A stretch of DNA of 64,000 bases, from positions 1,937,170-2,001,169 of the forward strand of contig CBDCKB010000004.1 of assembly GCA_965217995.1 (NCBI GenBank). The letters are read 5' to 3'. The notes below the pieces were generated by a model. The model made no database searches, was not told the origin of the DNA, and worked only from the letters and a program-made list of their open reading frames with translations. This document shows positions 1-64,000 of this stretch, in pieces. Source of the stretch: Rhodobacterales bacterium (GTDB lineage: Bacteria > Pseudomonadota > Alphaproteobacteria > Rhodobacterales > CAZPXZ01). A program made the translations under genes and the position numbers. The first letter of the stretch is position 1, and each line of letters begins with the position of its first letter.

Positions 1-3000
1 CACCTGCCGGCACTGTGATGACGAATTGGCCGGAGTCCGGTCCCGGCCAATTCAGAGTGTAGTCATCTACATCGGTCGCCGTGAAGTCGGCGGTATAGCC
101 CATGATAACAATAGTATCCAAATCATCACGGGCATTAAGGACCACTCTAAAAGTGGCCTCCACGGAAGGAGTGGCTTCCATCACTGTGGCTACAGGCGTC
201 TCGGACGGTAGCGGCTCAGTACCGGTCGGTAGGGCCCCATCTGTTACAAGATCCACAAAGGCCACAGTCGCCCGGTCGCCGTCGGTGACCGTCACCACAA
301 CCGAGTCAACAGTTACGGTCCCATAGCCGGAGACCGTATGCGCCAGGGTCCGCATGCCACCCAGCGCATCGGCATCCTCTGTGGCCGTCACGGTGACGGT
401 TTGAGAAGTCAACCAGTTGGTCGAACTAAAAGTGAGAGCAAGGGAACCCGGAGAAACCGTGATCGGTGCCGTCGTGCCGGTGTCTGGGGCGATCGTGACC
501 GTCGCGTTCACGGCCGGCGCGCTGTCGAGCACGACCGTGTAAGTCTCCGCCGCTCCCTCGGCGACCGTCAGGGTGGTCGGGGTGATGGTCACCCCGGCCG
601 TGTCGTTGTCGGTGACCGTCACCCTGACATCCGCCGCGATGGCCACGTCCCCATAGCCGGTGACCGTATGCATCAGGGTCCGTATGCCGCTAATCGCATC
701 GGCATCCTCTGTGGCCGTCACGGTGACGGTTTGAGAAGTCAACCAGTTGGTCGAACTAAAAGTGAGGGAAACCGGAGAAACCGTGATCGGTGCCGTCGGG
801 CTGGTGCCTGTGGCGATCGTGACCGTCGCGCTCACGGCCGGCGCGCTGTCGAGCACGACCGTATAAGTCTCCGCCGCTTCTCCCTCGGTGACCTCCACGG
901 CGGTCTCGGAGATGGTCACCCCGGCCGTGTCGTCGTCGTTGACCGTCACCGTGACATCCGCCACGGTGGTCACGTCCCCATAGCCGGTGACCGTATGCGC
1001 CAGGGTCCGCATGCCGCCAATCGCATCGGCATCCTCTGTGGCCGTCACGGTGACGGTTTGAGTATCGGCCCAGTTGGTCGAACTAAAAGTGAGAGCAAGG
1101 GCAGCCGGGGAAACCGTAATCGCTGCCGGCGTGCTGGTGCCCGGATCAATCGTGACCGTCGCGCTCGCGGCCGGCGCGCTGGAGAGCACGACCGTATAAG
1201 TCTCCGCCGTTCCTCCCTCGGTGACCGTCAGGGTGGTCGGGGTGATGGTCACCCCGGCCGTGTCGTTGTCGGCGACTTCCACCGTAACCGACGCAACGGT
1301 GGTCACTCCCGTATAGTCGCTGACCCTATGCGCCAGGATCCGCGTGCCGTCAATCGCATCGTCATCCTCTGTGGCCGTCACGGTGACGGTCTGAGCAATG
1401 CTCCATTCGGCCGGATCAAAACTGAGGATAAGGGTACTCGGGTCAATCGTGATCGGTGCTGTCGGGCTGACATCCGGAACAATGGTGACCAGCACGGTAG
1501 TGTCCGGCCTGGTGTCGAGCACAACCGTATAAGTATCCTCCCCTCCCTCGGCGACCGTCAGGGGGGTGGTCGGGGAGATGGTCACCCCGGCCGTGTCGTT
1601 GTCGATGACCGTCACCTCAACCGATGCCACGTCTGCGTCCGATACCCCCGGATAGTTGCTGACCGTGTGCACCAGAGTCCGCGTGCCGCCAGCCGCATCG
1701 TCATCCTCTGTGGCCGACACGGTGACGGTTTGAGGATCGCGCCAGTCGGTCGAATCAAAACTGAGGGAAGTCGGGGAAACCGTGATCGGCGGTGCCGCGC
1801 TGCTGTCCTGATTGACCCCGATCACCACGGTCCCGGTTGGTTCACTGTCGAGCACGACCGTGTAGGTCTGCTCTCCTCCCTCGGCGACCGTCAGGGGGGT
1901 GGTCGGGGAGATGGTCACCCCGGCCGTGTCGTCGTCGGTGATCACGATCTTGACGGCGCCGTTCACGAACTCGACGAAAGTCTCCAAAGTCACCAAAGTC
2001 ACCGCACCGTCTGGCACTACCATCCTTGAACCATCTGCATCGAGCAGACTAAGGCCGAACGTCTTTTCACCCTCGACAACGTCGTCGTCGAGGATCTCCA
2101 CCGTGAGCGTCTGCCTCTCGTTCCTCGTCCCCGCGAAAGTCAGCGTCGTGGTGGTCTCGGTGTAGTCGCTCCCTACCATCGTACCACCGGTAACGAGTGC
2201 ATTCGCGGTCGAGAGCGTGACTTCGAAGCCAGTCGGGATCGCCCTGTCCAGCACCGCCGTCAGCGTCACATCGCCGATGCCTTCCATCACATGCACTATT
2301 GCGGGGTCGAAGTCGAACACCGCCACGTCAATATCGGTGACCGTCACCTCAACCGGGTCAACGGTTACGGCCCCATAGCCGGTGACCGTATGCGACAGGG
2401 TCCGCATGCCGCCAATCGCATCGTGATCCTCTGTGGCCGTCACGGTGACGGTTTGAGAAGTGCCCCAGTTGGTCGAAGTAAACGTGAGATCCCGGGAACC
2501 CGGGGCACCCGCACCCGCGGTAACCGTGATCGGTGCCGTCGTGCTGTTGTCCGGAACAATGGTGACCGTCACGTCACTGGCCGGCATGCTGCTGAGCACG
2601 ACCGTATAAGTCTCCGCCACTCCTTCCTCGGTGACCGTCAGGGTGGTCGGGGTGATGATCACCCCGGCCGTGTCGTCGTCGTTGACCGTCACCGTAACCG
2701 AGTCAACAATTACGGTCCCATAGCCGCTGACCGTATGCGCCAGGGTCCGCGTGCCGCCAGACGCATCGCCATCCGAGTCAGCCGCCACGGTGACGGGTTG
2801 AGGATCGGCCCAGTTGGTCGAAGTAAACGTGAGATCCAGGGAACCCGGGGTAACCGTGATCGGTGCCGTCGTGCTGCTGTCCGGAACAATCGTGACCGTC
2901 GCGCTCACGGCCGGCGCGCTGGAGAGCACGACCATATAAGTCGCCACCGCTGCTCCCTCGGTGACCGTCAGGGTGGTCGGGGTGATGGTCACCCCGGCCG

Positions 3001-6000
3001 TGTCGTCGTCGTTCACCGTCACCGCAACCGATGCCACGTCCGCGTCCGATACCCCCGCATAGTTGCTGACCGTGTGCATCAGGGTCCGCGTGCCGCCCAA
3101 CGCATCGTCATCCTGGTCGGCCGACACGGTGACGGTTTGAGGCAAGTTCCACTCGGCCGGAATAAAAGCGAGGACGAGAGAACTCGGGTCAATCGTGATC
3201 GGTGCCGTCGTGCTGTTGTCCGGAACAATGGTGACCATCACGGTAGTGTTCGGCATGGTGTCGAGCACGACCGTATACCCTACCCCTGCCACTACTTCCT
3301 CCGTCACCGTCAGGCTGGTCTCGGAGATGGTTACCCCGGGCGTGTCGTTGTCCAGGACTGTCACCTCAACCGATTCCACGTCCGCGTCCGATACCCCCTC
3401 ATAGTTGCTGACCGTGTGCACCAGGGTCCGCGTGCCGCCCGCCGCATCGGCATCCTCTGTGGCCGTCACGGTGACGGTTTGAGCAGTGGTCCAGGTGCTC
3501 GAATCAAAGCTGAGGGAAGTCGGGGAAACCGTGATCGGCGGTGCCGTGACGGTGCCCTTATCGATCCCGATCACCACGGTCCCGGCTGGCTCACTGTTGA
3601 GCACGACCGTATACTCTGCGCCTGCCGCTGCTCCCTCGGTGACCGTCAGGGGGGTCGGGGTGGTCGGGGTGATGGTCACCCCGGCCGTGTCGTCCTCGGT
3701 GACCGTCACCATAACCGATGCCACGCTGGTCACTCCCGTATAGTTGGCCACCGTATGCGCCAGGACCCGCGTGCCGCCCAGCGCATCGTCATCCTGGTCG
3801 GCCGACACGGTGACGGTTTGAGGAGCGGCCCAGGTGGTCGTAGTAAACGTGAGATCCAGGGAACCCGGGGTAACCGTGATCGGTGCCGTCGTGCTGGCGG
3901 TGTCCGGAACAATGGTGACCGTCACGTCTCTGTCCGGTATGGTGTTAAGCACAACCACATAAGTTGCCGCCGCTTCTCCCTCGGTGACCGGCAGGGTGGT
4001 CTCCGAGATGGTCACCCCGGGTATGTCGTCGTCGAGGACCGTCACCGTGACCGACCCCGCGGTGGTCACTCCCGGATAGCCGCTGACCGTATGCGCCAGG
4101 GTCCGCGTGCCGCCAACCGAATCGGAATCCTCTGTGGCCGTCACGGTGACGGTTTGAGGAGCGGCCCAGGTTGCCGGAGTAAAAATGAGATCCCCGGAAC
4201 CCGGGGTAACCGTGATCGGTGCCATCCCGCTGGCATCCTCAGCAATGGTGACCGTCACGTTCCCGACCGGCACGCTGTCGAGCACGACCGTATAAGTCTG
4301 TTCCCTTCCCTCGGTGACCGTCAGCTCGGTCTCCGAGATGGTCACCCCGGCCGTGTCGTCGTTGAGGATCGTGACCCTGGCCAAGGTGTCGCGGAAGCCG
4401 ACGTAATAGTGATCATTGAAATTGAAATCACCAGCGAAATCAGTTGGATTCGCTGGGCTTAGCCTAATTCTATTTGCTGCATCGAGGGCCGGACCAAAGA
4501 ATAAGAACTCTGTATCCTCGACAACGCCGTCGTCGACGATCGGCACCGTGAACGTCTCCGTCTCATTCGCCGCTCCGGCGAACGTCAGCGTCGTGGTGGT
4601 CTCGATGTAGTCGCTCCCTGCTTCCGCAGTGGAAATTCCTGCATATGGCCCCGTGGTCGTGACCTCGAATTCGAAGCCAGCCGGGATCGCCCCGCTCAGC
4701 ACCGCCATCACCGTCACCGCGCTGTCGACACCTTCAGTCACAGTCACTAATGAGGGGGTGAACACGAGCGTCGCTCTGTCATTATCTATGACCGACACCT
4801 CAACCGACGCCGCGGCGGTCACCAACCCATAGCCGGTGACCGTATGCGACAGGGTCCGCAGGCCACCAAGCTGATCAGTATCCTGATCGGCCATCACGGT
4901 GACGATTTGATCAACGTCCCAGGTGGTCGAATTAAAAGTGAGGGTAAGGGCCGGCCCAACCGTGATCGGTGCCGTCGTGCTGCTGCCCGGGTTAATGGTG
5001 ACCGTCGCGATTCCGGCCGGAGCGCTGTTGAGCACGACCGTATAAGTCGTCATGCCTTCTCCCTCCGTGATCCTCACGGGGGGCACCAGGCCCGGCTCCA
5101 GGGGGGGCACGGTGATGGTCACCCCGGCCGTGTCGTTGTCGATGACCGTCACCGCAACCGACGCAACCGCAGGTACGGTCCCATAGCCGGTGACCGTATG
5201 CGCCAGGGTCCGCAGGCCGCCAATCGCATCGTCATCCTCGGTGGCCGTCACGGTGACGGCTTGGGCAGTGTCCCAATTGTCCGAACCAAAAGTGAGGGTA
5301 AGGGCCGCCGGGGCAACCGTGATCGGTGCCGTCGTGCTGCTGCCAGGGTCGATCGTGACCGTCGCGCTCACGGCCGGCGCGCTGGAGAGCACGACCATAT
5401 AAGTCGCCGCCGCTGCTCCCTCGGTGACCTCCACGGCGGTCTCGGAGATGGTCACCCCGGCCGTGTCGTTGTCGATGACCGTCACCGCAACCGACGCAAT
5501 CGCAGGTACGGTCCCATAGCCGGTGACCGTATGCGCCAGGGTCCGCAGGCCGCCAATCGCATCGTCATCCTCGGTGGCCGTCACGGTGACGGCTTGGGCA
5601 GTGTCCCAGTCGCCCGAACTGAAAGTGAGGGTAAGGGCCGCCGGGGCAACCGTGATCGGTGCCGTCGTGCTGCTGCCAGGGTCGATCGTGACCGTCACAC
5701 TCGCGGCCGGCGCGCTGTTGAGCACGACCATATAAGTCGCCGCCGCTGCTCCCTCGGTGACCTCCAGGGCGGTCTCGGAGATGGTCACCCCGGCCGTGTC
5801 GTTGTCGGTGACCGTCACCTCAACCGAGTCAACGGTTACGGCCCCATAGCCGGTGACCGTATGCGCCAGGGTCCGCGTGCCGCCAATCGCATCGTCATCC
5901 TCGGTGGCCGTCACGGTGACGGTTTGAGGGGCGTCCCAGTTGGTCGAATCAAAAGCGAGGGTAAGGGAACCCGGGTCAACCGTGATCGGTGCCGTCGCGC

Positions 6001-9000
6001 TGCTGTCCGGATCAATGGTGACCGTCACGGGCCCGTCCGGATCGCTGTTGAGCACGACCGTATAACTCGCCGCCAATCCTTCCTCGGTGATCGCCAGGCT
6101 GGTCTCCAAGATGGTCACCCCGGCCGTGTCGTCGTCGGTGATCGTGACCATGGCGGAGGCACCGCCGAAGTTGACGTAATAGTCATCATTGAAATTGAAA
6201 TCAGCAGCAAAATCATCCGGATTCATTGGGATTAGCCTCACTTGACCTTCTTCATCGATGGCCAGACCAATGACGAGCACCTCTAGATTCTCGGCAACGT
6301 TGTCGTCGAGGATCGGCACCATGAACTCCTGCGTCTCGCCCGCCGTCCCGGCGAAAGTCAGCGTCACGGTGGTCGAGGTGTAGTCGCTCCCTGGGAGCGG
6401 AGAACCAGGAGTGGAGGTGCCTTCAAATCCCGTGGTCGAGACCGTGACTTCGAAGCCATCCGGGATCGCACTGCTCAGCACCGCCGTCAGCGTCACCGCG
6501 CCCTCGCCTTCAGTCGCAAGCACTCGTTGGGGGGCGAAGCTGAACGTCGCTCTGTCATTATCGATGACTGTCACCTCAACCGACTCCACATCCGCGTTCT
6601 GTAGCCCCGCATAGCCGACGACCGTATGCGACAGGGTCCGCGTGCCGCCAGCCGCATCGGCATCCACGCCGGCCGTCACGGTGAAGCTTTGAGCAACGTT
6701 CCAGTTGGCCGGAGTAAAAGTGCGGGCAAGCGGGGAAACCGTGACCGGTGCCGTCGCGCTGGCGTCCGCGTCCGGAGCAACGGTGACCACCACGTCACCG
6801 CCCGGTATGGTGTCGAGCACGACCGTATAATCTGCCCCCGCCTCCTCCTCCGTGACCGTCAGGGTGGCCGGAGAAACGCTCACCCCGGCCGTGTCGTCGT
6901 CGGTGACCGTCACCATAACCGTACCAACCTCGTTGTCGAATATCCCCCCATAGCCGGAGATCGTGTGGTTCAGGGTCCGCGTGCCGCCAATCGCATCGTC
7001 ATCCGCATCGGCCGTCACGGTGAAGCTTTGATTGGTCTCCCAGTTCCCCGAATTAAAAGTAAGGGAAGTCGGGGAAACCGTGATCGGTGGCGTCGTGCTG
7101 GTGCCCACATCGACGGTGATCACCACCTCCTGGAGCGGGTCGGTGCGGAGCCTGAGCATGTAGCTTGCCCCCGCCTCCTCCTCCGTGACCGCCAGGGTGC
7201 CGGGCGAGAGGGTCACCCCGGCCGTGTCGTCGTCGGTGACCGTCACCACAACCGAGGCAACGGTTACCGCCCCATAGCCGATGCCGGAGCCGCTGATCGT
7301 ATGCATCACGCGCGGAGTGCCGCCAATCCCGTCACCATCCTGGGCGACCGTCACATTGATGGTTCGAGAAGTGGCCCAGTGAGTGGGCCCGGAGGTCGTA
7401 TCAAAAACCTGGGTCAAGGACTCGGCAATCTCCAAATCTGCCGTCGTGTCGGGCGCGACCGCAAGGGTGACCGTCACGCTCCCTGCCGGGTCGCTGTTGA
7501 GCACGATCGAATAAGTCCCCGAGCTTCCCTCCCTGAGCGCCAGATTGGCCCGCGAGATGTTCACGCCGGCAACGTCGTCGTCGGTAATGGTCACATCGAC
7601 AGTGTCAGAGGTAGTGACCGGCTGCGCATTGCCCATCAGGCTGATCAGCGAGACCATGAAGGTCTCCCCCGCCCCCTCGTCCACGCGGTCGGAAAGGATC
7701 TCCACCGTGAACGTCTCCTCCTCAGCGGGAGTCCCGGCAAAAGTCAGCCGCGTCGCGCCGAGTGCGGTGTAGTCCTCCCCTTCGGTCGCCGTGACCCCAG
7801 TGATCAGGACACCGACGCTGAAGCCTCCTGGGAGTGCGAGATCCGCTGTCGCCGTCACCGTCACCGTGCCGCTGGCGACAGATTCGGACACCGGATCGGC
7901 ACTCAGGGTGACCGTCGGCGAGTCGTTGTCGAGCACCTGCAACGTCACCGCATTAACGGGCAGGGTCGTCCCATCCGAGGTCGCCGTGCCCGAGACCATC
8001 ACGGTCTCAGCCCCTTCCGCCACCCTGTCGCCGACCACCGTCAGGGTGAGAGCTGCCGTCATGGTCCTAGCACCCGGGGGGATGGTGATCGTGAGAGGGA
8101 CCGGGGTGATGTCCGTTCCCGCGGTGGCGGGGTTCGCTCCCACGGTCGCCGGATTTGTGGCGCCGTCCGCCACCGTGATCACAACCTCGGTCGGGGCGGC
8201 GAGGAGGCCGCTATCCGCAGGATCCAACGACACCCTCAGCGTAATCGTTCTCTCCGCATCCGCGTCCGTCTCCGCCACAACCGCTGTTGGGGTGACGAGC
8301 TCCAGGAGGACATTCGTCGGGCTCTCCTCGTCGTCGACGACCATCACCGTGAGCTCCGCTCTCGTTGGGTCGGTGAACTCCGGATAGCCGGTGATCGTAT
8401 GCCCCACTATCAGCGTGGCATCACTCGCATCGGCATCGTCTGCGACCGTCACGGTGAAGGTTTGATTCGTGTTCCCGTTGGCCGGAGTAAAAGTGAGGGA
8501 AGCCGGAGAAACCGTGATCCCTGCCGATTCGCTGGCACCCACAACGGGCTTGACCGTCGCGTCCGCGACCAGCTGGTGTTGGAACCTGACCGTATATTGA
8601 TATGTATCCGTCCCTCCCTCGAAGACCGTCAGCGGGTCAGGCGTGATGATCAAGCCGGGCGTTCCGTCGTCGATGATATTCACCTTTATATTCACCACGT
8701 CGGCGTCCATCACGCCCGCATAGCCGCTGACCGTATGATCCTGGAACACCGTGTCGTCAACCGCGTCAGAATCACGCGGGGTCCTCGCGCTGACTACTCT
8801 AGGCCTGCTCCAGCGATTGACACCGGACGAAGTAAAAGTGTTTACAAAGACCCCGCCAAACGCTATGAAACTTCTCGTGCCGGTCCTTTGATCATGGGTG
8901 ACCCGCACGGTCCCTCCCGGGCCCGGGTCACTGTCGAGCACGATCGTATACTCCAGCGCATCTCCCTCATCGACATTCACCTCGATCTCGCCCTCGACCT

Positions 9001-9991
9001 CATTGACAATATCCCCGTTCGTCACCGCGATGGTCACGCCGGCAACGTCATCATCTTCGATCGTCAGCGTCGTCGGCGTAATGGTACCACCATACCCTTC
9101 CGCCGTACCGGAAACCGTCAGGGTCTCATCCTCTTCATCCACACGGTCGCCGATCACCGTCAGTGTCAAAACACCCGTGCCGCGGGGCATGTTCGCGGGG
9201 ATGGTGACCGTGAGGGAGGTTGAGGGCGCGGTGAAATCCGCCGCCGTAGCCGCATTTGTGCCGCCACCGGCCACCGAGATCACAACCTCCGTCGCGCTGG
9301 CGGGAACGCTCCCCTGGTGCTCCGCGGTCACCGTAATCTCGGACACAAGGTTGACGCCGCTTCCCTCGACCACATCCGTTTGACTGAGACTCAGGTCGAT
9401 GCTCGCATCGTCATTGTCGATGATCGTTATCGTCGCGGGTGTTACAGTTTGGCCAAGAAAAGTACCCACACTCGCCCCCGAACCAACAGTGATCGTGAAG
9501 AACTCGTCGTCGTCATCGAGCGTATCTTCGAGTATGTTTATGCGTAGGGTAGCGACAGCAAAGCTTTGGCCGCTCCCCGTGAACGAAGCACTCGACCCCC
9601 CCCGACCATAATCCGTGTTATAGGTCGCCGTATCCCCGTGTTTGGCAGGATTGTCCACACGGAATGGAACAGAAATGCGGCTACCTTGGTCCGGATACTG
9701 TATGTAAGCTCTGATATTGTTACTGTTGAGGGCACCGGTTGCGCTTTCGTCCACGGTCATGGTGTTGGCAAAGGTGTTGGGAAAGACACTCGAGTCCCGG
9801 ATATAGACAGTATAGTTATCCAACTGTGCCCAGGATTCGCCGGATACCGCCAGCAGCAACCCAGCCAGCACCAGCACGCTTCCGATGCGCCCCCCTCGCC
9901 AGAACCGGAATTTCCGGCAATCGACCCGACCCGCAGAGCCGCAGCCCGCCCCGGCTTCCCCGGAACGGGATGACCGAAAGGAACTCGTCAT
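1..9991 (-). CDS. Giant secreted repeat adhesin (Calx-beta / cadherin-like Ig-fold repeats), 3' end runs off the window, >3300 aa
   Basis: ATG at 9991 reads MTSSF...IGSVLVLAGLLLAVSGESWA|QLDN (signal peptide). Repeats translate as DTAGVTITPTTLTVAEG..YTVVLDSAP..LTFS.TNW.T.QTVTVTA.EDADA..., plus Calx-beta-like SDY...TLTFAG...FTV.I.DD.V.E modules. The track has no stop-terminated minus ORF below 9538, and the four long + strand shadow ORFs share one register, so the frame appears open to position 1. Confidence 0.88.
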   Translation of the reverse strand, partial: MTSSFRSSRSGEAGAGCGSAGRVDCRKFRFWRGGRIGSVLVLAGLLLAVSGESWAQLDNYTVYIRDSSVFPNTFANTMTVDESATGALNSNNIRAYIQYPDQGSRISVPFRVDNPAKHGDTATYNTDYGRGGSSASFTGSGQSFAVATLRINILEDTLDDDDEFFTITVGSGASVGTFLGQTVTPATITIIDNDDASIDLSLSQTDVVEGSGVNLVSEITVTAEHQGSVPASATEVVISVAGGGTNAATAADFTAPSTSLTVTIPANMPRGTGVLTLTVIGDRVDEEDETLTVSGTAEGYGGTITPTTLTIEDDDVAGVTIAVTNGDIVNEVEGEIEVNVDEGDALEYTIVLDSDPGPGGTVRVTHDQRTGTRSFIAFGGVFVNTFTSSGVNRWSRPRVVSARTPRDSDAVDDTVFQDHTVSGYAGVMDADVVNIKVNIIDDGTPGLIITPDPLTVFEGGTDTYQYTVRFQHQLVADATVKPVVGASESAGITVSPASLTFTPANGNTNQTFTVTVADDADASDATLIVGHTITGYPEFTDPTRAELTVMVVDDEESPTNVLLELVTPTAVVAETDADAERTITLRVSLDPADSGLLAAPTEVVITVADGATNPATVGANPATAGTDITPVPLTITIPPGARTMTAALTLTVVGDRVAEGAETVMVSGTATSDGTTLPVNAVTLQVLDNDSPTVTLSADPVSESVASGTVTVTATADLALPGGFSVGVLITGVTATEGEDYTALGATRLTFAGTPAEEETFTVEILSDRVDEGAGETFMVSLISLMGNAQPVTTSDTVDVTITDDDVAGVNISRANLALREGSSGTYSIVLNSDPAGSVTVTLAVAPDTTADLEIAESLTQVFDTTSGPTHWATSRTINVTVAQDGDGIGGTPRVMHTISGSGIGYGAVTVASVVVTVTDDDTAGVTLSPGTLAVTEEEAGASYMLRLRTDPLQEVVITVDVGTSTTPPITVSPTSLTFNSGNWETNQSFTVTADADDDAIGGTRTLNHTISGYGGIFDNEVGTVMVTVTDDDTAGVSVSPATLTVTEEEAGADYTVVLDTIPGGDVVVTVAPDADASATAPVTVSPLARTFTPANWNVAQSFTVTAGVDADAAGGTRTLSHTVVGYAGLQNADVESVEVTVIDNDRATFSFAPQRVLATEGEGAVTLTAVLSSAIPDGFEVTVSTTGFEGTSTPGSPLPGSDYTSTTVTLTFAGTAGETQEFMVPILDDNVAENLEVLVIGLAIDEEGQVRLIPMNPDDFAADFNFNDDYYVNFGGASAMVTITDDDTAGVTILETSLAITEEGLAASYTVVLNSDPDGPVTVTIDPDSSATAPITVDPGSLTLAFDSTNWDAPQTVTVTATEDDDAIGGTRTLAHTVTGYGAVTVDSVEVTVTDNDTAGVTISETALEVTEGAAAATYMVVLNSAPAASVTVTIDPGSSTTAPITVAPAALTLTFSSGDWDTAQAVTVTATEDDDAIGGLRTLAHTVTGYGTVPAIASVAVTVIDNDTAGVTISETAVEVTEGAAAATYMVVLSSAPAVSATVTIDPGSSTTAPITVAPAALTLTFGSDNWDTAQAVTVTATEDDDAIGGLRTLAHTVTGYGTVPAVASVAVTVIDNDTAGVTITVPPLEPGLVPPVRITEGEGMTTYTVVLNSAPAGIATVTINPGSSTTAPITVGPALTLTFNSTTWDVDQIVTVMADQDTDQLGGLRTLSHTVTGYGLVTAAASVEVSVIDNDRATLVFTPSLVTVTEGVDSAVTVMAVLSGAIPAGFEFEVTTTGPYAGISTAEAGSDYIETTTTLTFAGAANETETFTVPIVDDGVVEDTEFLFFGPALDAANRIRLSPANPTDFAGDFNFNDHYYVGFRDTLARVTILNDDTAGVTISETELTVTEGREQTYTVVLDSVPVGNVTVTIAEDASGMAPITVTPGSGDLIFTPATWAAPQTVTVTATEDSDSVGGTRTLAHTVSGYPGVTTAGSVTVTVLDDDIPGVTISETTLPVTEGEAAATYVVVLNTIPDRDVTVTIVPDTASTTAPITVTPGSLDLTFTTTTWAAPQTVTVSADQDDDALGGTRVLAHTVANYTGVTSVASVMVTVTEDDTAGVTITPTTPTPLTVTEGAAAGAEYTVVLNSEPAGTVVIGIDKGTVTAPPITVSPTSLSFDSSTWTTAQTVTVTATEDADAAGGTRTLVHTVSNYEGVSDADVESVEVTVLDNDTPGVTISETSLTVTEEVVAGVGYTVVLDTMPNTTVMVTIVPDNSTTAPITIDPSSLVLAFIPAEWNLPQTVTVSADQDDDALGGTRTLMHTVSNYAGVSDADVASVAVTVNDDDTAGVTITPTTLTVTEGAAVATYMVVLSSAPAVSATVTIVPDSSTTAPITVTPGSLDLTFTSTNWADPQPVTVAADSDGDASGGTRTLAHTVSGYGTVIVDSVTVTVNDDDTAGVIITPTTLTVTEEGVAETYTVVLSSMPASDVTVTIVPDNSTTAPITVTAGAGAPGSRDLTFTSTNWGTSQTVTVTATEDHDAIGGMRTLSHTVTGYGAVTVDPVEVTVTDIDVAVFDFDPAIVHVMEGIGDVTLTAVLDRAIPTGFEVTLSTANALVTGGTMVGSDYTETTTTLTFAGTRNERQTLTVEILDDDVVEGEKTFGLSLLDADGSRMVVPDGAVTLVTLETFVEFVNGAVKIVITDDDTAGVTISPTTPLTVAEGGEQTYTVVLDSEPTGTVVIGVNQDSSAAPPITVSPTSLSFDSTDWRDPQTVTVSATEDDDAAGGTRTLVHTVSNYPGVSDADVASVEVTVIDNDTAGVTISPTTPLTVAEGGEDTYTVVLDTRPDTTVLVTIVPDVSPTAPITIDPSTLILSFDPAEWSIAQTVTVTATEDDDAIDGTRILAHRVSDYTGVTTVASVTVEVADNDTAGVTITPTTLTVTEGGTAETYTVVLSSAPAASATVTIDPGTSTPAAITVSPAALALTFSSTNWADTQTVTVTATEDADAIGGMRTLAHTVTGYGDVTTVADVTVTVNDDDTAGVTISETAVEVTEGEAAETYTVVLDSAPAVSATVTIATGTSPTAPITVSPVSLTFSSTNWLTSQTVTVTATEDADAISGIRTLMHTVTGYGDVAIAADVRVTVTDNDTAGVTITPTTLTVAEGAAETYTVVLDSAPAVNATVTIAPDTGTTAPITVSPGSLALTFSSTNWLTSQTVTVTATEDADALGGMRTLAHTVSGYGTVTVDSVVVTVTDGDRATVAFVDLVTDGALPTGTEPLPSETPVATVMEATPSVEATFRVVLNARDDLDTIVIMGYTADFTATDVDDYTLNWPGPDSGQFVITVPAG
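300..9050 (-). repeat. About 20 copies of a ~330 bp (110 aa) module in blocks of roughly 5/6/4/3/2, separated by Calx-beta-like modules
   Basis: Anchor accccggccgtgtcgt (or a close variant) recurs near 591, 918, 1251, 1584, 1917, 2661, 2991, 3333, 3678, 4014, 4344, 5121, 5454, 5787, 6117, 6882, 7215, 7563, 8652 and 9036. Confidence 0.9.
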
Positions 9992-10005
9992 GCAATGGCG
10001 GACAT
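9988..10005 (-). other. 5-codon leader ORF (MSAIA*) whose stop overlaps the adhesin start codon
   Basis: Minus strand reads AGGAGG-gacgaat-ATG TCC GCC ATT GCA TGA; the adhesin ATG lies in the ATGA overlap. Confidence 0.5.
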
Positions 10006-10289
10006 ATTCGTCCCTCCTAAAAAAGGCGCGCAGATACGAAGAAACGCAGAGCATCCCTGCCCTCGCTGTCGTAGCAACGAAGTGGTGCGATAGGCACACC
10101 GGGGACATCCTAGCACATCCGTGCGATTGCACAATCACCGCACGCAACCACTACATCGGGTGTTCCTGGCAGACCTGTCGGCGTAGATTTTCCCGCCGGA
10201 GCGGGGAAGGCCCGTCGCGCCGGAGACCCGAATCACCTTGCGGCCGTCCGTTCCCGGAACGCCGGCAGGCGGTGGCCGGACCGATTCGG

Positions 10290-10500
10290 TGGCCGGGAAC
10301 CTGCAGCTCCGGATGCCCTTCACGACCCGCCCCGATTCGGACAGGCCCCAGAACCGGGCGGTCGGATCCGGCCCCGACCGGACCCGGCCGATGCGGCATG
10401 AGCCCGTCCATCCTGCCTGCCGGGGAGCTCCCTCAATCCTCCCGGGCCGGATTCCGGAAGACCCCGCAATTTCACATCCGGGTCGTACAGCCCCCCGGAC
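10290..10500 (-). mobile_element. Heavily decayed IS481-derived miniature element
   Basis: Patches at 10318-10340, 10385-10399 and 10438-10492 match, in order, the reverse complement of the 17989-18283 / 19385-19669 elements. Confidence 0.4.
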
Positions 10501-10643
10501 GGCCGTCCCCCCTGGGATAACGCCCGACGGGCAGCGGCGGGCCCCATCCACCCGATCCACCATCCGGCCCGCCCCCTCCACGGCGCGCGGCCCGGACGGC
10601 CCTCCTTCCCCGGTCGGCCGCGGGGCTCCCTCCGGATCCGGCA

Positions 10644-12083
10644 TCATTGCAGCAGGGATTCCGCGGCCACCCCCGCCGCGCCGAGCAGACCAAAACCGTC
10701 CAGAAAGGGCAGCCAGCCGAGCGACATCACCAGCGCCGCGGCAAACAGGACAACGCGGTGCTCGATCCGCATGCTCTCATCCAGCGGGTCGCCGGGCGGA
10801 TCGACATACATCACCTTGACAATCCGCAGGTAGTAGAAGGCCGAGATCACGCTGGCGACCGCGCCGGCCACCGCCAGCGGGGCCAGCCCCGCATCCACCG
10901 CCGCGCGGAACACAAGGAACTTGGCGAAAAACCCGACCAGCGGCGGCACCCCGGCCAGCGAAAACATCAAGGCCGCCAGACCGAGGGCCGCGGCCGGCTG
11001 GGTCCGGGACAGCCCGGACAGGTCGGCCACCCGCAATTTGGTCACCCCGTCCCGCGTCATCGAGACGATGAACGCGAACACGCCGAGATTCATGACCACA
11101 TAGATCACCAGATAGGCGAGCAGGCTCTCCACCCCCTCCCGGGTGCCCGCCGCCAGCCCGACCAGCGCATAGCCCATATGCCCGATCGACGAATAGGCCA
11201 TCAGACGCTTGAGATTGACCTGGCCGATCGCGGCCACCGCCCCCACAAACATCGAGGCCACGGCCAGGAAGACCAGGATCTGCCGCCACTCCCCCACCGC
11301 CTCGGCGAAGGGCGCATGCAGCAGGCGCGCGAACAGCACCGCGGCCGCCGCCTTGGGGGCCGCGGCAAAAAACGCGGTGACCGGACTCGGCGCCCCCTCA
11401 TAGACATCCGGCGTCCACATATGGAACGGCACCGCCGAAATCTTGAACGCGAGGCCGGCCACCAGAAACGCCAGCCCGGTCAGCAGCCCGGGCGAAATCC
11501 CCCCGACCGCGACGGCCGCGGCGATGGCCTCGAATCCGGTGGCCCCCGCATAGCCATAGACCAGACTCGCCCCATAGAGCAGCAACCCCGAGCTCAGGGC
11601 CCCGAGAACAAAATATTTGAGCCCGGCCTCGGTCGAACGCAGCGCGTCCCGCCGGAAGGAGGCCAGCACATAGAGCGCCAGCGACTGCAGTTCCAGTCCC
11701 ATGTAGAGCGCGATCAGGTCGCCCGCCGAGACCATCACCGACATGCCGAGGGCCGCGAACACGAACAGCACCGGGTATTCGGCCTTCAGAAGCCCGTTGC
11801 GCCGGAGATAGTCATGCGAGATCGCCAGGGCGGCCGCCGAGGACAGCAGCACCAGCACCTTGGCAAAGACCGCAAAGCGGTCGAAGACCAGAGCCCCCCC
11901 GAAGGCCACGCGCGACTCGCCGCTGCCCACCACCACCATGACAGCCGCCAGCACGAGCAGGAACACCGCCCCCCGAAGGGCCTGCGAGGCCCCCGCCGCC
12001 CCCTCCCGGAAGGCCCCGAACAGCAGCAGCAGCATGCCCCCGCCGGCGAGAAGAAGTTCCGGAAAGGCGGACTCGAAACCCAT
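10644..12083 (-). CDS. nuoN: NADH-quinone oxidoreductase subunit N
   Basis: STEAGLKYFVLGALSSG and FKISAVPFHMWTPDVYEGAP motifs; start reassigned to ATG 12083 (MGFESAFPE). Confidence 0.96.
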   Translation of the reverse strand: MGFESAFPELLLAGGGMLLLLFGAFREGAAGASQALRGAVFLLVLAAVMVVVGSGESRVAFGGALVFDRFAVFAKVLVLLSSAAALAISHDYLRRNGLLKAEYPVLFVFAALGMSVMVSAGDLIALYMGLELQSLALYVLASFRRDALRSTEAGLKYFVLGALSSGLLLYGASLVYGYAGATGFEAIAAAVAVGGISPGLLTGLAFLVAGLAFKISAVPFHMWTPDVYEGAPSPVTAFFAAAPKAAAAVLFARLLHAPFAEAVGEWRQILVFLAVASMFVGAVAAIGQVNLKRLMAYSSIGHMGYALVGLAAGTREGVESLLAYLVIYVVMNLGVFAFIVSMTRDGVTKLRVADLSGLSRTQPAAALGLAALMFSLAGVPPLVGFFAKFLVFRAAVDAGLAPLAVAGAVASVISAFYYLRIVKVMYVDPPGDPLDESMRIEHRVVLFAAALVMSLGWLPFLDGFGLLGAAGVAAESLLQ

Positions 12084-12094
12084 CCCCGATCCCC

Positions 12095-13588
12095 CTACCG
12101 CACGCCGGCGAGAAGCGCCGTCACCGAAGCCTCCCAGAGATCCGAGGCCAGCCACGGGAACACCCCGAGCACCAGGGCCGTGACCGCCAGCGGGGCGAGC
12201 ACGACACGCTCGCGCAGATCCATATCCGTGATCTCCAGCAGATGGGCCTTCTCAAGTTCCCCCAGGGCCACGCGCCGGTAGAGCCAGAGCCCGTAGGCGG
12301 CGGAAAGAATCACGCCCAGCGCCGCGCAGCCCGCGACCACCGGCGAGACCTGGAAACTGCCGACCAGGGTCAGGAACTCGCCCACAAACCCGGAGGTGCC
12401 GGGCAGGCCGATATTGCCCAGCGTAAAGAGCAGGAACACGGCCGCGAACACCGGCATGCGGTGGACCAGCCCCCCGAACGCCGCGATCTCACGCGTGTGG
12501 GTTCGGTCGTAGAGCACCCCGACCAGCAGGAACAGCGCCGCCGAAATGACCCCATGGCTGATCATCTGGAACACCGCCCCGTCCACCCCCTGGCGGTTGG
12601 CGGAAAAGATCCCGATCGTGACAAATCCCATATGCGCGACCGACGAATAGGCGATCAGCTTCTTCACATCCTCCTGCATCAGCGCCACCAGCGACGTGTA
12701 GAGGACCGCGACCACGCCCAGGAACAGCATCATCGGAGCCAGCAATTCCGAGGCCACCGGAAACATCGGCAGGGAGAACCGCAGAAAGCCGTAGCCGCCC
12801 ATCTTCAGCAGCACCGCCGCCAGCACCACCGAACCCGCGGTCGGCGCCTCGACATGGGCGTCCGGCAGCCAGGTATGGAACGGCCACATCGGCAGCTTGA
12901 CCGCGAAGGAGGCAAAAAACGCCAGCCAGAGCAGGGTCTGCAGGCCGCCGGCAACGGGCCAGCCCAGAATCTCGATCGGGGCATGGGGGAAACCGTGCCG
13001 GAGAAGGGCGGTGATGTCGGTGGTGCCGGCCTCGTGGAACATGGCGATCATCGCAATCAGCATCAGCAGCGACCCGAGCAGGGTGTAGAGAAAGAACTTG
13101 AAGGCCGCATAGACCCGCCGGCGCCCGCCCCAGATGCCGATGATCAGGAACATCGGAATCAGCCCGCCCTCGAAGAACAGGTAGAACAGCACCAGATCGA
13201 GGGAGGCAAACACCCCGATCATCAGGGTCTCGAGGGCCAGAAAGGCCGCGAAATACGCCTTCACCCGATCCTCGACGCGCCAGCTGGCCAGCACCACCAG
13301 CGGCATCAGGGCCGTGGTCAGCAGCACGAAAGGCAGCGAGATCCCGTCGACCCCGAGCTTGTAGTGGAAGATCCCGAGCCAGGCGCGATGCTCCACGAAC
13401 TGGAAGTCGGGCGTGGCGGGATCGAACCCCCACAGCAGGGCCAGCGCGAAGGCCAGCGTCGCCAGGGTGACGAACAGCGCCAGACGCCGGGCGTTCAGCC
13501 GCTCGGCCTCGCTGTCCCCCCGGATCAGCAGCACCGCCAGCGCACCCGCCAGCGGAAAGAAGACGACGATCGAGAGCAGGCTTCCCAT
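12095..13588 (-). CDS. nuoM: NADH-quinone oxidoreductase subunit M
   Basis: [26 protein letters not shown]; start at ATG 13588 ([12 protein letters not shown]). Confidence 0.96.
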
Positions 13589-13590
13589 CT

Positions 13591-15528
13591 CTAGCCGACC
13601 CCCGCCGTCAGCCAGGTCACCAGGGCGGCGATGCCGAGCACCATGGCGAAGGCGTAGTGATAGAGATAGCCGGACTGCAGCCGCCGGGACGCGTCGGTCA
13701 GGGCCGGCACCGCCCGCAGCACGACCGCATGCAGCAGCCCGTCGATCACGCCGCCATCCCCGCGCAGCCAGAGCTGGCGGCCGAGCCATTTGGCCGGCCG
13801 CACCAGCGCCGCCTCATACAGCTCGTCGAAATACCACTTGTTCAGCAGGAACGCGTGGAGCACCTGGTGGCGCGCCGCCAGCCGGCCCGGCAGCTGCGGG
13901 GCCCGGAGGTAGAACAGCCAGGCCACCCCCAGCCCGGCCAGCATCGCCACGCTCGGAGACGTCTTGACCCAGAACGGCACATGATGGGCCGCCTCCAGGA
14001 TGTGGTTGGCGGAACCGCGGAAGATGGAATCCCCCCAGAACCCCGCCGACCCCTCGCCGACCATCACGCCCGAAAAAACCAGCCCCGCCCCCACCGCGCC
14101 GAGCGCGAGAAGATAGAGCGGAACCAGCATCACCGACGGACTCTCATGCGCGGCCGCGGCCCGGGCCGGATCCCGCGCCGGGCCGTGGAAGACCAGAAAC
14201 AGCAGCCGCCAGCTGTAGAAGGCCGTGAGGGCCGCCGCCACCACCGTGGCCGCGAAGGCGAATTCCGCGATGCCCCCCGGAGCCGCGAAGGCCGCCTCGA
14301 CCACCATGTCCTTGGAGTGGAACCCCGCGAAACCACCCAGCCCCGGCAGGCCGAGACCGGTCAGGGACAGCGTGCCCACGACCATCAGCCAGTAGGTCCG
14401 CGGAATGCGGCGCCGCAGTCCGCCCATCCGCCGCATGTCCTGCTCGTCGGCCATGGCGTGGATCACGGAGCCCGCGCCGAGGAACAGGAGCGCCTTGAAA
14501 AAGGCGTGCGTGAACAGGTGGAAGATCGCCGCCTCATAGGCCCCGACCCCGGCCGCGACAAACATGTAGCCCAGCTGCGAGCAGGTCGAGTAGGCGATCA
14601 CCCGCTTGATGTCGTTCTGCACCAGGCCGACCGTGGCCGCGAAGAGCGCCGTCACCGCCCCCACCGCCGTGATCACCAGAAGGGTGCCGGGCGCGTATTC
14701 CAGCAACGGGGAACAGCGGACCACGAGGAACACCCCGGCCGTCACCATGGTCGCGGCATGGATCAGCGCCGAGACCGGGGTCGGCCCCTCCATCGCATCC
14801 GGCAGCCAGGTGTGGAGCAGGAATTGGGCCGACTTGCCCATGGCGCCGAAAAACAGCAGCAGCGTGATCGCGCCGAGCGCGTCGAAACGGAACCCCGCGA
14901 CCTCGATCTCCCGGCCGACCGCCGCGGACGCCTCCCCGAACACCACATCGAATTCAATGCTGCCGAAGGTCAGATACACCGCCAGGATGCCGAGCGCGAA
15001 ACCAAAATCGCCGACCCGGTTGACAATGAACGCCTTGATCGCCGCCGCGTTGGCGGACGGACGGCGGAACCAGAACCCGATCAGCAGATACGAGGCCAGG
15101 CCGACCCCCTCCCAGCCGAAGAACAGCTGCAGGAAATTGTCGCTGGTCACCAGCGCGAGCATCGCGAAGGTGAACAGCGACAGATAGGCGAAAAACCGCG
15201 GCCGGTGCGGATCCCCGTGCATGTAGCCCACCGAATAGACATGCACCAGCGCCGAGACCGTGGTCACCACGACCATCATCACAATCGTCAGCGGGTCGAT
15301 CCGCAGGGCCCATTCCGCCGTGAAATCCCCGGAGGCCACCCAGAGCGCGAGGGGAATGCGGATGCCCGGATCGCCGAAATCGCGCAGAAACCCGATCCAG
15401 GCGAGCAGCGCGGCCAGGCACAGCAGGGCCGTCGGCAGCCACTGCGCCAGACGCTCGCCGGTCAACCGCGGCAGCAGCCCGGCCAGGACCGCGCCGAGGA
15501 GCGGCAGGAACACGATGGCGGCATACAC
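13591..15528 (-). CDS. nuoL: NADH-quinone oxidoreductase subunit L
   Basis: [35 protein letters not shown]. Confidence 0.97.
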
Positions 15529-15531
15529 CGG

Positions 15532-15843
15532 TCAGCCCCGCATCCGGCTGACATCCTCGACATCGACCGAGCCCCGGTTGCGGTAGAAGCAGACCAGGAT
15601 GGCCAGGCCGATGGCCGCCTCCGCGGCCGCCACCGTCAGCACGAAAACGGCGAACACCTGCCCGACCAGATTGCCGAGATGGGCCGAGAAGGCGACCAGA
15701 TTGATGTTCACCGCCAGCAGCAGGAGCTCGATCGACATCAGGATCACAATCACGTTCTTGCGGTTGAGAAAAATCCCGAACGCGCCGATCACAAACAAGG
15801 CCGCGGCCACGGTGAGGTAGTGGGAGAGACCGATCACCGGCAT
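15532..15843 (-). CDS. nuoK: NADH-quinone oxidoreductase subunit K
   Basis: [22 protein letters not shown] and [12 protein letters not shown]. Confidence 0.97.
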
Positions 15844-15845
15844 CG

Positions 15846-16451
15846 TCAGACCCCCGCCCCCGGCTCGACATCACGCAGCTCCACCGACTCCGCCCGGCTG
15901 CGGTGGATCTGCGTCAGCGCATCCTGCCGCCGCACCCCGACCCGCGGCCGGAGCGTGAGCACGATCGCGCCGATCATCGCCACCAGCAGGATCAGTCCGG
16001 CCAGCTGGAAGAAGAGCACATAATCGGTGTAGATCACCTGCCCGAGCGCCCGGGCGTTGGAGGTCGTGCCCACCTCGATCCCGCGCAGGGCCGAGGCCGG
16101 ACCGGCGATCTGCCCATGGGCCACAACCAGCCCGAGCTCGACCAGCAGCACCACCGCGACCAGCCCGCCGAGCGGGAAATATTCCGCCAGGGCCGGCCGC
16201 AGGGCGGCAAAATCGACATCCAGCATCATCACCACGAACAGGAACAGGACCATGACCGCGCCGACATAGACGATGACCAGCAGCATCGCGAGAAGCTCGG
16301 CCCCCAGCAGCACAAAAAGTCCGGCCGCCGAGAAGAAGGTCAGAATCAGCCAGAGCACCGAATGGACCGGGTTGCGGGCCAGCACCACCAGAAGGGCGGC
16401 GGCCACAGCGGTGCCGGCAAAGACATAGAACGCGACGGCAGCAAGCAGCAT
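15846..16451 (-). CDS. nuoJ: NADH-quinone oxidoreductase subunit J
   Basis: [11 protein letters not shown] and [17 protein letters not shown]. Confidence 0.96.
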
Positions 16452-16460
16452 GGCGGGGCC

Positions 16461-16952
16461 TCAGCGGGTTTCCGAATCGCGGGCGAGATTGGCGGCGATC
16501 TGCCCCTCCCAGCGATCCCCGTTGGCCAGCAGCCGCGCCTTGTCATAGAGCAGCTCCTCGCGGGTCTCGGTGGCGAATTCGAAATTCGGCCCCTCGACGA
16601 TCGCATCCACCGGACAGGCCTCCTGGCAGAAGCCGCAATAGATGCATTTGGTCATGTCGATGTCGTAGCGGGTCGTCCGCCGGCTGCCATCGGCCCGCTC
16701 CTCGGCCTCGATGGTGATCGCCTGGGCCGGACAGATCGCCTCGCAGAGCTTGCAGGCGATGCACCGCTCCTCGCCATTCGCGTAGCGGCGCAGCGCATGC
16801 TCGCCGCGGAAACGCGGCGACAGCGGGCCCTTCTCATGCGGGTAGTTGAGGGTCGCCTTGGCCCGGACGAGATAGCGCAGGCCGAGCACAAACCCGCCGA
16901 GAAAATCGTGGAGCAGCGCATAGCGCAGGGCGGAACGTACCGAAAAGGCCAT
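16461..16952 (-). CDS. nuoI: NADH-quinone oxidoreductase subunit I
   Basis: Two 4Fe-4S motifs [12 protein letters not shown] and [12 protein letters not shown]; start at ATG 16952. Confidence 0.97.
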
Positions 16953-16963
16953 CGTCTTCCTTT

Positions 16964-17977
16964 CTATCCCGCCGCACTGCCGGTGAAGTGGAGGAACCCC
17001 GCGGTCAGCACCACCCAGCCCAGCGACATCGGCAGAAACACCTTCCAGCCGAGCCGCATCAGCTGGTCGTAGCGGTAGCGGGGCACAATGGCCTTGACCA
17101 TCGCGAAAAGAAAGAACAGCAGCAGGATCTTGGCCACCAGCCAGAACACCCCGTCGGGCAGTCCCGCGAAGGGCGCCAGCCAGCCGCCCAGGAACAGGAT
17201 CGAGGTCATCGCGCACATCAGCACGATGTTGGCGTATTCCCCGATCATGAACAGCAGATACGGCGTCGAGCCATATTCCACCTGATACCCCGCCACGAGC
17301 TCGGATTCTGCCTCCGGCAGGTCGAAGGGAGGCCGGTTGGTCTCGGCCAGGGCGGAGATGAAGAACAGGACCAGCATCGGCAGATGGGGCAGCCAGTACC
17401 AGCCCCAGAAGCCGCCCCAGCGGTCCTGGGCGAGAACAATGTCCGAGATCCGCAGCGAGCCGGCCGTGACCAGCACCGCGACCAGGATGAAGCCGATGGA
17501 GACCTCATAGGAGATCATCTGCGCCGCCGAACGGAGTCCGCCCATGAACGGGTATTTCGAATTCGACGCCCAGCCGCCCATGATCACGCCATAGACGCCC
17601 AGCGAGGAGATCGCGAAAAGATAGAGGATCCCGACATTGAGATCGGAGATCACCCACCCCTCGGCGAACGGCACCACCGCCCAGCCGATCATCGCCAGCG
17701 CGAAGGTCGCCAGCGGCGCGAGCAGGAACACCGTGCGGTCCGCACCGGCCGGCACCACCACCTCCTTGACCACGAATTTCAGGAAATCGGCAAAACTCTG
17801 CAGCAGCCCGAAAGGCCCCACGACATTCGGCCCCCGCCGGAGCTGCACCGCCGCCCAGATCTTGCGGTCCGCATAGAGCAGAAAGGCGAGCGAAACCAGA
17901 ATCGCCACGATCACGGCCAGACACTGCACGACGATGATCGCGCCTTCGAGAATCCATGCGCTCCAAGGAACCATCAT
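16964..17977 (-). CDS. nuoH: NADH-quinone oxidoreductase subunit H
   Basis: [18 protein letters not shown] and [20 protein letters not shown]. Confidence 0.97.
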
Positions 17978-17988
17978 CCGCCCCTAGG

Positions 17989-18283
17989 TGGACCTGTCAG
18001 CAGGCTGTCCATTCGGCCCTGACTGGAGAGGCTGGTGTTTCGGAACAACTCAGCTCCCGGGAGGGTCGAAGGAACGCCCGCCAGAATGCACGATTGACGC
18101 CGCATAGTCGAGTCGTGCGGGTATGCCGCGTGTCGGCCGCCTGTCCGACCTCCTCGCAACGATACGACCCGCTTCCAGCCGGGGGGCATCGCTGCAATTG
18201 GCACCGACCTCACCGCCGTCTCAAAAAGCAGGCACCCATCAGCCGATTGGGGTGGGACGGGGACAACCTGCCGAACTTCCACA
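17989..18283 (+). mobile_element. IS481-family MITE (internally deleted transposase between left and right ends)
   Basis: One frame reads RNARQNARLTPHSR (IS481 N-terminus type MNxHKNARLTP, ATG now AGG at 18070) joined to HRCNWHRPHRRLKKQAPISRLGWDGDNLPNFH (IS481 C-terminus type YNWHRPH...PISRL...NLL.LH); ends GGACAACCTGCCGAACTTCCACA. Confidence 0.82.
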
Positions 18284-18349
18284 TCCAGGGGCAACCCCCG
18301 CCTCCGGGAGATAAATGGCCCTTGGCGCCAATTTATTTTGCGCTCGGTT

Positions 18350-18709
18350 TCAAGGGGTTGGCGGAAGGGCGGGCACGGCGAGACGGGGGGCGCGGAGGTT
18401 CGCTTCCAGCCTGTCGATCCGGCTCTGGACGGATTCCTGTTCTCCGGGGCTGGCCGCCTTTGCAACCCGACGTTGCTCTTCGATTTCTTGCTGGCGCCGT
18501 TCAACCCCCCACCCTTTCGGCCAGCGCACCGATCCATCCCGCTTGAAGACAATGGCAACATCGGGACAGCTCATTCTTTCGAAGACCGGAGTCGGGGTTG
18601 GTTTCTTTCGATCCGTCCCGGCTTGATCGGCTTTGATCACAATTCGGTGGGACACTTTAATCTCTCCAGGATGGTCATATGCCCCAAGATGGCCATATGA
18701 ATGATTCAC
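18350..18709 (-). CDS. Hypothetical protein (orphan cargo of the insertion; start uncertain, possibly 18574)
   Basis: 119 aa ORF with a helical charged C-half (RRQQEIEEQRRVAKA...IDRLEANL); GTG start overlaps the upstream TGA. Confidence 0.35.
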   Translation of the reverse strand: MNHSYGHLGAYDHPGEIKVSHRIVIKADQAGTDRKKPTPTPVFERMSCPDVAIVFKRDGSVRWPKGWGVERRQQEIEEQRRVAKAASPGEQESVQSRIDRLEANLRAPRLAVPALPPTP

Positions 18710-18834
18710 CGAACCTTGCCCTTCGGTTCTCCATAGAGATTTACCAGGAATTCTGGTGAATTAAATCCCCCGACGCAACCTATCCGGGGGCAAGCAGGAT
18801 GCCGTGTTCGGCCTTGTTGTATGTGGCCTGCATG

Positions 18835-18897
18835 TTTCAACTCCGGCATTGATGAGATTCTTTTTGCCCTGAGTGTGTCGAAAGTGACGGTGGTCAC
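18835..18897 (-). pseudogene. Truncated, frameshifted third DUF1640-like copy
   Basis: GTGACCACCGTCACTTTCGACACACTCAGGGCAAAAAGAATCTCATCAATGCCGGAGTTGAA aligns to the 5' end of the 20068 gene with a 1 nt deletion. Confidence 0.7.
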
Positions 18898-18998
18898 AAT
18901 TGAACTTCCACATTTAGGCACCCACTGTGCCATTCGTCTATCAATCATGAATACGCCGGTGGCGGTGCCTGCGCCTGGATGATTGCTTGACTCTAATT

Positions 18999-19313
18999 TC
19001 AAAGGAATATGACTGCGACAATCATGACGCCCGTAGCTGCCAATAATCCATACATCATGTGGACGTTCTGGTTGGCGATTTCTACTTTCCGGTTGGCGAA
19101 GCCCGTTTTCAGCTCGGTTTTCAGGTCAACAATGTCCGTTTTCAGCTCGGCTCTCAGCTCGGCTCTCAGCTCGGCGATGTCTTCCTTTGTCGCAACGTTT
19201 TCCGGGACGCTTTTGCTTGCCAGACCGACAAAAGCTATGGCATGCCTGTCCTCAACGCCGACATCGGTAAGAGCCTGCTTTTCCTGAAGCGTGTCAAAAG
19301 CGAAGATGGCCAT
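18999..19313 (-). CDS. DUF1640/CCDC90-like membrane-anchored coiled-coil protein, copy 1 (104 aa)
   Basis: MAIFAFDTL head, VATKEDI neck, heptad stalk, C-terminal hydrophobic anchor; GGAGG 8 nt before the ATG. Confidence 0.8.
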   Translation of the reverse strand: MAIFAFDTLQEKQALTDVGVEDRHAIAFVGLASKSVPENVATKEDIAELRAELRAELKTDIVDLKTELKTGFANRKVEIANQNVHMMYGLLAATGVMIVAVIFL

Positions 19314-19384
19314 AATCGATTCCTCCGGCGGTTGTGAATTGAGTAACTGCTGGGACCTATCTTCACCTCGCTCCAGCAAAATTG

Positions 19385-19669
19385 CAACTACCTGTTTCGG
19401 GAGCGGCCCTCGGCCCTGCCCGGCACAGGCATGCTTCCGGAGTGTGGGGCACCGGTTTGCAAAGGTCGGCCGTCACGGGCCGGAAAAGCACCGGGGATTC
19501 AGCAATTTCTGGAACCGGGCGGCACGCGCATCGGTATGAACTGCAGCGTCTGCCGGGTCGGGCTCCCCTCTCCGGTTCGGCAGCTGACATCGACCTCATA
19601 GCAACATCAAAGGCACGGCACCTATCAACCGATCGGGGCGGGACGGGAACAACCTGTTGAACTTCCACA
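19385..19669 (+). mobile_element. Decayed IS481-derived MITE between the two DUF1640-like genes
   Basis: Right end ACAACCTGTTGAACTTCCACA at 19649-19669; 19575-19669 is homologous to 18190-18283; 19390-19441 resembles the left end (tcggccctg.c.gg...aggc..tg.tt.cgga). Confidence 0.65.
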
Positions 19670-19750
19670 TTTAGGCACCCACTGTGCCATTCGTATATCA
19701 ATCACGGATGCACCGGTGGCGGTGCCCCGCGCCTGGATGATTGCTTGACT

Positions 19751-20068
19751 CTAATTTCCTAGGAATTTGAATACGGCAATCATGACGCCCATAGCGGCAA
19801 TTATGATGCCCGTAGCTGCCAATAATCCAAGCGTCATGTGGACTTTCAGGTTGGCGATTCCCACTTTCAGGTCGGCCATGTCCCCTTTCAGATCCAATTT
19901 CAGGTTGACGTGATCCACTTTCAGGTCGGCGATGTCTTCCTTTGTCGCAACGTTTTCCGAGACGCTTTTGTGTGCCACATCGACAACCGCTATGGCTGGC
20001 TTGTCCTCAAAGCCAGCATCGGTGAGAATCCGCTTTGCCCCAAGCGTGTCGAAAGTGATGGTGGCCAT
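19751..20068 (-). CDS. DUF1640/CCDC90-like membrane-anchored coiled-coil protein, copy 2 (105 aa)
   Basis: MATITFDTLGAKRILTDAGF head, VATKEDI neck, coiled coil, TM tail; same RBS as copy 1; tandem unit ~756 bp. Confidence 0.8.
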   Translation of the reverse strand: MATITFDTLGAKRILTDAGFEDKPAIAVVDVAHKSVSENVATKEDIADLKVDHVNLKLDLKGDMADLKVGIANLKVHMTLGLLAATGIIIAAMGVMIAVFKFLGN

Positions 20069-20379
20069 AATCGATTCCTCCGGCGGTTGCGAATCGAGTA
20101 ACTGCTGGGATCTATCTTCGCATCGCTCCCGTAAAATTGCAACCACCTGTTCCGGAATCGGTCATCGGGGGCCTGCCCTGCACAGGCATGTCTCCGGAGT
20201 GTGGGGCCAGAACCGGTTTGCGAAAATCGGCCGTCACGGGCCGGGAAAACACCGAGGATTCAGCAATTCCTGGAACCGGGCGGCAAGCGCACAGATGTGA
20301 ACTGCAGCCGGGCTGTGTTGCTTCAAAACATCCGCATCTCCAGTCAGGGCCGAATGGACAACCTGGCTGCAGCCCCCCC

Positions 20380-22464
20380 CTAGGCCGCCGCGCGGGAACC
20401 GCCGGGGTTCCCCCGCCGGCGCGAGAGATCGGCCATCACCGCACTCGCCCGGGCAATCGGATTGGTCAGATAGAAATCCCCCACCGCACGCCCGAAGGGC
20501 CGCGGATCCATTTCGCCCCCGCTCTCCGCCCGCCACGCCACCGGGGGAACCACACCGGTCTCGGCCAGGCGCGGATGGGATTCGAACAGATGTGCCCGAA
20601 GGGCGGTCAGATCGTCATACGGCAGCGGCGCGCCGAGATGCACGGAGAGCGCCCGCAGAATGCGCCAGTCCTCGCGCGCCTCGCCCGGAGGGAAGGAGGC
20701 GCGGGCCGCGACCTGCGGCCGGCCTTCGAGATTGACAAACAGGCCGGACTGCTCGGTCCAGGCCGCCCCGGGCAGCACCAGATCGGCCCGGCCCGCGCCG
20801 GCATCGCCATGCGATCCCAGATAGATCACGAAACAGTCCCGCAGCGCGTCCATCTCGATCTCGTCGGCCCCGAGCAGGAAGACCGTCTCCAGTGCCCCCT
20901 CGCGGGCCGCGGCAAGAATTCCGGACGTATCCCGTCCCCCTTCCGCCGGGACAAAGCCGGTTTCGAGCCCGCCGGTGACCGCGGCCGAACTGTGCAAAAC
21001 CGAAAACCCGCACCAGTCCTCGCGCACCGCGCCGACCGTCTCGGCCAGCTGCATCGCCGCCGCCAGCACCGCCGCCCCGTCGCTCCGCGCCAGCGCCCCC
21101 TCCCCGACCACCACCAGCGGCCGCTCGGCCGCCGCGAGCCGGGCCCCGAACGGCAATTCCGCCACCCGCGCCAGGGTCTCCGGCCCGGCGCCCAGCCCTT
21201 CGCAGGCATACAGCGCCTCCAGCTCCGGGCCGATCGACGCCACCGCCGCACCGCCGAGCCAGGCCTTGCGGATCCGCGTGTTCAGCACCGGGCATTCCCG
21301 CCGCGGATCGGTGCCGACGAGCAGGATGGCATCCGCCTGGTCGATGCCCGCCACCTGGCTGTTGAACCGCCAGGCGGACGGGTTTTCGGGAGGCAGGCAG
21401 GGGGCATGCTGGCGGCAGTCGCGGCTGGCGACGCCAAGCCCGTCCAGAAGGCCGCGCAGCGCCCACATCGCCTCCACCGAAACCAGATCCCCGGCCAGCG
21501 CGGCCACCGATTCCGGCTTCGCCCCGGCCAGTCTTGCACCCGCGGTCTCGAGCGCCCGATCCCAGCTGCAGGCCTGCAGGCGGCCCTCGCCGCCGCGCAG
21601 ATAGGGCCGGTCCAGCCGCTGGCGGCCGAGCCCGTCCCACACAAAGCGTGTCTTGTCGGAGATCCACTCCTCGTTCAGGGCGTCATGGTTGCGCGGCAGG
21701 ATCCGCATCACCTCGCGGCCGCGCAGATCGACCCGGATGTTGGCACCGAGCGCGTCCATCACATCGATCGTCTCGACCTTGTGCAGCTCCCAGGAACGGG
21801 CGGTAAAGGCATAGGGCCGGGAAGTGAGCGCGCCGACGGGACAGAGATCGATGATGTTCCCCTGCATCTCCGAGGACAGCGAACGCCCCAGATACGGCAC
21901 GATCGCGGCATCCTCGCCCCGACCGACCAGGCCGAGCTCCGGGATGCCGGCGATCTCGGTCAGAAACCGCACACAGCGCGTGCAGTGGATGCAGCGGGTC
22001 ATCTCCGTCTTCACCAGCGGCCCGAGATCGATCGGCTCCGGGGCGCGCTTGGGCTCGCGGTAGCGGGAGAAATCAGCCCCGTAGGCGATGGCCTGGTCCT
22101 GCAGGTCACACTCGCCCCCCTGGTCGCAGATCGGGCAGTCGAGCGGGTGGTTGATGAGCAGAAACTCCATCACCCCCTGCCGGGCGCGGCGGACGGTGTC
22201 GGAGGAGGTGCACAGGGCGGGCGGGGTCTGGTCCGGACCCGGACGCAGATCGCGCACCTGCATGGCGCAGGAAGCCACCGGCTTCAGCCCGCCCACCACC
22301 TCGACCAGACACATCCGGCAATTGCCGGCGATCGACAGCCGCTCGTGGTAGCAGAACCGCGGCATCTCATGCCCGGCCGCCTCGCAGGCCTGCAGGAGGG
22401 TCAGGCTGGAATCGACCTCAATCTCCTCCCCGTCGACGAGGATCCGGCGCAGCGCCGCGGTCAT
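20380..22464 (-). CDS. nuoG: NADH-quinone oxidoreductase subunit G
   Basis: [22 protein letters not shown] and [19 protein letters not shown]; start at ATG 22464. Confidence 0.97.
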
Positions 22465-22534
22465 GGTCGGGCCGCCCACCGGCGCACGGCGCCCGACCCC
22501 GCGGGTCTGCCCGGACATCCCCCCGCCATCACGT

Positions 22535-23830
22535 TCAGGCCGCCTTCCGGCGGGTCTTGGTGGACAGGATCCGCTCCTCGATATCGCGCCGGAAATGGCG
22601 GATCAGCCCCTGCACCGGCCAGGCCGCCGCATCGCCCAGGGCGCAGATCGTATGCCCCTCAATCCGCTCCGAGACATCCAGCAACTGGTCGATCTCCCCG
22701 CTTTCGGCCTCGCCGCGGACCATCCGCTCGAGCACCCGCATCATCCAGCCGGTGCCCTCCCGGCAGGGGGTGCACTGGCCGCAGGATTCATGCTTGTAGA
22801 ATTTTGCCAGACGCCAGATCGCCCGGATCATGTCCGTGGACCGGTCCATGACGATGACCGCGGCCGTGCCGAGCGACGAACCCGCCTCCTTCAGCATGTC
22901 AAAATCCATCAGCAGATCGTCACAGCGCTCGGCCGGCAGGCAGGGCACCGAAGATCCCCCGGGAATGACCGCCTTGAGATTGCCCCAGCCGCCGCGCACC
23001 CCCCCGCAATGGCGCTCGATGAGCTCGCGCAGCGGAACCGACATCGCCTCCTCGACCACGCAGGGCTTCTCGACATGGCCGGAGATGGAAAAGATCTTGG
23101 TGCCGCTGTTGTGCGGCCGGCCGATGCCGGCGAACCAGTCCGCCCCCCGGCGGAGGATCTCCGGCACCATGGCGAGAGTCTCGACATTGTTGATCGTCGT
23201 CGGACAGCCATAGAGGCCGACCGTGGCCGGAAAGGGGGGCTTCATCCGCGGCATGCCCTTGCGCCCTTCGAGCGACTCGAGCAGACCGGTCTCCTCGCCG
23301 CAGATATACGCCCCCGCCCCGGCATGCACGAGAAGGTCGAAATCCCAGCCCGAGCCAGCTGCGTCGGGGCCGAGCAGACCGGCTTCGCGGGCTTCCGCGA
23401 CCGCCGCCTCCAACGCCTCCCGCTCGCGGGCGAATTCCCCCCGCACATAGATGTAGCCGGTATGGGCGCCGATCGCGAAACCCGAGATCAGGCAGCCCTC
23501 GATCAGCAGATGCGGCTCATGGCGCAGGATCTCACGATCCTTGCAGGTGCCCGGTTCGGATTCGTCGGCATTGATCACCAGATAGTGCGGGTTCGCTCCG
23601 GGAGGGGTCTCCTTGGGCATGAACGACCATTTCATCCCGGTCGGAAAGCCGGCCCCGCCGCGACCGCGCAATCCGGCATTCTTGATCTCCTCGATCACCG
23701 CCTCACGCCCGCGGGCGAGGATCCCCGCCGTGCCGTCCCAGCCCCCCCGCGCCCGGGCCCCCGCCAGCGAGCGGTCCGCAAACCCGTAGAGGTTGCGGAA
23801 GATCCGGTCGGAATCCGCCAGCCGGCTCAT
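22535..23830 (-). CDS. nuoF: NADH-quinone oxidoreductase subunit F
   Basis: [29 protein letters not shown] and [12 protein letters not shown]; start at ATG 23830. Confidence 0.97.
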
Positions 23831-24492
23831 TCCCGGCCCTTCCCGAATTCCTCGGCAAACAACTGCCGCGAAGCGTTCTCCGCCGACTCCCGCGGAAGGT
23901 CCTGCAGCACGCAGCCCCCGCCCGCCGGTTCCGACGCGAAACGGCCGGTGGCCGAGCCCGGCCGGGGGCGCTCGCCGCGGCGGAAGGTCGCGAGAATCTC
24001 CCGCAGGGCCTCCGGCGTCAGATCCTCGTAGAAATCCTTGCCGATCTGTACCATCGGAGCGTTCGCGCAGGCCCCCAGGCACTCCACCTCCTCCCACGAG
24101 AAGTCACCCTCCCCGTACAGGGTCTTCGGCTCCGGGCCGAGTTCCCGGCGGCAGAGATCCAGCAGCGCGTCGGAGCCGCAGAGCATGCACGGCGTGGTGC
24201 CGCAGACCTGGAGATGCGCCCGCCGTCCCACCGGGGCGAGATGGAACATCGAGTAGAAACTCGCCACCTCCAGCACCCGGATCGAGGCCATCCCCAGCAT
24301 GCCGCCGACACATTCCATGGCCGCCACCGACAGCCAGCCTTCCTGCTCCTGGGCACGCCAGAGAAGCGGCAGGATCGCGGAGGCCTGCCGGCCCTCCGGA
24401 TACCGGCCGATGCAGGTCTCGGCCCAGGCAAGATTGGCCTCCGTGAAGGCGAACCCGTCCGGCTGGTCCGCGCTGCGGGGGAGCGCGCTCAT
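23827..24492 (-). CDS. nuoE: NADH-quinone oxidoreductase subunit E
   Basis: [11 protein letters not shown] and [10 protein letters not shown] 2Fe-2S motifs. Confidence 0.96.
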
Positions 24493-25691
24493 CGATCAAT
24501 CTCTCCGAACACAATGTCGAGCGAACCCAGCACCGCGGAGACATCCGCCAGCATGTGCCCCCGGCACATGCGGTCCATCGCGGCAAGATGCGGATAGCCG
24601 GGAGCCCGGATCTTGGTGCGGTAGGGCCGGTTGCTGCCGTCGGAGACCAGATACACGCCAAATTCCCCCTTCGGGGCCTCGACCGCGGCATAGATCTCCC
24701 CGGCCGGCACGCGGAAACCCTCCGTGTACAGCTTGAAATGCTGGATCAGCGCCTCCATGGAGCGTTTCATCTCGGCCCGGCCCGGCGGCACGATCTTGCT
24801 TTCCGGCGCAACCACCGGACCGTCGGCCGAGGCCAGGGATTCGAGACACTGGAGCATGATCGAGACCGACTGGCGCATCTCCTCCACCCGGCAGAGATAG
24901 CGGTCGTAGCAGTCGCCGTTCCGGCCGACCGGAATCTGGAATTCAAAATCGCTGTACCCCTCATAGGGCTGGGCCCGGCGCAGATCCCAGGGCAGCCCGG
25001 TGCCCCGGAGCATCACGCCCGTAAATCCCCAGGCCTGGGCCTCCTCGGCCGTGACCGTGCCGATATCCACATTGCGCTGCTTGAAGATCCGGTTCTCGGT
25101 CAGCAGCGACTCGATATCGTCCAGCACCGCCGGAAAGGACTCGCACCAGGCCCCGATATCCTCGGCCAGCCCGGGCGGCAGGTCGCGATGGACCCCCCCG
25201 GGACGGAAATAGGCCGCGTGCAGGCGGGCCCCGCAGACGCGCTCGTAGAAGACCATCAGCTTCTCGCGCTCCTCGAAGCCCCAGAGCGGCGGCGTGAGCG
25301 CACCGACATCCAGGGCCTGGGTGGTGACATTCAGAAGATGGCTGAGGATCCGGCCAATCTCGCAATACAGCACCCGGATCCGGGACCCCCGATGCGGCAC
25401 CTCCAGCCCGAGAAGCCCCTCGATGGCCAGACACCAGGCATGCTCCTGGTTCATCGGCGCGACATAGTCGAGCCGGTCGAAATACGGCAGGGCCTGCAGA
25501 TAGGTCTTGGATTCGATCAGCTTCTCGGTGCCCCGATGGAGCAGGCCGATATGCGGGTCCACCCGATCCACGATCTCGCCGTCCAGTTCCAGCACCAGAC
25601 GCAGCACGCCATGGGCGGCCGGATGCTGGGGACCGAAATTCAGGTTGAATTTCCGTTCCCCTGGCGGCCGGACAGCGGTTTCCTCCATCAC
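24489..25691 (-). CDS. nuoD: NADH-quinone oxidoreductase subunit D
   Basis: [15 protein letters not shown] and [13 protein letters not shown]. Confidence 0.97.
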
Positions 25692-26293
25692 TCCCGCTCC
25701 CCGTCCCCGGCGTCGCGCACCGCCGCGGCCCCCTCCCAGGGCGAGAGAAAATCATAGTCCCGATACGCCTGCACCAGCCGCACCGGCTCATAGGCGACCC
25801 GGCCGCGCGTCTCGTCATAGCGGAGTTCGACAAAGCCGGTGAGCGGAAAGTCCTTGCGCAGCGGGTGGCCCTGAAAACCGTAATCCGTGAGAATCCGGCG
25901 CAGATCCGGATGGCCGGCGAACTCGATCCCGTACATGTCGAAGACCTCGCGTTCGTACCATTCCGCCGACGGATGCGCATCCACCGCACTCGGCAGGGTC
26001 TCGCCCTCCGGCACCGCGGCCTTCAGGCGAAGACGCGAGGTATACGAGATCGAGAGCAGATGGTAGACGACCTCAAAGCGGGGTTCGCGCCCGGGATAGT
26101 CGACGCCGCAGACATCGATCAGGGTGGTCATGCGAAGCGCGGGGTCATCGCGCAGCCCGACCAGCACCCGGACAATCCCGGCCGGGGCCACCGAGATCGT
26201 CAGCTCGCCATGCGCCTCGGAAATCTGAAGCGCCAGCTCCCCGAGGCACTGCATCGCGGCGGCGCGCAGATCGTCGAGCCGGCGGTCCACCAT
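25688..26293 (-). CDS. nuoC: NADH-quinone oxidoreductase subunit C
   Basis: [11 protein letters not shown]...[23 protein letters not shown]; start at 26293 or 26299. Confidence 0.95.
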
Positions 26294-26305
26294 CACCAAG
26301 GGGAC

Positions 26306-26854
26306 TTACCGCACCCGTGTGCCGGTACGGCGGATCTTGCGCTGCAGCTGCAGGATGCCATAGAGCAGCGCCTCGGCGGTGGGCGGACAGCCGGGCACAT
26401 AGATGTCCACCGGCACGATCCGGTCACAGCCGCGGACCACCGAGTAGGAATAGTGGTAGTAGCCGCCGCCATTGGCGCAGGAGCCCATCGAGATGACATA
26501 GCGCGGCTCCGGCATCTGGTCATAGACCTTGCGCAGGGCCGGGGCCATCTTGTTCGTCAGTGTGCCGGCGACGATCATGACATCCGACTGGCGCGGGCTC
26601 GCGCGCGGGGCAAAGCCGAAACGTTCCACATCGTAGCGCGGCATCGCCGTGTGGATCATCTCCACCGCGCAGCAGGCAAGGCCGAAGGTCATCCAGAACA
26701 GCGACCCGGTGCGGGCCCACTGGATCAGACTCTCGGACGAGGTGACCAGAAAGCCCTTGTCGGCGAACTCCCCCGACAGCACCCGCAGATCCGCTTCCGA
26801 TCCGGCCGGAATCTCCGCCTCCGTCACTGCCACTCCAGAGCCCCCTTCCGCCAC
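26306..26854 (-). CDS. nuoB: NADH-quinone oxidoreductase subunit B
   Basis: [20 protein letters not shown] and [10 protein letters not shown]. Confidence 0.97.
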
Positions 26855-27189
26855 TCATAGGCGAAACCCACCGTGAGAACGGCGAGGAACACCATCATCG
26901 ACCAGAATCCGAAGGCACCGATATCGCGGAAGGCGATGGCCCACGGGAACAGAAACGCCACTTCAAGATCGAAGATGATGAACAGCAGCGCCACCAGGTA
27001 GAAGCGCACATCAAAGCGCATGCGGGCATCATCGAAGGCATTGAAGCCGCATTCGTAGATGGACAGTTTTTCCGGATCCGGATGGCGTACGGCCAGCACG
27101 ACCGCGGCCAGAATCAGCCCCGCCCCGATCGCCACGGCAATGCCGAGAAAGATCAGGATCGGCAGATATTCGCGGAGAAGACTTTCCAT
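26824..27189 (-). CDS. nuoA: NADH-quinone oxidoreductase subunit A
   Basis: [20 protein letters not shown] and [10 protein letters not shown]. Confidence 0.97.
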
Positions 27190-27245
27190 CGATTCCCGCC
27201 TCTACCGCCAAGATCGGGCAAGGCCGAGCGGTCGATCCACAAGGT

Positions 27246-27274
27246 GTTCTATTCGCTGCCGGGGGCCGGGTCAA
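27246..27274 (-). promoter_or_regulatory. Candidate sigma70 promoter of the nuo operon
   Basis: TTGACC-N17-TAGAAC on the minus strand, ~57 nt upstream of nuoA. Confidence 0.55.
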
Positions 27275-27294
27275 GCGACCGCCCGGCGGTGCCA

Positions 27295-27380
27295 GGGCGA
27301 ACTGATGCCGGGCGGCTGTCCGTGCGGCCCTGACCGGAGTTCCGAGGGTTTCCAGCCAACCCGTTCCCGGGAGGGCCGCA
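27295..27380 (+). mobile_element. Decayed IS481 left-end remnant
   Basis: ggctgtccgtgcggccctgaccggag...gttt...caac...tcccgggagggccg aligns with 18003-18068. Confidence 0.65.
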
Positions 27381-27559
27381 CCGACGAGCAAAATCCGGCA
27401 GGCGGCCGCCCGGACCCCTTCCCCGGGGGCCGGCAGGAAGCGTCCGGCCGGGCCGGGGTTCCCGGAGCGCAGAGCCAGGCGCGGGGGCCTCGGGAGCGGA
27501 GACCGGCACGCCCGGGAGACCGGAGGTGCCGGTCCGATATCCCTCCGGAGCCGCGGATC

Positions 27560-27588
27560 TTGACTCGCGGGCGACCGGTTGCAATTCT
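27560..27588 (+). promoter_or_regulatory. Candidate sigma70 promoter upstream of the rpn gene
   Basis: TTGACT-N17-AATTCT. Confidence 0.3.
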
Positions 27589-27860
27589 GTCGGCACGCCT
27601 GTGGCCTGTGGAATGCGGGGATCGATCATGAATTGTCCGACTGCCCGCAGAACCCGTTCTGCCATAACCTCCGCGGCTTCGCGGAGGTGCGGTTCGCTGC
27701 ACGCAACCGCAGCATTTTCCGGACCGGAACCATCACCCGTTACCCGCCGCTGCCTGCTCCCACCAGGGTCGGCAGATTTCAGAAAAACGGTCGGTACGGA
27801 TGTTTCTTCCCGAAACAGACCCACCGAAAAGCCAAGACACAAGACACGGTGGTGTTTCCG

Positions 27861-28988
27861 ATGGGCGCCCAAAAGCAACCCCCCTCCAGCTCGAAGCTAC
27901 CGAACAGGCGACGGCTGGATGGATGCTACAAGAGGATGTTCAGCCATTCGGAGATGGTCCACGACCTGATTGCCGGATTTCTGGTTCCGTCCTGGAGTGA
28001 CAGGCTGGATTTTTCTACGCTGACAAACATGTCAGCCAATTTTGTGAGTCCGGATCTGAGATCTCGTCAGGCTGACAAGGTCTGGCGCATACGCTTTCGT
28101 GACAGCGAGCAAGAGATATTCTTTCTGACTGAATTCCAGGATCGGGACGACCCGCTCATGGCTGCGCGCATGAATACCTATGTCGCGCTGCTGTATGACG
28201 CTATTACCCAGAACCGGGCGAGTGGTCGGCCGCGCGGTGAACTGCCGCGGATATTTCCGGTCGTCCTCTCCAGCAGCCTGGGAAAATGGACCGAAGTGCT
28301 GAATATAGCGGAGATGATCACACCCGGGACGGAAGTGTCGACCTGGAACGGAGAGGTCTGGCTGCTGCCGTCCCTGCAGTATTTTGTGCTTGACTTCTCG
28401 AAACACCCGTGGACAGAATTAGTGCCGGACAACTTGGTGACGTTCCTGATCGGGCTGAATCAAATCCTGATCGAGCTGAATCAAGAACTGCCGTTCCCAG
28501 AGGAACTGCAGCCGGTGGTGATCGGTCTGAACAAACGGTTGCGGAGCATTGGCAATGCCGAACTTGCCAGAACGTTCAGCACCTGGAGCATGGAGGTTCT
28601 AATGAAGGATGATCTGATTGACAGCAATCTGCACCCGCTGGACCAGATGGAGCAGATAGAGGATGCAGTGGTAAACCAGCCGGCCTCGGATTGGGCCAAG
28701 CCGTGGATTTTGGGAATCCATGCGAAAGGCCGCAAGGAAGGCCGCAAGGAAGGCCGAGAGGAAGGCCGAGAGGAAGGCCGAGAGGAAGGCCGCGAAGAAA
28801 TACTGGGCGTCATTCGGGCAAGTCTGTGCCATCAGGCGGCATCAAAATTTGACCCGGAAACCCTCGAACGACTGACCAATCATCTGGATCGGATATCCGA
28901 CCTGAAATCGCTTCTGGAAATTTACGATCGGCTCAGCAAAGGCGAAACCGGCACCGAGTTGCTCAAATGTCTTGATGATCGGTCATAA
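27861..28988 (+). CDS. Rpn family recombination-promoting nuclease / putative transposase (PD-(D/E)XK, Transposase_31-like)
   Basis: DGCYKRMFSHSEMVHDLI, LDFSTL, SPDLRSRQADKVW, LTEFQ, MAARM..YVALLY, LPRIFPVVL and EGREEG repeats before a helical C-terminal domain; start 27861 approximate. Confidence 0.88.
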   Translation: MGAQKQPPSSSKLPNRRRLDGCYKRMFSHSEMVHDLIAGFLVPSWSDRLDFSTLTNMSANFVSPDLRSRQADKVWRIRFRDSEQEIFFLTEFQDRDDPLMAARMNTYVALLYDAITQNRASGRPRGELPRIFPVVLSSSLGKWTEVLNIAEMITPGTEVSTWNGEVWLLPSLQYFVLDFSKHPWTELVPDNLVTFLIGLNQILIELNQELPFPEELQPVVIGLNKRLRSIGNAELARTFSTWSMEVLMKDDLIDSNLHPLDQMEQIEDAVVNQPASDWAKPWILGIHAKGRKEGRKEGREEGREEGREEGREEILGVIRASLCHQAASKFDPETLERLTNHLDRISDLKSLLEIYDRLSKGETGTELLKCLDDRS

Positions 28989-29005
28989 GCAAGAGGATTC
29001 TGAGA

Positions 29006-29416
29006 ATGGATAAACTGGTTGACCGCAATCTGAACCAGATGGACCCGATGGAGGAAGCGGTGGAAAACCAATCGGACTCAGATTGGCTCAAGCCGTGGAT
29101 TTTGGAAATCCATGCGGAAGGCTACAAGGAAGGCTATGCGGTAGGCTATGCGGCAGGCTATGCGGAAGGCTATGCGGAAGGCCGCAAGGAAAGCCACGAG
29201 GAAGGCCGTGCGAAAGACCACGAAGAAGCACTGGCCGCAATTCGGGCAAGACTGTGCCATCAAGCAGCATCGAAATGGGATCCGGAAACCCTCGGACGGC
29301 TGACCAATCATCTGGATCGGATATCCGACCTGGAACCGCTTCTGGATATTCACGAGCGGCTCAGCAAAGGCGAAACCGGTGCCGAGTTGCTCAAATGTCT
29401 TGATGATCGGTCATAA
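29006..29416 (+). CDS. Stand-alone Rpn C-terminal domain protein, copy 1 (DUF4351-like)
   Basis: SDWLKPWILEIH...LCHQAASKWDPETL...LLKCLDDRS nearly matches the Rpn C-terminus; AGAGGA before the ATG. Confidence 0.8.
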   Translation: MDKLVDRNLNQMDPMEEAVENQSDSDWLKPWILEIHAEGYKEGYAVGYAAGYAEGYAEGRKESHEEGRAKDHEEALAAIRARLCHQAASKWDPETLGRLTNHLDRISDLEPLLDIHERLSKGETGAELLKCLDDRS

Positions 29417-29433
29417 GCAAGAGGATTCTGAGA

Positions 29434-29808
29434 ATGGATAAACGGATTGACCGCAATCTGGACCAGATGGAGCAGATGGAACAGATAGAGGAAGCGGTGG
29501 GAAACCAGTCGGACTCAGATTGGCTCAAGCCGTGGATTTTGGAAATCCATGAGGAAGGCCGCAAGGAAGGCTATGCGAAAGGCTGCAAGGAAGGCTATGC
29601 GGAAGGCTGCAAGGAAGTGCGGGACAGAGTGCGAAAGATACTGTGCCATCGGGCGGCATCAAAGTTTGATCCGGAAACCCTCGAACGGCTGGCCAATCAT
29701 CTGGAACAGATATCCGACATGGATTTGCTTCTGGACATTTGCGGGCGGTTCTACGAGAACGAAACAGGTGCCGAGTTGCTCGAATACCTGGATGGCCGGT
29801 CCGGGTAG
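29434..29808 (+). CDS. Stand-alone Rpn C-terminal domain protein, copy 2 (DUF4351-like)
   Basis: Same motifs (LCHRAASKFDPETLERL) with a more diverged tail; identical upstream RBS. Confidence 0.8.
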   Translation: MDKRIDRNLDQMEQMEQIEEAVGNQSDSDWLKPWILEIHEEGRKEGYAKGCKEGYAEGCKEVRDRVRKILCHRAASKFDPETLERLANHLEQISDMDLLLDICGRFYENETGAELLEYLDGRSG

Positions 29809-29880
29809 ATCGGACACGTTCTTTCTTGGATCCTGCCGACGGGACGCATTGCCGACGGACCGACGGACTCCCATTCACCT

Positions 29881-32760
<2,880 letters not shown>

Positions 32761-32911
32761 GAACTACCCCGCTTGCCTGCCCGACCCAGGTCGATGAAAG
32801 TGCTGCTGCCGTGCAGGCTGTGGCACATTGCCGGAAGATTCTATATTGTTATGCGTACCGCGTGATTGTTATGCGCGCCGCATTCCGAGTGTAACCGAAG
32901 GAGGTACTGCT

Positions 32912-33445
32912 ATGGCCGGATCCATCAACAAGGCGATTATCATCGGGAACCTCGGGAACGACCCAGAAATCCGGCATACGCAGGACGGCCGGGCCGTCGC
33001 CAATCTCAGCGTAGCGACCAACGAAAGCTGGAAAGACCGCAGCACGGGCGAGCGGCGGGAACGGACGGAGTGGCATCGGGTTGCGATCTTCGATGAGGGG
33101 CTTGTACGCATCGTCGAGCAATATCTCCACAAGGGGTCGAAGGTATATCTCGAGGGCCAGATCCGTACCCGCAAATGGCAGGACAAAACCGGACAGGATC
33201 GCTACTCCACGGAAATCGTGCTGCAGCGGTTCAACTCGCAGCTGCAGATGCTCGACAGCCGCCGCAACGAGGACGATTACGGGGATGGAGGCCGGAGCGG
33301 AGACGACCACGGCCGACGGGGAGACGACCAGGGGCGGCGCGAAGGCGGCCGTTCGTCGAGACCCGGCGCCGCCGCCGGGTATGACGACAATTTCAGCGAT
33401 CCAAGCGGTGACGGTGACGGCAGCGACGAAGACCCTCCGTTCTAA
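32912..33445 (+). CDS. ssb: Single-stranded DNA-binding protein
   Basis: [25 protein letters not shown], acidic tail DEDPPF; AAGGAGG RBS. Confidence 0.97.
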
Positions 33446-33450
33446 TCGCG

Positions 33451-34563
33451 ATGCCTGCCTGCAGATCCCCGCTTCGGCCCGTGCGGGTCGCGGTGGCAAT
33501 GTCCGGGGGGGTCGACTCCTCCGCGACCGCCGCACTGCTGGTCGGCGAAGGGTACGATGTCTTCGGCCTCACCCTTCAGCTCTATGACCACGGTGCCGCG
33601 GTCGGCCGTCCGGGCAGCTGTTGTGCCGGGCGCGACCAGCAGGATGCAAGACGGGTGGCCGAACATCTCGGCATTCCCCACTACGTGCTCGATTTCGAGC
33701 AGCGCTTCCGCGAGGCGGTGATCGACGATTTTGCGGACAGTTATCTCGCCGGAGAGACCCCCCTTCCCTGCGTGCGTTGCAACCAGCGCATCAAATTCCG
33801 GGACCTGCTGGAAGCAGCCCTGGATCTGGGGGCGGACTGGCTGGCAACGGGGCACTATGTCCGTCGGACCGACGGGCCGTTCGGGCCCGAGCTGCACGAG
33901 GCCGCAGACCGTAGCCGTGACCAGTCCTTTTTCCTGTTCGCGACCACGCCTCCGCAAATCGAGAAGCTCCGGTTCCCGCTCGGAGACCTGCCGTCCAAGC
34001 AGGTGACCCGGCAAATCGCGACCGAGGCGGGACTGCCGGTGGCGGACAAGCCCGACAGCCAGGATATCTGCTTCGTCGCACGCGGTTCCTACGCCAAAAC
34101 CGTCGCCCGCCTTCGCCCTGACGCAGGAAGACCCGGCCGCATCCTGGACGAAGCCGGTACCGAACTCGGCACGCATGACGGGATCGAGCAATTCACCATC
34201 GGCCAGCGACGCGGTCTCCGGCTGGGGGATGCCCAGGCCCGCTATGTGATCCGCATTGATGCGGCATGCGGTGATGTCATCGTTGGCCCGAGAGAATCAT
34301 TGCGCACCACTTCCCTGCGGCTGCACAACGTGAACTGGATTGATCCGCGGCCGTTCGAAGAGGCACCCGAAGGCGGCTGGCAATTACGCTGCCGCATCCG
34401 GTCGAGCGCACAGCCCGCACCGGGCCGGGTGATTCCGGACGGCCACGGTGGAGCACGGGTGGAATTCGATGATCCGGCCAGTGCCGTCGCACCCGGCCAG
34501 GCCTGTGTGTTCTACGCCGGAGACAGCACGCAGCTACTCGGCGGCGGATGGATTGCCACCTGA
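33451..34563 (+). CDS. mnmA: tRNA 2-thiouridine(34) synthase
   Basis: AMSGGVDSS, ATGHY, DSQDICF, TIGQRRGL and APGQACVFY. Confidence 0.97.
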   Translation: MPACRSPLRPVRVAVAMSGGVDSSATAALLVGEGYDVFGLTLQLYDHGAAVGRPGSCCAGRDQQDARRVAEHLGIPHYVLDFEQRFREAVIDDFADSYLAGETPLPCVRCNQRIKFRDLLEAALDLGADWLATGHYVRRTDGPFGPELHEAADRSRDQSFFLFATTPPQIEKLRFPLGDLPSKQVTRQIATEAGLPVADKPDSQDICFVARGSYAKTVARLRPDAGRPGRILDEAGTELGTHDGIEQFTIGQRRGLRLGDAQARYVIRIDAACGDVIVGPRESLRTTSLRLHNVNWIDPRPFEEAPEGGWQLRCRIRSSAQPAPGRVIPDGHGGARVEFDDPASAVAPGQACVFYAGDSTQLLGGGWIAT

Positions 34564-34645
34564 CCGGCCACATCCGGAGGCCCGCACAGCCTTCTGCGTG
34601 GATCCAGGCCCGAGCTGCGCCGCCCGCGAATAAGCGGCGGATTCC

Positions 34646-37600
34646 CTACCAGTACATCCGCATGAGAAGATTGATGCTGTTGTATTCGGAGCCGGCATCT
34701 CCTCTCTCCCGGTGTCGGCCGCCCAGATCGATTTCGTAGCCCGAATCGATTTCGAACCGGGTGCCAAGCCGCCAGATACGGCTTGAGCTCCCTGACAGCT
34801 GCAGGCCGCCATACGGGGTGAGCAGACCGCGTCCGGACAGTTCCGACAGCCCGTAGCCGACATCGGCCAAAAGCTGAAGATCCCGCCGGTCATCAATCGC
34901 AGGTTCGATCTCTGTGGGTCCCTGATTCCAGATCCGCTCGGTCCCGGACGCCGTCTGGCCATAGACCGGCTGCACCTGGAACGAAAGCCCACGTCCGGCG
35001 GACTGCGTCTGATAACGGATCAGGCCGCCCACGCCCCAATCCTGGACATCGTCTTCCTCATGCAGCAGCAGGATCCGGCCATTGAGCTCTCCGATCAGTC
35101 TTCCATCCGGGCGGGACCAGCTCAGCAGGCCGCCGAGTTCGACTCCCAATCCGGTCTCGTTGCCGTCACCGCCATCATGGCGGAGGGCCAGTTCCGCGGA
35201 GCGCTGCACGGTCGCTTTCGAATCCCGCACCTGCGTGCTTTCCAACTCCAGAGCCACCCGCAGGCGCTGGACATCCGTCTTCACTGCCTCAAAGCCGCCA
35301 GCACCCCCGTCTTTCACCTTCACCTGCCCCGCCAAGACATCTCCCTTGAGTGCCAAAGTCAGCGCATCATCCCCGGCAATCCTCCGGCTTCCGCCTGCAC
35401 TTACCGTCGCCAGCGTGAGGTCGCTTTTCCGACCCGTCAGCATGGTGTTGGTTCCCCGACTCGCCTTGTCCTGCTCGACCTCGCCCCTGCCATAGCCGAT
35501 CGACGCCCACAGATATCTATCCTTGTCCAGAGTCCAGCCGAAATAGGGGCTGACGGTCGTCATGCGGGTTTCCGTGGCCAGCGTCTCGTCATCGTCAAAA
35601 TCAAACGAGCCTTCAGACAAGGACACCGCCAGCCCGGCCAGGACATTCTCGGAAAAGCGCCTGTCCACGCCCACATGGGCACTAAATACATCACCGTCCC
35701 ATGGTCCCACCATGTCAGCGCTACCTTCCAGATGGTTGTAGTCGCCCGAAGCCCAGATTCCGACACCGCCGTCGGGCACCGCCCCAGCACCCGCGTCATC
35801 AAGCCAGAGATCGAAAGACGAACTCCCCAGAAGATCCCGCAGGGACAGTCCGCCCTCGTTCAGGGCCCGCTCGTTGGCCGCCAGCGCGCCGGCGATCCCG
35901 GAATGGCCGGCAAGACTCACCGAAACCAGCTCGGAGCTGCCCTCGGGGACGCCGCCCGGAACGCCGCCCGGGATGCCGGAGATCACCCGCGCGATACGGC
36001 CTGCGACTGCGCCGCTCACATTTGTCGCGATCGCCCTGGCCACTTCGGGGACGAGCACATCCATCGCCATTTGATTGATGTCAGGCTCCTCCGGCTCCTC
36101 CGGCTCCTCCTCTGGAACGGCCGGCTCCTCGCCCACGACAGCCGCCAGCCGCCCCAAAAAGGCCACCGCGTAAGGCGAAACAGGAGCGGCATCCTCAAAT
36201 ACAAAAGTCGCGAAATGCGTGTCCATGCGGCCGGCGGCGCAGAGCTTGCCAGCATAGCCGTCACCGAAATCATGGACATCAGTGAAACCAGCCGCTCCTG
36301 TGGATATGTCGTTCCAGCCCGTTCCATCATGATACAGCAGGGCCACCTCCCGATCCCCCCTCGCCTCATACATGGCAGTCGGCACCGGCAGACACACTTC
36401 GACCCCCCCACTTGGGAAATCAATTTCAGGCACGTCAACCTCATCTGGGTCACACAGTGGTGGCTGACATATTGTTGGTCTATCTGGATTTTCCACTATC
36501 TGTGACCCAACCCGAAGATCGACTGCCACCCGTCCTGCGTCAAAATCAAAGTCCGGATGCTGGAGCACCTCTAGGGGGAGTTCCTGGGCAATGACTAAAA
36601 TTTCATGAAAATTTTCAGGAATTATGACATCCAAAACAGGAGGGAGAGCAACCGGGGTGTGTACGGAACTGGCCAAAAAGCGGGCACTACATGCCAGCAA
36701 ATCGAGCTCATCAGGATCAATGTCGGCGTTGTCCGGATAGGTTACGGCACAGTCCTGGAAACTTCCCTCCGTGGCGGGCAGGGCCAAGCGCACCCGGGTT
36801 TCGAGATCGTTGTCGATAACCGTGACGGTTACGTCCGACGCGGTGTATAGCTCGGATGTGGGCGTGGCTGCGTGGGTTATGGTCAGGGTGGAGTTTGCGA
36901 TATCGTCATCCGCCAATGACACGGTGACCGTCTGCGGTACATTCCAGTTGGTGGTGGTGAATTCGACCATCGTCGGAGTGATGGTAAGAGCTGAATTGGT
37001 GGGCGTGACCGTCACCGTAGAACCCGGTGCTTGGCTCAACAGCATGTTGTACGTTTTTGCGGCCCCTCCTTCCACGAGAGTTAGCAGAGCAGCCGGTTCG
37101 TAGAGGACGCTGAAATCAGTTGCCTCGTCATCCAGCACCACGATCGTTACGGTGCCTGCATCGGTCACCGCCCCGTAGCCGGAGACCGCATGGCTCAGCG
37201 TCACCCGCTCGCGATCCGCATCCGTATCGTCCACCGCGGTGACCGTCACCGTCTGCGCCGTATTCCAATCGCTCGTGGTGAAGTTCAATGTCACCATCCC
37301 GGCCGCCGCGCCCGTCGACTGGACCTGGACGGCCGTCGAATCGTCGCTGCTGATCGTGACTACCACAGTCCCGAGCGGCTCTGTATCCAGAACCACATCA
37401 TAGGTAGTGCTGCCTAGCTCGGCGACGTGGAAGGTACTATCGAACGCATCGCTGCTGACACCGTCGATTTCATTGTCCACGATTGTCACCCTCACCGAAT
37501 CCGCAGTCGTCAGGGACGTGTAGACGGAGGCAGCTCCACCACCCGTGCTCGCGACCGTGTGCAAAATGACAATTTCGGCATCCCTGCTGTCATCATCATG

Positions 37601-39592
37601 AGTGCCCCTGCTCTGAACCCCGATAGGGAAATAGCCTAGACCACCAGGAAACGGATTACCCGCAGTTTGCCAGTTCGCAGCTGTGAATGTGACAGTAGTT
37701 ACAGTGGGGGGGTCTGTGGGAGAACCGAACGTTCCGAAAGTCAGCCCGTGATCAGGATCCTGAATTGTGGCGGTGATCACAACCGTCTCACTGGCAGCGG
37801 GCGCAGCCTGCAGAGATATACGATAGGCCGTAGATCGGCTGCCGCCGCCACATTCGGAGGAGACGAAGGGGGGGCCCGCATTACACTCATCAAGCGTTAT
37901 GCTGACATTGGTGCTGCCAGTGGGGTTGTTGCCGCGACCATAAACCAGAACCCCCGCGGTCTGTCCCGCCGCTTCCGTGAGCGTGACCTGTATCGAGTCT
38001 GCATCCGACACACTGGTCGCCGAAGTGAGCCCGGCAACGCTGTGTGCAATCATCGCGGTGCCATCACTGATGTTGCTATCCGCTGTCGCTGTAACCGTAA
38101 CGGTTTGCGCCACCGTCCCAGCTGTCGTGGTAAAAACCAGTGTCGTCGGCGTGATGCTGACATTAGGGTTGTCGACACTGAGCGTGACGGTCACATCCCT
38201 GTCCGGATTTTCTCTCAGATTTATCGTGTATTGATTCGCGGTTGTGGCCGTAACCCCTTCTTCAAAAGTCAGGCTGGCGGTGCTGAATGCGACTCCCTGT
38301 TCGTTGTCCTCAATCACAACATCCAGTATTCCGAGAGAGCTGGGAGGCCTGTCCGCCCTGGCAGGACTGGAGAACGTCCTGTGCTCCGCCGAGCCGCCAT
38401 ATTCCGACGTTCCTCCAGTAGCGTCGTAAAAATTGACTCTCCCAGGCGGATTCGCATTTTTGTACACGACAGCGAACCTCTCGCTATTTTCTATCAGGTC
38501 GTCATCCACCAGAGGAATCTCGAAACACCCCGCATTACTTCCAACCGGTATGCTGGAGGTTCCGTTCACCAGCGTCCCGATATCACTCCTGTCTGCATTG
38601 CCGGCACCGGAACCATAGAATTCAACTTCCCAATCGAACGTGACCTCAAAAGCTATGCCAGCAGCACTTACCTGGGAGAGGTCGGAGTTATATAGATAGG
38701 CGCAATGCCACACCGTATTACTCCCTGTCGCACCTTCGGACACGCGAACGGGATCCCTAACAGAGCCGAAACGCCTAACCCTATCGTCACCAGGGAGGTT
38801 CCTCCCCAGCAGCAAATATTCCGCCTCATTGTCTTCGATGATGCCTGTGGCGGAGGATTCACCCGCTTCTGTGGAAATCGCCGCCCCCGCACTGGCACTG
38901 GTCAGGGTTACCACGACAGTCTCGTCTTCCTCCGAAGCGTCGGTGTCGTCCACCACCTCGATGAAAATGTCCCCTTCTGTAGCACCCGCCGTAATGGTCA
39001 GTATGCCCGTACCCCTCGCTGTACCCGCATTGACGCAAACCGTATCTTCGGCTGGGGGGGGTGCTGGATTATCGGTTTGACTGATTCGCATGTCGTCGAT
39101 ATCGTGATCCGAACTGTAAAGCGAGCCATCCACCCGTGTGACTCCCGTACCATCCACATAATCCCCGGTGCCCGCCGTGCCAGTGAGTGTGTAGCCAACC
39201 GCCACATCCGCGGCATTGACTGCGCTTAGCCGGACAACAAAATGCAGACCCGCGCCCCGCCCGCAGCCATAGTTCTCCCGGATCCGTGGCGATAAGGTCT
39301 GCTGCGTCGGGTTAAAGCCCGCAACCGGTGCAAGAACCTGTACCGTCTGGGCCGAGGCCCCACCCGACAGCAGCATCGGCACGGAAACAAGCGCAAGGGC
39401 CAAAAGCAAACACGCACCGCGCAGGCATGCGTATCCGAAAATATCTGATGAGGATCCGCTCCCCCAGATATTTTTCCACAGCTTGCCTGCAAGGCTTCTT
39501 GCTTGCCGACCCCACCACCGGGGTTTGCCAGCAAACTTGCTGAAATTCGGGTGCTCACATGCCGCGAGCTTTCGACTTCCACTCTGTTTCAT
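34646..39592 (-). CDS. Autotransporter-like outer membrane adhesin with Calx-beta / cadherin-like passenger repeats (~1648 aa)
   Basis: Probable start ATG 39592 (GGAGA upstream); long signal peptide ending GGASA|Q; repeats like the giant adhesin (FTTSDWNTAQTVTVTAVDD); C-terminal barrel (IWASGDY, HVGVDRRF, SPYFGW) ending in W. Confidence 0.87.
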   Translation of the reverse strand: MKQSGSRKLAACEHPNFSKFAGKPRWWGRQARSLAGKLWKNIWGSGSSSDIFGYACLRGACLLLALALVSVPMLLSGGASAQTVQVLAPVAGFNPTQQTLSPRIRENYGCGRGAGLHFVVRLSAVNAADVAVGYTLTGTAGTGDYVDGTGVTRVDGSLYSSDHDIDDMRISQTDNPAPPPAEDTVCVNAGTARGTGILTITAGATEGDIFIEVVDDTDASEEDETVVVTLTSASAGAAISTEAGESSATGIIEDNEAEYLLLGRNLPGDDRVRRFGSVRDPVRVSEGATGSNTVWHCAYLYNSDLSQVSAAGIAFEVTFDWEVEFYGSGAGNADRSDIGTLVNGTSSIPVGSNAGCFEIPLVDDDLIENSERFAVVYKNANPPGRVNFYDATGGTSEYGGSAEHRTFSSPARADRPPSSLGILDVVIEDNEQGVAFSTASLTFEEGVTATTANQYTINLRENPDRDVTVTLSVDNPNVSITPTTLVFTTTAGTVAQTVTVTATADSNISDGTAMIAHSVAGLTSATSVSDADSIQVTLTEAAGQTAGVLVYGRGNNPTGSTNVSITLDECNAGPPFVSSECGGGSRSTAYRISLQAAPAASETVVITATIQDPDHGLTFGTFGSPTDPPTVTTVTFTAANWQTAGNPFPGGLGYFPIGVQSRGTHDDDSRDAEIVILHTVASTGGGAASVYTSLTTADSVRVTIVDNEIDGVSSDAFDSTFHVAELGSTTYDVVLDTEPLGTVVVTISSDDSTAVQVQSTGAAAGMVTLNFTTSDWNTAQTVTVTAVDDTDADRERVTLSHAVSGYGAVTDAGTVTIVVLDDEATDFSVLYEPAALLTLVEGGAAKTYNMLLSQAPGSTVTVTPTNSALTITPTMVEFTTTNWNVPQTVTVSLADDDIANSTLTITHAATPTSELYTASDVTVTVIDNDLETRVRLALPATEGSFQDCAVTYPDNADIDPDELDLLACSARFLASSVHTPVALPPVLDVIIPENFHEILVIAQELPLEVLQHPDFDFDAGRVAVDLRVGSQIVENPDRPTICQPPLCDPDEVDVPEIDFPSGGVEVCLPVPTAMYEARGDREVALLYHDGTGWNDISTGAAGFTDVHDFGDGYAGKLCAAGRMDTHFATFVFEDAAPVSPYAVAFLGRLAAVVGEEPAVPEEEPEEPEEPDINQMAMDVLVPEVARAIATNVSGAVAGRIARVISGIPGGVPGGVPEGSSELVSVSLAGHSGIAGALAANERALNEGGLSLRDLLGSSSFDLWLDDAGAGAVPDGGVGIWASGDYNHLEGSADMVGPWDGDVFSAHVGVDRRFSENVLAGLAVSLSEGSFDFDDDETLATETRMTTVSPYFGWTLDKDRYLWASIGYGRGEVEQDKASRGTNTMLTGRKSDLTLATVSAGGSRRIAGDDALTLALKGDVLAGQVKVKDGGAGGFEAVKTDVQRLRVALELESTQVRDSKATVQRSAELALRHDGGDGNETGLGVELGGLLSWSRPDGRLIGELNGRILLLHEEDDVQDWGVGGLIRYQTQSAGRGLSFQVQPVYGQTASGTERIWNQGPTEIEPAIDDRRDLQLLADVGYGLSELSGRGLLTPYGGLQLSGSSSRIWRLGTRFEIDSGYEIDLGGRHRERGDAGSEYNSINLLMRMYW

Positions 39593-39661
39593 AACTATCT
39601 CCGAATTTTGCAGCAGGGACCGCCACAGAAATCTGCCCGAGAACGATCCAGAATCAATTTC

Positions 39662-39684
39662 GGGGGGGGGGGGGGGGGGGGGGG
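39662..39684. repeat. G23 (C23 on the coding strand) homopolymer, 70 nt upstream of the autotransporter start
   Basis: Direct count of the run. Confidence 0.9.
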
Positions 39685-39976
39685 CGGTCAGAGCCTGACA
39701 TCCAAGATCATGGGACGATACCGTAATCATAAAAACCCTGGCAACACAGTCGGCCATCATGGCTGTCCCCTCCCTGTGCAGGGTGCCGTAAGATACGGAA
39801 GCCATATAGACGTGCTGATACTATCACACCCGCTTTTTACTGTCCATTCCCTTGGTCCTGGTTTTCTTGCACCCGCACATCTTTCCCCCAATCCGGCCCG
39901 CGGCCCGTTATAGTTGACGGAATCCGGCCACGCCGCTACCGATGCTTGATGCGGTGGCGATTCCAGCGAGACAGCG

Positions 39977-40903
39977 ATGCAGACTGAAGAAATCCGGGCC
40001 ATTCTGGCGGGCTACGAATCGGTTTCGCCCGGTGTCAAGGCCAATCTCTACCGGTTGCTGATGTCCGGACGCCTGGGGGGCACCGGGCGCATGATTATTC
40101 TCCCTGTCGACCAGGGATTCGAACATGGCCCGGCCCGCAGCTTCGCGCCCAATCCGCCCGGCTACGACCCCGACTACCACTACCAGCTGGCGATCGACGC
40201 CGGCCTCAGTGCCTTCGCCGCACCGCTCGGTCTGCTGGAGGCCGGGGCCGACCGCTTCGCCGGCCAGATCCCGACCATCCTCAAGGCCAACTCCGCGAAT
40301 TCCCTGGCTCCGGGTGCTTCTCCCAAGGACTCGGCGATCACGGCCTCCGTCGCCGATGCCCTCCGGCTCGGCTGTGCAGCGATCGGATTCACAATCTATC
40401 CGGGGTCGTCTCTGGCAAACGAAATGTTCGAGGAAATCGCCGAGCTGGCCGAACAGGCCAAGCAACACGGCCTCGCCGTGGTGGTCTGGTCCTATCCGCG
40501 TGGCGAGGACCTGAACGCAGCGGCAGAAACAGCCCTCGACATCTGCGCCTATGCGGCGCAACTGGCGGCCCTGCTCGGGGCGCATATCATCAAGGTAAAA
40601 CTGCCCTCCGACCACATCGCGCAGGAAGCGGCGCGCAAGGTGTACGAAGCCGAGGGGATCGACATTTCCAGTGCGGAGGCACGGGTCCGGCACATCAAGC
40701 AGGCGGCTTTCGCCGGCCGCCGGCTGGTGGTGTTCTCGGGAGGGGCCCGACGTGGTGCGGATTCCATCTATGACGATGCGCGGGCAATCCGCGACGGCGG
40801 CGGAAACGGTTCAATCATCGGCCGCAACACCTTCCAGCGCCCGCGCGAAGAGGCCCTCCAGATGCTCGACCAACTGGTAAAAATCTACCAGGACACGACA
40901 TAG
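39977..40903 (+). CDS. fbaB: Class I fructose-bisphosphate aldolase (DhnA/FbaB type)
   Basis: ILPVDQGFEHGP, WSYPRG, LGAHIIKVK and IIGRNTFQRP. Confidence 0.92.
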   Translation: MQTEEIRAILAGYESVSPGVKANLYRLLMSGRLGGTGRMIILPVDQGFEHGPARSFAPNPPGYDPDYHYQLAIDAGLSAFAAPLGLLEAGADRFAGQIPTILKANSANSLAPGASPKDSAITASVADALRLGCAAIGFTIYPGSSLANEMFEEIAELAEQAKQHGLAVVVWSYPRGEDLNAAAETALDICAYAAQLAALLGAHIIKVKLPSDHIAQEAARKVYEAEGIDISSAEARVRHIKQAAFAGRRLVVFSGGARRGADSIYDDARAIRDGGGNGSIIGRNTFQRPREEALQMLDQLVKIYQDTT

Positions 40904-40940
40904 GCACGTTGCAGAGGCCGTGAAAGCGACCCGCGGCCCC

Positions 40941-41594
40941 ATGCCGATGCAGCATCCGGCGATTCCGGGCAGTCCCCGGTCACCGGACACCTCGCCAGGA
41001 CTTTTTCTGACCGGCACCCCGATGCAGTATCTGGCCGCACCGGAGGCTGGGTTGCGGCACGTGCTGGAGAACCCGGAAATTGCCTGCCTGCGGATCGATC
41101 CGCAGGCAGATGACCCGGATGCCTGCAAGCGCGCTGCCGACCTTCTCCTCGAAATCGCGGGACACCGGCCACTTCCCGTGCTGATCCGCGGGCACCCGGA
41201 ACAGATCGGACCGCTCGGTCTGGCCGGCACGCAGCTCGGCTTTTCGGACATGTCGGTGCGCGAGGCCCGCAAGCTGCTCGGCGAGGAGCACATCATCGGC
41301 TTCGGGCCGGTGTCGCGCCGGCATTCGGGAATGGCGGCAGCGGAGGCTGGCGCGGATTTCGTCGCCATCGGCCCGTTCGGTGAGACGCCGGGCGAGCACG
41401 CGACTGAGGAACTGCTTGAATGGTGGTCGCAGCTGATCGTAATACCGTGCCTGGCGGAAGGCGGCATCCTGCCGGAAAATGCCCAGAGATTCTCCCGCTG
41501 GGTCGACTTCATCGCCATCGGCGGAACCGTCTGGGAAAGTCCCCATGACCTGGTGAAGGGCGTCGGTACCTATATCTCGGCGCTGCGGCGCTAG
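40941..41594 (+). CDS. Thiamine phosphate synthase family protein
   Basis: ARKLLGEEHIIG, SRRHSGMAAAEAGADFV and WWSQLIVIPCLAEGG; typical alphaproteobacterial ThiE-like gene next to the aldolase; start uncertain. Confidence 0.8.
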   Translation: MPMQHPAIPGSPRSPDTSPGLFLTGTPMQYLAAPEAGLRHVLENPEIACLRIDPQADDPDACKRAADLLLEIAGHRPLPVLIRGHPEQIGPLGLAGTQLGFSDMSVREARKLLGEEHIIGFGPVSRRHSGMAAAEAGADFVAIGPFGETPGEHATEELLEWWSQLIVIPCLAEGGILPENAQRFSRWVDFIAIGGTVWESPHDLVKGVGTYISALRR

Positions 41595-41595
41595 C

Positions 41596-41846
41596 TGTGG
41601 AAGCTGACCGGTTGAACCCTTTCCGGTTCCATCGGCTGATGGGTGTCTGCTGTTCCCGTGCCGCATGGCCCGAATGTCCTGAAAGCCGGGGATAGCGTAT
41701 CGGCCGCTCCCTTTCTGCAGGGATATCGGTGTCGCGGACCCCAATCCAACGTGATCCCCAGCCATCCCGGAACCGGTCGGGCATAACCGGACGAAGGCAA
41801 TCCTGGCGGCGGACCGGGCCGAATGGGCAGCCTCTGGCAGATCACA
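41596..41846 (-). mobile_element. IS481-derived MITE (251 bp)
   Basis: TGT...ACA termini; begins TGTGGAAGCTGACCGGTTG directly after GCTAGC; minus frame reads HSGHAAREQQTPISR (IS481 C-terminus relic); other end gggccgaatgggcagcc matches the left end. Confidence 0.72.
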
Positions 41847-42663
41847 GCCCGGCCTCCGCTTCCGGCAACTCCGCCTGCATCCGCACCACAAGAGCTTCCC
41901 GGCAGGCGGCGGCAAGCGCCTTGCGGTCCGCAAAATTTCCGGCCCGGAGCGGGGCCAGGAACTCCACGATCACCGTACCCCCGACCGACTGGCAGAGGAC
42001 ATCCCAGCAATGGCTGAAAAACTCCATGCTGCCCCACCAGCCATAGAAAGAATCGGGAAGCGCTCCGCCCCCCTGCGGGCGATAGAACAGAAAGACTGGC
42101 TGCACCCATCCCGCATGCCCGCCCGCCAGTGCCGGCTCAAAAAGCGTGGAACGGAACGGCAGCAAGTGCAGGCCGTCCGTGGTCGTCCCCTCCGGAAAGA
42201 TGCAGAGCAGATGCCGCCGACGAAGACGCTCGTCCAGCCGCACCGCCTGCCGGCGGGCCGCCGAAGGCCGCCGTTCGACAAATTCCACGCGTCCGACCCG
42301 GCACAGCAATCCGATACCCGGCCATCCCCGAACCTCCTGCTTGGCGACAAAGAACGTACGGGCCGCGGCACCCAGTGCGAGCGGGTCGATCCAGCTGATA
42401 TGGTTGACCGCGAGCGTGCCGGCCCCCACGGGCGTGCCGATCCGGTGCAGCCGGAGCCCGAGACAGGCAAGCGCGATCCGGCTCCAGGCCATCGCCGGCC
42501 AGCGGTCCCGGCTGCCCCCGGACAGGCGCAGGATCAGGAATGCCGGAAGCAGCAGGATGGTTGTGGTCAGAAAGGCGACGAGCCGGAACGCGCCCCGAAA
42601 CCGCGCGGCCGGCGTGAGACGGGGCCGGGCCGGCTCCGGCACCTCGCTCCATACGAAAACCAC
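41842..42663 (-). CDS. olsA: Lysophospholipid acyltransferase, probably lyso-ornithine lipid O-acyltransferase
   Basis: NHISWID, FVAKQEV and FPEGTT PlsC motifs; directly downstream of an olsB-like gene. Confidence 0.8.
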   Translation of the reverse strand: MVFVWSEVPEPARPRLTPAARFRGAFRLVAFLTTTILLLPAFLILRLSGGSRDRWPAMAWSRIALACLGLRLHRIGTPVGAGTLAVNHISWIDPLALGAAARTFFVAKQEVRGWPGIGLLCRVGRVEFVERRPSAARRQAVRLDERLRRRHLLCIFPEGTTTDGLHLLPFRSTLFEPALAGGHAGWVQPVFLFYRPQGGGALPDSFYGWWGSMEFFSHCWDVLCQSVGGTVIVEFLAPLRAGNFADRKALAAACREALVVRMQAELPEAEAGL

Positions 42664-42666
42664 CGG

Positions 42667-43455
42667 TCAGGAGGCGGCGCGCGACAGAAGCCCGGCGAGG
42701 CGGTCCCGGTAGAACGCCCGCTGCCGCTCGCTTGTCCGGTGCACATCCACGGCCAGAAACACGTCGGTGACATTGAACGCATGGTCCAGATACGCGCCAT
42801 CGCCGACGACCCCGCCCAGCCGCAAATATCCCTTGATCAGGGACGGAATCCTCTTTGCAGCAGCAGTGCGGTCCACCTCCTGCAGGGGAAGGATGTCCAT
42901 CTCCGCCCGGTTGGGCTCCCGGGCCCGGGCGCGAAGGTCATCCGAAGCGAGGTGATGGTGGTGAAGGAAGGAAAGCGGCAGCGCGAGCCCCTTGAGGTCC
43001 GTGCCCGGGAAGCTCGCGCAACCAAACAGCAGGCCGACATTCCGGTCAAACACATAGGAAGCAAGGCCGGCCCAGAGCAGCTGTGCGGCCGTTCCGCCCC
43101 GGAACTCTTCGGCAACGCAGGTCCGCCCCACCTCCAGGCATTCCTCCATGCGGGGCTCAAGAACAGAGAGATCATACTCCCCGGCCGAATAGAAACCCGG
43201 CCCGGCGCGAGCCGCAGAACCGGTGAGCATCCGGTAGGCCCCGACCACCTGCTCCGGCGGCTCGCCTTCACGGTCGATCAGGATCAGATGCTCGCAATGC
43301 TCGTCGAAGCGATCTGACTCCCTCCCATCCGCATCCGATTTTGCACCGGCACCCATCTCCTCCACAAACACCCTGTAGCGGAGTCGCAGCGCCGCATCGA
43401 GATCGGCGTCGCTCTCGGCCAGACGTACCGTGAAACGCCCGGCGTCAATACGCAT
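42667..43455 (-). CDS. olsB: GNAT family ornithine N-acyltransferase
   Basis: LRYRVFVEEMGA, VVGAYR, FYSAGEYD, LEVGRTCV and PSLIKGYLRLG. Confidence 0.85.
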   Translation of the reverse strand: MRIDAGRFTVRLAESDADLDAALRLRYRVFVEEMGAGAKSDADGRESDRFDEHCEHLILIDREGEPPEQVVGAYRMLTGSAARAGPGFYSAGEYDLSVLEPRMEECLEVGRTCVAEEFRGGTAAQLLWAGLASYVFDRNVGLLFGCASFPGTDLKGLALPLSFLHHHHLASDDLRARAREPNRAEMDILPLQEVDRTAAAKRIPSLIKGYLRLGGVVGDGAYLDHAFNVTDVFLAVDVHRTSERQRAFYRDRLAGLLSRAAS

Positions 43456-43654
43456 CCGGCCCGGTCCTTCCCGTTTCCGGATCTCCGCTTTCTACGACCA
43501 GTCCCACCTGTCCCGCATCCATGGTCTGCTTTCCCGCTTCGGCGAAATTCACCGTGACCCGGTTTCCGTCCACCGACTGCACCTGCCCCCGCCCCCAATC
43601 CGGGCGGCCTGGATGGCGGACGAGCGCACCCGGCACCAGAAGCGGGTTGATCAA
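43445..43654 (-). CDS. DUF3553 family small protein
   Basis: PGALVRHPGRPDWGRGQVQS...VTVNFAEAGK. Confidence 0.8.
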   Translation of the reverse strand: MINPLLVPGALVRHPGRPDWGRGQVQSVDGNRVTVNFAEAGKQTMDAGQVGLVVESGDPETGRTGPDAY

Positions 43655-43742
43655 GATGTCACATGCTCCCGGAAATCACCGCACCACCAGGCCCTCTCCG
43701 CCCCGACCGCAGGGTGCCGGACAGCCGCCCCGCCGGCACGGG

Positions 43743-44429
43743 TCATGGACCGCCCCCCTCGGAAAAACCGTCCAGGAATCCATTCACCCAGACCTGCCGC
43801 ATGCGCGCATGCCGGGCCGCCTCCAGGATGCTGGCGAGAGAACGATACGCTACCTGACGATCGTCGTTCATGACCACGTAATCATATTCCCGCCAATGGC
43901 TCAGCTCATGGAGAGCGGTGGCCATGCGGGCCTCCACCGTCTCCCGGGAATCCTCGGCCCGGCCGCGCAGGCGTTCGTGGAGAGTCTTCAGCGAAGGGGG
44001 GAGAATGAACACCGACGTCACATCCGTGCCCAGCCTGTCGCGAAGCTGTCCGGCACCCTGCCAGTCGATATCAAAGACCACATCACAGCCCGTCCCGAGC
44101 TTCTCCTCCACGAAGCTCCGAGGTGTACCGTAGTGACATCCAAACACATAAGCGCTCTCCAGCAAGTCGCCGGCTTTCTCCATCGTGGCAAACCGCTCCC
44201 CGTCCACAAAAAAATAATCGACGCCCTCCCTCTCCGACCGGCGGGGCTCCCGGGTGGTCACCGAGACCGATGCCACGGCACGCGCATCCTGCTCCACCAG
44301 CTGGCGTACCAACGTTGTCTTGCCCGCCCCGGAGGGGGACGAAACCACCAGAGCGACCCCCCGCCGCTGCGCCAGGCTTTTCTCCCGCATCAATACGGCC
44401 GGGGATTCAGGCGGCACTGATGCCGCCAT
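43743..44429 (-). CDS. gmk: Guanylate kinase
   Basis: SSPSGAGKTT, SVTTR, EGVDYFF, YGTP and DIDWQG; start could be 44390. Confidence 0.96.
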   Translation of the reverse strand: MAASVPPESPAVLMREKSLAQRRGVALVVSSPSGAGKTTLVRQLVEQDARAVASVSVTTREPRRSEREGVDYFFVDGERFATMEKAGDLLESAYVFGCHYGTPRSFVEEKLGTGCDVVFDIDWQGAGQLRDRLGTDVTSVFILPPSLKTLHERLRGRAEDSRETVEARMATALHELSHWREYDYVVMNDDRQVAYRSLASILEAARHARMRQVWVNGFLDGFSEGGGP

Positions 44430-45195
44430 TCACGGACACAGCCTGCCCGGTGATCCGCGCCGCCTCCGGTCCGGCCAGGAACACGATCAGCTCGGCCACA
44501 TCCCGCGCTGTCGTCGGCCCCAGTCCGGCCAGCGGCCGCGCCTTGGCAAACAGCCGGCTCGAAAAAGTGCCCTCCGCCATCAGGCGCTCGGTCAGCGGCG
44601 TGCCCTCGACCAGGGACGGAGTGACGCAATTGGCCCGAATGCCATCGCGCTTTCCCTCAATCGCGAGGCCGCGCGTGTATTGCATGATGGCCGCCATGTT
44701 GGCCCCCACCACCGCCTCCCCCGGTGTGGCAATCTTGCCCGCATCGGATGCCACGGTCACGATGGCACCGCCGCCCGCCGCCCGCAGGTCCGGCAGAACC
44801 GCACGGCAGGCCAGCAGATTGGGAAGAAGGTCATCCACCACCATCTCCCGGACCTCCGCGACCGATATCCGGAAAAGGATTTCCGGCAGATGGCTCCCGC
44901 CCGCGCTGGTCACCAGCAGGTTGACGCCATCCATCTCCTCGCGAACGGTGGCGGCCATCGCCTCCGCCTGTTCCGGGACGGCGCAATCCGCGGCGAGAAA
45001 CCCGACATCCGCGCCTCCGGCCTCTTCCCGCAGCCGGGCGCAGGCAGCCTCCCCCCGCCCGGCATCCCGGCCGACAATCCGCAGCGCCGGAACCCCCCGC
45101 CCCAGCAGGAGCCGGGCTGTCTCGAATCCGATCCCGGAAGAGCCGCCGACCAGCACGGCACGCATCTCCGCATAGGGCCGCGCCGGGGCGGTCAT
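44407..45195 (-). CDS. SDR family oxidoreductase
   Basis: GGSSGIG, ASDAGK, IRANCVTP and ITGQAVSVNGG; start ATG 45195 overlaps the rlmE stop. Confidence 0.88.
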   Translation of the reverse strand: MTAPARPYAEMRAVLVGGSSGIGFETARLLLGRGVPALRIVGRDAGRGEAACARLREEAGGADVGFLAADCAVPEQAEAMAATVREEMDGVNLLVTSAGGSHLPEILFRISVAEVREMVVDDLLPNLLACRAVLPDLRAAGGGAIVTVASDAGKIATPGEAVVGANMAAIMQYTRGLAIEGKRDGIRANCVTPSLVEGTPLTERLMAEGTFSSRLFAKARPLAGLGPTTARDVAELIVFLAGPEAARITGQAVSVNGGISAA

Positions 45196-45863
45196 CGCCC
45201 GCCCCGCCAGTCCAGCGCGACAAGATAGATCTCGTCCGATTCCTTGCGGCTCGCCTCGGGTTTGAAATGCCGCACCGTGCGGTAGTGACCCCGCAGGGCA
45301 GAAAGCAGCGTATCCTGCGCACCCGCCGCCAGCACCTTGACGACGAAGGTGCCGCCCGGGGCCAGGATGCTCTCGGCGAATTCCGCCGCCACCTCCGCCA
45401 GCGCGCTCACCCGCAACCGGTCCGTCGGCCGGTGACCGGTGGCGGGTTCCGCCATATCGGCCAGCACGCAACACGCGGCACCGCAGGCCGCCGTCACCGC
45501 CGTCGCGACCCCCTCCTCCCGGATATCCCCTTGCAGCAGCGTGGCGCCGGGAACCGGTTTCACCGGATTGAGATCGACCCCAACCACCGGTGTACAGCGC
45601 CGCGCCAGAGCCACCTGGCACCACCCGCCCGGGGCGCATCCCAGATCAACGACCGCGGCATCCGGCCGCAGCACCCCGAAGCGCCGGTCGATCTCGAGCA
45701 ATTTGTAGGCAGAACGGGAGCGGTAGCCATCCCGACGGGCGCGGGCCACATAAGGGTCGTTGAGCTGCCGCGCCAGCCAGTGCGAGGACGACACCGTGCG
45801 CTTCCGCGCCGTCCGCACGCGCACAGAAAGCGCACGCTCGCCATCCCGAATTCCCTTCGACAT
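45192..45863 (-). CDS. rlmE: 23S rRNA (uridine-2'-O)-methyltransferase
   Basis: WLARQLNDPYV, YRSRSAYKL, DLGCAPGGW and KPEASRKESDE; start at ATG 45863. Confidence 0.95.
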   Translation of the reverse strand: MSKGIRDGERALSVRVRTARKRTVSSSHWLARQLNDPYVARARRDGYRSRSAYKLLEIDRRFGVLRPDAAVVDLGCAPGGWCQVALARRCTPVVGVDLNPVKPVPGATLLQGDIREEGVATAVTAACGAACCVLADMAEPATGHRPTDRLRVSALAEVAAEFAESILAPGGTFVVKVLAAGAQDTLLSALRGHYRTVRHFKPEASRKESDEIYLVALDWRGGR

Positions 45864-46291
45864 GGTGCCCGCCCCTCCGGCATTCCGCATTCCGCGCCGG
45901 TCCGGTCCGGCTGTCCCAGGAAACTATATACCCGCCGCCAGAGGATTGCGCCCGCACCGCCGGGTCCGCGGAAGGTGAATCCCCGCCCTCCCGACCTCGT
46001 GTCGGGATTCGCGAAAGGGCGGTGGCAGCCGAGATGGCTTCGCGGAACCCCGGGCGGCTCACCCCGGCTCACCTTCCCCGCAGTTTTCCCCACGGCCCGG
46101 AATTCCGCATGTGCTTGCGCAGCGGCAGCCGTATCTTGCGCAGCTGCAACCGTATATAGTCCTGTCCTGACACTTGAACCGCCCGGCGGAAAACCGGCCC
46201 GGGTGGTCGCGAACAATTCGGAACGGGTCGTTTCCTGCATTTGCAGCGCGACACGAAGAAGCAGAATCAGCGTCTTGTTTTGGAGATGCCC

Positions 46292-46594
46292 GTGGCGCAA
46301 CTTGTGATCGTCTACTGGCGCGATATTCCCGCGCAGATACTGGTGCACGAAAAACGTAGCCGGACCGAGCGCCGCAAACTGTCCGAGCGATTCGAGCAGG
46401 CGATCGACCGTGCGGCCATGAAAGCCGGCACGGTGGATCACGAAAGCTATCTCGCCGGGTGGCGCCGGGCGGAGCCGGTCGAGGTGCCCGGCGATGCCGT
46501 GACGGCCGCGGACGCCGCCGTGGTGCAGCTCGAAGCCGAATACACACCCGAGCGGCTTCGTGAATTGATCGAAAACACGGAGCGGAGCGACTGA
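46292..46594 (+). CDS. Small 'Virulence_fact' family protein of methyl-transfer clusters
   Basis: IVYWRDIPAQ and RFEQAIDRAAM; GTG start after GGAG. Confidence 0.82.
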   Translation: MAQLVIVYWRDIPAQILVHEKRSRTERRKLSERFEQAIDRAAMKAGTVDHESYLAGWRRAEPVEVPGDAVTAADAAVVQLEAEYTPERLRELIENTERSD

Positions 46595-47554
46595 ATGGGC
46601 TTCGCCCCGGCATTCCCCGATTTCCTGCGACGCCCGAAAAAGCAGCCCGACAGCACCGGCCTGCCGTCGGCCGCCCGGCAGCTGCTCGCAGGCTACTCGA
46701 TCGAGGTCATGCCCAAATCAGCGGCGGCGGTCGAGGATTTCCAGGCCCTGCTCCCGCCCGGCACCCGGGTCTATGTCGCCCATATCGAGGGCACGCCGGT
46801 CGATGACATGGTGGCCACAGCCGCCCGCATCCGGGAGGCGGGGTTTCCCGTGATGCCCCATTTCCCGGCCCGGATCATTCCCTCCGAAGAGGTTCTGGAA
46901 ACCTGGATCCGCCGCTACCGCGAAGAGGCCAATGTCGAAGAGGCCCTGGTGCTCGCGGGGGGCGTCAACCATGCGGCCGGCCGGTTCGACAACTCGATGG
47001 AACTCCTCGAGACGGGCCTGTTCGAGCGATACGGCTACCGCCGGCTGCACGTCGCCGGCCATCCGGAAGGCAATACCGACATCGACCCGAAAGGCTCCAT
47101 CGACCGGCAGGACGCAGCCCTGCGCTGGAAGCAGGACTATGCGGCCGCCACCGATGCCGAAATGGCGGTCGTCACCCAGTTCTGTTTCGAGGCCGAACCC
47201 GTTCTCGCCTGGATGGCGCGGCTGCGGGAGACGGGCATCCAATTGCCGGTCCATGTCGGCATCGCGGGCCCCGCCAAACTCCAGACGCTGCTGCGGTTTG
47301 CCGCCGCCTGCGGGGTGGGGGCCAGCATCCGGGTGCTGCGCCGGCGTGCGGGGGCGGCAGCCAACCTGCTTCGCCCCCACCCGCCGGACGATATCCTTTC
47401 CGCCCTGGCCGGATCCGAATCGATCCCCCGGGCAGCCAATCTGGCCGGCATCCATGTCTTCCCGTTCGGGGGCATCCGCGCAACCGCCGAATGGGCCCGA
47501 AAGGCCGGCGAAGGCGAAGATACCGCCGCACCCTCTCCGAAGGATCCGAAATGA
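46595..47554 (+). CDS. Methylenetetrahydrofolate reductase family protein
   Basis: YSIEVMP, VMPHFPAR, VAGHPEG, VTQFCFE and HVFPFGG. Confidence 0.88.
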   Translation: MGFAPAFPDFLRRPKKQPDSTGLPSAARQLLAGYSIEVMPKSAAAVEDFQALLPPGTRVYVAHIEGTPVDDMVATAARIREAGFPVMPHFPARIIPSEEVLETWIRRYREEANVEEALVLAGGVNHAAGRFDNSMELLETGLFERYGYRRLHVAGHPEGNTDIDPKGSIDRQDAALRWKQDYAAATDAEMAVVTQFCFEAEPVLAWMARLRETGIQLPVHVGIAGPAKLQTLLRFAAACGVGASIRVLRRRAGAAANLLRPHPPDDILSALAGSESIPRAANLAGIHVFPFGGIRATAEWARKAGEGEDTAAPSPKDPK

Positions 47555-48471
47555 GCATCACCACCACCATTGAATCCAAAACCCGCACCGCCGTGATCGG
47601 CTTCGATCACCCGTTCTGCGTCATCGGCGAGCGGATCAATCCCACCGGCCGGAAACTCCTCGCCGAGCAACTGCGGGTCGGGGATTTTTCCACCATCGAG
47701 CGTGACGCTCTCGAGCAGACCGCGGCGGGCACGGATGTGATCGATGTGAATGCCGGGGTGACCGCCGTCGACCCGAACAAGACCGAACCCGCCTTGATGA
47801 TCGAGCTGATCCGCCGGGTGCAGTCGATCGTGAACACCCCGCTCTGCATCGACTCCTCCGTCACCCCCGCCATCATCGCCGGCCTCGAGACCTGCGAGGG
47901 AAGGCCGCTGGTCAACTCCGTCACCGGAGAGGAGGAAAAACTGGAGGCCATCCTGCCGCTGGTCAGCAAATACAAGGTCCCGGTCGTCGGGATCGCCAAT
48001 GACGAACGCGGGATTTCGATCGATCCCGACGTCCGCTTCAACGTCGCGCGCAAGATCGTGGAACGCGCCGCCGACTACGGCATCCCGGCTTCGGATGTCG
48101 TCATCGATCCGCTGGTCATGCCGATCGGGGCCATGGCGACCGCCGCACGGCAGGTGTTCACGCTCTGCCGCCGCCTGCGCGAGGAGCTCCAGGTCAACAC
48201 CATCTGCGGTGCCTCCAATATTTCCTTCGGGCTGCCGAACCGGCATGGCATCAACGCAAGTTTCCTGCCGATGGCGATCGCATCGGGAATGACCTCGGCG
48301 ATCATGAACCCCTGCCGGCCCCAGGAAATGAGCGCGGTGCGCGCGGCCGATGTGCTGGTCGGCAATGACGGCCACTGCGCCAGTTGGATCCGGGCAAACC
48401 GGCCGGCCGGCATGGAACCCGCGGGCAGGACCGTCCGACCCCGGCGGCGGCGACCCGCCAAGGTGGCTTGA
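47551..48471 (+). CDS. Methyltetrahydrofolate:corrinoid methyltransferase (stand-alone pterin-binding domain)
   Basis: VIGERINPTGRK, DVNAG, LCIDSS, VNSVTGEEE and GASNISFGLP. Confidence 0.9.
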   Translation: MSITTTIESKTRTAVIGFDHPFCVIGERINPTGRKLLAEQLRVGDFSTIERDALEQTAAGTDVIDVNAGVTAVDPNKTEPALMIELIRRVQSIVNTPLCIDSSVTPAIIAGLETCEGRPLVNSVTGEEEKLEAILPLVSKYKVPVVGIANDERGISIDPDVRFNVARKIVERAADYGIPASDVVIDPLVMPIGAMATAARQVFTLCRRLREELQVNTICGASNISFGLPNRHGINASFLPMAIASGMTSAIMNPCRPQEMSAVRAADVLVGNDGHCASWIRANRPAGMEPAGRTVRPRRRRPAKVA

Positions 48472-48479
48472 TCCGGCCC

Positions 48480-50510
48480 ATGGATGCGGAGAATCCCCAG
48501 GATCCACTGGTCATCTTCACCCCTTCCGGACGTCGCGGACGCTTTCCGACGGGCACGCCCGTGCTGGAGGCGGCGCGGCGGCTGGGGGTCGATCTGGATT
48601 CGGTCTGCGGCGGCCGCGGGATCTGCGGACGCTGCCAGGTCACGCCCTCACTGGGCGAGTTTCCCAAGCACGGGGTCGTGGTCGGGCCCGATTCGCTTTC
48701 GGAATGGAACGCCGTCGAGGAGCGCTACCGCGACAAGCGCGGCATGGAGAGCGGACACCGCCTCGGCTGCCAGTCCTGCATCCGGTCCGACCTGGTGGTC
48801 GATGTTCCGCCCGAAAGCCAGGTCCACCGGCAGGTGGTGCGGAAATCCGCCGACGCCCGGCCGCTGACCCTCGATGTCGCCACCCGCCTGTACTATGTCG
48901 AGGTCGAGGAAGCCGACATGGCCCAGCCCCGCAGCGACCATGAACGGTTGCAGGAGGCACTCGCCCGGCAGTGGAACCTCGAGAATTCGACCCTCGGCCT
49001 CGAATTGCTGCCCCGCCTGCAGCGCACGCTCCGCAAGGGGGGCTGGACGGTCACCTGCGCCATCCACACGCCCCATGCAGGGGGGCCGAGCCGGATCCTG
49101 GAGATCTGGCCGGGCTACCACGAGCAGCGGCTCTGCGGCCTGGCCATCGATATCGGCTCCACCACCATCGCCTGCCACCTGACGGATCTCGCCACGGGGG
49201 AGGTGCCGGCGGCCGCCGGCACCATGAACCCGCAAATCCGCTTCGGCGAGGACCTGATGTCACGGGTCTCCTACGCCATGCTCAACGAGTCCGGAGCCAC
49301 CGCCATGACCGAAGCCGTGCGCGAGGCCATCGACCGCGCCGCGGAGGAGGTCTGCACCCTGGCGGACGTGACGCGCGAGACCGTCTTCGAGGCGGTGCTG
49401 GTCGGCAACCCGGTCATGCACCATCTCCTGCTTGGCATCGATCCGGTCGAGCTCGGCGGCGCGCCCTTCGCGCTGGCCACCAGCGAGGCAATGGAATTCC
49501 CAACCCGCGAGATCGGCCTCCGGCTGCACCCCGAAGCACGCGCCTATATCCTCCCCTGCATCGCCGGACATGTCGGGGCCGACGCGGCCGCGGTGATTCT
49601 CTCGGAAGCCCCCCACCGCAGCAAGGAACTGATGCTGGTCGTCGATGTCGGCACCAACGCCGAAATCACCCTCGGCAGCCAGGAGCGCGTTCTCTCCTGC
49701 TCCTCGCCGACGGGCCCTGCGTTCGAGGGGGCGCAGATCAGTGCCGGGCAGCGGGCCGCACCCGGCGCGATCGAGCGCGTGCGGATCGATCCCGAAACCC
49801 TCGAGCCGAAATTCCGGGTGATCGGTGCATCCGAATGGTCGGATGAAGAGGGCTTTGCGGAAGCGGTCGGATCCACCGGCGTCACCGGCATCTGCGGCTC
49901 CGGGATCATCGAAGCCGTGGCGGAGATGCGGATCACCGGTATCCTCGACGAGGATGGCCGCATCGACGGGTCCCGGGAGGCGCAGAACCCGCGGGTCTAC
50001 GAAGACGGACGCACGCATTCCTATCTGCTGCACGACAGCGAGCCACGGATCGCCGTGACCCAGAACGATGTGCGCGCCATCCAGCTGGCCAAGGCAGCCC
50101 TCTATGCCGGTGCCCGCCTGCTGATGGACCGGATCGAGGTCGAATCGGTGGACCGGGTCGTGCTCGCCGGCGCCTTCGGCTCACACATTTCCCCCCTGCA
50201 CGCGGCCGTGCTCGGAATGATCCCCGACTGTCCGCTGGACAAGGTCACCTCGGCCGGAAACGCCGCCGGCACCGGTGCCCGCATCGCACTGGTCAACCGC
50301 GAGGCCCGGCGCGAGATCGAGGAGACCGTGCGCAACGTCGAAAAGGTCGAAACCGCCGTCGAACCACGCTTCCAGGAGCATTTTGTGGCCGCCATGGCCA
50401 TCCCGCACAAAACCGACCCCTATTCCCATCTTGCGGCCGCCATCCAGCTGCCGCACGTCGTGGCACCGGCGAAGGACACCGACCGGGCCCGACGCCGGAG
50501 GCGGCGATGA
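48480..50510 (+). CDS. ASKHA-domain reductive activator of corrinoid proteins (RACo / DUF4445) with N-terminal 2Fe-2S domain
   Basis: SVCGGRGICGRC, DIGSTT, FGEDLMSR, DVGTNAE, TGPAFEG, GICGSG and LAGAFG. Confidence 0.9.
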   Translation: MDAENPQDPLVIFTPSGRRGRFPTGTPVLEAARRLGVDLDSVCGGRGICGRCQVTPSLGEFPKHGVVVGPDSLSEWNAVEERYRDKRGMESGHRLGCQSCIRSDLVVDVPPESQVHRQVVRKSADARPLTLDVATRLYYVEVEEADMAQPRSDHERLQEALARQWNLENSTLGLELLPRLQRTLRKGGWTVTCAIHTPHAGGPSRILEIWPGYHEQRLCGLAIDIGSTTIACHLTDLATGEVPAAAGTMNPQIRFGEDLMSRVSYAMLNESGATAMTEAVREAIDRAAEEVCTLADVTRETVFEAVLVGNPVMHHLLLGIDPVELGGAPFALATSEAMEFPTREIGLRLHPEARAYILPCIAGHVGADAAAVILSEAPHRSKELMLVVDVGTNAEITLGSQERVLSCSSPTGPAFEGAQISAGQRAAPGAIERVRIDPETLEPKFRVIGASEWSDEEGFAEAVGSTGVTGICGSGIIEAVAEMRITGILDEDGRIDGSREAQNPRVYEDGRTHSYLLHDSEPRIAVTQNDVRAIQLAKAALYAGARLLMDRIEVESVDRVVLAGAFGSHISPLHAAVLGMIPDCPLDKVTSAGNAAGTGARIALVNREARREIEETVRNVEKVETAVEPRFQEHFVAAMAIPHKTDPYSHLAAAIQLPHVVAPAKDTDRARRRRRR

Positions 50511-50700
50511 CCCCCTGCATCACCACCTGTCGGGCACCCGCGGCACCCGCCACAGGGAAGGTTTTCGCCACCACCTGCCTGCCTTCGATTCCGGCGGAAC
50601 CCCCGAACCTTGCAGGGAATGCCCGGCATCCTGACCGCCTGAGTTTGCGCGATCGCGACAAGCGGCTATGGTGGCGCCCACTCAATTCTCTCTATTCCTG

Positions 50701-51249
50701 ATGCCCCCGGACCTCCCTGTTTCCAGCCGCCACCGCGCCCTTCTAGGGCGGGTGCGCGACCGGCCCATCCGCAGCATCCTGAAATCGATCTCCTGGCGGG
50801 TTCTGGGCAGTATCGACACCATCATCCTGGCCACCCTCCTCACCGGCGGCCTGCTCGGCACGGCGACGAAGATCGGCATAGCGGAGGTCCTCACCAAGAC
50901 CGTGCTCTATTTCCTGCATGAACGGATCTGGTCCTATGCCGATTTCGGACAGCGCGACCACATTTCACCGCGCTACCGGAAAGGACACGCGCTGCACCGC
51001 AAGGCCAGTGAGGGAATCCGGCGCAGTGCCGCCAAGACCGCCAGCTGGCGGATTCTTGCAAGCCTCGACACCACGTTGCTGGCCTGGCTGTTCACCGGCA
51101 GCATCGCGATCGCAGCCGCGATCGGCGGTCTGGAAATCCTGACCAAACTGTTTCTTTATTTCCTGCACGAGCGGCTCTGGGCGCGTCTGCGCATCGGACT
51201 CGCTCCGGAGCGCAGTAGCCGGTTGCCGACTGCCGCGCGCCTCCACTGA
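50701..51249 (+). CDS. Membrane protein with two tandem DUF2061 domains
   Basis: RSILKSISWR...TK..LYFLHERIW occurs twice (second: RSAAKTASWR...YFLHERLW); start 50668 or 50701. Confidence 0.82.
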   Translation: MPPDLPVSSRHRALLGRVRDRPIRSILKSISWRVLGSIDTIILATLLTGGLLGTATKIGIAEVLTKTVLYFLHERIWSYADFGQRDHISPRYRKGHALHRKASEGIRRSAAKTASWRILASLDTTLLAWLFTGSIAIAAAIGGLEILTKLFLYFLHERLWARLRIGLAPERSSRLPTAARLH

Positions 51250-51264
51250 CGGATGCCGGAGGGA

Positions 51265-51340
51265 TGGTGGGCTCGGGAGGACTCGAACCTCCAACCAAAC
51301 CGTTATGAGCGGTTCGCTCTGACCTTTGAGCTACGAGCCC
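51265..51340 (-). tRNA. tRNA with CAT anticodon, most likely tRNA-Ile2 (lysidine)
   Basis: GGGCTCGTAGCTCAAAGGTCAGAGCGAACCGCTCATAACGGTTTGGTTGGAGGTTCGAGTCCTCCCGAGCCCACCA: 76 nt cloverleaf with encoded CCA; paired 1:72, so not the initiator. Confidence 0.93.
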
Positions 51341-51403
51341 GTTACCACCCGAAATACGCGACCGACCCGACCCCCGTCAATTCCTGCCGCCAGCGTCGCT
51401 GAC

Positions 51404-52467
<1,064 letters not shown>

Positions 52468-52468
<1 letters not shown>

Positions 52469-53106
52469 TGGCGGAGCCCCCGCGCAAGCGCGTCGCGGTG
52501 TTGATTTCCGGTCGGGGAAGCAATCTGGAAGCCCTCGCCCGGGCCATGCGCGACGATGACTATCCGGCCCGACTGGAACTGACCCTCTCCAGCAACCCCG
52601 CCGCCACCGGCGTCACCCGGGCCCGGGAGCTCGGACTGCCCACCGAGACGATCGCGGCCGATTCCTTTGGCGGGGACCGCGAGGCGTTCGACGCGGCCAT
52701 CGAGGAGCATCTGGAGCGCAACAGAATCGAACTTGTCTGCCTCGCCGGTTTCATGCACATCCTGGGTTCCGGGACCGTCCGGCGCTGGCACGGCCGGATG
52801 CTCAACATTCACCCGTCGCTCCTGCCTGCCTATCCAGGACTGAACACCCATGCCCGGGTCCTCGCCGACCGGCAGCGATGGAGCGGCTGCACGGTGCATT
52901 TCGTCACCGAGAAACTCGATGCGGGGCCGATCATCGCGCAGAAGACCGTGCCCGTGCACCCGGATGACGGGCCGGAATCCCTGGCCGCGAGAGTGCTCGA
53001 AGCCGAGCACTGTCTCTACCCAAAGGCGCTCGCGATGGTCGCGCGCAAAGAGGCCGTGCTGAAGGACGGAAAGGTGGTGTTCCGCGATCCCGAGCCGGGA
53101 GGCTAG
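52468..53106 (+). CDS. purN: Phosphoribosylglycinamide formyltransferase
   Basis: [19 protein letters not shown] and GCTVHFV...LDAGPII. Confidence 0.97.
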
Positions 53107-53525
53107 CCGACGATCATCCGCTCGGAAAAGAAAAATCCGATTTCGTGGGCAGCGTTCTCCAGGCTGTCGGAACCATGCACCGAATTCTCGCTCAGCGAGA
53201 GAGCAAATTCCTTGCGGATGGTGCCTTCCGCCGCATCGGCCGGATTCGTTGCCCCCATCACCTCACGATGGTGGGCGACCGCATTTTCCCCTTCAAGCAC
53301 CTGGACAACCACCGGCCCCGAACTCATGAAGGAGCACAGCTCTCCATAAAACGGGCGTTCGCGGTGCACTTCGTAGAACGCCTCGGCATCGGTGCGGTTC
53401 ATGCGGATGCGGCATTGGGCGACAATACGCAACCCTGACTCCTCGAAGCGTGCGTTGATCCGGCCGGTGAGATTCCGCGCCGTGGCATCCGGCTTGATGA
53501 TCGAAAGTGTTCGTTCAATGGCCAT
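53103..53525 (-). CDS. ndk: Nucleoside diphosphate kinase
   Basis: [11 protein letters not shown] and NSVHGSDS. Confidence 0.98.
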
Positions 53526-54000
53526 CCTCTACTCTCCCCTCATCGTTATTTTTGTGAACATTTCGCTGCCATCTGCCGGTACCATCACGCTCCCACAACA
53601 CGGGGTTGAGGTCGGCAGCCGAGCACGCATTCCAGAGTTTTCGGGCAGGCCCTGCCTGTTCCCGGTCAAACACCACCGCAACCGCCGGCAGCGCACCTAT
53701 CTCCTCGACGGAAGCCTCGGCTCCGTCAAATAGCAGAAGCAGATCAGCTTCGTTCGGCATCCCGGCCTCGCAGGTCAGATAAATCGGCTGGCGTTCGGCA
53801 TGCCCGTCCGCTTTCGTTCCGTGCGGCAGAAACGAACCCTCTCCATAGGTCCAGAGCCAATTGTCAAACCGGCGCAGGCTGTCTTCCTCCGACAGCCGCA
53901 CAACCGTCCGGCGGCCCTTCGTCAGCCGTGCCTCGAGAATCTCCCGTGCCGCAGCACCCGCCTGCCGGGGGCCTGTCCGATAGAAGGAGACCTCGGTCAT
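53515..54000 (-). CDS. holC: DNA polymerase III subunit chi
   Basis: [20 protein letters not shown] and RQPIYLT; follows pepA. Confidence 0.92.
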
Positions 54001-55511
54001 GACGCCTCGAAACGATCTGCCACCAGCCGGTCGAGAGTCCGCACCCCCCACCCCGTCGCGCCCTTGGGGGAAAGCACCTGATCCGAACTCTGCGAGGTTA
54101 CGCCCGCGATATCGAGATGCGCCCAGACCTGGTCCGGGCGGATGAAGGCGCGCAGGAATTCCGCCGCGGCAATGGCACCGCCCCAGGGCTGGCTGCCCAC
54201 ATTGGCGAGATCCGCCACCCGCGAATGCAGTGCCTTGGCGTATTCCTTTCCAAGCGGCATGCGCCAGAGTCCCTCACCCTCCGTCTCCGCCGCGCTGGAA
54301 AGCCCCGCGGCCAGCTCCTCATCATTGGCGAAGAATCCCGCCTTCTCCACCCCGAGCGACACCATCATCGCGCCGGTCAGAGTCGCGAGATCGATGACCG
54401 CCGAGGGCGCGAAGCGATCCTGCGCGTAATGCAACAGATCGGCGAGCACGAGGCGCCCTTCGGCATCGGTGTTGATCACCTCGACCGTCTTGCCCGCCAT
54501 CGTCGTGACGACATCGCCCGGCCGCTGGGCACAACCGTCCGGCATGTTCTCCACCAGCCCGACGATTCCGACCACATCGGCCCGCGCCCCGCGAAGCGCG
54601 AGCGCTTTCATGGTGCCGGCCACGACGGCCGCACCGCCCATATCCATGGTCATCTCCTCCATCCCCTTGCTGGGCTTGATGGAGATGCCCCCGGTGTCGA
54701 ACACCACACCCTTGCCGACCAGGGCCAGCGGAGCCGAGCCGGAATCACCCCCACCGCGCCAGCGCATCACCCCGACCCGACTCTCGCGTGGACTCCCCTG
54801 TCCGACCGCAAGCAAGGTTCGCATACCGAGTTTCTCAAGCTGCGCCTCGTCGAGAATCTCGACCTCCAGCCCGTCCCCCGACAATTCCTCGAGACGTGCA
54901 GCAAATTCGTCCGTGCCGAGATGATTGGCAGGTTCGTTGACCAGATCGCGGGCGAAGCAGACCCCCGCCAGCGCGGCAGCCCGCGGTACGAAAGCCGCCT
55001 CCACCGTGGAGGCCTTGCCGAGCGCAACCGCGACCGGGCCCGGCTCCGGCTCCGGTGGCGCGTCCGGGTCACAGCCGGCATCCGTCCGGTATTGATCGAA
55101 GCGATAGGTCCGCAGACCCGCACCGAGTGCCATCTCGCAAATCAATGCCTCCTCCCCGGAACCGGTGAATGTGCCCTCGGCAAAAATCGTGCCACCTGCC
55201 TTGCCGAACGCCGCCGCCGCTACGGCACCGGCCTCGCGGGCCACTTCCGCATCCACATCCTTCCGTGCCCCGGCACCAACCACGACCAGTGAACGGGCGG
55301 CAAGACCATGCGGATGCGGCAGAACCGCGCTCTTTCCGGGGGCGGCGGAGAACGTCGGGTCGGCAAGCAACCGGCTGATCGCCCCCCCGCTGGCTGCATC
55401 GGCAGAAGCGGCGGCACCGACGGGCTTCCCGTCGGAAAAGACCAGGACCGCAATATTGCCCGCGGTTTCGGAGACCGCCGAGAGTTGGATGCTCGAAAAT
55501 TGTACCTTCAT
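53997..55511 (-). CDS. pepA: Leucyl aminopeptidase (M17)
   Basis: VGKGVVFDTGGISIK, NTDAEGRL and DLATLTGA. Confidence 0.96.
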   Translation of the reverse strand: MKVQFSSIQLSAVSETAGNIAVLVFSDGKPVGAAASADAASGGAISRLLADPTFSAAPGKSAVLPHPHGLAARSLVVVGAGARKDVDAEVAREAGAVAAAAFGKAGGTIFAEGTFTGSGEEALICEMALGAGLRTYRFDQYRTDAGCDPDAPPEPEPGPVAVALGKASTVEAAFVPRAAALAGVCFARDLVNEPANHLGTDEFAARLEELSGDGLEVEILDEAQLEKLGMRTLLAVGQGSPRESRVGVMRWRGGGDSGSAPLALVGKGVVFDTGGISIKPSKGMEEMTMDMGGAAVVAGTMKALALRGARADVVGIVGLVENMPDGCAQRPGDVVTTMAGKTVEVINTDAEGRLVLADLLHYAQDRFAPSAVIDLATLTGAMMVSLGVEKAGFFANDEELAAGLSSAAETEGEGLWRMPLGKEYAKALHSRVADLANVGSQPWGGAIAAAEFLRAFIRPDQVWAHLDIAGVTSQSSDQVLSPKGATGWGVRTLDRLVADRFEAS

Positions 55512-55657
55512 GCCTGCCCTCCGCCTGTTTGCTGGAACACACCCACAACCGGTCGTATCTCACGCCCGCCGCGTGCAGCGTATATATAGTGGAAATCGGA
55601 CACTTAGATACTTGCCTCCCCCCACGACCGGGAGGAGCCGTGCGCCGGAGCCGCCCT

Positions 55658-56758
55658 ATGGCCACCTTGGACCGCTACCTGTTCCGCCAGCTTCTCTGGA
55701 GCAGCCTCGGGCTTCTCGTCGTGGTGTTCTGTATCGTTTTCCTGGCCCAGTCGATCCGGATCGTGGAGACCGTCGCCCAACACGGAAAGGGGCTGCGCCT
55801 GTTTGCGGAGCTGGCCGCGCTTCTGGCACCCCCCATCCTGGCACTCGCCCTGCCGACGACCGGTTTCGTGGGTGTGGTCCACACCCTCTACCGGTTGCAC
55901 AGCAACTCCGAGATCGCCGCCATCCACGCGGCCGGGGTCGGCCCTTACCGGTTGTTGCCGTCCGTCCTGCGCTTTGCAATCCTGATCTCGTTCCTGACCG
56001 CCTGCGCGACCCTCTATCTCTCCCCTGTCGCATCCCGCGTATCACAGGAGCGGCTGTCCGATCTGCGCAATGATCTCGGAGTCCGATTGCTTCAGGACGG
56101 CCGCTTCCTCAACCCCTCGACCGGGGTGACAGTGTTTGTGCACCGGATCGACCGGAACCAGGTCATGCACAATGTATTCGTCCATGATGCCCACAATCCC
56201 AATGCCGCGACAAGCTATGTGGCCCAGCGGGCGCAGCTCGAATGGAACGGCCCGCGCCCGCAGCTGATCATGTTCGAGGGCAGTGCCTACACCGTTGACA
56301 GTACCGGCCAGCAGATCGGACTGCTGCGCTACGACCAGTTCATCTACGACCTGTCCGGCTTGCTTCAGCAGCGCGGCGTACGCTTTCCGCGCCCGCACGA
56401 GCTCTTTGTGACCGAACTGTTCGACCCGGAACTGGCCACACAATCCGAGCACCCGCGACGGAGCTACAGGCTCAAGGGCCATGAGCAGCTCAGTGCCCCG
56501 CTCTACGCTCTCGCGCTGCCCTTCCTTGCCTTGGCCGGGCTGCTGGGAGGCCGCGCACGACCGACCATCAGCACCGGCCGCATACTGGCCACGGTCAGTG
56601 CCGGATTGGCACTCTTCGTGTCGGCCTTCGCAACCAAAGCCGCCGCACTTGCGTCCTCTGACTGGACCGCGGCTCTCTATCTCCTGCCGGTCGCCGTGCT
56701 GCTCGTATCGATACTCAGCCTGGCACTGTCGGGCGGACGCCCCCGGGTGCCGGCATGA
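55658..56758 (+). CDS. lptF: LPS export ABC transporter permease LptF
   Basis: TLDRYLFRQL, SEIAAIHAAG; TM pattern and synteny. Confidence 0.85.
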   Translation: MATLDRYLFRQLLWSSLGLLVVVFCIVFLAQSIRIVETVAQHGKGLRLFAELAALLAPPILALALPTTGFVGVVHTLYRLHSNSEIAAIHAAGVGPYRLLPSVLRFAILISFLTACATLYLSPVASRVSQERLSDLRNDLGVRLLQDGRFLNPSTGVTVFVHRIDRNQVMHNVFVHDAHNPNAATSYVAQRAQLEWNGPRPQLIMFEGSAYTVDSTGQQIGLLRYDQFIYDLSGLLQQRGVRFPRPHELFVTELFDPELATQSEHPRRSYRLKGHEQLSAPLYALALPFLALAGLLGGRARPTISTGRILATVSAGLALFVSAFATKAAALASSDWTAALYLLPVAVLLVSILSLALSGGRPRVPA

Positions 56759-57858
56759 CCTGGATTCTCTGGCAAGTCCAGGTCCGACGGTTCCTCTCCA
56801 TGTTCCTGCTTGCGCTGACCGGGATGTCCTTCCTGATCTTCTGCGCCAGTTTGGCCGAATTCGGCCGGCGGGCCGCCAATGCCGATCTCCCCTTCTCGCT
56901 GCTGGTGCAGATGGCAGCCCTCCAGACCCCCGATCTGATCCTGCATGTGCTGCCGCTGATCTGGCTGCTTTCTGCACTCTGGTGCTTCGTAGGACTCGCA
57001 CATGCGCAAATGTTCCTGGTCGCACGGATATCGGGGTTCACGCCCTGGCATGTCCTGGCACCGGTCATCTGCGTCGGTGCGGGCATCGGCCTGATTGCTG
57101 TGACCGCGGTCAATCCGATTACCGCCAGCATGGCGCAAAAACTCCAGCGCCTTGAATCCGTCCATCTGCGCGGCAATCTTTCGTTCCTCGAAGTGTCGCC
57201 TACCGGAATCTGGCTGCGGCAAGCGGACCGCAACGGACAGTCGGTGCTGCATGCCCGCGCCGCCAACAGCCGGGGCACGGTACTTTTCGGCGTGGAAATG
57301 TTCGGATTCGATGACGACGGCGCGCTTATCCGTCATATCGCGGCCGACAGCGCGGTTCTGGCCGAGACCCAATGGGTAATGCGAAACGCGCAGGTGCATC
57401 AATTGGATGCGGTCGCTCCCGGCGATCTCCCGCCCGAATTCTCCACAACGACCTATACTTGGGATACCCATCTGACCGCGCAGGGAATTCTGGACAGTTT
57501 CAGCCCGCCCGAAGCGATCCCGGTATGGAAACTGCCCGAATTCATCCAGACACTGGTCGCCTCCGGTTTCGATGCCCGACGCCACATCATCCACCTGCAC
57601 GCACTCTGGTCCCTTCCCATCGTCATGATGGCCATGGCTCTGGCCGCGGCCGCCGCCGGGCTCCGCCATCCTTCGCTCGGCGACCGTTTCCGGCGCTGCA
57701 TCCTGGTCGGTCTCGCGGGATGTGCGTTCTTTTCTATGCTGTATGCTGTGAAGACCCTGGCCGTGAACGGCGGCTCGGTCGCCCTGTGGGTCTGGGGATC
57801 GGCCTTCGTCGGCCTGTTCGCATTGGGCGGCATGTTCTTGCGCATGGAACCCGGATGA
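56755..57858 (+). CDS. lptG: LPS export ABC transporter permease LptG
   Basis: LptF/G-type permease with GIWLRQ and WKLPEFI..L..SGF; synteny. Confidence 0.85.
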   Translation: MTWILWQVQVRRFLSMFLLALTGMSFLIFCASLAEFGRRAANADLPFSLLVQMAALQTPDLILHVLPLIWLLSALWCFVGLAHAQMFLVARISGFTPWHVLAPVICVGAGIGLIAVTAVNPITASMAQKLQRLESVHLRGNLSFLEVSPTGIWLRQADRNGQSVLHARAANSRGTVLFGVEMFGFDDDGALIRHIAADSAVLAETQWVMRNAQVHQLDAVAPGDLPPEFSTTTYTWDTHLTAQGILDSFSPPEAIPVWKLPEFIQTLVASGFDARRHIIHLHALWSLPIVMMAMALAAAAAGLRHPSLGDRFRRCILVGLAGCAFFSMLYAVKTLAVNGGSVALWVWGSAFVGLFALGGMFLRMEPG

Positions 57859-60020
57859 TCCGTCCCTCCGCCCTCGGCGGCTTTCTGCTTCTGCTGGGTC
57901 TTTCCGTCGGTGCCCCCGATCGTGCCGGGGCCGCCGAGGCCGCCTGCAGAGAGCAGACCGTGATTGAGGCAGACACCGTGACCTACGATTTCAGACAGGA
58001 AATCATCACGGCCACCGGCCAGGTGCATCTCATCCGGGACGGGCGCAGCCTTACCGCCGAGCAGATCCTCTACCACCGAGCCGAGGGCCGCATCGAGATT
58101 CCCGGACCGTTCCGGAGCACCTCCCCCAATGGTGACATTCTCGAGGGCCGCCAGGCAGAATACGACGAGCGGCTCGCCCGCGGTGAAATCATCGAGGTCC
58201 GCGCCCGGCTCAGCGGCGAGGTCGGCATCCTGACAGCCGCCACAGCGGCCCAGGAGGAAGGGCGCGGCCTGACTCTCGAGAAAGCGCAATACAGCCCCTG
58301 TCCGGTATCGGAAACCGACCCCACCCCCGCCTGGCAGATACACGCGGACCACATCGAACATGACCGGGAAAATCGGGATCTGATCTTCACCAATGCCCGC
58401 TTCGACGCGTTCGGCGTGCCCGTGGGCTGGATGCCGGCCTTTCGCATGCCGGATCCCAGCGTCCAACGCCGATCGGGATTCCTGGTCCCTACCCTGCACC
58501 GCGGAGTCACCTACGGGCTTGCCTTCCGCGCACCGTATTATCTCGCCCTCGATCCCGACCGAGAGGCCTATCTGACCGCATTCATGACCGCGCGCGAAGG
58601 CGCCATCCTGGAAGGGAAATACCAGCAATTGCTGCCGGATGGAAACCTGACCAGCCGCGGAAGCCTGACCCACAAATCCCTGTCCAACAGCACGGACAGC
58701 GGATTTCGGGGGCATTTCGTCCTGGATGCCGAGATTCGCCCGGACCCCACGACTACGATTGGCACCGAACTGAATGTCGCCAGCCACCAGGGGTATCTGC
58801 GCCGCTATGAATATTCCGATAGCGACCGCCTCCGGAACCGGTTCTTTTTCGAGCACTACGATGACGAGGAAATCCTCGAAGGGGAGATGCTCGCCTTCCA
58901 GAGCCACCGTGATGGCGAGCGCAGCCGGACACTTCCCATCCTGCTTCCCAATCTCTTCTACCAGCGGCGCCTGCCGGGCCCGCGACCGATCCGCGGCGTC
59001 CTGTCACTGGGCAGCCATGCGCGCGTGCTCCGCCGAATCGACGGCAGGGACGTGGCCACCCTTGGCGTGGAAGCCGGATGGGAACGCCAGGGCCTCCTCT
59101 CGCCCACCGGGGTCCGGCTCACCGTCTACGGCAATGCGCGAGCAGAGCGCGTTTGGGTTTCTGACCAGCCAGACAATGCCCAACCCGGGTATGAGACCAC
59201 GACTCCCAGCTACTCGGAAACCGGACTGGAAGTCGTCTGGCCGCTGATCCGGGTCGGCAGTTTCGGCGCCGATCTGCTGGAACCCTTCGCGCAGGTGACC
59301 CTGTCGCCCAACCGGACCTCCCAGGAGGAAGTGCCCAATGAAGACAGCCTCGATGTGGAGTTTGATGAATTCTCGCTGCTTTCGCGCAACCGCTTCACCG
59401 GCCGCGACCGCTTCGAGACAGGCCTCCGCATGGCGACCGGATTGCGCTACGCGCTTGCCCTGCGCCAAGGCATACGATTCGAGGCGATCGGCGGTCAGGT
59501 GTTCCGCGAGCAGGCACTCACCACGTTCACGAGGGGTTCAGGTCTTCGTGGACCGGCCTCGGATTATGTCGGTGCCTGGAGCCTGTCGCTCCGGGATCCG
59601 ATATCGCTCAACCTCCTGCACCGCCTGCGCCTGGCCAAGAATTTTGAAGTCCAGCGCAGCGATCTCAGCCTTCGCGGCAACTGGCAGAACATCGGATTCA
59701 AAGGTACCTATGTGTTCCTCGAAGGTGATCCCGATGCCCCGCCGGAGACCCTTGAGCATCTGCCCCGCGGGGAATTCCAGTCAGAGGTCGCATTGCCGCT
59801 CAACCAGTCCTGGCATCTGGCACTCAATTACCGTCTTGACACCAGAAGAGATCGCTCGATATCGGTCGGGAGTGAAATTCGCTACGCGCACCCATGCTTC
59901 CAATTGCGCATCGGAGTCGAACGGAACTACAACGGGTCCATCAATGCCCCGCCCGGCACGGAAGTGGGCCTGCAGATCGAGCTGCTGACATTCGACAGCG
60001 ACCGGAGTGAGAATGGCTGA
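57855..60020 (+). CDS. lptD: LPS assembly outer membrane protein LptD
   Basis: IEADTV.YD, YSPC, PAWQI, RRSGFLVP, PNEDS and NRFTGRDRFE; start at ATG 57855. Confidence 0.92.
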   Translation: MIRPSALGGFLLLLGLSVGAPDRAGAAEAACREQTVIEADTVTYDFRQEIITATGQVHLIRDGRSLTAEQILYHRAEGRIEIPGPFRSTSPNGDILEGRQAEYDERLARGEIIEVRARLSGEVGILTAATAAQEEGRGLTLEKAQYSPCPVSETDPTPAWQIHADHIEHDRENRDLIFTNARFDAFGVPVGWMPAFRMPDPSVQRRSGFLVPTLHRGVTYGLAFRAPYYLALDPDREAYLTAFMTAREGAILEGKYQQLLPDGNLTSRGSLTHKSLSNSTDSGFRGHFVLDAEIRPDPTTTIGTELNVASHQGYLRRYEYSDSDRLRNRFFFEHYDDEEILEGEMLAFQSHRDGERSRTLPILLPNLFYQRRLPGPRPIRGVLSLGSHARVLRRIDGRDVATLGVEAGWERQGLLSPTGVRLTVYGNARAERVWVSDQPDNAQPGYETTTPSYSETGLEVVWPLIRVGSFGADLLEPFAQVTLSPNRTSQEEVPNEDSLDVEFDEFSLLSRNRFTGRDRFETGLRMATGLRYALALRQGIRFEAIGGQVFREQALTTFTRGSGLRGPASDYVGAWSLSLRDPISLNLLHRLRLAKNFEVQRSDLSLRGNWQNIGFKGTYVFLEGDPDAPPETLEHLPRGEFQSEVALPLNQSWHLALNYRLDTRRDRSISVGSEIRYAHPCFQLRIGVERNYNGSINAPPGTEVGLQIELLTFDSDRSENG

Positions 60021-61287
60021 GCAAAAAATCGGCGCACCGGCCGGCAGCTTCCGCAAATACCTGGGCGTGTTCGCGGTGCTGGCGGCGACCGGCATCCCCG
60101 CCGTCCAGGCGGCCAATCCTTTCGCAACCGTCGCCACGGTCGGAGAAGACATCATCACGCGCTACGAGGTCGACCAGTATATCGCCATCCGGACACACAA
60201 CCCGAATATCCCGAATTCTTCGGAATTCGAGCAGCAGGCACTGGACGAGCTGATCGATGCCCGACTTATCGCCAAGGAAGCGCGACGCTATCGGGTGTCG
60301 GTTTCCCGCAGCGAGGTCACTCGCTCGCTGGATCTCAACGCCCAGCGCGACGGAATCAGCGGAAGCACCCTGCTTCGCAACTATGCCAGGATCGGGGTGA
60401 CCGAGGAATCGCTGCGGGCAGCGCTCCACACACAGATCCTCACCCGTCGGCTCGCACATGCTCTCTTCGCGGGCCGGATCAGCACCGAGGTCGATCCGGA
60501 TGCCCTGGAAGCCCGAATCGCAGCCTACGAAAACAACCAGCCGATCGCCTATCACCTGTTCGAGATCGACCTCGGCGTGATGGACGATCCCGCAAGGTTG
60601 CAGAGCCTCGTCGATGGCATCCAGAAGCGCATGGACCGCGGCGAACAATTTTCCAACATCGCAGTGCGCATCAGCCGGGCAGACAACGCGGCAGAAGGCG
60701 GCGAATGGGGCTGGTTCACGGACACGCAGCTCACCCCGGAGATGCTTGCCATCGTACAAAACATCCCCATCGGCGGCATCAGCCCCCCTCTGCATCTGCC
60801 GTCCGGGGAGACGCGGATCATCCATGTCGCAGACCGGGCTGCGCGCACGCTCCCCGGGGTGACACCGTGGTCTGTCAGCATGGAGATATTTCTTGCCCCC
60901 GCCACCGCCGATGAAGACCGGGAGCAGGCACTCGCCCGGATCACGCAGGCACATCAACTGATCCGCGAATGCGGTGCCGAGCTACCCGACGGCCTGGCTG
61001 TCGAGCGACGCATTCTCCAGAACGTGGCGGCCGCCGATCTCCCTTCAGCGCAACGTGACGCCGCAATCTCCCTCAACGTTCAGGAAGCGACGCAGCCTGT
61101 GCTGACCCCCGAGGGCGCATCCTTCCTCCTGCTCTGCGACCGTACGGGAGGCATCTCGGAGCAGGATCGGGAGCAGGTCACCCGGGAACTCGCTACTGAA
61201 CTCGGCTTTGAGCGCATGGAGCAACTTTGGACCGCCCATCTCAGCGGCCTCCGCGCCCGCGCCATCATCACCCGCAAAGACCCATGA
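60013..61287 (+). CDS. surA: SurA-like periplasmic chaperone / peptidyl-prolyl isomerase
   Basis: Signal peptide, ATVGEDIITRYEV and AAEGGEWGW; lies between lptD and pdxA. Confidence 0.82.
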   Translation: MAEQKIGAPAGSFRKYLGVFAVLAATGIPAVQAANPFATVATVGEDIITRYEVDQYIAIRTHNPNIPNSSEFEQQALDELIDARLIAKEARRYRVSVSRSEVTRSLDLNAQRDGISGSTLLRNYARIGVTEESLRAALHTQILTRRLAHALFAGRISTEVDPDALEARIAAYENNQPIAYHLFEIDLGVMDDPARLQSLVDGIQKRMDRGEQFSNIAVRISRADNAAEGGEWGWFTDTQLTPEMLAIVQNIPIGGISPPLHLPSGETRIIHVADRAARTLPGVTPWSVSMEIFLAPATADEDREQALARITQAHQLIRECGAELPDGLAVERRILQNVAAADLPSAQRDAAISLNVQEATQPVLTPEGASFLLLCDRTGGISEQDREQVTRELATELGFERMEQLWTAHLSGLRARAIITRKDP

Positions 61288-62291
61288 TCACGCCCACCCT
61301 CGCCCTGACCATGGGCGAACCCGGCGGAATCGGAGGCGAGATTGCGATCTCTGCGTGGCATGAATTGCAGAATTCCGGCGAGTTCTGTTTCCTGGTCATC
61401 GACGACCCCGATCGGTTGCGCGCGCTAGCCGCCGGGAACACCCGGATCATCGAAATCAGCTCCCCTGCAGAAGCGGCTGCAGCTTTTGGCACAGGCCTCC
61501 CGGTTCTGGCAGAGACCCTGCCCGCACCCGTCCATCCCGGCGAGCCAACACCGGAAAACGCGGCGGCCACAATCCGATCGATCGAACGCGCGGCAGTCCT
61601 GGCCCGGGAGGGGCAGGTGGCGGCCATGGTGACCAATCCGATCGACAAGAAGGCGCTGCACAGCGGGGCCGGATTCCGGTATCCCGGGCACACCGATTTC
61701 CTCGCCAGCCTCACCGGCCATGCAGTGCCCGTGATGATGCTGGCAGCCGGAGCGTTCCGGACGGTACCGGTAACGGTGCATATCCCGTTCCGCGAAGTGC
61801 CCGGCTGCCTGACCCGAAAGGCCATCCTCCATGCGGGTCGTGTCACAGCACAGGCGCTACGGGACAATTTCGGCCTCGACCGCGCCCGCCTGGCGGTTGC
61901 TGGCCTCAATCCGCATGCCGGAGAGGCCGGTCTGCTCGGAGACGAGGAAGAGAAGGTCATCGGCCCGGCCGTCGCGGATCTGCGCCAGGACGGGATCGAC
62001 GCCAGCGGCCCCTTTTCGTCGGACACGATGTTCCGGCCCGAAGCGCGGGCCGGTTACGACGCCGCCATCTGCATGTATCACGACCAGGCCCTGATCCCGA
62101 TCAAGACCCTCGATTTCTCCACCACCGTGAATGTCACGCTTGGCCTGCCGATTGTCCGCACCTCACCCGGGCATGGAGTCGCCTACGACCTCGCGGGCAC
62201 CGGCCGCGCCGATGCGGCCCCCCTGCTGGCGGCTCTGCGTCTGGCCGCCGAAATGGCCGACCGCAGGGAAAGTTGCCCCCGACAACCATGA
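61284..62291 (+). CDS. pdxA: 4-hydroxythreonine-4-phosphate dehydrogenase
   Basis: TMGEPGGIGGE, PGHTDFL, GLNPHAGE, MYHDQ and RTSPGHG. Confidence 0.96.
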   Translation: MITPTLALTMGEPGGIGGEIAISAWHELQNSGEFCFLVIDDPDRLRALAAGNTRIIEISSPAEAAAAFGTGLPVLAETLPAPVHPGEPTPENAAATIRSIERAAVLAREGQVAAMVTNPIDKKALHSGAGFRYPGHTDFLASLTGHAVPVMMLAAGAFRTVPVTVHIPFREVPGCLTRKAILHAGRVTAQALRDNFGLDRARLAVAGLNPHAGEAGLLGDEEEKVIGPAVADLRQDGIDASGPFSSDTMFRPEARAGYDAAICMYHDQALIPIKTLDFSTTVNVTLGLPIVRTSPGHGVAYDLAGTGRADAAPLLAALRLAAEMADRRESCPRQP

Positions 62292-63181
62292 ACACCGAGG
62301 ACGGTCTGCCTCCGATCCGCGAAGTGCTCGCCCGGACAGGCCACCGGCCTTCCCGTGCGCTCGGGCAGAATTTCATCCGTGATCTGAACTACACGCGCCG
62401 GATTGTGGAGAAATCAGGAACCGTAAAAGATCAAACCGTGCTGGAAATCGGCCCAGGACCGGGCGGGCTGACCCGTGCGCTGCTGCTGGCCGGAGCCGCG
62501 CGGGTGATCGCGATCGAGCGGGACGCGCGCTGCCTCGAGGCCCTGCACGAAATCGCCGACCGCTGGCCGGGAAGGCTCGAGATCATCGAGAACGATGCCT
62601 TGCAGGTGGATCTGGACTCGATCTCGAACGGCCCGGTGAAAATCGTCGCCAACCTGCCCTATGGCATCGCCGCAGCTCTCCTGGTGCGCTGGCTGGGAGC
62701 TTCCGTCTGGCCTCCCGGGTGGACCGATGCAACCGTCATGCTGCAACGCGAAATGGCAGAACGGTTTGTCGCCGTGCCGGGGACGTCCGCCTACGGGCGC
62801 CTCACCATACTCGCACAGTGGCGGGCAAGCGTCGGGATCGTCATGCATGTGCCGCCCGAGGTGTTCATCCCCCCACCCAAGGTGGAATCCCGGCTGGTAC
62901 AGTTCCGCCCGTCACCGGATCCGGAGCCGGGTTTTACGCCCGCAACCCTGGCCCGGGTCACTGCGGCCGCATTCAACGGCCGCCGAAAGATGCTTCGACG
63001 CAGTATGGTTCCGCTTGCGGAACACCCGAAGGAACTTCTGGCAGCGGCCGGGGTATCGCCAGAACTGCGGGCCGATGCGCTACCGGTCGCGGGCTATTGT
63101 GCCCTCGCCCGAGAATACGAAAAACACCGCATCCACCCGACCGGTCAGTCCTCCGGGCCGGCCTCCCCCGATCCCATATAA
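62288..63181 (+). CDS. rsmA: 16S rRNA adenine dimethyltransferase
   Basis: LGQNFI, LEIGPGPGGLT, VANLPY and FIPPPKVES. Confidence 0.96.
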   Translation: MNTEDGLPPIREVLARTGHRPSRALGQNFIRDLNYTRRIVEKSGTVKDQTVLEIGPGPGGLTRALLLAGAARVIAIERDARCLEALHEIADRWPGRLEIIENDALQVDLDSISNGPVKIVANLPYGIAAALLVRWLGASVWPPGWTDATVMLQREMAERFVAVPGTSAYGRLTILAQWRASVGIVMHVPPEVFIPPPKVESRLVQFRPSPDPEPGFTPATLARVTAAAFNGRRKMLRRSMVPLAEHPKELLAAAGVSPELRADALPVAGYCALAREYEKHRIHPTGQSSGPASPDPI

Positions 63182-63624
63182 CGCCGGGGGCGGCGGCGCG
63201 ACGAAGGGCCGCCGTCCGAATCCGGGGCTGCGCGCCCTCTGCGGGGAGGCGGGCGGCTGTTGCCGCCGGCGTCGGCATCCTCCTCCGAAAATTCCGCACC
63301 ATTGGCGCGCATCTCATCGGAGGAATTCTCATCCGGCACATGATCTTCATGCTCGTCCCGCCGCTGCTGTTGCATCTTTCGGGCACTGATCACCATGCGT
63401 GAGTAATGCTCGGCATGTTGCAGGTAGCTTTCCGCCGCAACATGGTCGCCCACCGTCGCGGCATCCCGGGAGAGCACCCGGTATTTTTCTACGATCTGCT
63501 GCGGCGTTCCGCGCACTTTTCCATCCGGGCCAGTGCTGTCATACACGCGATTCTGCGGGTTTCCCATAGGGCTTCGCCCCTGCCGGGGACGGAAGCGGTT
63601 CGGTCGATTCAGGGGTGCCATCAT
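63145..63624 (-). CDS. DUF4167 domain protein
   Basis: NRVYDSTGPDGKVRGTPQQIVEKY...RDA and ESYLQHAEHYSR. Confidence 0.88.
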   Translation of the reverse strand: MMAPLNRPNRFRPRQGRSPMGNPQNRVYDSTGPDGKVRGTPQQIVEKYRVLSRDAATVGDHVAAESYLQHAEHYSRMVISARKMQQQRRDEHEDHVPDENSSDEMRANGAEFSEEDADAGGNSRPPPRRGRAAPDSDGGPSSRRRPRRYMGSGEAGPED

Positions 63625-63788
63625 TCCTCAAGCTCAGCGTTTCAGCCCGGACTGTTTTGAACAAACAGATACGCCCGGGACAGATTCAGGGTTCTGGGGT
63701 CCATCCACATCAGGAGCAGTCAACCACAAGGTCATGCGCCACTTGAATGCAGACGGGGTAATAGTGTGTAGCGTATCCGCCAGACAAT

Positions 63789-64000
63789 TCAAGCGGCAAG
63801 GGCTTCGAGGCATCGGGGTCGGCCGTCGAGATCCCGCCAGGTGCGGCGGATGACCAGACCCTCGCTTTCCAGGAGCGGCCGGATGGAGGTCTCCTGCCCG
63901 GCGCCGATTTCCAGCCAGGCCACTCCGCCGGGCGCAAGCAACCCGGCAAGGGCGGGGGCGAGCCGCCGATAGGCATCCAGCCCGTCGGGACCGCCATCGA
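63789..64000 (-). CDS. prmC: Release factor glutamine methyltransferase, 3' portion (not in ORF track)
   Basis: Manual translation: DGGPDGLDAYRRL...LAPGGVAWLEIGAGQ...RDLDGRPRC, stop at 63789-63791; usual position upstream of DUF4167. Confidence 0.9.
   Translation of the reverse strand, partial: DGGPDGLDAYRRLAPALAGLLAPGGVAWLEIGAGQETSIRPLLESEGLVIRRTWRDLDGRPRCLEALAA

Follow-up and report, generated by a model that had tools for sequence, protein, structure and literature searches.

In a 64,000-nt stretch of DNA from a rhodobacteralean genome (hereinafter, the window), the nuclease gene rpn is followed, on the same strand, by two free-standing variant copies of its own 3' end. We interpret this arrangement, with a probability of roughly 0.45, as an rpn toxin-antitoxin locus with extra, non-cognate length-variant cassettes that serve mainly to recombine with the rpn 3' end. 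This interpretation builds on the anatomy of the locus, its family membership, the hybrid structure of one of the copies, the recurrence of the layout across the genome and the reassortment of its parts across assemblies. The assignment of the locus to the rpn-rpnSs type is very likely, and the origin of the array by tract-mediated unequal recombination is probable; a reservoir function of the cassettes is more tentative, at somewhat below even odds.

Zhong et al. (PMC10400941) left open how the number of repeats in Rpn tails expands and contracts and what purpose the free-standing rpnSs genes serve. Both questions can be addressed with the present genome, a natural data set of twenty tail units on a single chromosome that includes hybrids with breakpoints in the repeat tract, a reciprocal-looking tail swap between two loci (B and C) and head/tail reassortment among related assemblies. 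Every cassette in this genome, like ypaA in Escherichia coli K-12, represents a length variant of the neighbouring rpn tail. Should the reservoir idea prove true, cassette switching would have its first example among toxin-antitoxin defence systems; if the idea is false, the locus is an ordinary rpn-rpnSs member with one extra duplication.

The rpn gene and its upstream region

The product of rpn (27861..28988, + strand), RpnL, is a 375-aa PD-(D/E)XK nuclease of the YhgA/Rpn family that matches PF04754 (Transposase_31) over residues 20-203 with 59.3 bits, compared with a gathering cutoff of 21. An alignment with E. coli RpnE and further Rpn proteins shows D72, E91 and Q93 to be invariant, and the spacing of these three residues (19 + 2 residues) is the same as that of D63, E82 and Q84, which are named as essential in RpnA (PMC5350276). 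The D...E-x-Q motif is also visible in all 9 rpn paralogs of the genome. The NCBIfam model of the Rpn family, TIGR01784, is matched below its cutoff (23.8 vs 52.1 bits) and only over the first ~100 residues, which places this Rpn in a divergent subfamily; plasmid homologues at 28-36% identity carry the Rpn family annotation. Judging from the alignment with the paralogs, translation possibly starts at GTG 27849 instead of ATG 27861. The locus sits between nuoA and uvrA, outside any defence island, and PADLOC gave no match to an Rpn model.

Alignment of the regions upstream of the 9 paralogs reveals a -35-like hexamer, TTGACT at 27560..27565 (+) in the window and TTGAC[A/T] across the set (ATGAC in one), accompanied by a weak -10; the hexamer was not picked up by a consensus promoter scan. 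Between this putative promoter and the rpn start lies a conserved non-coding leader of ~270 nt (27595..27860, +), with ~72% nucleotide identity over 243 nt to four paralogs and 71-75% over 125-154 nt to four others, that is, conserved at least as well as the DNA encoding the N-terminus. An Rfam search of 27200-30000, which includes the leader, produced zero matches, and RNAalifold predicted 56 pairs in the leader, with compensatory change in just 5.

The internal start and the variable tail

Inside rpn, the sequence GGAGG (28592-28596), a 5-nt gap and ATG 28602 make up a candidate internal translation start (28592..28604, +), and an SD-like GGAG(G) located 5-8 nt ahead of an in-frame ATG occupies the same alignment position in 9/9 paralogs. 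By analogy with the systems described in the main text of Zhong et al. 2023, the 128-aa frame that begins at this ATG (28602..28988, +) is a putative intragenic antitoxin, RpnS. The sequence-only reading had described Rpn as a toxic nuclease neutralised by a C-terminal product of an internal start, in agreement with that text (PMC10400941). Within this frame, the repeat tract of rpn spans 30 aa of EGRK/EGRE dodecamers (28710..28799, +; boundaries set in the analysis). The tract begins 32-36 residues past the Met, compared with the earlier position, 8-20, of other RpnS proteins in the main text of the same study (PMC10400941).

The tail has no direct match to PF14261 (DUF4351) at E up to 10; a profile built from 28 tails matches the C-terminus of 20 of the 22 PF14261-annotated Rpn homologues, in a small database and with biased composition. 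In the AF2 model, the tail is the sole confident part (pLDDT about 80-88). As for solved structures, a PDB sequence search with the tail found nothing relevant, Foldseek found none at E<=0.001, and a wide structure search (VIA) returned generic helical matches only (best Z 7.0). Weak matches to FliH and Yae1_N are attributable to EGxx repeat composition alone and were rejected.

Two cassettes derived from the rpn 3' end

Copy 1 (29006..29416, +; 136 aa) and copy 2 (29434..29808, +; 124 aa) are intact, rpnSs-like frames that repeat the rpn C-terminal domain, as the sequence-only reading had it, with 70% and 60% protein identity, respectively, to the rpn tail (from 28587). Each is preceded by a 17-nt spacer, spacer 1 at 28989..29005 and spacer 2 at 29417..29433 (both +), and the two are identical (GCAAGAGGATTCTGAGA). 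The claim that these spacers are former rpn coding sequence also stands: with the last A of the preceding stop, both align gap-free to rpn 28587-28610, at 16/24 identical bases. The start codons of the copies fall one codon past rpn ATG 28602 in the alignment, and each copy has its own SD and ATG, supplied by the rpn-derived spacer and junction, with AAGAGGA 8 nt ahead of the ATG in spacer 1. The copy 1 tract (29102..29227, +; 42 aa) is three repeats longer than that of rpn and is half of the EGYA type and half of the EGRK/ESHE type; the copy 2 tract (29539..29616, +; 26 aa) is one repeat shorter. A terminator-like hairpin (29799..29815, +) that overlaps the copy 2 stop and is followed by a T-rich run comes from a consensus scan in which 6 sites were found and 3.3 expected.

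The three units are spanned by direct-repeat families of 300 and 209 nt, and within the genome, copies 1 and 2 match the rpn tail best at the nucleotide level. Copy 2 is the most diverged unit, with a tail at 75% nucleotide identity to the other two. Such an array could, in principle, result from a repeat that was collapsed or mis-expanded during assembly, and the short-read contigs of four public runs indeed fragment across it, none spanning the array. We nevertheless consider an artefact highly improbable: the sequences of the three units diverge at 15-25% of positions and their tracts are unequal in length, unlike a mis-assembled repeat; the layout is shared by seven other loci of the genome, whose sequences are different; in other assemblies, 2-3 small proteins of this kind are encoded per contig; and, in runs from other studies, unitigs connect a unit tail through the 17-nt spacer to a copy head (X4, 28954-29156; X5, 28941-29082).

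A more substantial alternative is that the copies are functionless by-products, whereby the tract, perhaps with the nuclease, promotes 3' duplication and unequal exchange, and the resulting copies persist briefly and then decay. The tail dN/dS values, 0.4-1.0, are compatible with this possibility and are not significantly below 1 for the three units of the window (binomial p 0.17-0.28), so that protein-level constraint on the copies is not established; the tails inside full-length rpn genes show equally high values (2.05 for F0-H0). However, copy 2 has remained intact despite its age (tail dS about 0.41), and under simulated random substitution at 12.5-25%, its frame stays open in only 11% to 2% of cases. 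On balance, we regard the by-product interpretation as unlikely.

Recurrence across the genome

The genome (2.55 Mb) contains 9 rpn paralogs and 20 tail units. Free cassettes, 11 in total, occur at 8 of the 9 paralogs, 1-2 at each, and F is the only paralog without a cassette of its own. All 20 tract lengths equal 2 mod 4 (with boundaries set in the analysis), ranging from 6 to 46 aa across the genome and from 10 to 42 aa in the family to which the window locus belongs. The spacers, which measure 17, 61, about 90 or 300-395 nt, derive without exception from rpn coding sequence, and their differing lengths and junctions indicate several independent junctions.

Many cassettes elsewhere in the genome are young, with flanks 96-100% identical, which is in line with copies that arise and vanish as by-products and also leaves the intact frames of those cassettes with little weight as evidence. 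The same interpretation is favoured by cassette E1, with its decayed head and upstream stops, and by the pseudogene status of E. coli ypaA in RefSeq. Conversely, the SD and the ATG are kept in 10 of the 11 cassettes despite differing duplication boundaries, and RpnESs protein was detected in E. coli, according to the main text of Zhong et al. (PMC10400941), both of which argue against the copies being functionless.

The retained SD, ATG and open frames also fit a different function, namely, that the copies are extra antitoxins, each a free-standing RpnS that binds its own RpnL despite the tract mismatch, or the RpnL of another paralog. The gain would be in dosage, in separate regulation or in cross-immunity between the nine Rpn toxins. 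A second RpnS that may decouple the regulation of toxin and antitoxin has been suggested by Koonin in a commentary (PMC10400984). Moreover, tract lengths are equal across related paralogs in two cases, H1 and F0 (30 aa) and I2 and A0 (22 aa), the first of these involving the paralog that has no cassette itself. Yet, none of the 11 cassettes has a tract as long as that of its own rpn or equal to it by other boundaries, and in E. coli RpnC, one repeat more or fewer abolished neutralisation, as reported in the main text of Zhong et al. 2023 (PMC10400941). The two cross-locus pairs differ in tract sequence, and their length match could be due to chance among about 11 lengths. Furthermore, identity to the rpn head is only 61-65% for the heads of the two copies. 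Thus, we think it rather improbable that the copies serve as extra antitoxins. The complex predicted between the RpnS of rpn and copy 1 scored 0.24, with the mark at 0.32, and gives no answer either way.

Hybrid units and probable exchange of tails

Copy 1 is a mosaic, with a copy 2-like head and an rpn-like tail, as noticed in the sequence-only reading. Of the informative sites before the tract, copy 1 agrees with copy 2 at 15 and with rpn at 2, whereas beyond the tract it agrees with copy 2 at 9 and with rpn at 35 (Fisher p=1.7e-6). The switch falls in the 12-nt repeat tract, and the mosaic is consistent with unequal crossover. A hybrid pattern is found at paralog locus I as well (Fisher p=1.2e-5); at H, the third three-unit locus, the difference between the head and tail patterns is not significant.

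Loci B and C point to exchange between paralogs. Within each of these loci, the heads are identical (0/108 nt), whereas the tails are closest crosswise: B0 and C1 differ at 11/186 positions and B1 and C0 at 10/186, compared with 22 and 19 differences within the loci and 17 and 15 between the units in the same position. This is a reciprocal-looking tail swap between two paralogous loci, as judged from sequence comparison.

At the level of reads, we checked Logan contigs of four public runs (X1, X3, X4 and X5), in which no within-sample variant indicative of a swap in progress was found. The sole tract-to-tract joint of rpn to copy 1, from 28734 to 29199 in X4 (depth 2.1, 20-nt side), is too weak to count as the fusion of rpn to a copy tail that the sequence-only reading proposed to look for, and so is a joint within the copy 1 tract region in X3, from 29115 to 29200 (84 nt, that is, 7 repeats; depth 4.6). 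Both tract joints may be strain differences. Among the 8 runs listed for the material, zero are RNA runs. The suggestion that cassettes recombine into rpn gains support from the hybrid units and from the reassortment described below.

Relatives in other assemblies and collections

Other assemblies encode 9 close free-standing homologues, with three large contigs holding 3, 3 and 2 of these and the ninth located on a small contig; 8 of the 9 begin with MDKLVD, and their tracts span 10-34 aa. Heads, tracts and tails reassort among the related assemblies: the 13 units compared, one of them an RpnL orthologue, show 7 of the 9 head-by-tail type combinations, and two free-standing proteins elsewhere bear the head type that is found inside rpn here. 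The tract lengths of orthologues also vary, 50 aa vs 14 aa for P0016 and 14 aa vs 30 aa for P0013. Hybrids and reassortment would be expected as well from functionless by-products of a recombination-prone repeat. Copy 2, on the other hand, has intact counterparts in three further assemblies (86-95% protein identity in the tails), which argues against brief persistence followed by decay.

DNA pattern searches for related loci gave 61 pattern matches in genome contigs and 77 in metagenome contigs, with 0 confirmed in either set. Among 30 related genomes, the Rpn subfamily of the window is absent, with distant matches only, in 2 genomes. In a 400-genome sample of the phylum, 25 genomes had matches, and 0/25 had adjacent multiple matches; arrays are therefore not a general requirement of Rpn systems, an observation in favour of the by-product interpretation. 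A tblastn search of copy 1 against 50,697 phage records yielded zero matches, so that a phage-borne mimic shows no sign in that collection.

A scenario for the origin and role of the array

We return to the reading in which the copies act mainly as recombination partners for rpn. By analogy with characterised relatives, RpnL would be a PD-(D/E)XK DNA endonuclease, and RpnS, read from 28602, its cognate antitoxin. At the first step, the rpn 3' end would have been tandemly duplicated, with a boundary 14 nt ahead of the internal ATG, so that each copy would retain the SD and the start. At the second step, the rpn tail and a downstream copy would have undergone an unequal crossover within the 12-nt repeat tract, which produced the hybrid copy 1 and a second tail-spacer-head junction. 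A single transcript from the conserved promoter and leader probably covers all three frames, and each copy probably uses its own SD and ATG for translation. With three repeats more and one repeat fewer, respectively, copies 1 and 2 should not neutralise the adjacent RpnL, if the rule derived from E. coli RpnC applies. RpnC, the one E. coli protein on which this rule rests, in the main text of Zhong et al., lies outside the Rpn family of the window.

Copies 1 and 2 would mainly comprise a standing stock of alternative tails that recombine with the rpn 3' end via the tract and the conserved flanks. As the same stretch of DNA encodes both, any new RpnL and new intragenic RpnS would be matched from the outset. 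Going further, tail-cassette arrays could be a diversification device of toxin-antitoxin defence, in which a stored head, tract or tail moves into rpn via the dodecamer tract; we offer this generalisation as a speculation that will more probably fail than hold. If it is true, the pairing domain of the toxin and the intragenic antitoxin would change in one step, as a pair that is always matched, and the cell could shift the sensitivity of the trigger or evade phage-made antitoxin mimics without a lethal mismatch stage. The exchange may be initiated by the Rpn nuclease itself.

Comparison with known systems

The closest counterparts of the window locus are the separate rpnSs genes downstream of rpnE (ypaA) and rpnC, described in the main text of Zhong et al. 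2023 (PNAS, PMC10400941), so that the impression conveyed by the sequence-only reading, that the arrangement was not a described system, does not hold. As in rpnE-ypaA and rpnC-rpnCSs, a free-standing C-terminal copy derived from the upstream gene lies directly downstream, on the same strand. In E. coli K-12, the rpnE stop is followed by 12 nt with a duplicated AAGGAG SD and then by ypaA, such that the copy is read from a duplicate of the internal SD and ATG, as it is here after a 17-nt spacer. There as here, the copies also depart from the internal RpnS in units of four amino acids: ypaA, at 61 aa, has one additional 4-aa repeat relative to the internal RpnE_S frame of 57 aa (KLEGL replaces M). 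Unlike rpnE-ypaA, the window locus has two tandem cassettes, with a hybrid as the middle unit, its tail is about twice as long (124-136 aa vs 57-61 aa) and has no PF14261 match, and the pattern is repeated at 8/9 paralogs of one alphaproteobacterial-type genome.

[quoted passage not shown] It differs from these systems in its position outside defence islands, and its toxicity, neutralisation and phage defence are putative.

Truncated 3' cassettes downstream of a full-length gene are known from the Rhs/CDI orphan modules and the pilE/pilS silent cassettes, which share a conserved junction with the gene and, through homologous recombination, can take the place of its variable end. The cassettes of the window are likewise truncated 3' ends with a conserved junction, downstream of the full gene. 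They differ in encoding a dimerisation/antitoxin domain rather than a toxin-immunity pair or a surface antigen, in having their own translation starts and in that replacement of the rpn end by them is a conjecture from hybrid structure. Whereas an Rhs/CDI orphan comprises a toxin tip and an immunity gene, these cassettes have neither a nuclease part nor a second gene.

A parallel of a different kind is the TAEL repeat variation in the HsdS subunits of EcoR124I and EcoR124II, to which Zhong et al. refer in their Discussion (PMC10400941) and in which the count of four-amino-acid repeats in a helix likewise sets the specificity of a defence protein; in EcoR124I/EcoR124II, the repeat affects DNA target spacing, whereas the Rpn repeat presumably sets protein-protein pairing. 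In the literature searched, including work from 2024 onward, free-standing copies are treated only by Zhong et al. and in the commentary by Koonin. Compared with the main text of Zhong et al., the present locus and genome add tandem cassettes, the hybrid copy 1, genome-wide recurrence and the reassortment of heads, tracts and tails.

The rpn locus and its downstream copies

The rpn gene called in the window (27861-28988, + strand) encodes a protein of 375 aa and is followed on the same strand by two shorter ORFs, copy 1 (29006-29416, 136 aa) and copy 2 (29434-29808, 124 aa), the products of which match the C-terminal ~130 residues of the rpn product at 70% and 60% identity, respectively. Each of the three units consists of a head, a tract of four-amino-acid (12-nt) repeats and a tail, and a repeat finder detects direct repeat families with three copies each, of 300 and 209 nt, across them. 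The spacers between the units are both 17 nt long and identical in sequence; each, together with the last A of the stop codon, aligns gaplessly with rpn 28587-28610 (16 of 24 bases identical). This part of rpn includes GGAGG at 28592-28596 and an in-frame internal ATG at 28602 (+ strand); at the equivalent stretch, the copies have AAGAGGA and an ATG one codon later. The ORFs, tail copies and spacers had been described by the sequence-only reading, and that description is accurate in all these respects.

The G+C content of the rpn block is 51-57%, compared to 62-74% in the flanks, where nuoA (26824-27189) and uvrA (29881-32760) are both encoded on the - strand. From their translations, we take the flanking regions (24489-27189 and 29881-33445) to be housekeeping, with an operon resembling nuoD/C/B/A and with uvrA and ssb; the low-G+C rpn block is inserted between these genes, outside any defence island.

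The rpn product matches Pfam PF04754 (Transposase_31, YhgA-like) with 59.3 bits against a cutoff of 21 but falls under the cutoffs of the NCBIfam Rpn models (TIGR01784, 23.8 vs 52.1), which makes it a divergent Rpn. Plasmid-borne homologues with 28-36% identity carry the Rpn family nuclease annotation. D72, E91 and Q93 do not vary in an alignment that includes Escherichia coli RpnE and six homologues, and they are spaced like D63/E82/Q84 of RpnA, mutation of which is reported to abolish activity (Kingston et al. 2017, PMC5350276).

Separately, rpn contains a tandem 21-nt direct repeat (28444-28484; TCCTGATCG[G/A]GCTGAATCAA, twice) that codes for LIGLNQI/LIELNQE. One copy is missing from a contig of the public run X3 (21 nt absent at 28465), and this stretch is likewise shorter in P0013 and P0014, proteins of related assemblies.

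Recurrence across the genome

The 2.55-Mb assembly that includes the window encodes nine full-length rpn paralogs (loci A-I, the window locus being G), which are 41-50% identical to the window rpn. A motif scan with inspection yields 20 tail units, 9 within rpn and 11 free-standing (cassettes), such that eight of the nine rpn genes are followed by one (5 loci) or two (3 loci, the window's included) cassettes. Tract lengths, measured from the W..W motif to four residues ahead of the [IFV]R..L[CY] motif, are, in amino acids and with rpn first, A 22/30, B 34/6, C 30/18, D 26/38, E 14/26, F 30, G 30/42/26, H 14/30/10 and I 46/34/22. All 20 values are 2 mod 4, so that the four-residue period is preserved throughout, and each of the 11 cassettes differs in tract length from its own rpn. 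The stop-to-next-start spacers, by locus 17/17, 61/61, 90-93, 300/300 and 317-395 nt, all have a homologous counterpart in the part of the rpn coding sequence that precedes the internal start, and their differing lengths imply that the rpn 3' end was duplicated at several distinct boundaries. An SD-like GGAG(G) lies 5-8 nt ahead of the ATG at the internal start of all nine rpn genes and is kept, along with the ATG, in 10 of 11 cassettes, the exception being E1, the head of which is decayed.

In a 400-genome sample of the phylum, a tail profile matches in 25 genomes, nearly always inside frames of 330-390 aa, and no adjacent multiple matches were detected with 10 candidates per genome scored and a profile that is subfamily-specific.

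Elsewhere in the same genome, an isolated 50-codon Rpn tail fragment (G000:C4:1494907-1495056) shows 46% identity to residues 323-372, with no adjoining rpn. Fragments that flank rpn loci B, C and E (L003, L002 and L006) translate like the C-terminus of a transposase (...HHNHIRPHAAPGGRTP...), which we take to be of the rve type (IS481/IS3-like).

A shared upstream leader

All nine paralogs (L001-L009) share the arrangement found at window 27560-27860, a TTGAC[A/T]-type hexamer and a ~270-nt non-coding leader ahead of the start. Across 243 nt, the leaders are ~72% identical to the window's, a level no lower than that of the N-terminal coding DNA, and the indels are of 1 nt. Rfam contains no match for the leader; RNAalifold predicts 56 pairs, 5 of them with compensatory changes, and the leader could be a cis-regulatory RNA of rpn toxin genes. 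A 108-nt fragment at G000:C4:948970-949076, 73% identical to the 3' part of the leader and with no adjoining rpn match, may be an orphan leader remnant. Directly upstream of the -35-like hexamer, loci B, C, E, H and I carry a conserved element of ~40 nt (GGAATGCCCGATG..AGTGATTGC..), which is found again elsewhere near locus I and is possibly a dispersed repeat.

Reassortment of heads and tails

In the window array, the informative sites that precede the tract mostly unite copy 1 with copy 2 (15, vs 2 for rpn with copy 1), and those that follow it mostly unite rpn with copy 1 (35 against 9; Fisher p=1.7e-6). Thus, the claim that copy 1 combines an rpn-like tail with a copy 2-like head holds, with the switch at the tract. 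Within copy 1, the tract, too, is a hybrid, its first half consisting of EGYA-type dodecamers as in copy 2 and the second of EGRK/ESHE/EGRA as in rpn. An unequal crossover in which the rpn tract on one chromatid recombined with that of a downstream copy on the other would be expected to give such a unit; it would also duplicate the tail-stop-spacer-head junction, hence the two identical spacers. A comparable switch is seen at locus I (p=1.2e-5), and none at locus H in this test.

Within loci B and C, heads are identical (0/108 nt) and tails differ at 19-22 of 186 nt. The fewest differences are found between the tail in rpn B and cassette C1 (11) and between cassette B1 and the tail in rpn C (10), compared to 15-17 when the tails are compared by position, so that two tail types appear to have swapped places.

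A search with copy 1 against 5.8 billion proteins gave 412 candidates and 12 matches at E<=1e-3, namely, the window's own protein, nine close relatives (53-89% identity) and two distant, repeat-only matches. Eight of the nine relatives are encoded on three large contigs (3, 3 and 2) and the ninth on a small one; eight start with MDKLVD, the start made by the junction seen in the window. These relatives, the window's three units and the tail of P0013, an RpnL orthologue with an N-terminal domain near-identical to that of the window rpn, together make 13 units with three head types, three tail types, tracts of 10-42 aa and 7 of 9 head-by-tail combinations. The head type inside the window rpn also occurs in two free-standing proteins, P0004 and P0009. 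Tracts vary between orthologues as well, with 14 aa in P0013 vs 30 in the window rpn, and 50 aa in P0016 vs 14 in its orthologue, paralog E. In another rpn orthologue, P0014, the tract is followed by ~45 unrelated residues and a copy-1-type tail, a structure suggestive of a frame-changing fusion of two units or of a gene-calling artefact.

It is very unlikely that the array is an assembly artefact. Short-read contigs of public runs fragment within it; junctions of unit tail, 17-nt spacer and copy head are present in X4 and X5, runs of two further studies, and contigs of X1, which may be the source sample, and of X3 cover the uvrA flank and the N-terminal portion of rpn at ~99% identity.

Selection and the tail domain

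Among the three window units, tail dN/dS (Nei-Gojobori) is 0.66-0.67, not significantly below 1 (binomial p 0.17-0.28), and values at other loci lie between 0.4 and 1.0. Tails within full-length rpn genes have high values as well (2.05 between those of loci F and H), so the domain as such evolves rapidly at the protein level. Copy 2 is an old unit, with a tail dS to the other units of ~0.41, and its frame is still open, an outcome of 11% of simulations of random substitution at 12.5% of positions and of 2% at 25%; three other assemblies also encode its tail type in intact form. These observations are moderate evidence that the copy 2 reading frame matters. That the copies are functionless by-products of a recombination-prone tract appears unlikely.

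Neither the rpn tail nor the copies match Pfam PF14261 (DUF4351). A 28-tail profile matches the C-terminus of 20 of 22 PF14261-annotated homologues among 65 retrieved Rpn homologues, with E-values of 3e-12 to 1e-4 that come from a small database and sequences of biased composition. The AlphaFold2 model of copy 2 is all-helical, confident at residues ~60-122 only (pLDDT ~80-88), and finds no specific relative among solved structures.

Proposed working

Family membership and the conserved internal start suggest that RpnL, the full-length nuclease, is a toxin and the product started at 28602 its matched antitoxin, RpnS. Copies 1 and 2 probably share a transcript with rpn and use an SD and ATG of their own for translation, given the 17-nt spacers and a terminator-like hairpin solely after copy 2. 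Described Rpn genes are toxin-antitoxin systems in which the internal-start RpnS blocks RpnL, and in RpnC, a repeat added to a single partner abolishes neutralisation (Zhong et al. 2023, PMC10400941). Relative to the rpn tract, copy 1 is 3 repeats longer and copy 2 is 1 repeat shorter; if the RpnC rule is valid in this subfamily, neither can neutralise the adjacent RpnL. The copies might still be extra antitoxins, for that or another RpnL, a role that we consider improbable and that, for the adjacent RpnL, the mismatch would bar under that rule. The mismatch argues instead for alternative tails, and our tentative reading, with a probability of roughly 0.4, is that the copies mainly recombine with the rpn 3' end. 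Tail exchange into rpn would create a new RpnL/RpnS pair that stays matched because the RpnL tail and RpnS share the same DNA.

Comparison with known systems

The sequence-only reading did not know the arrangement as a described system; however, rpn with downstream rpnSs (free-standing tail copies) is already published (Zhong et al. 2023, PMC10400941), a commentary by Koonin (PMC10400984) restates the point on second RpnS copies, and the kind of locus is thus known. In E. coli K-12, a 12-nt spacer, AAGGAGAGATTA, separates the rpnE stop TAA from the ypaA ATG; as in the window, this junction duplicates the SD and start codon that serve the internal RpnE_S frame. Like the cassettes here, ypaA (61 aa vs 57 for RpnE_S) is a repeat-number variant of its neighbour, with KLEGL in place of M (QEGKLEGLHEQ vs QEGMHEQ), a net four residues; the C-terminal ends differ too. 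RefSeq annotates ypaA as a pseudogene, and the encoded protein was reported as detected (Zhong et al. 2023, PMC10400941). Relative to the main text of that article, the new features are the array of two cassettes in tandem, its middle unit a hybrid at the tract, the recurrence of cassettes at eight of nine paralogs, the universal tract mismatch between cassettes and rpn, and the reassortment of heads and tails.
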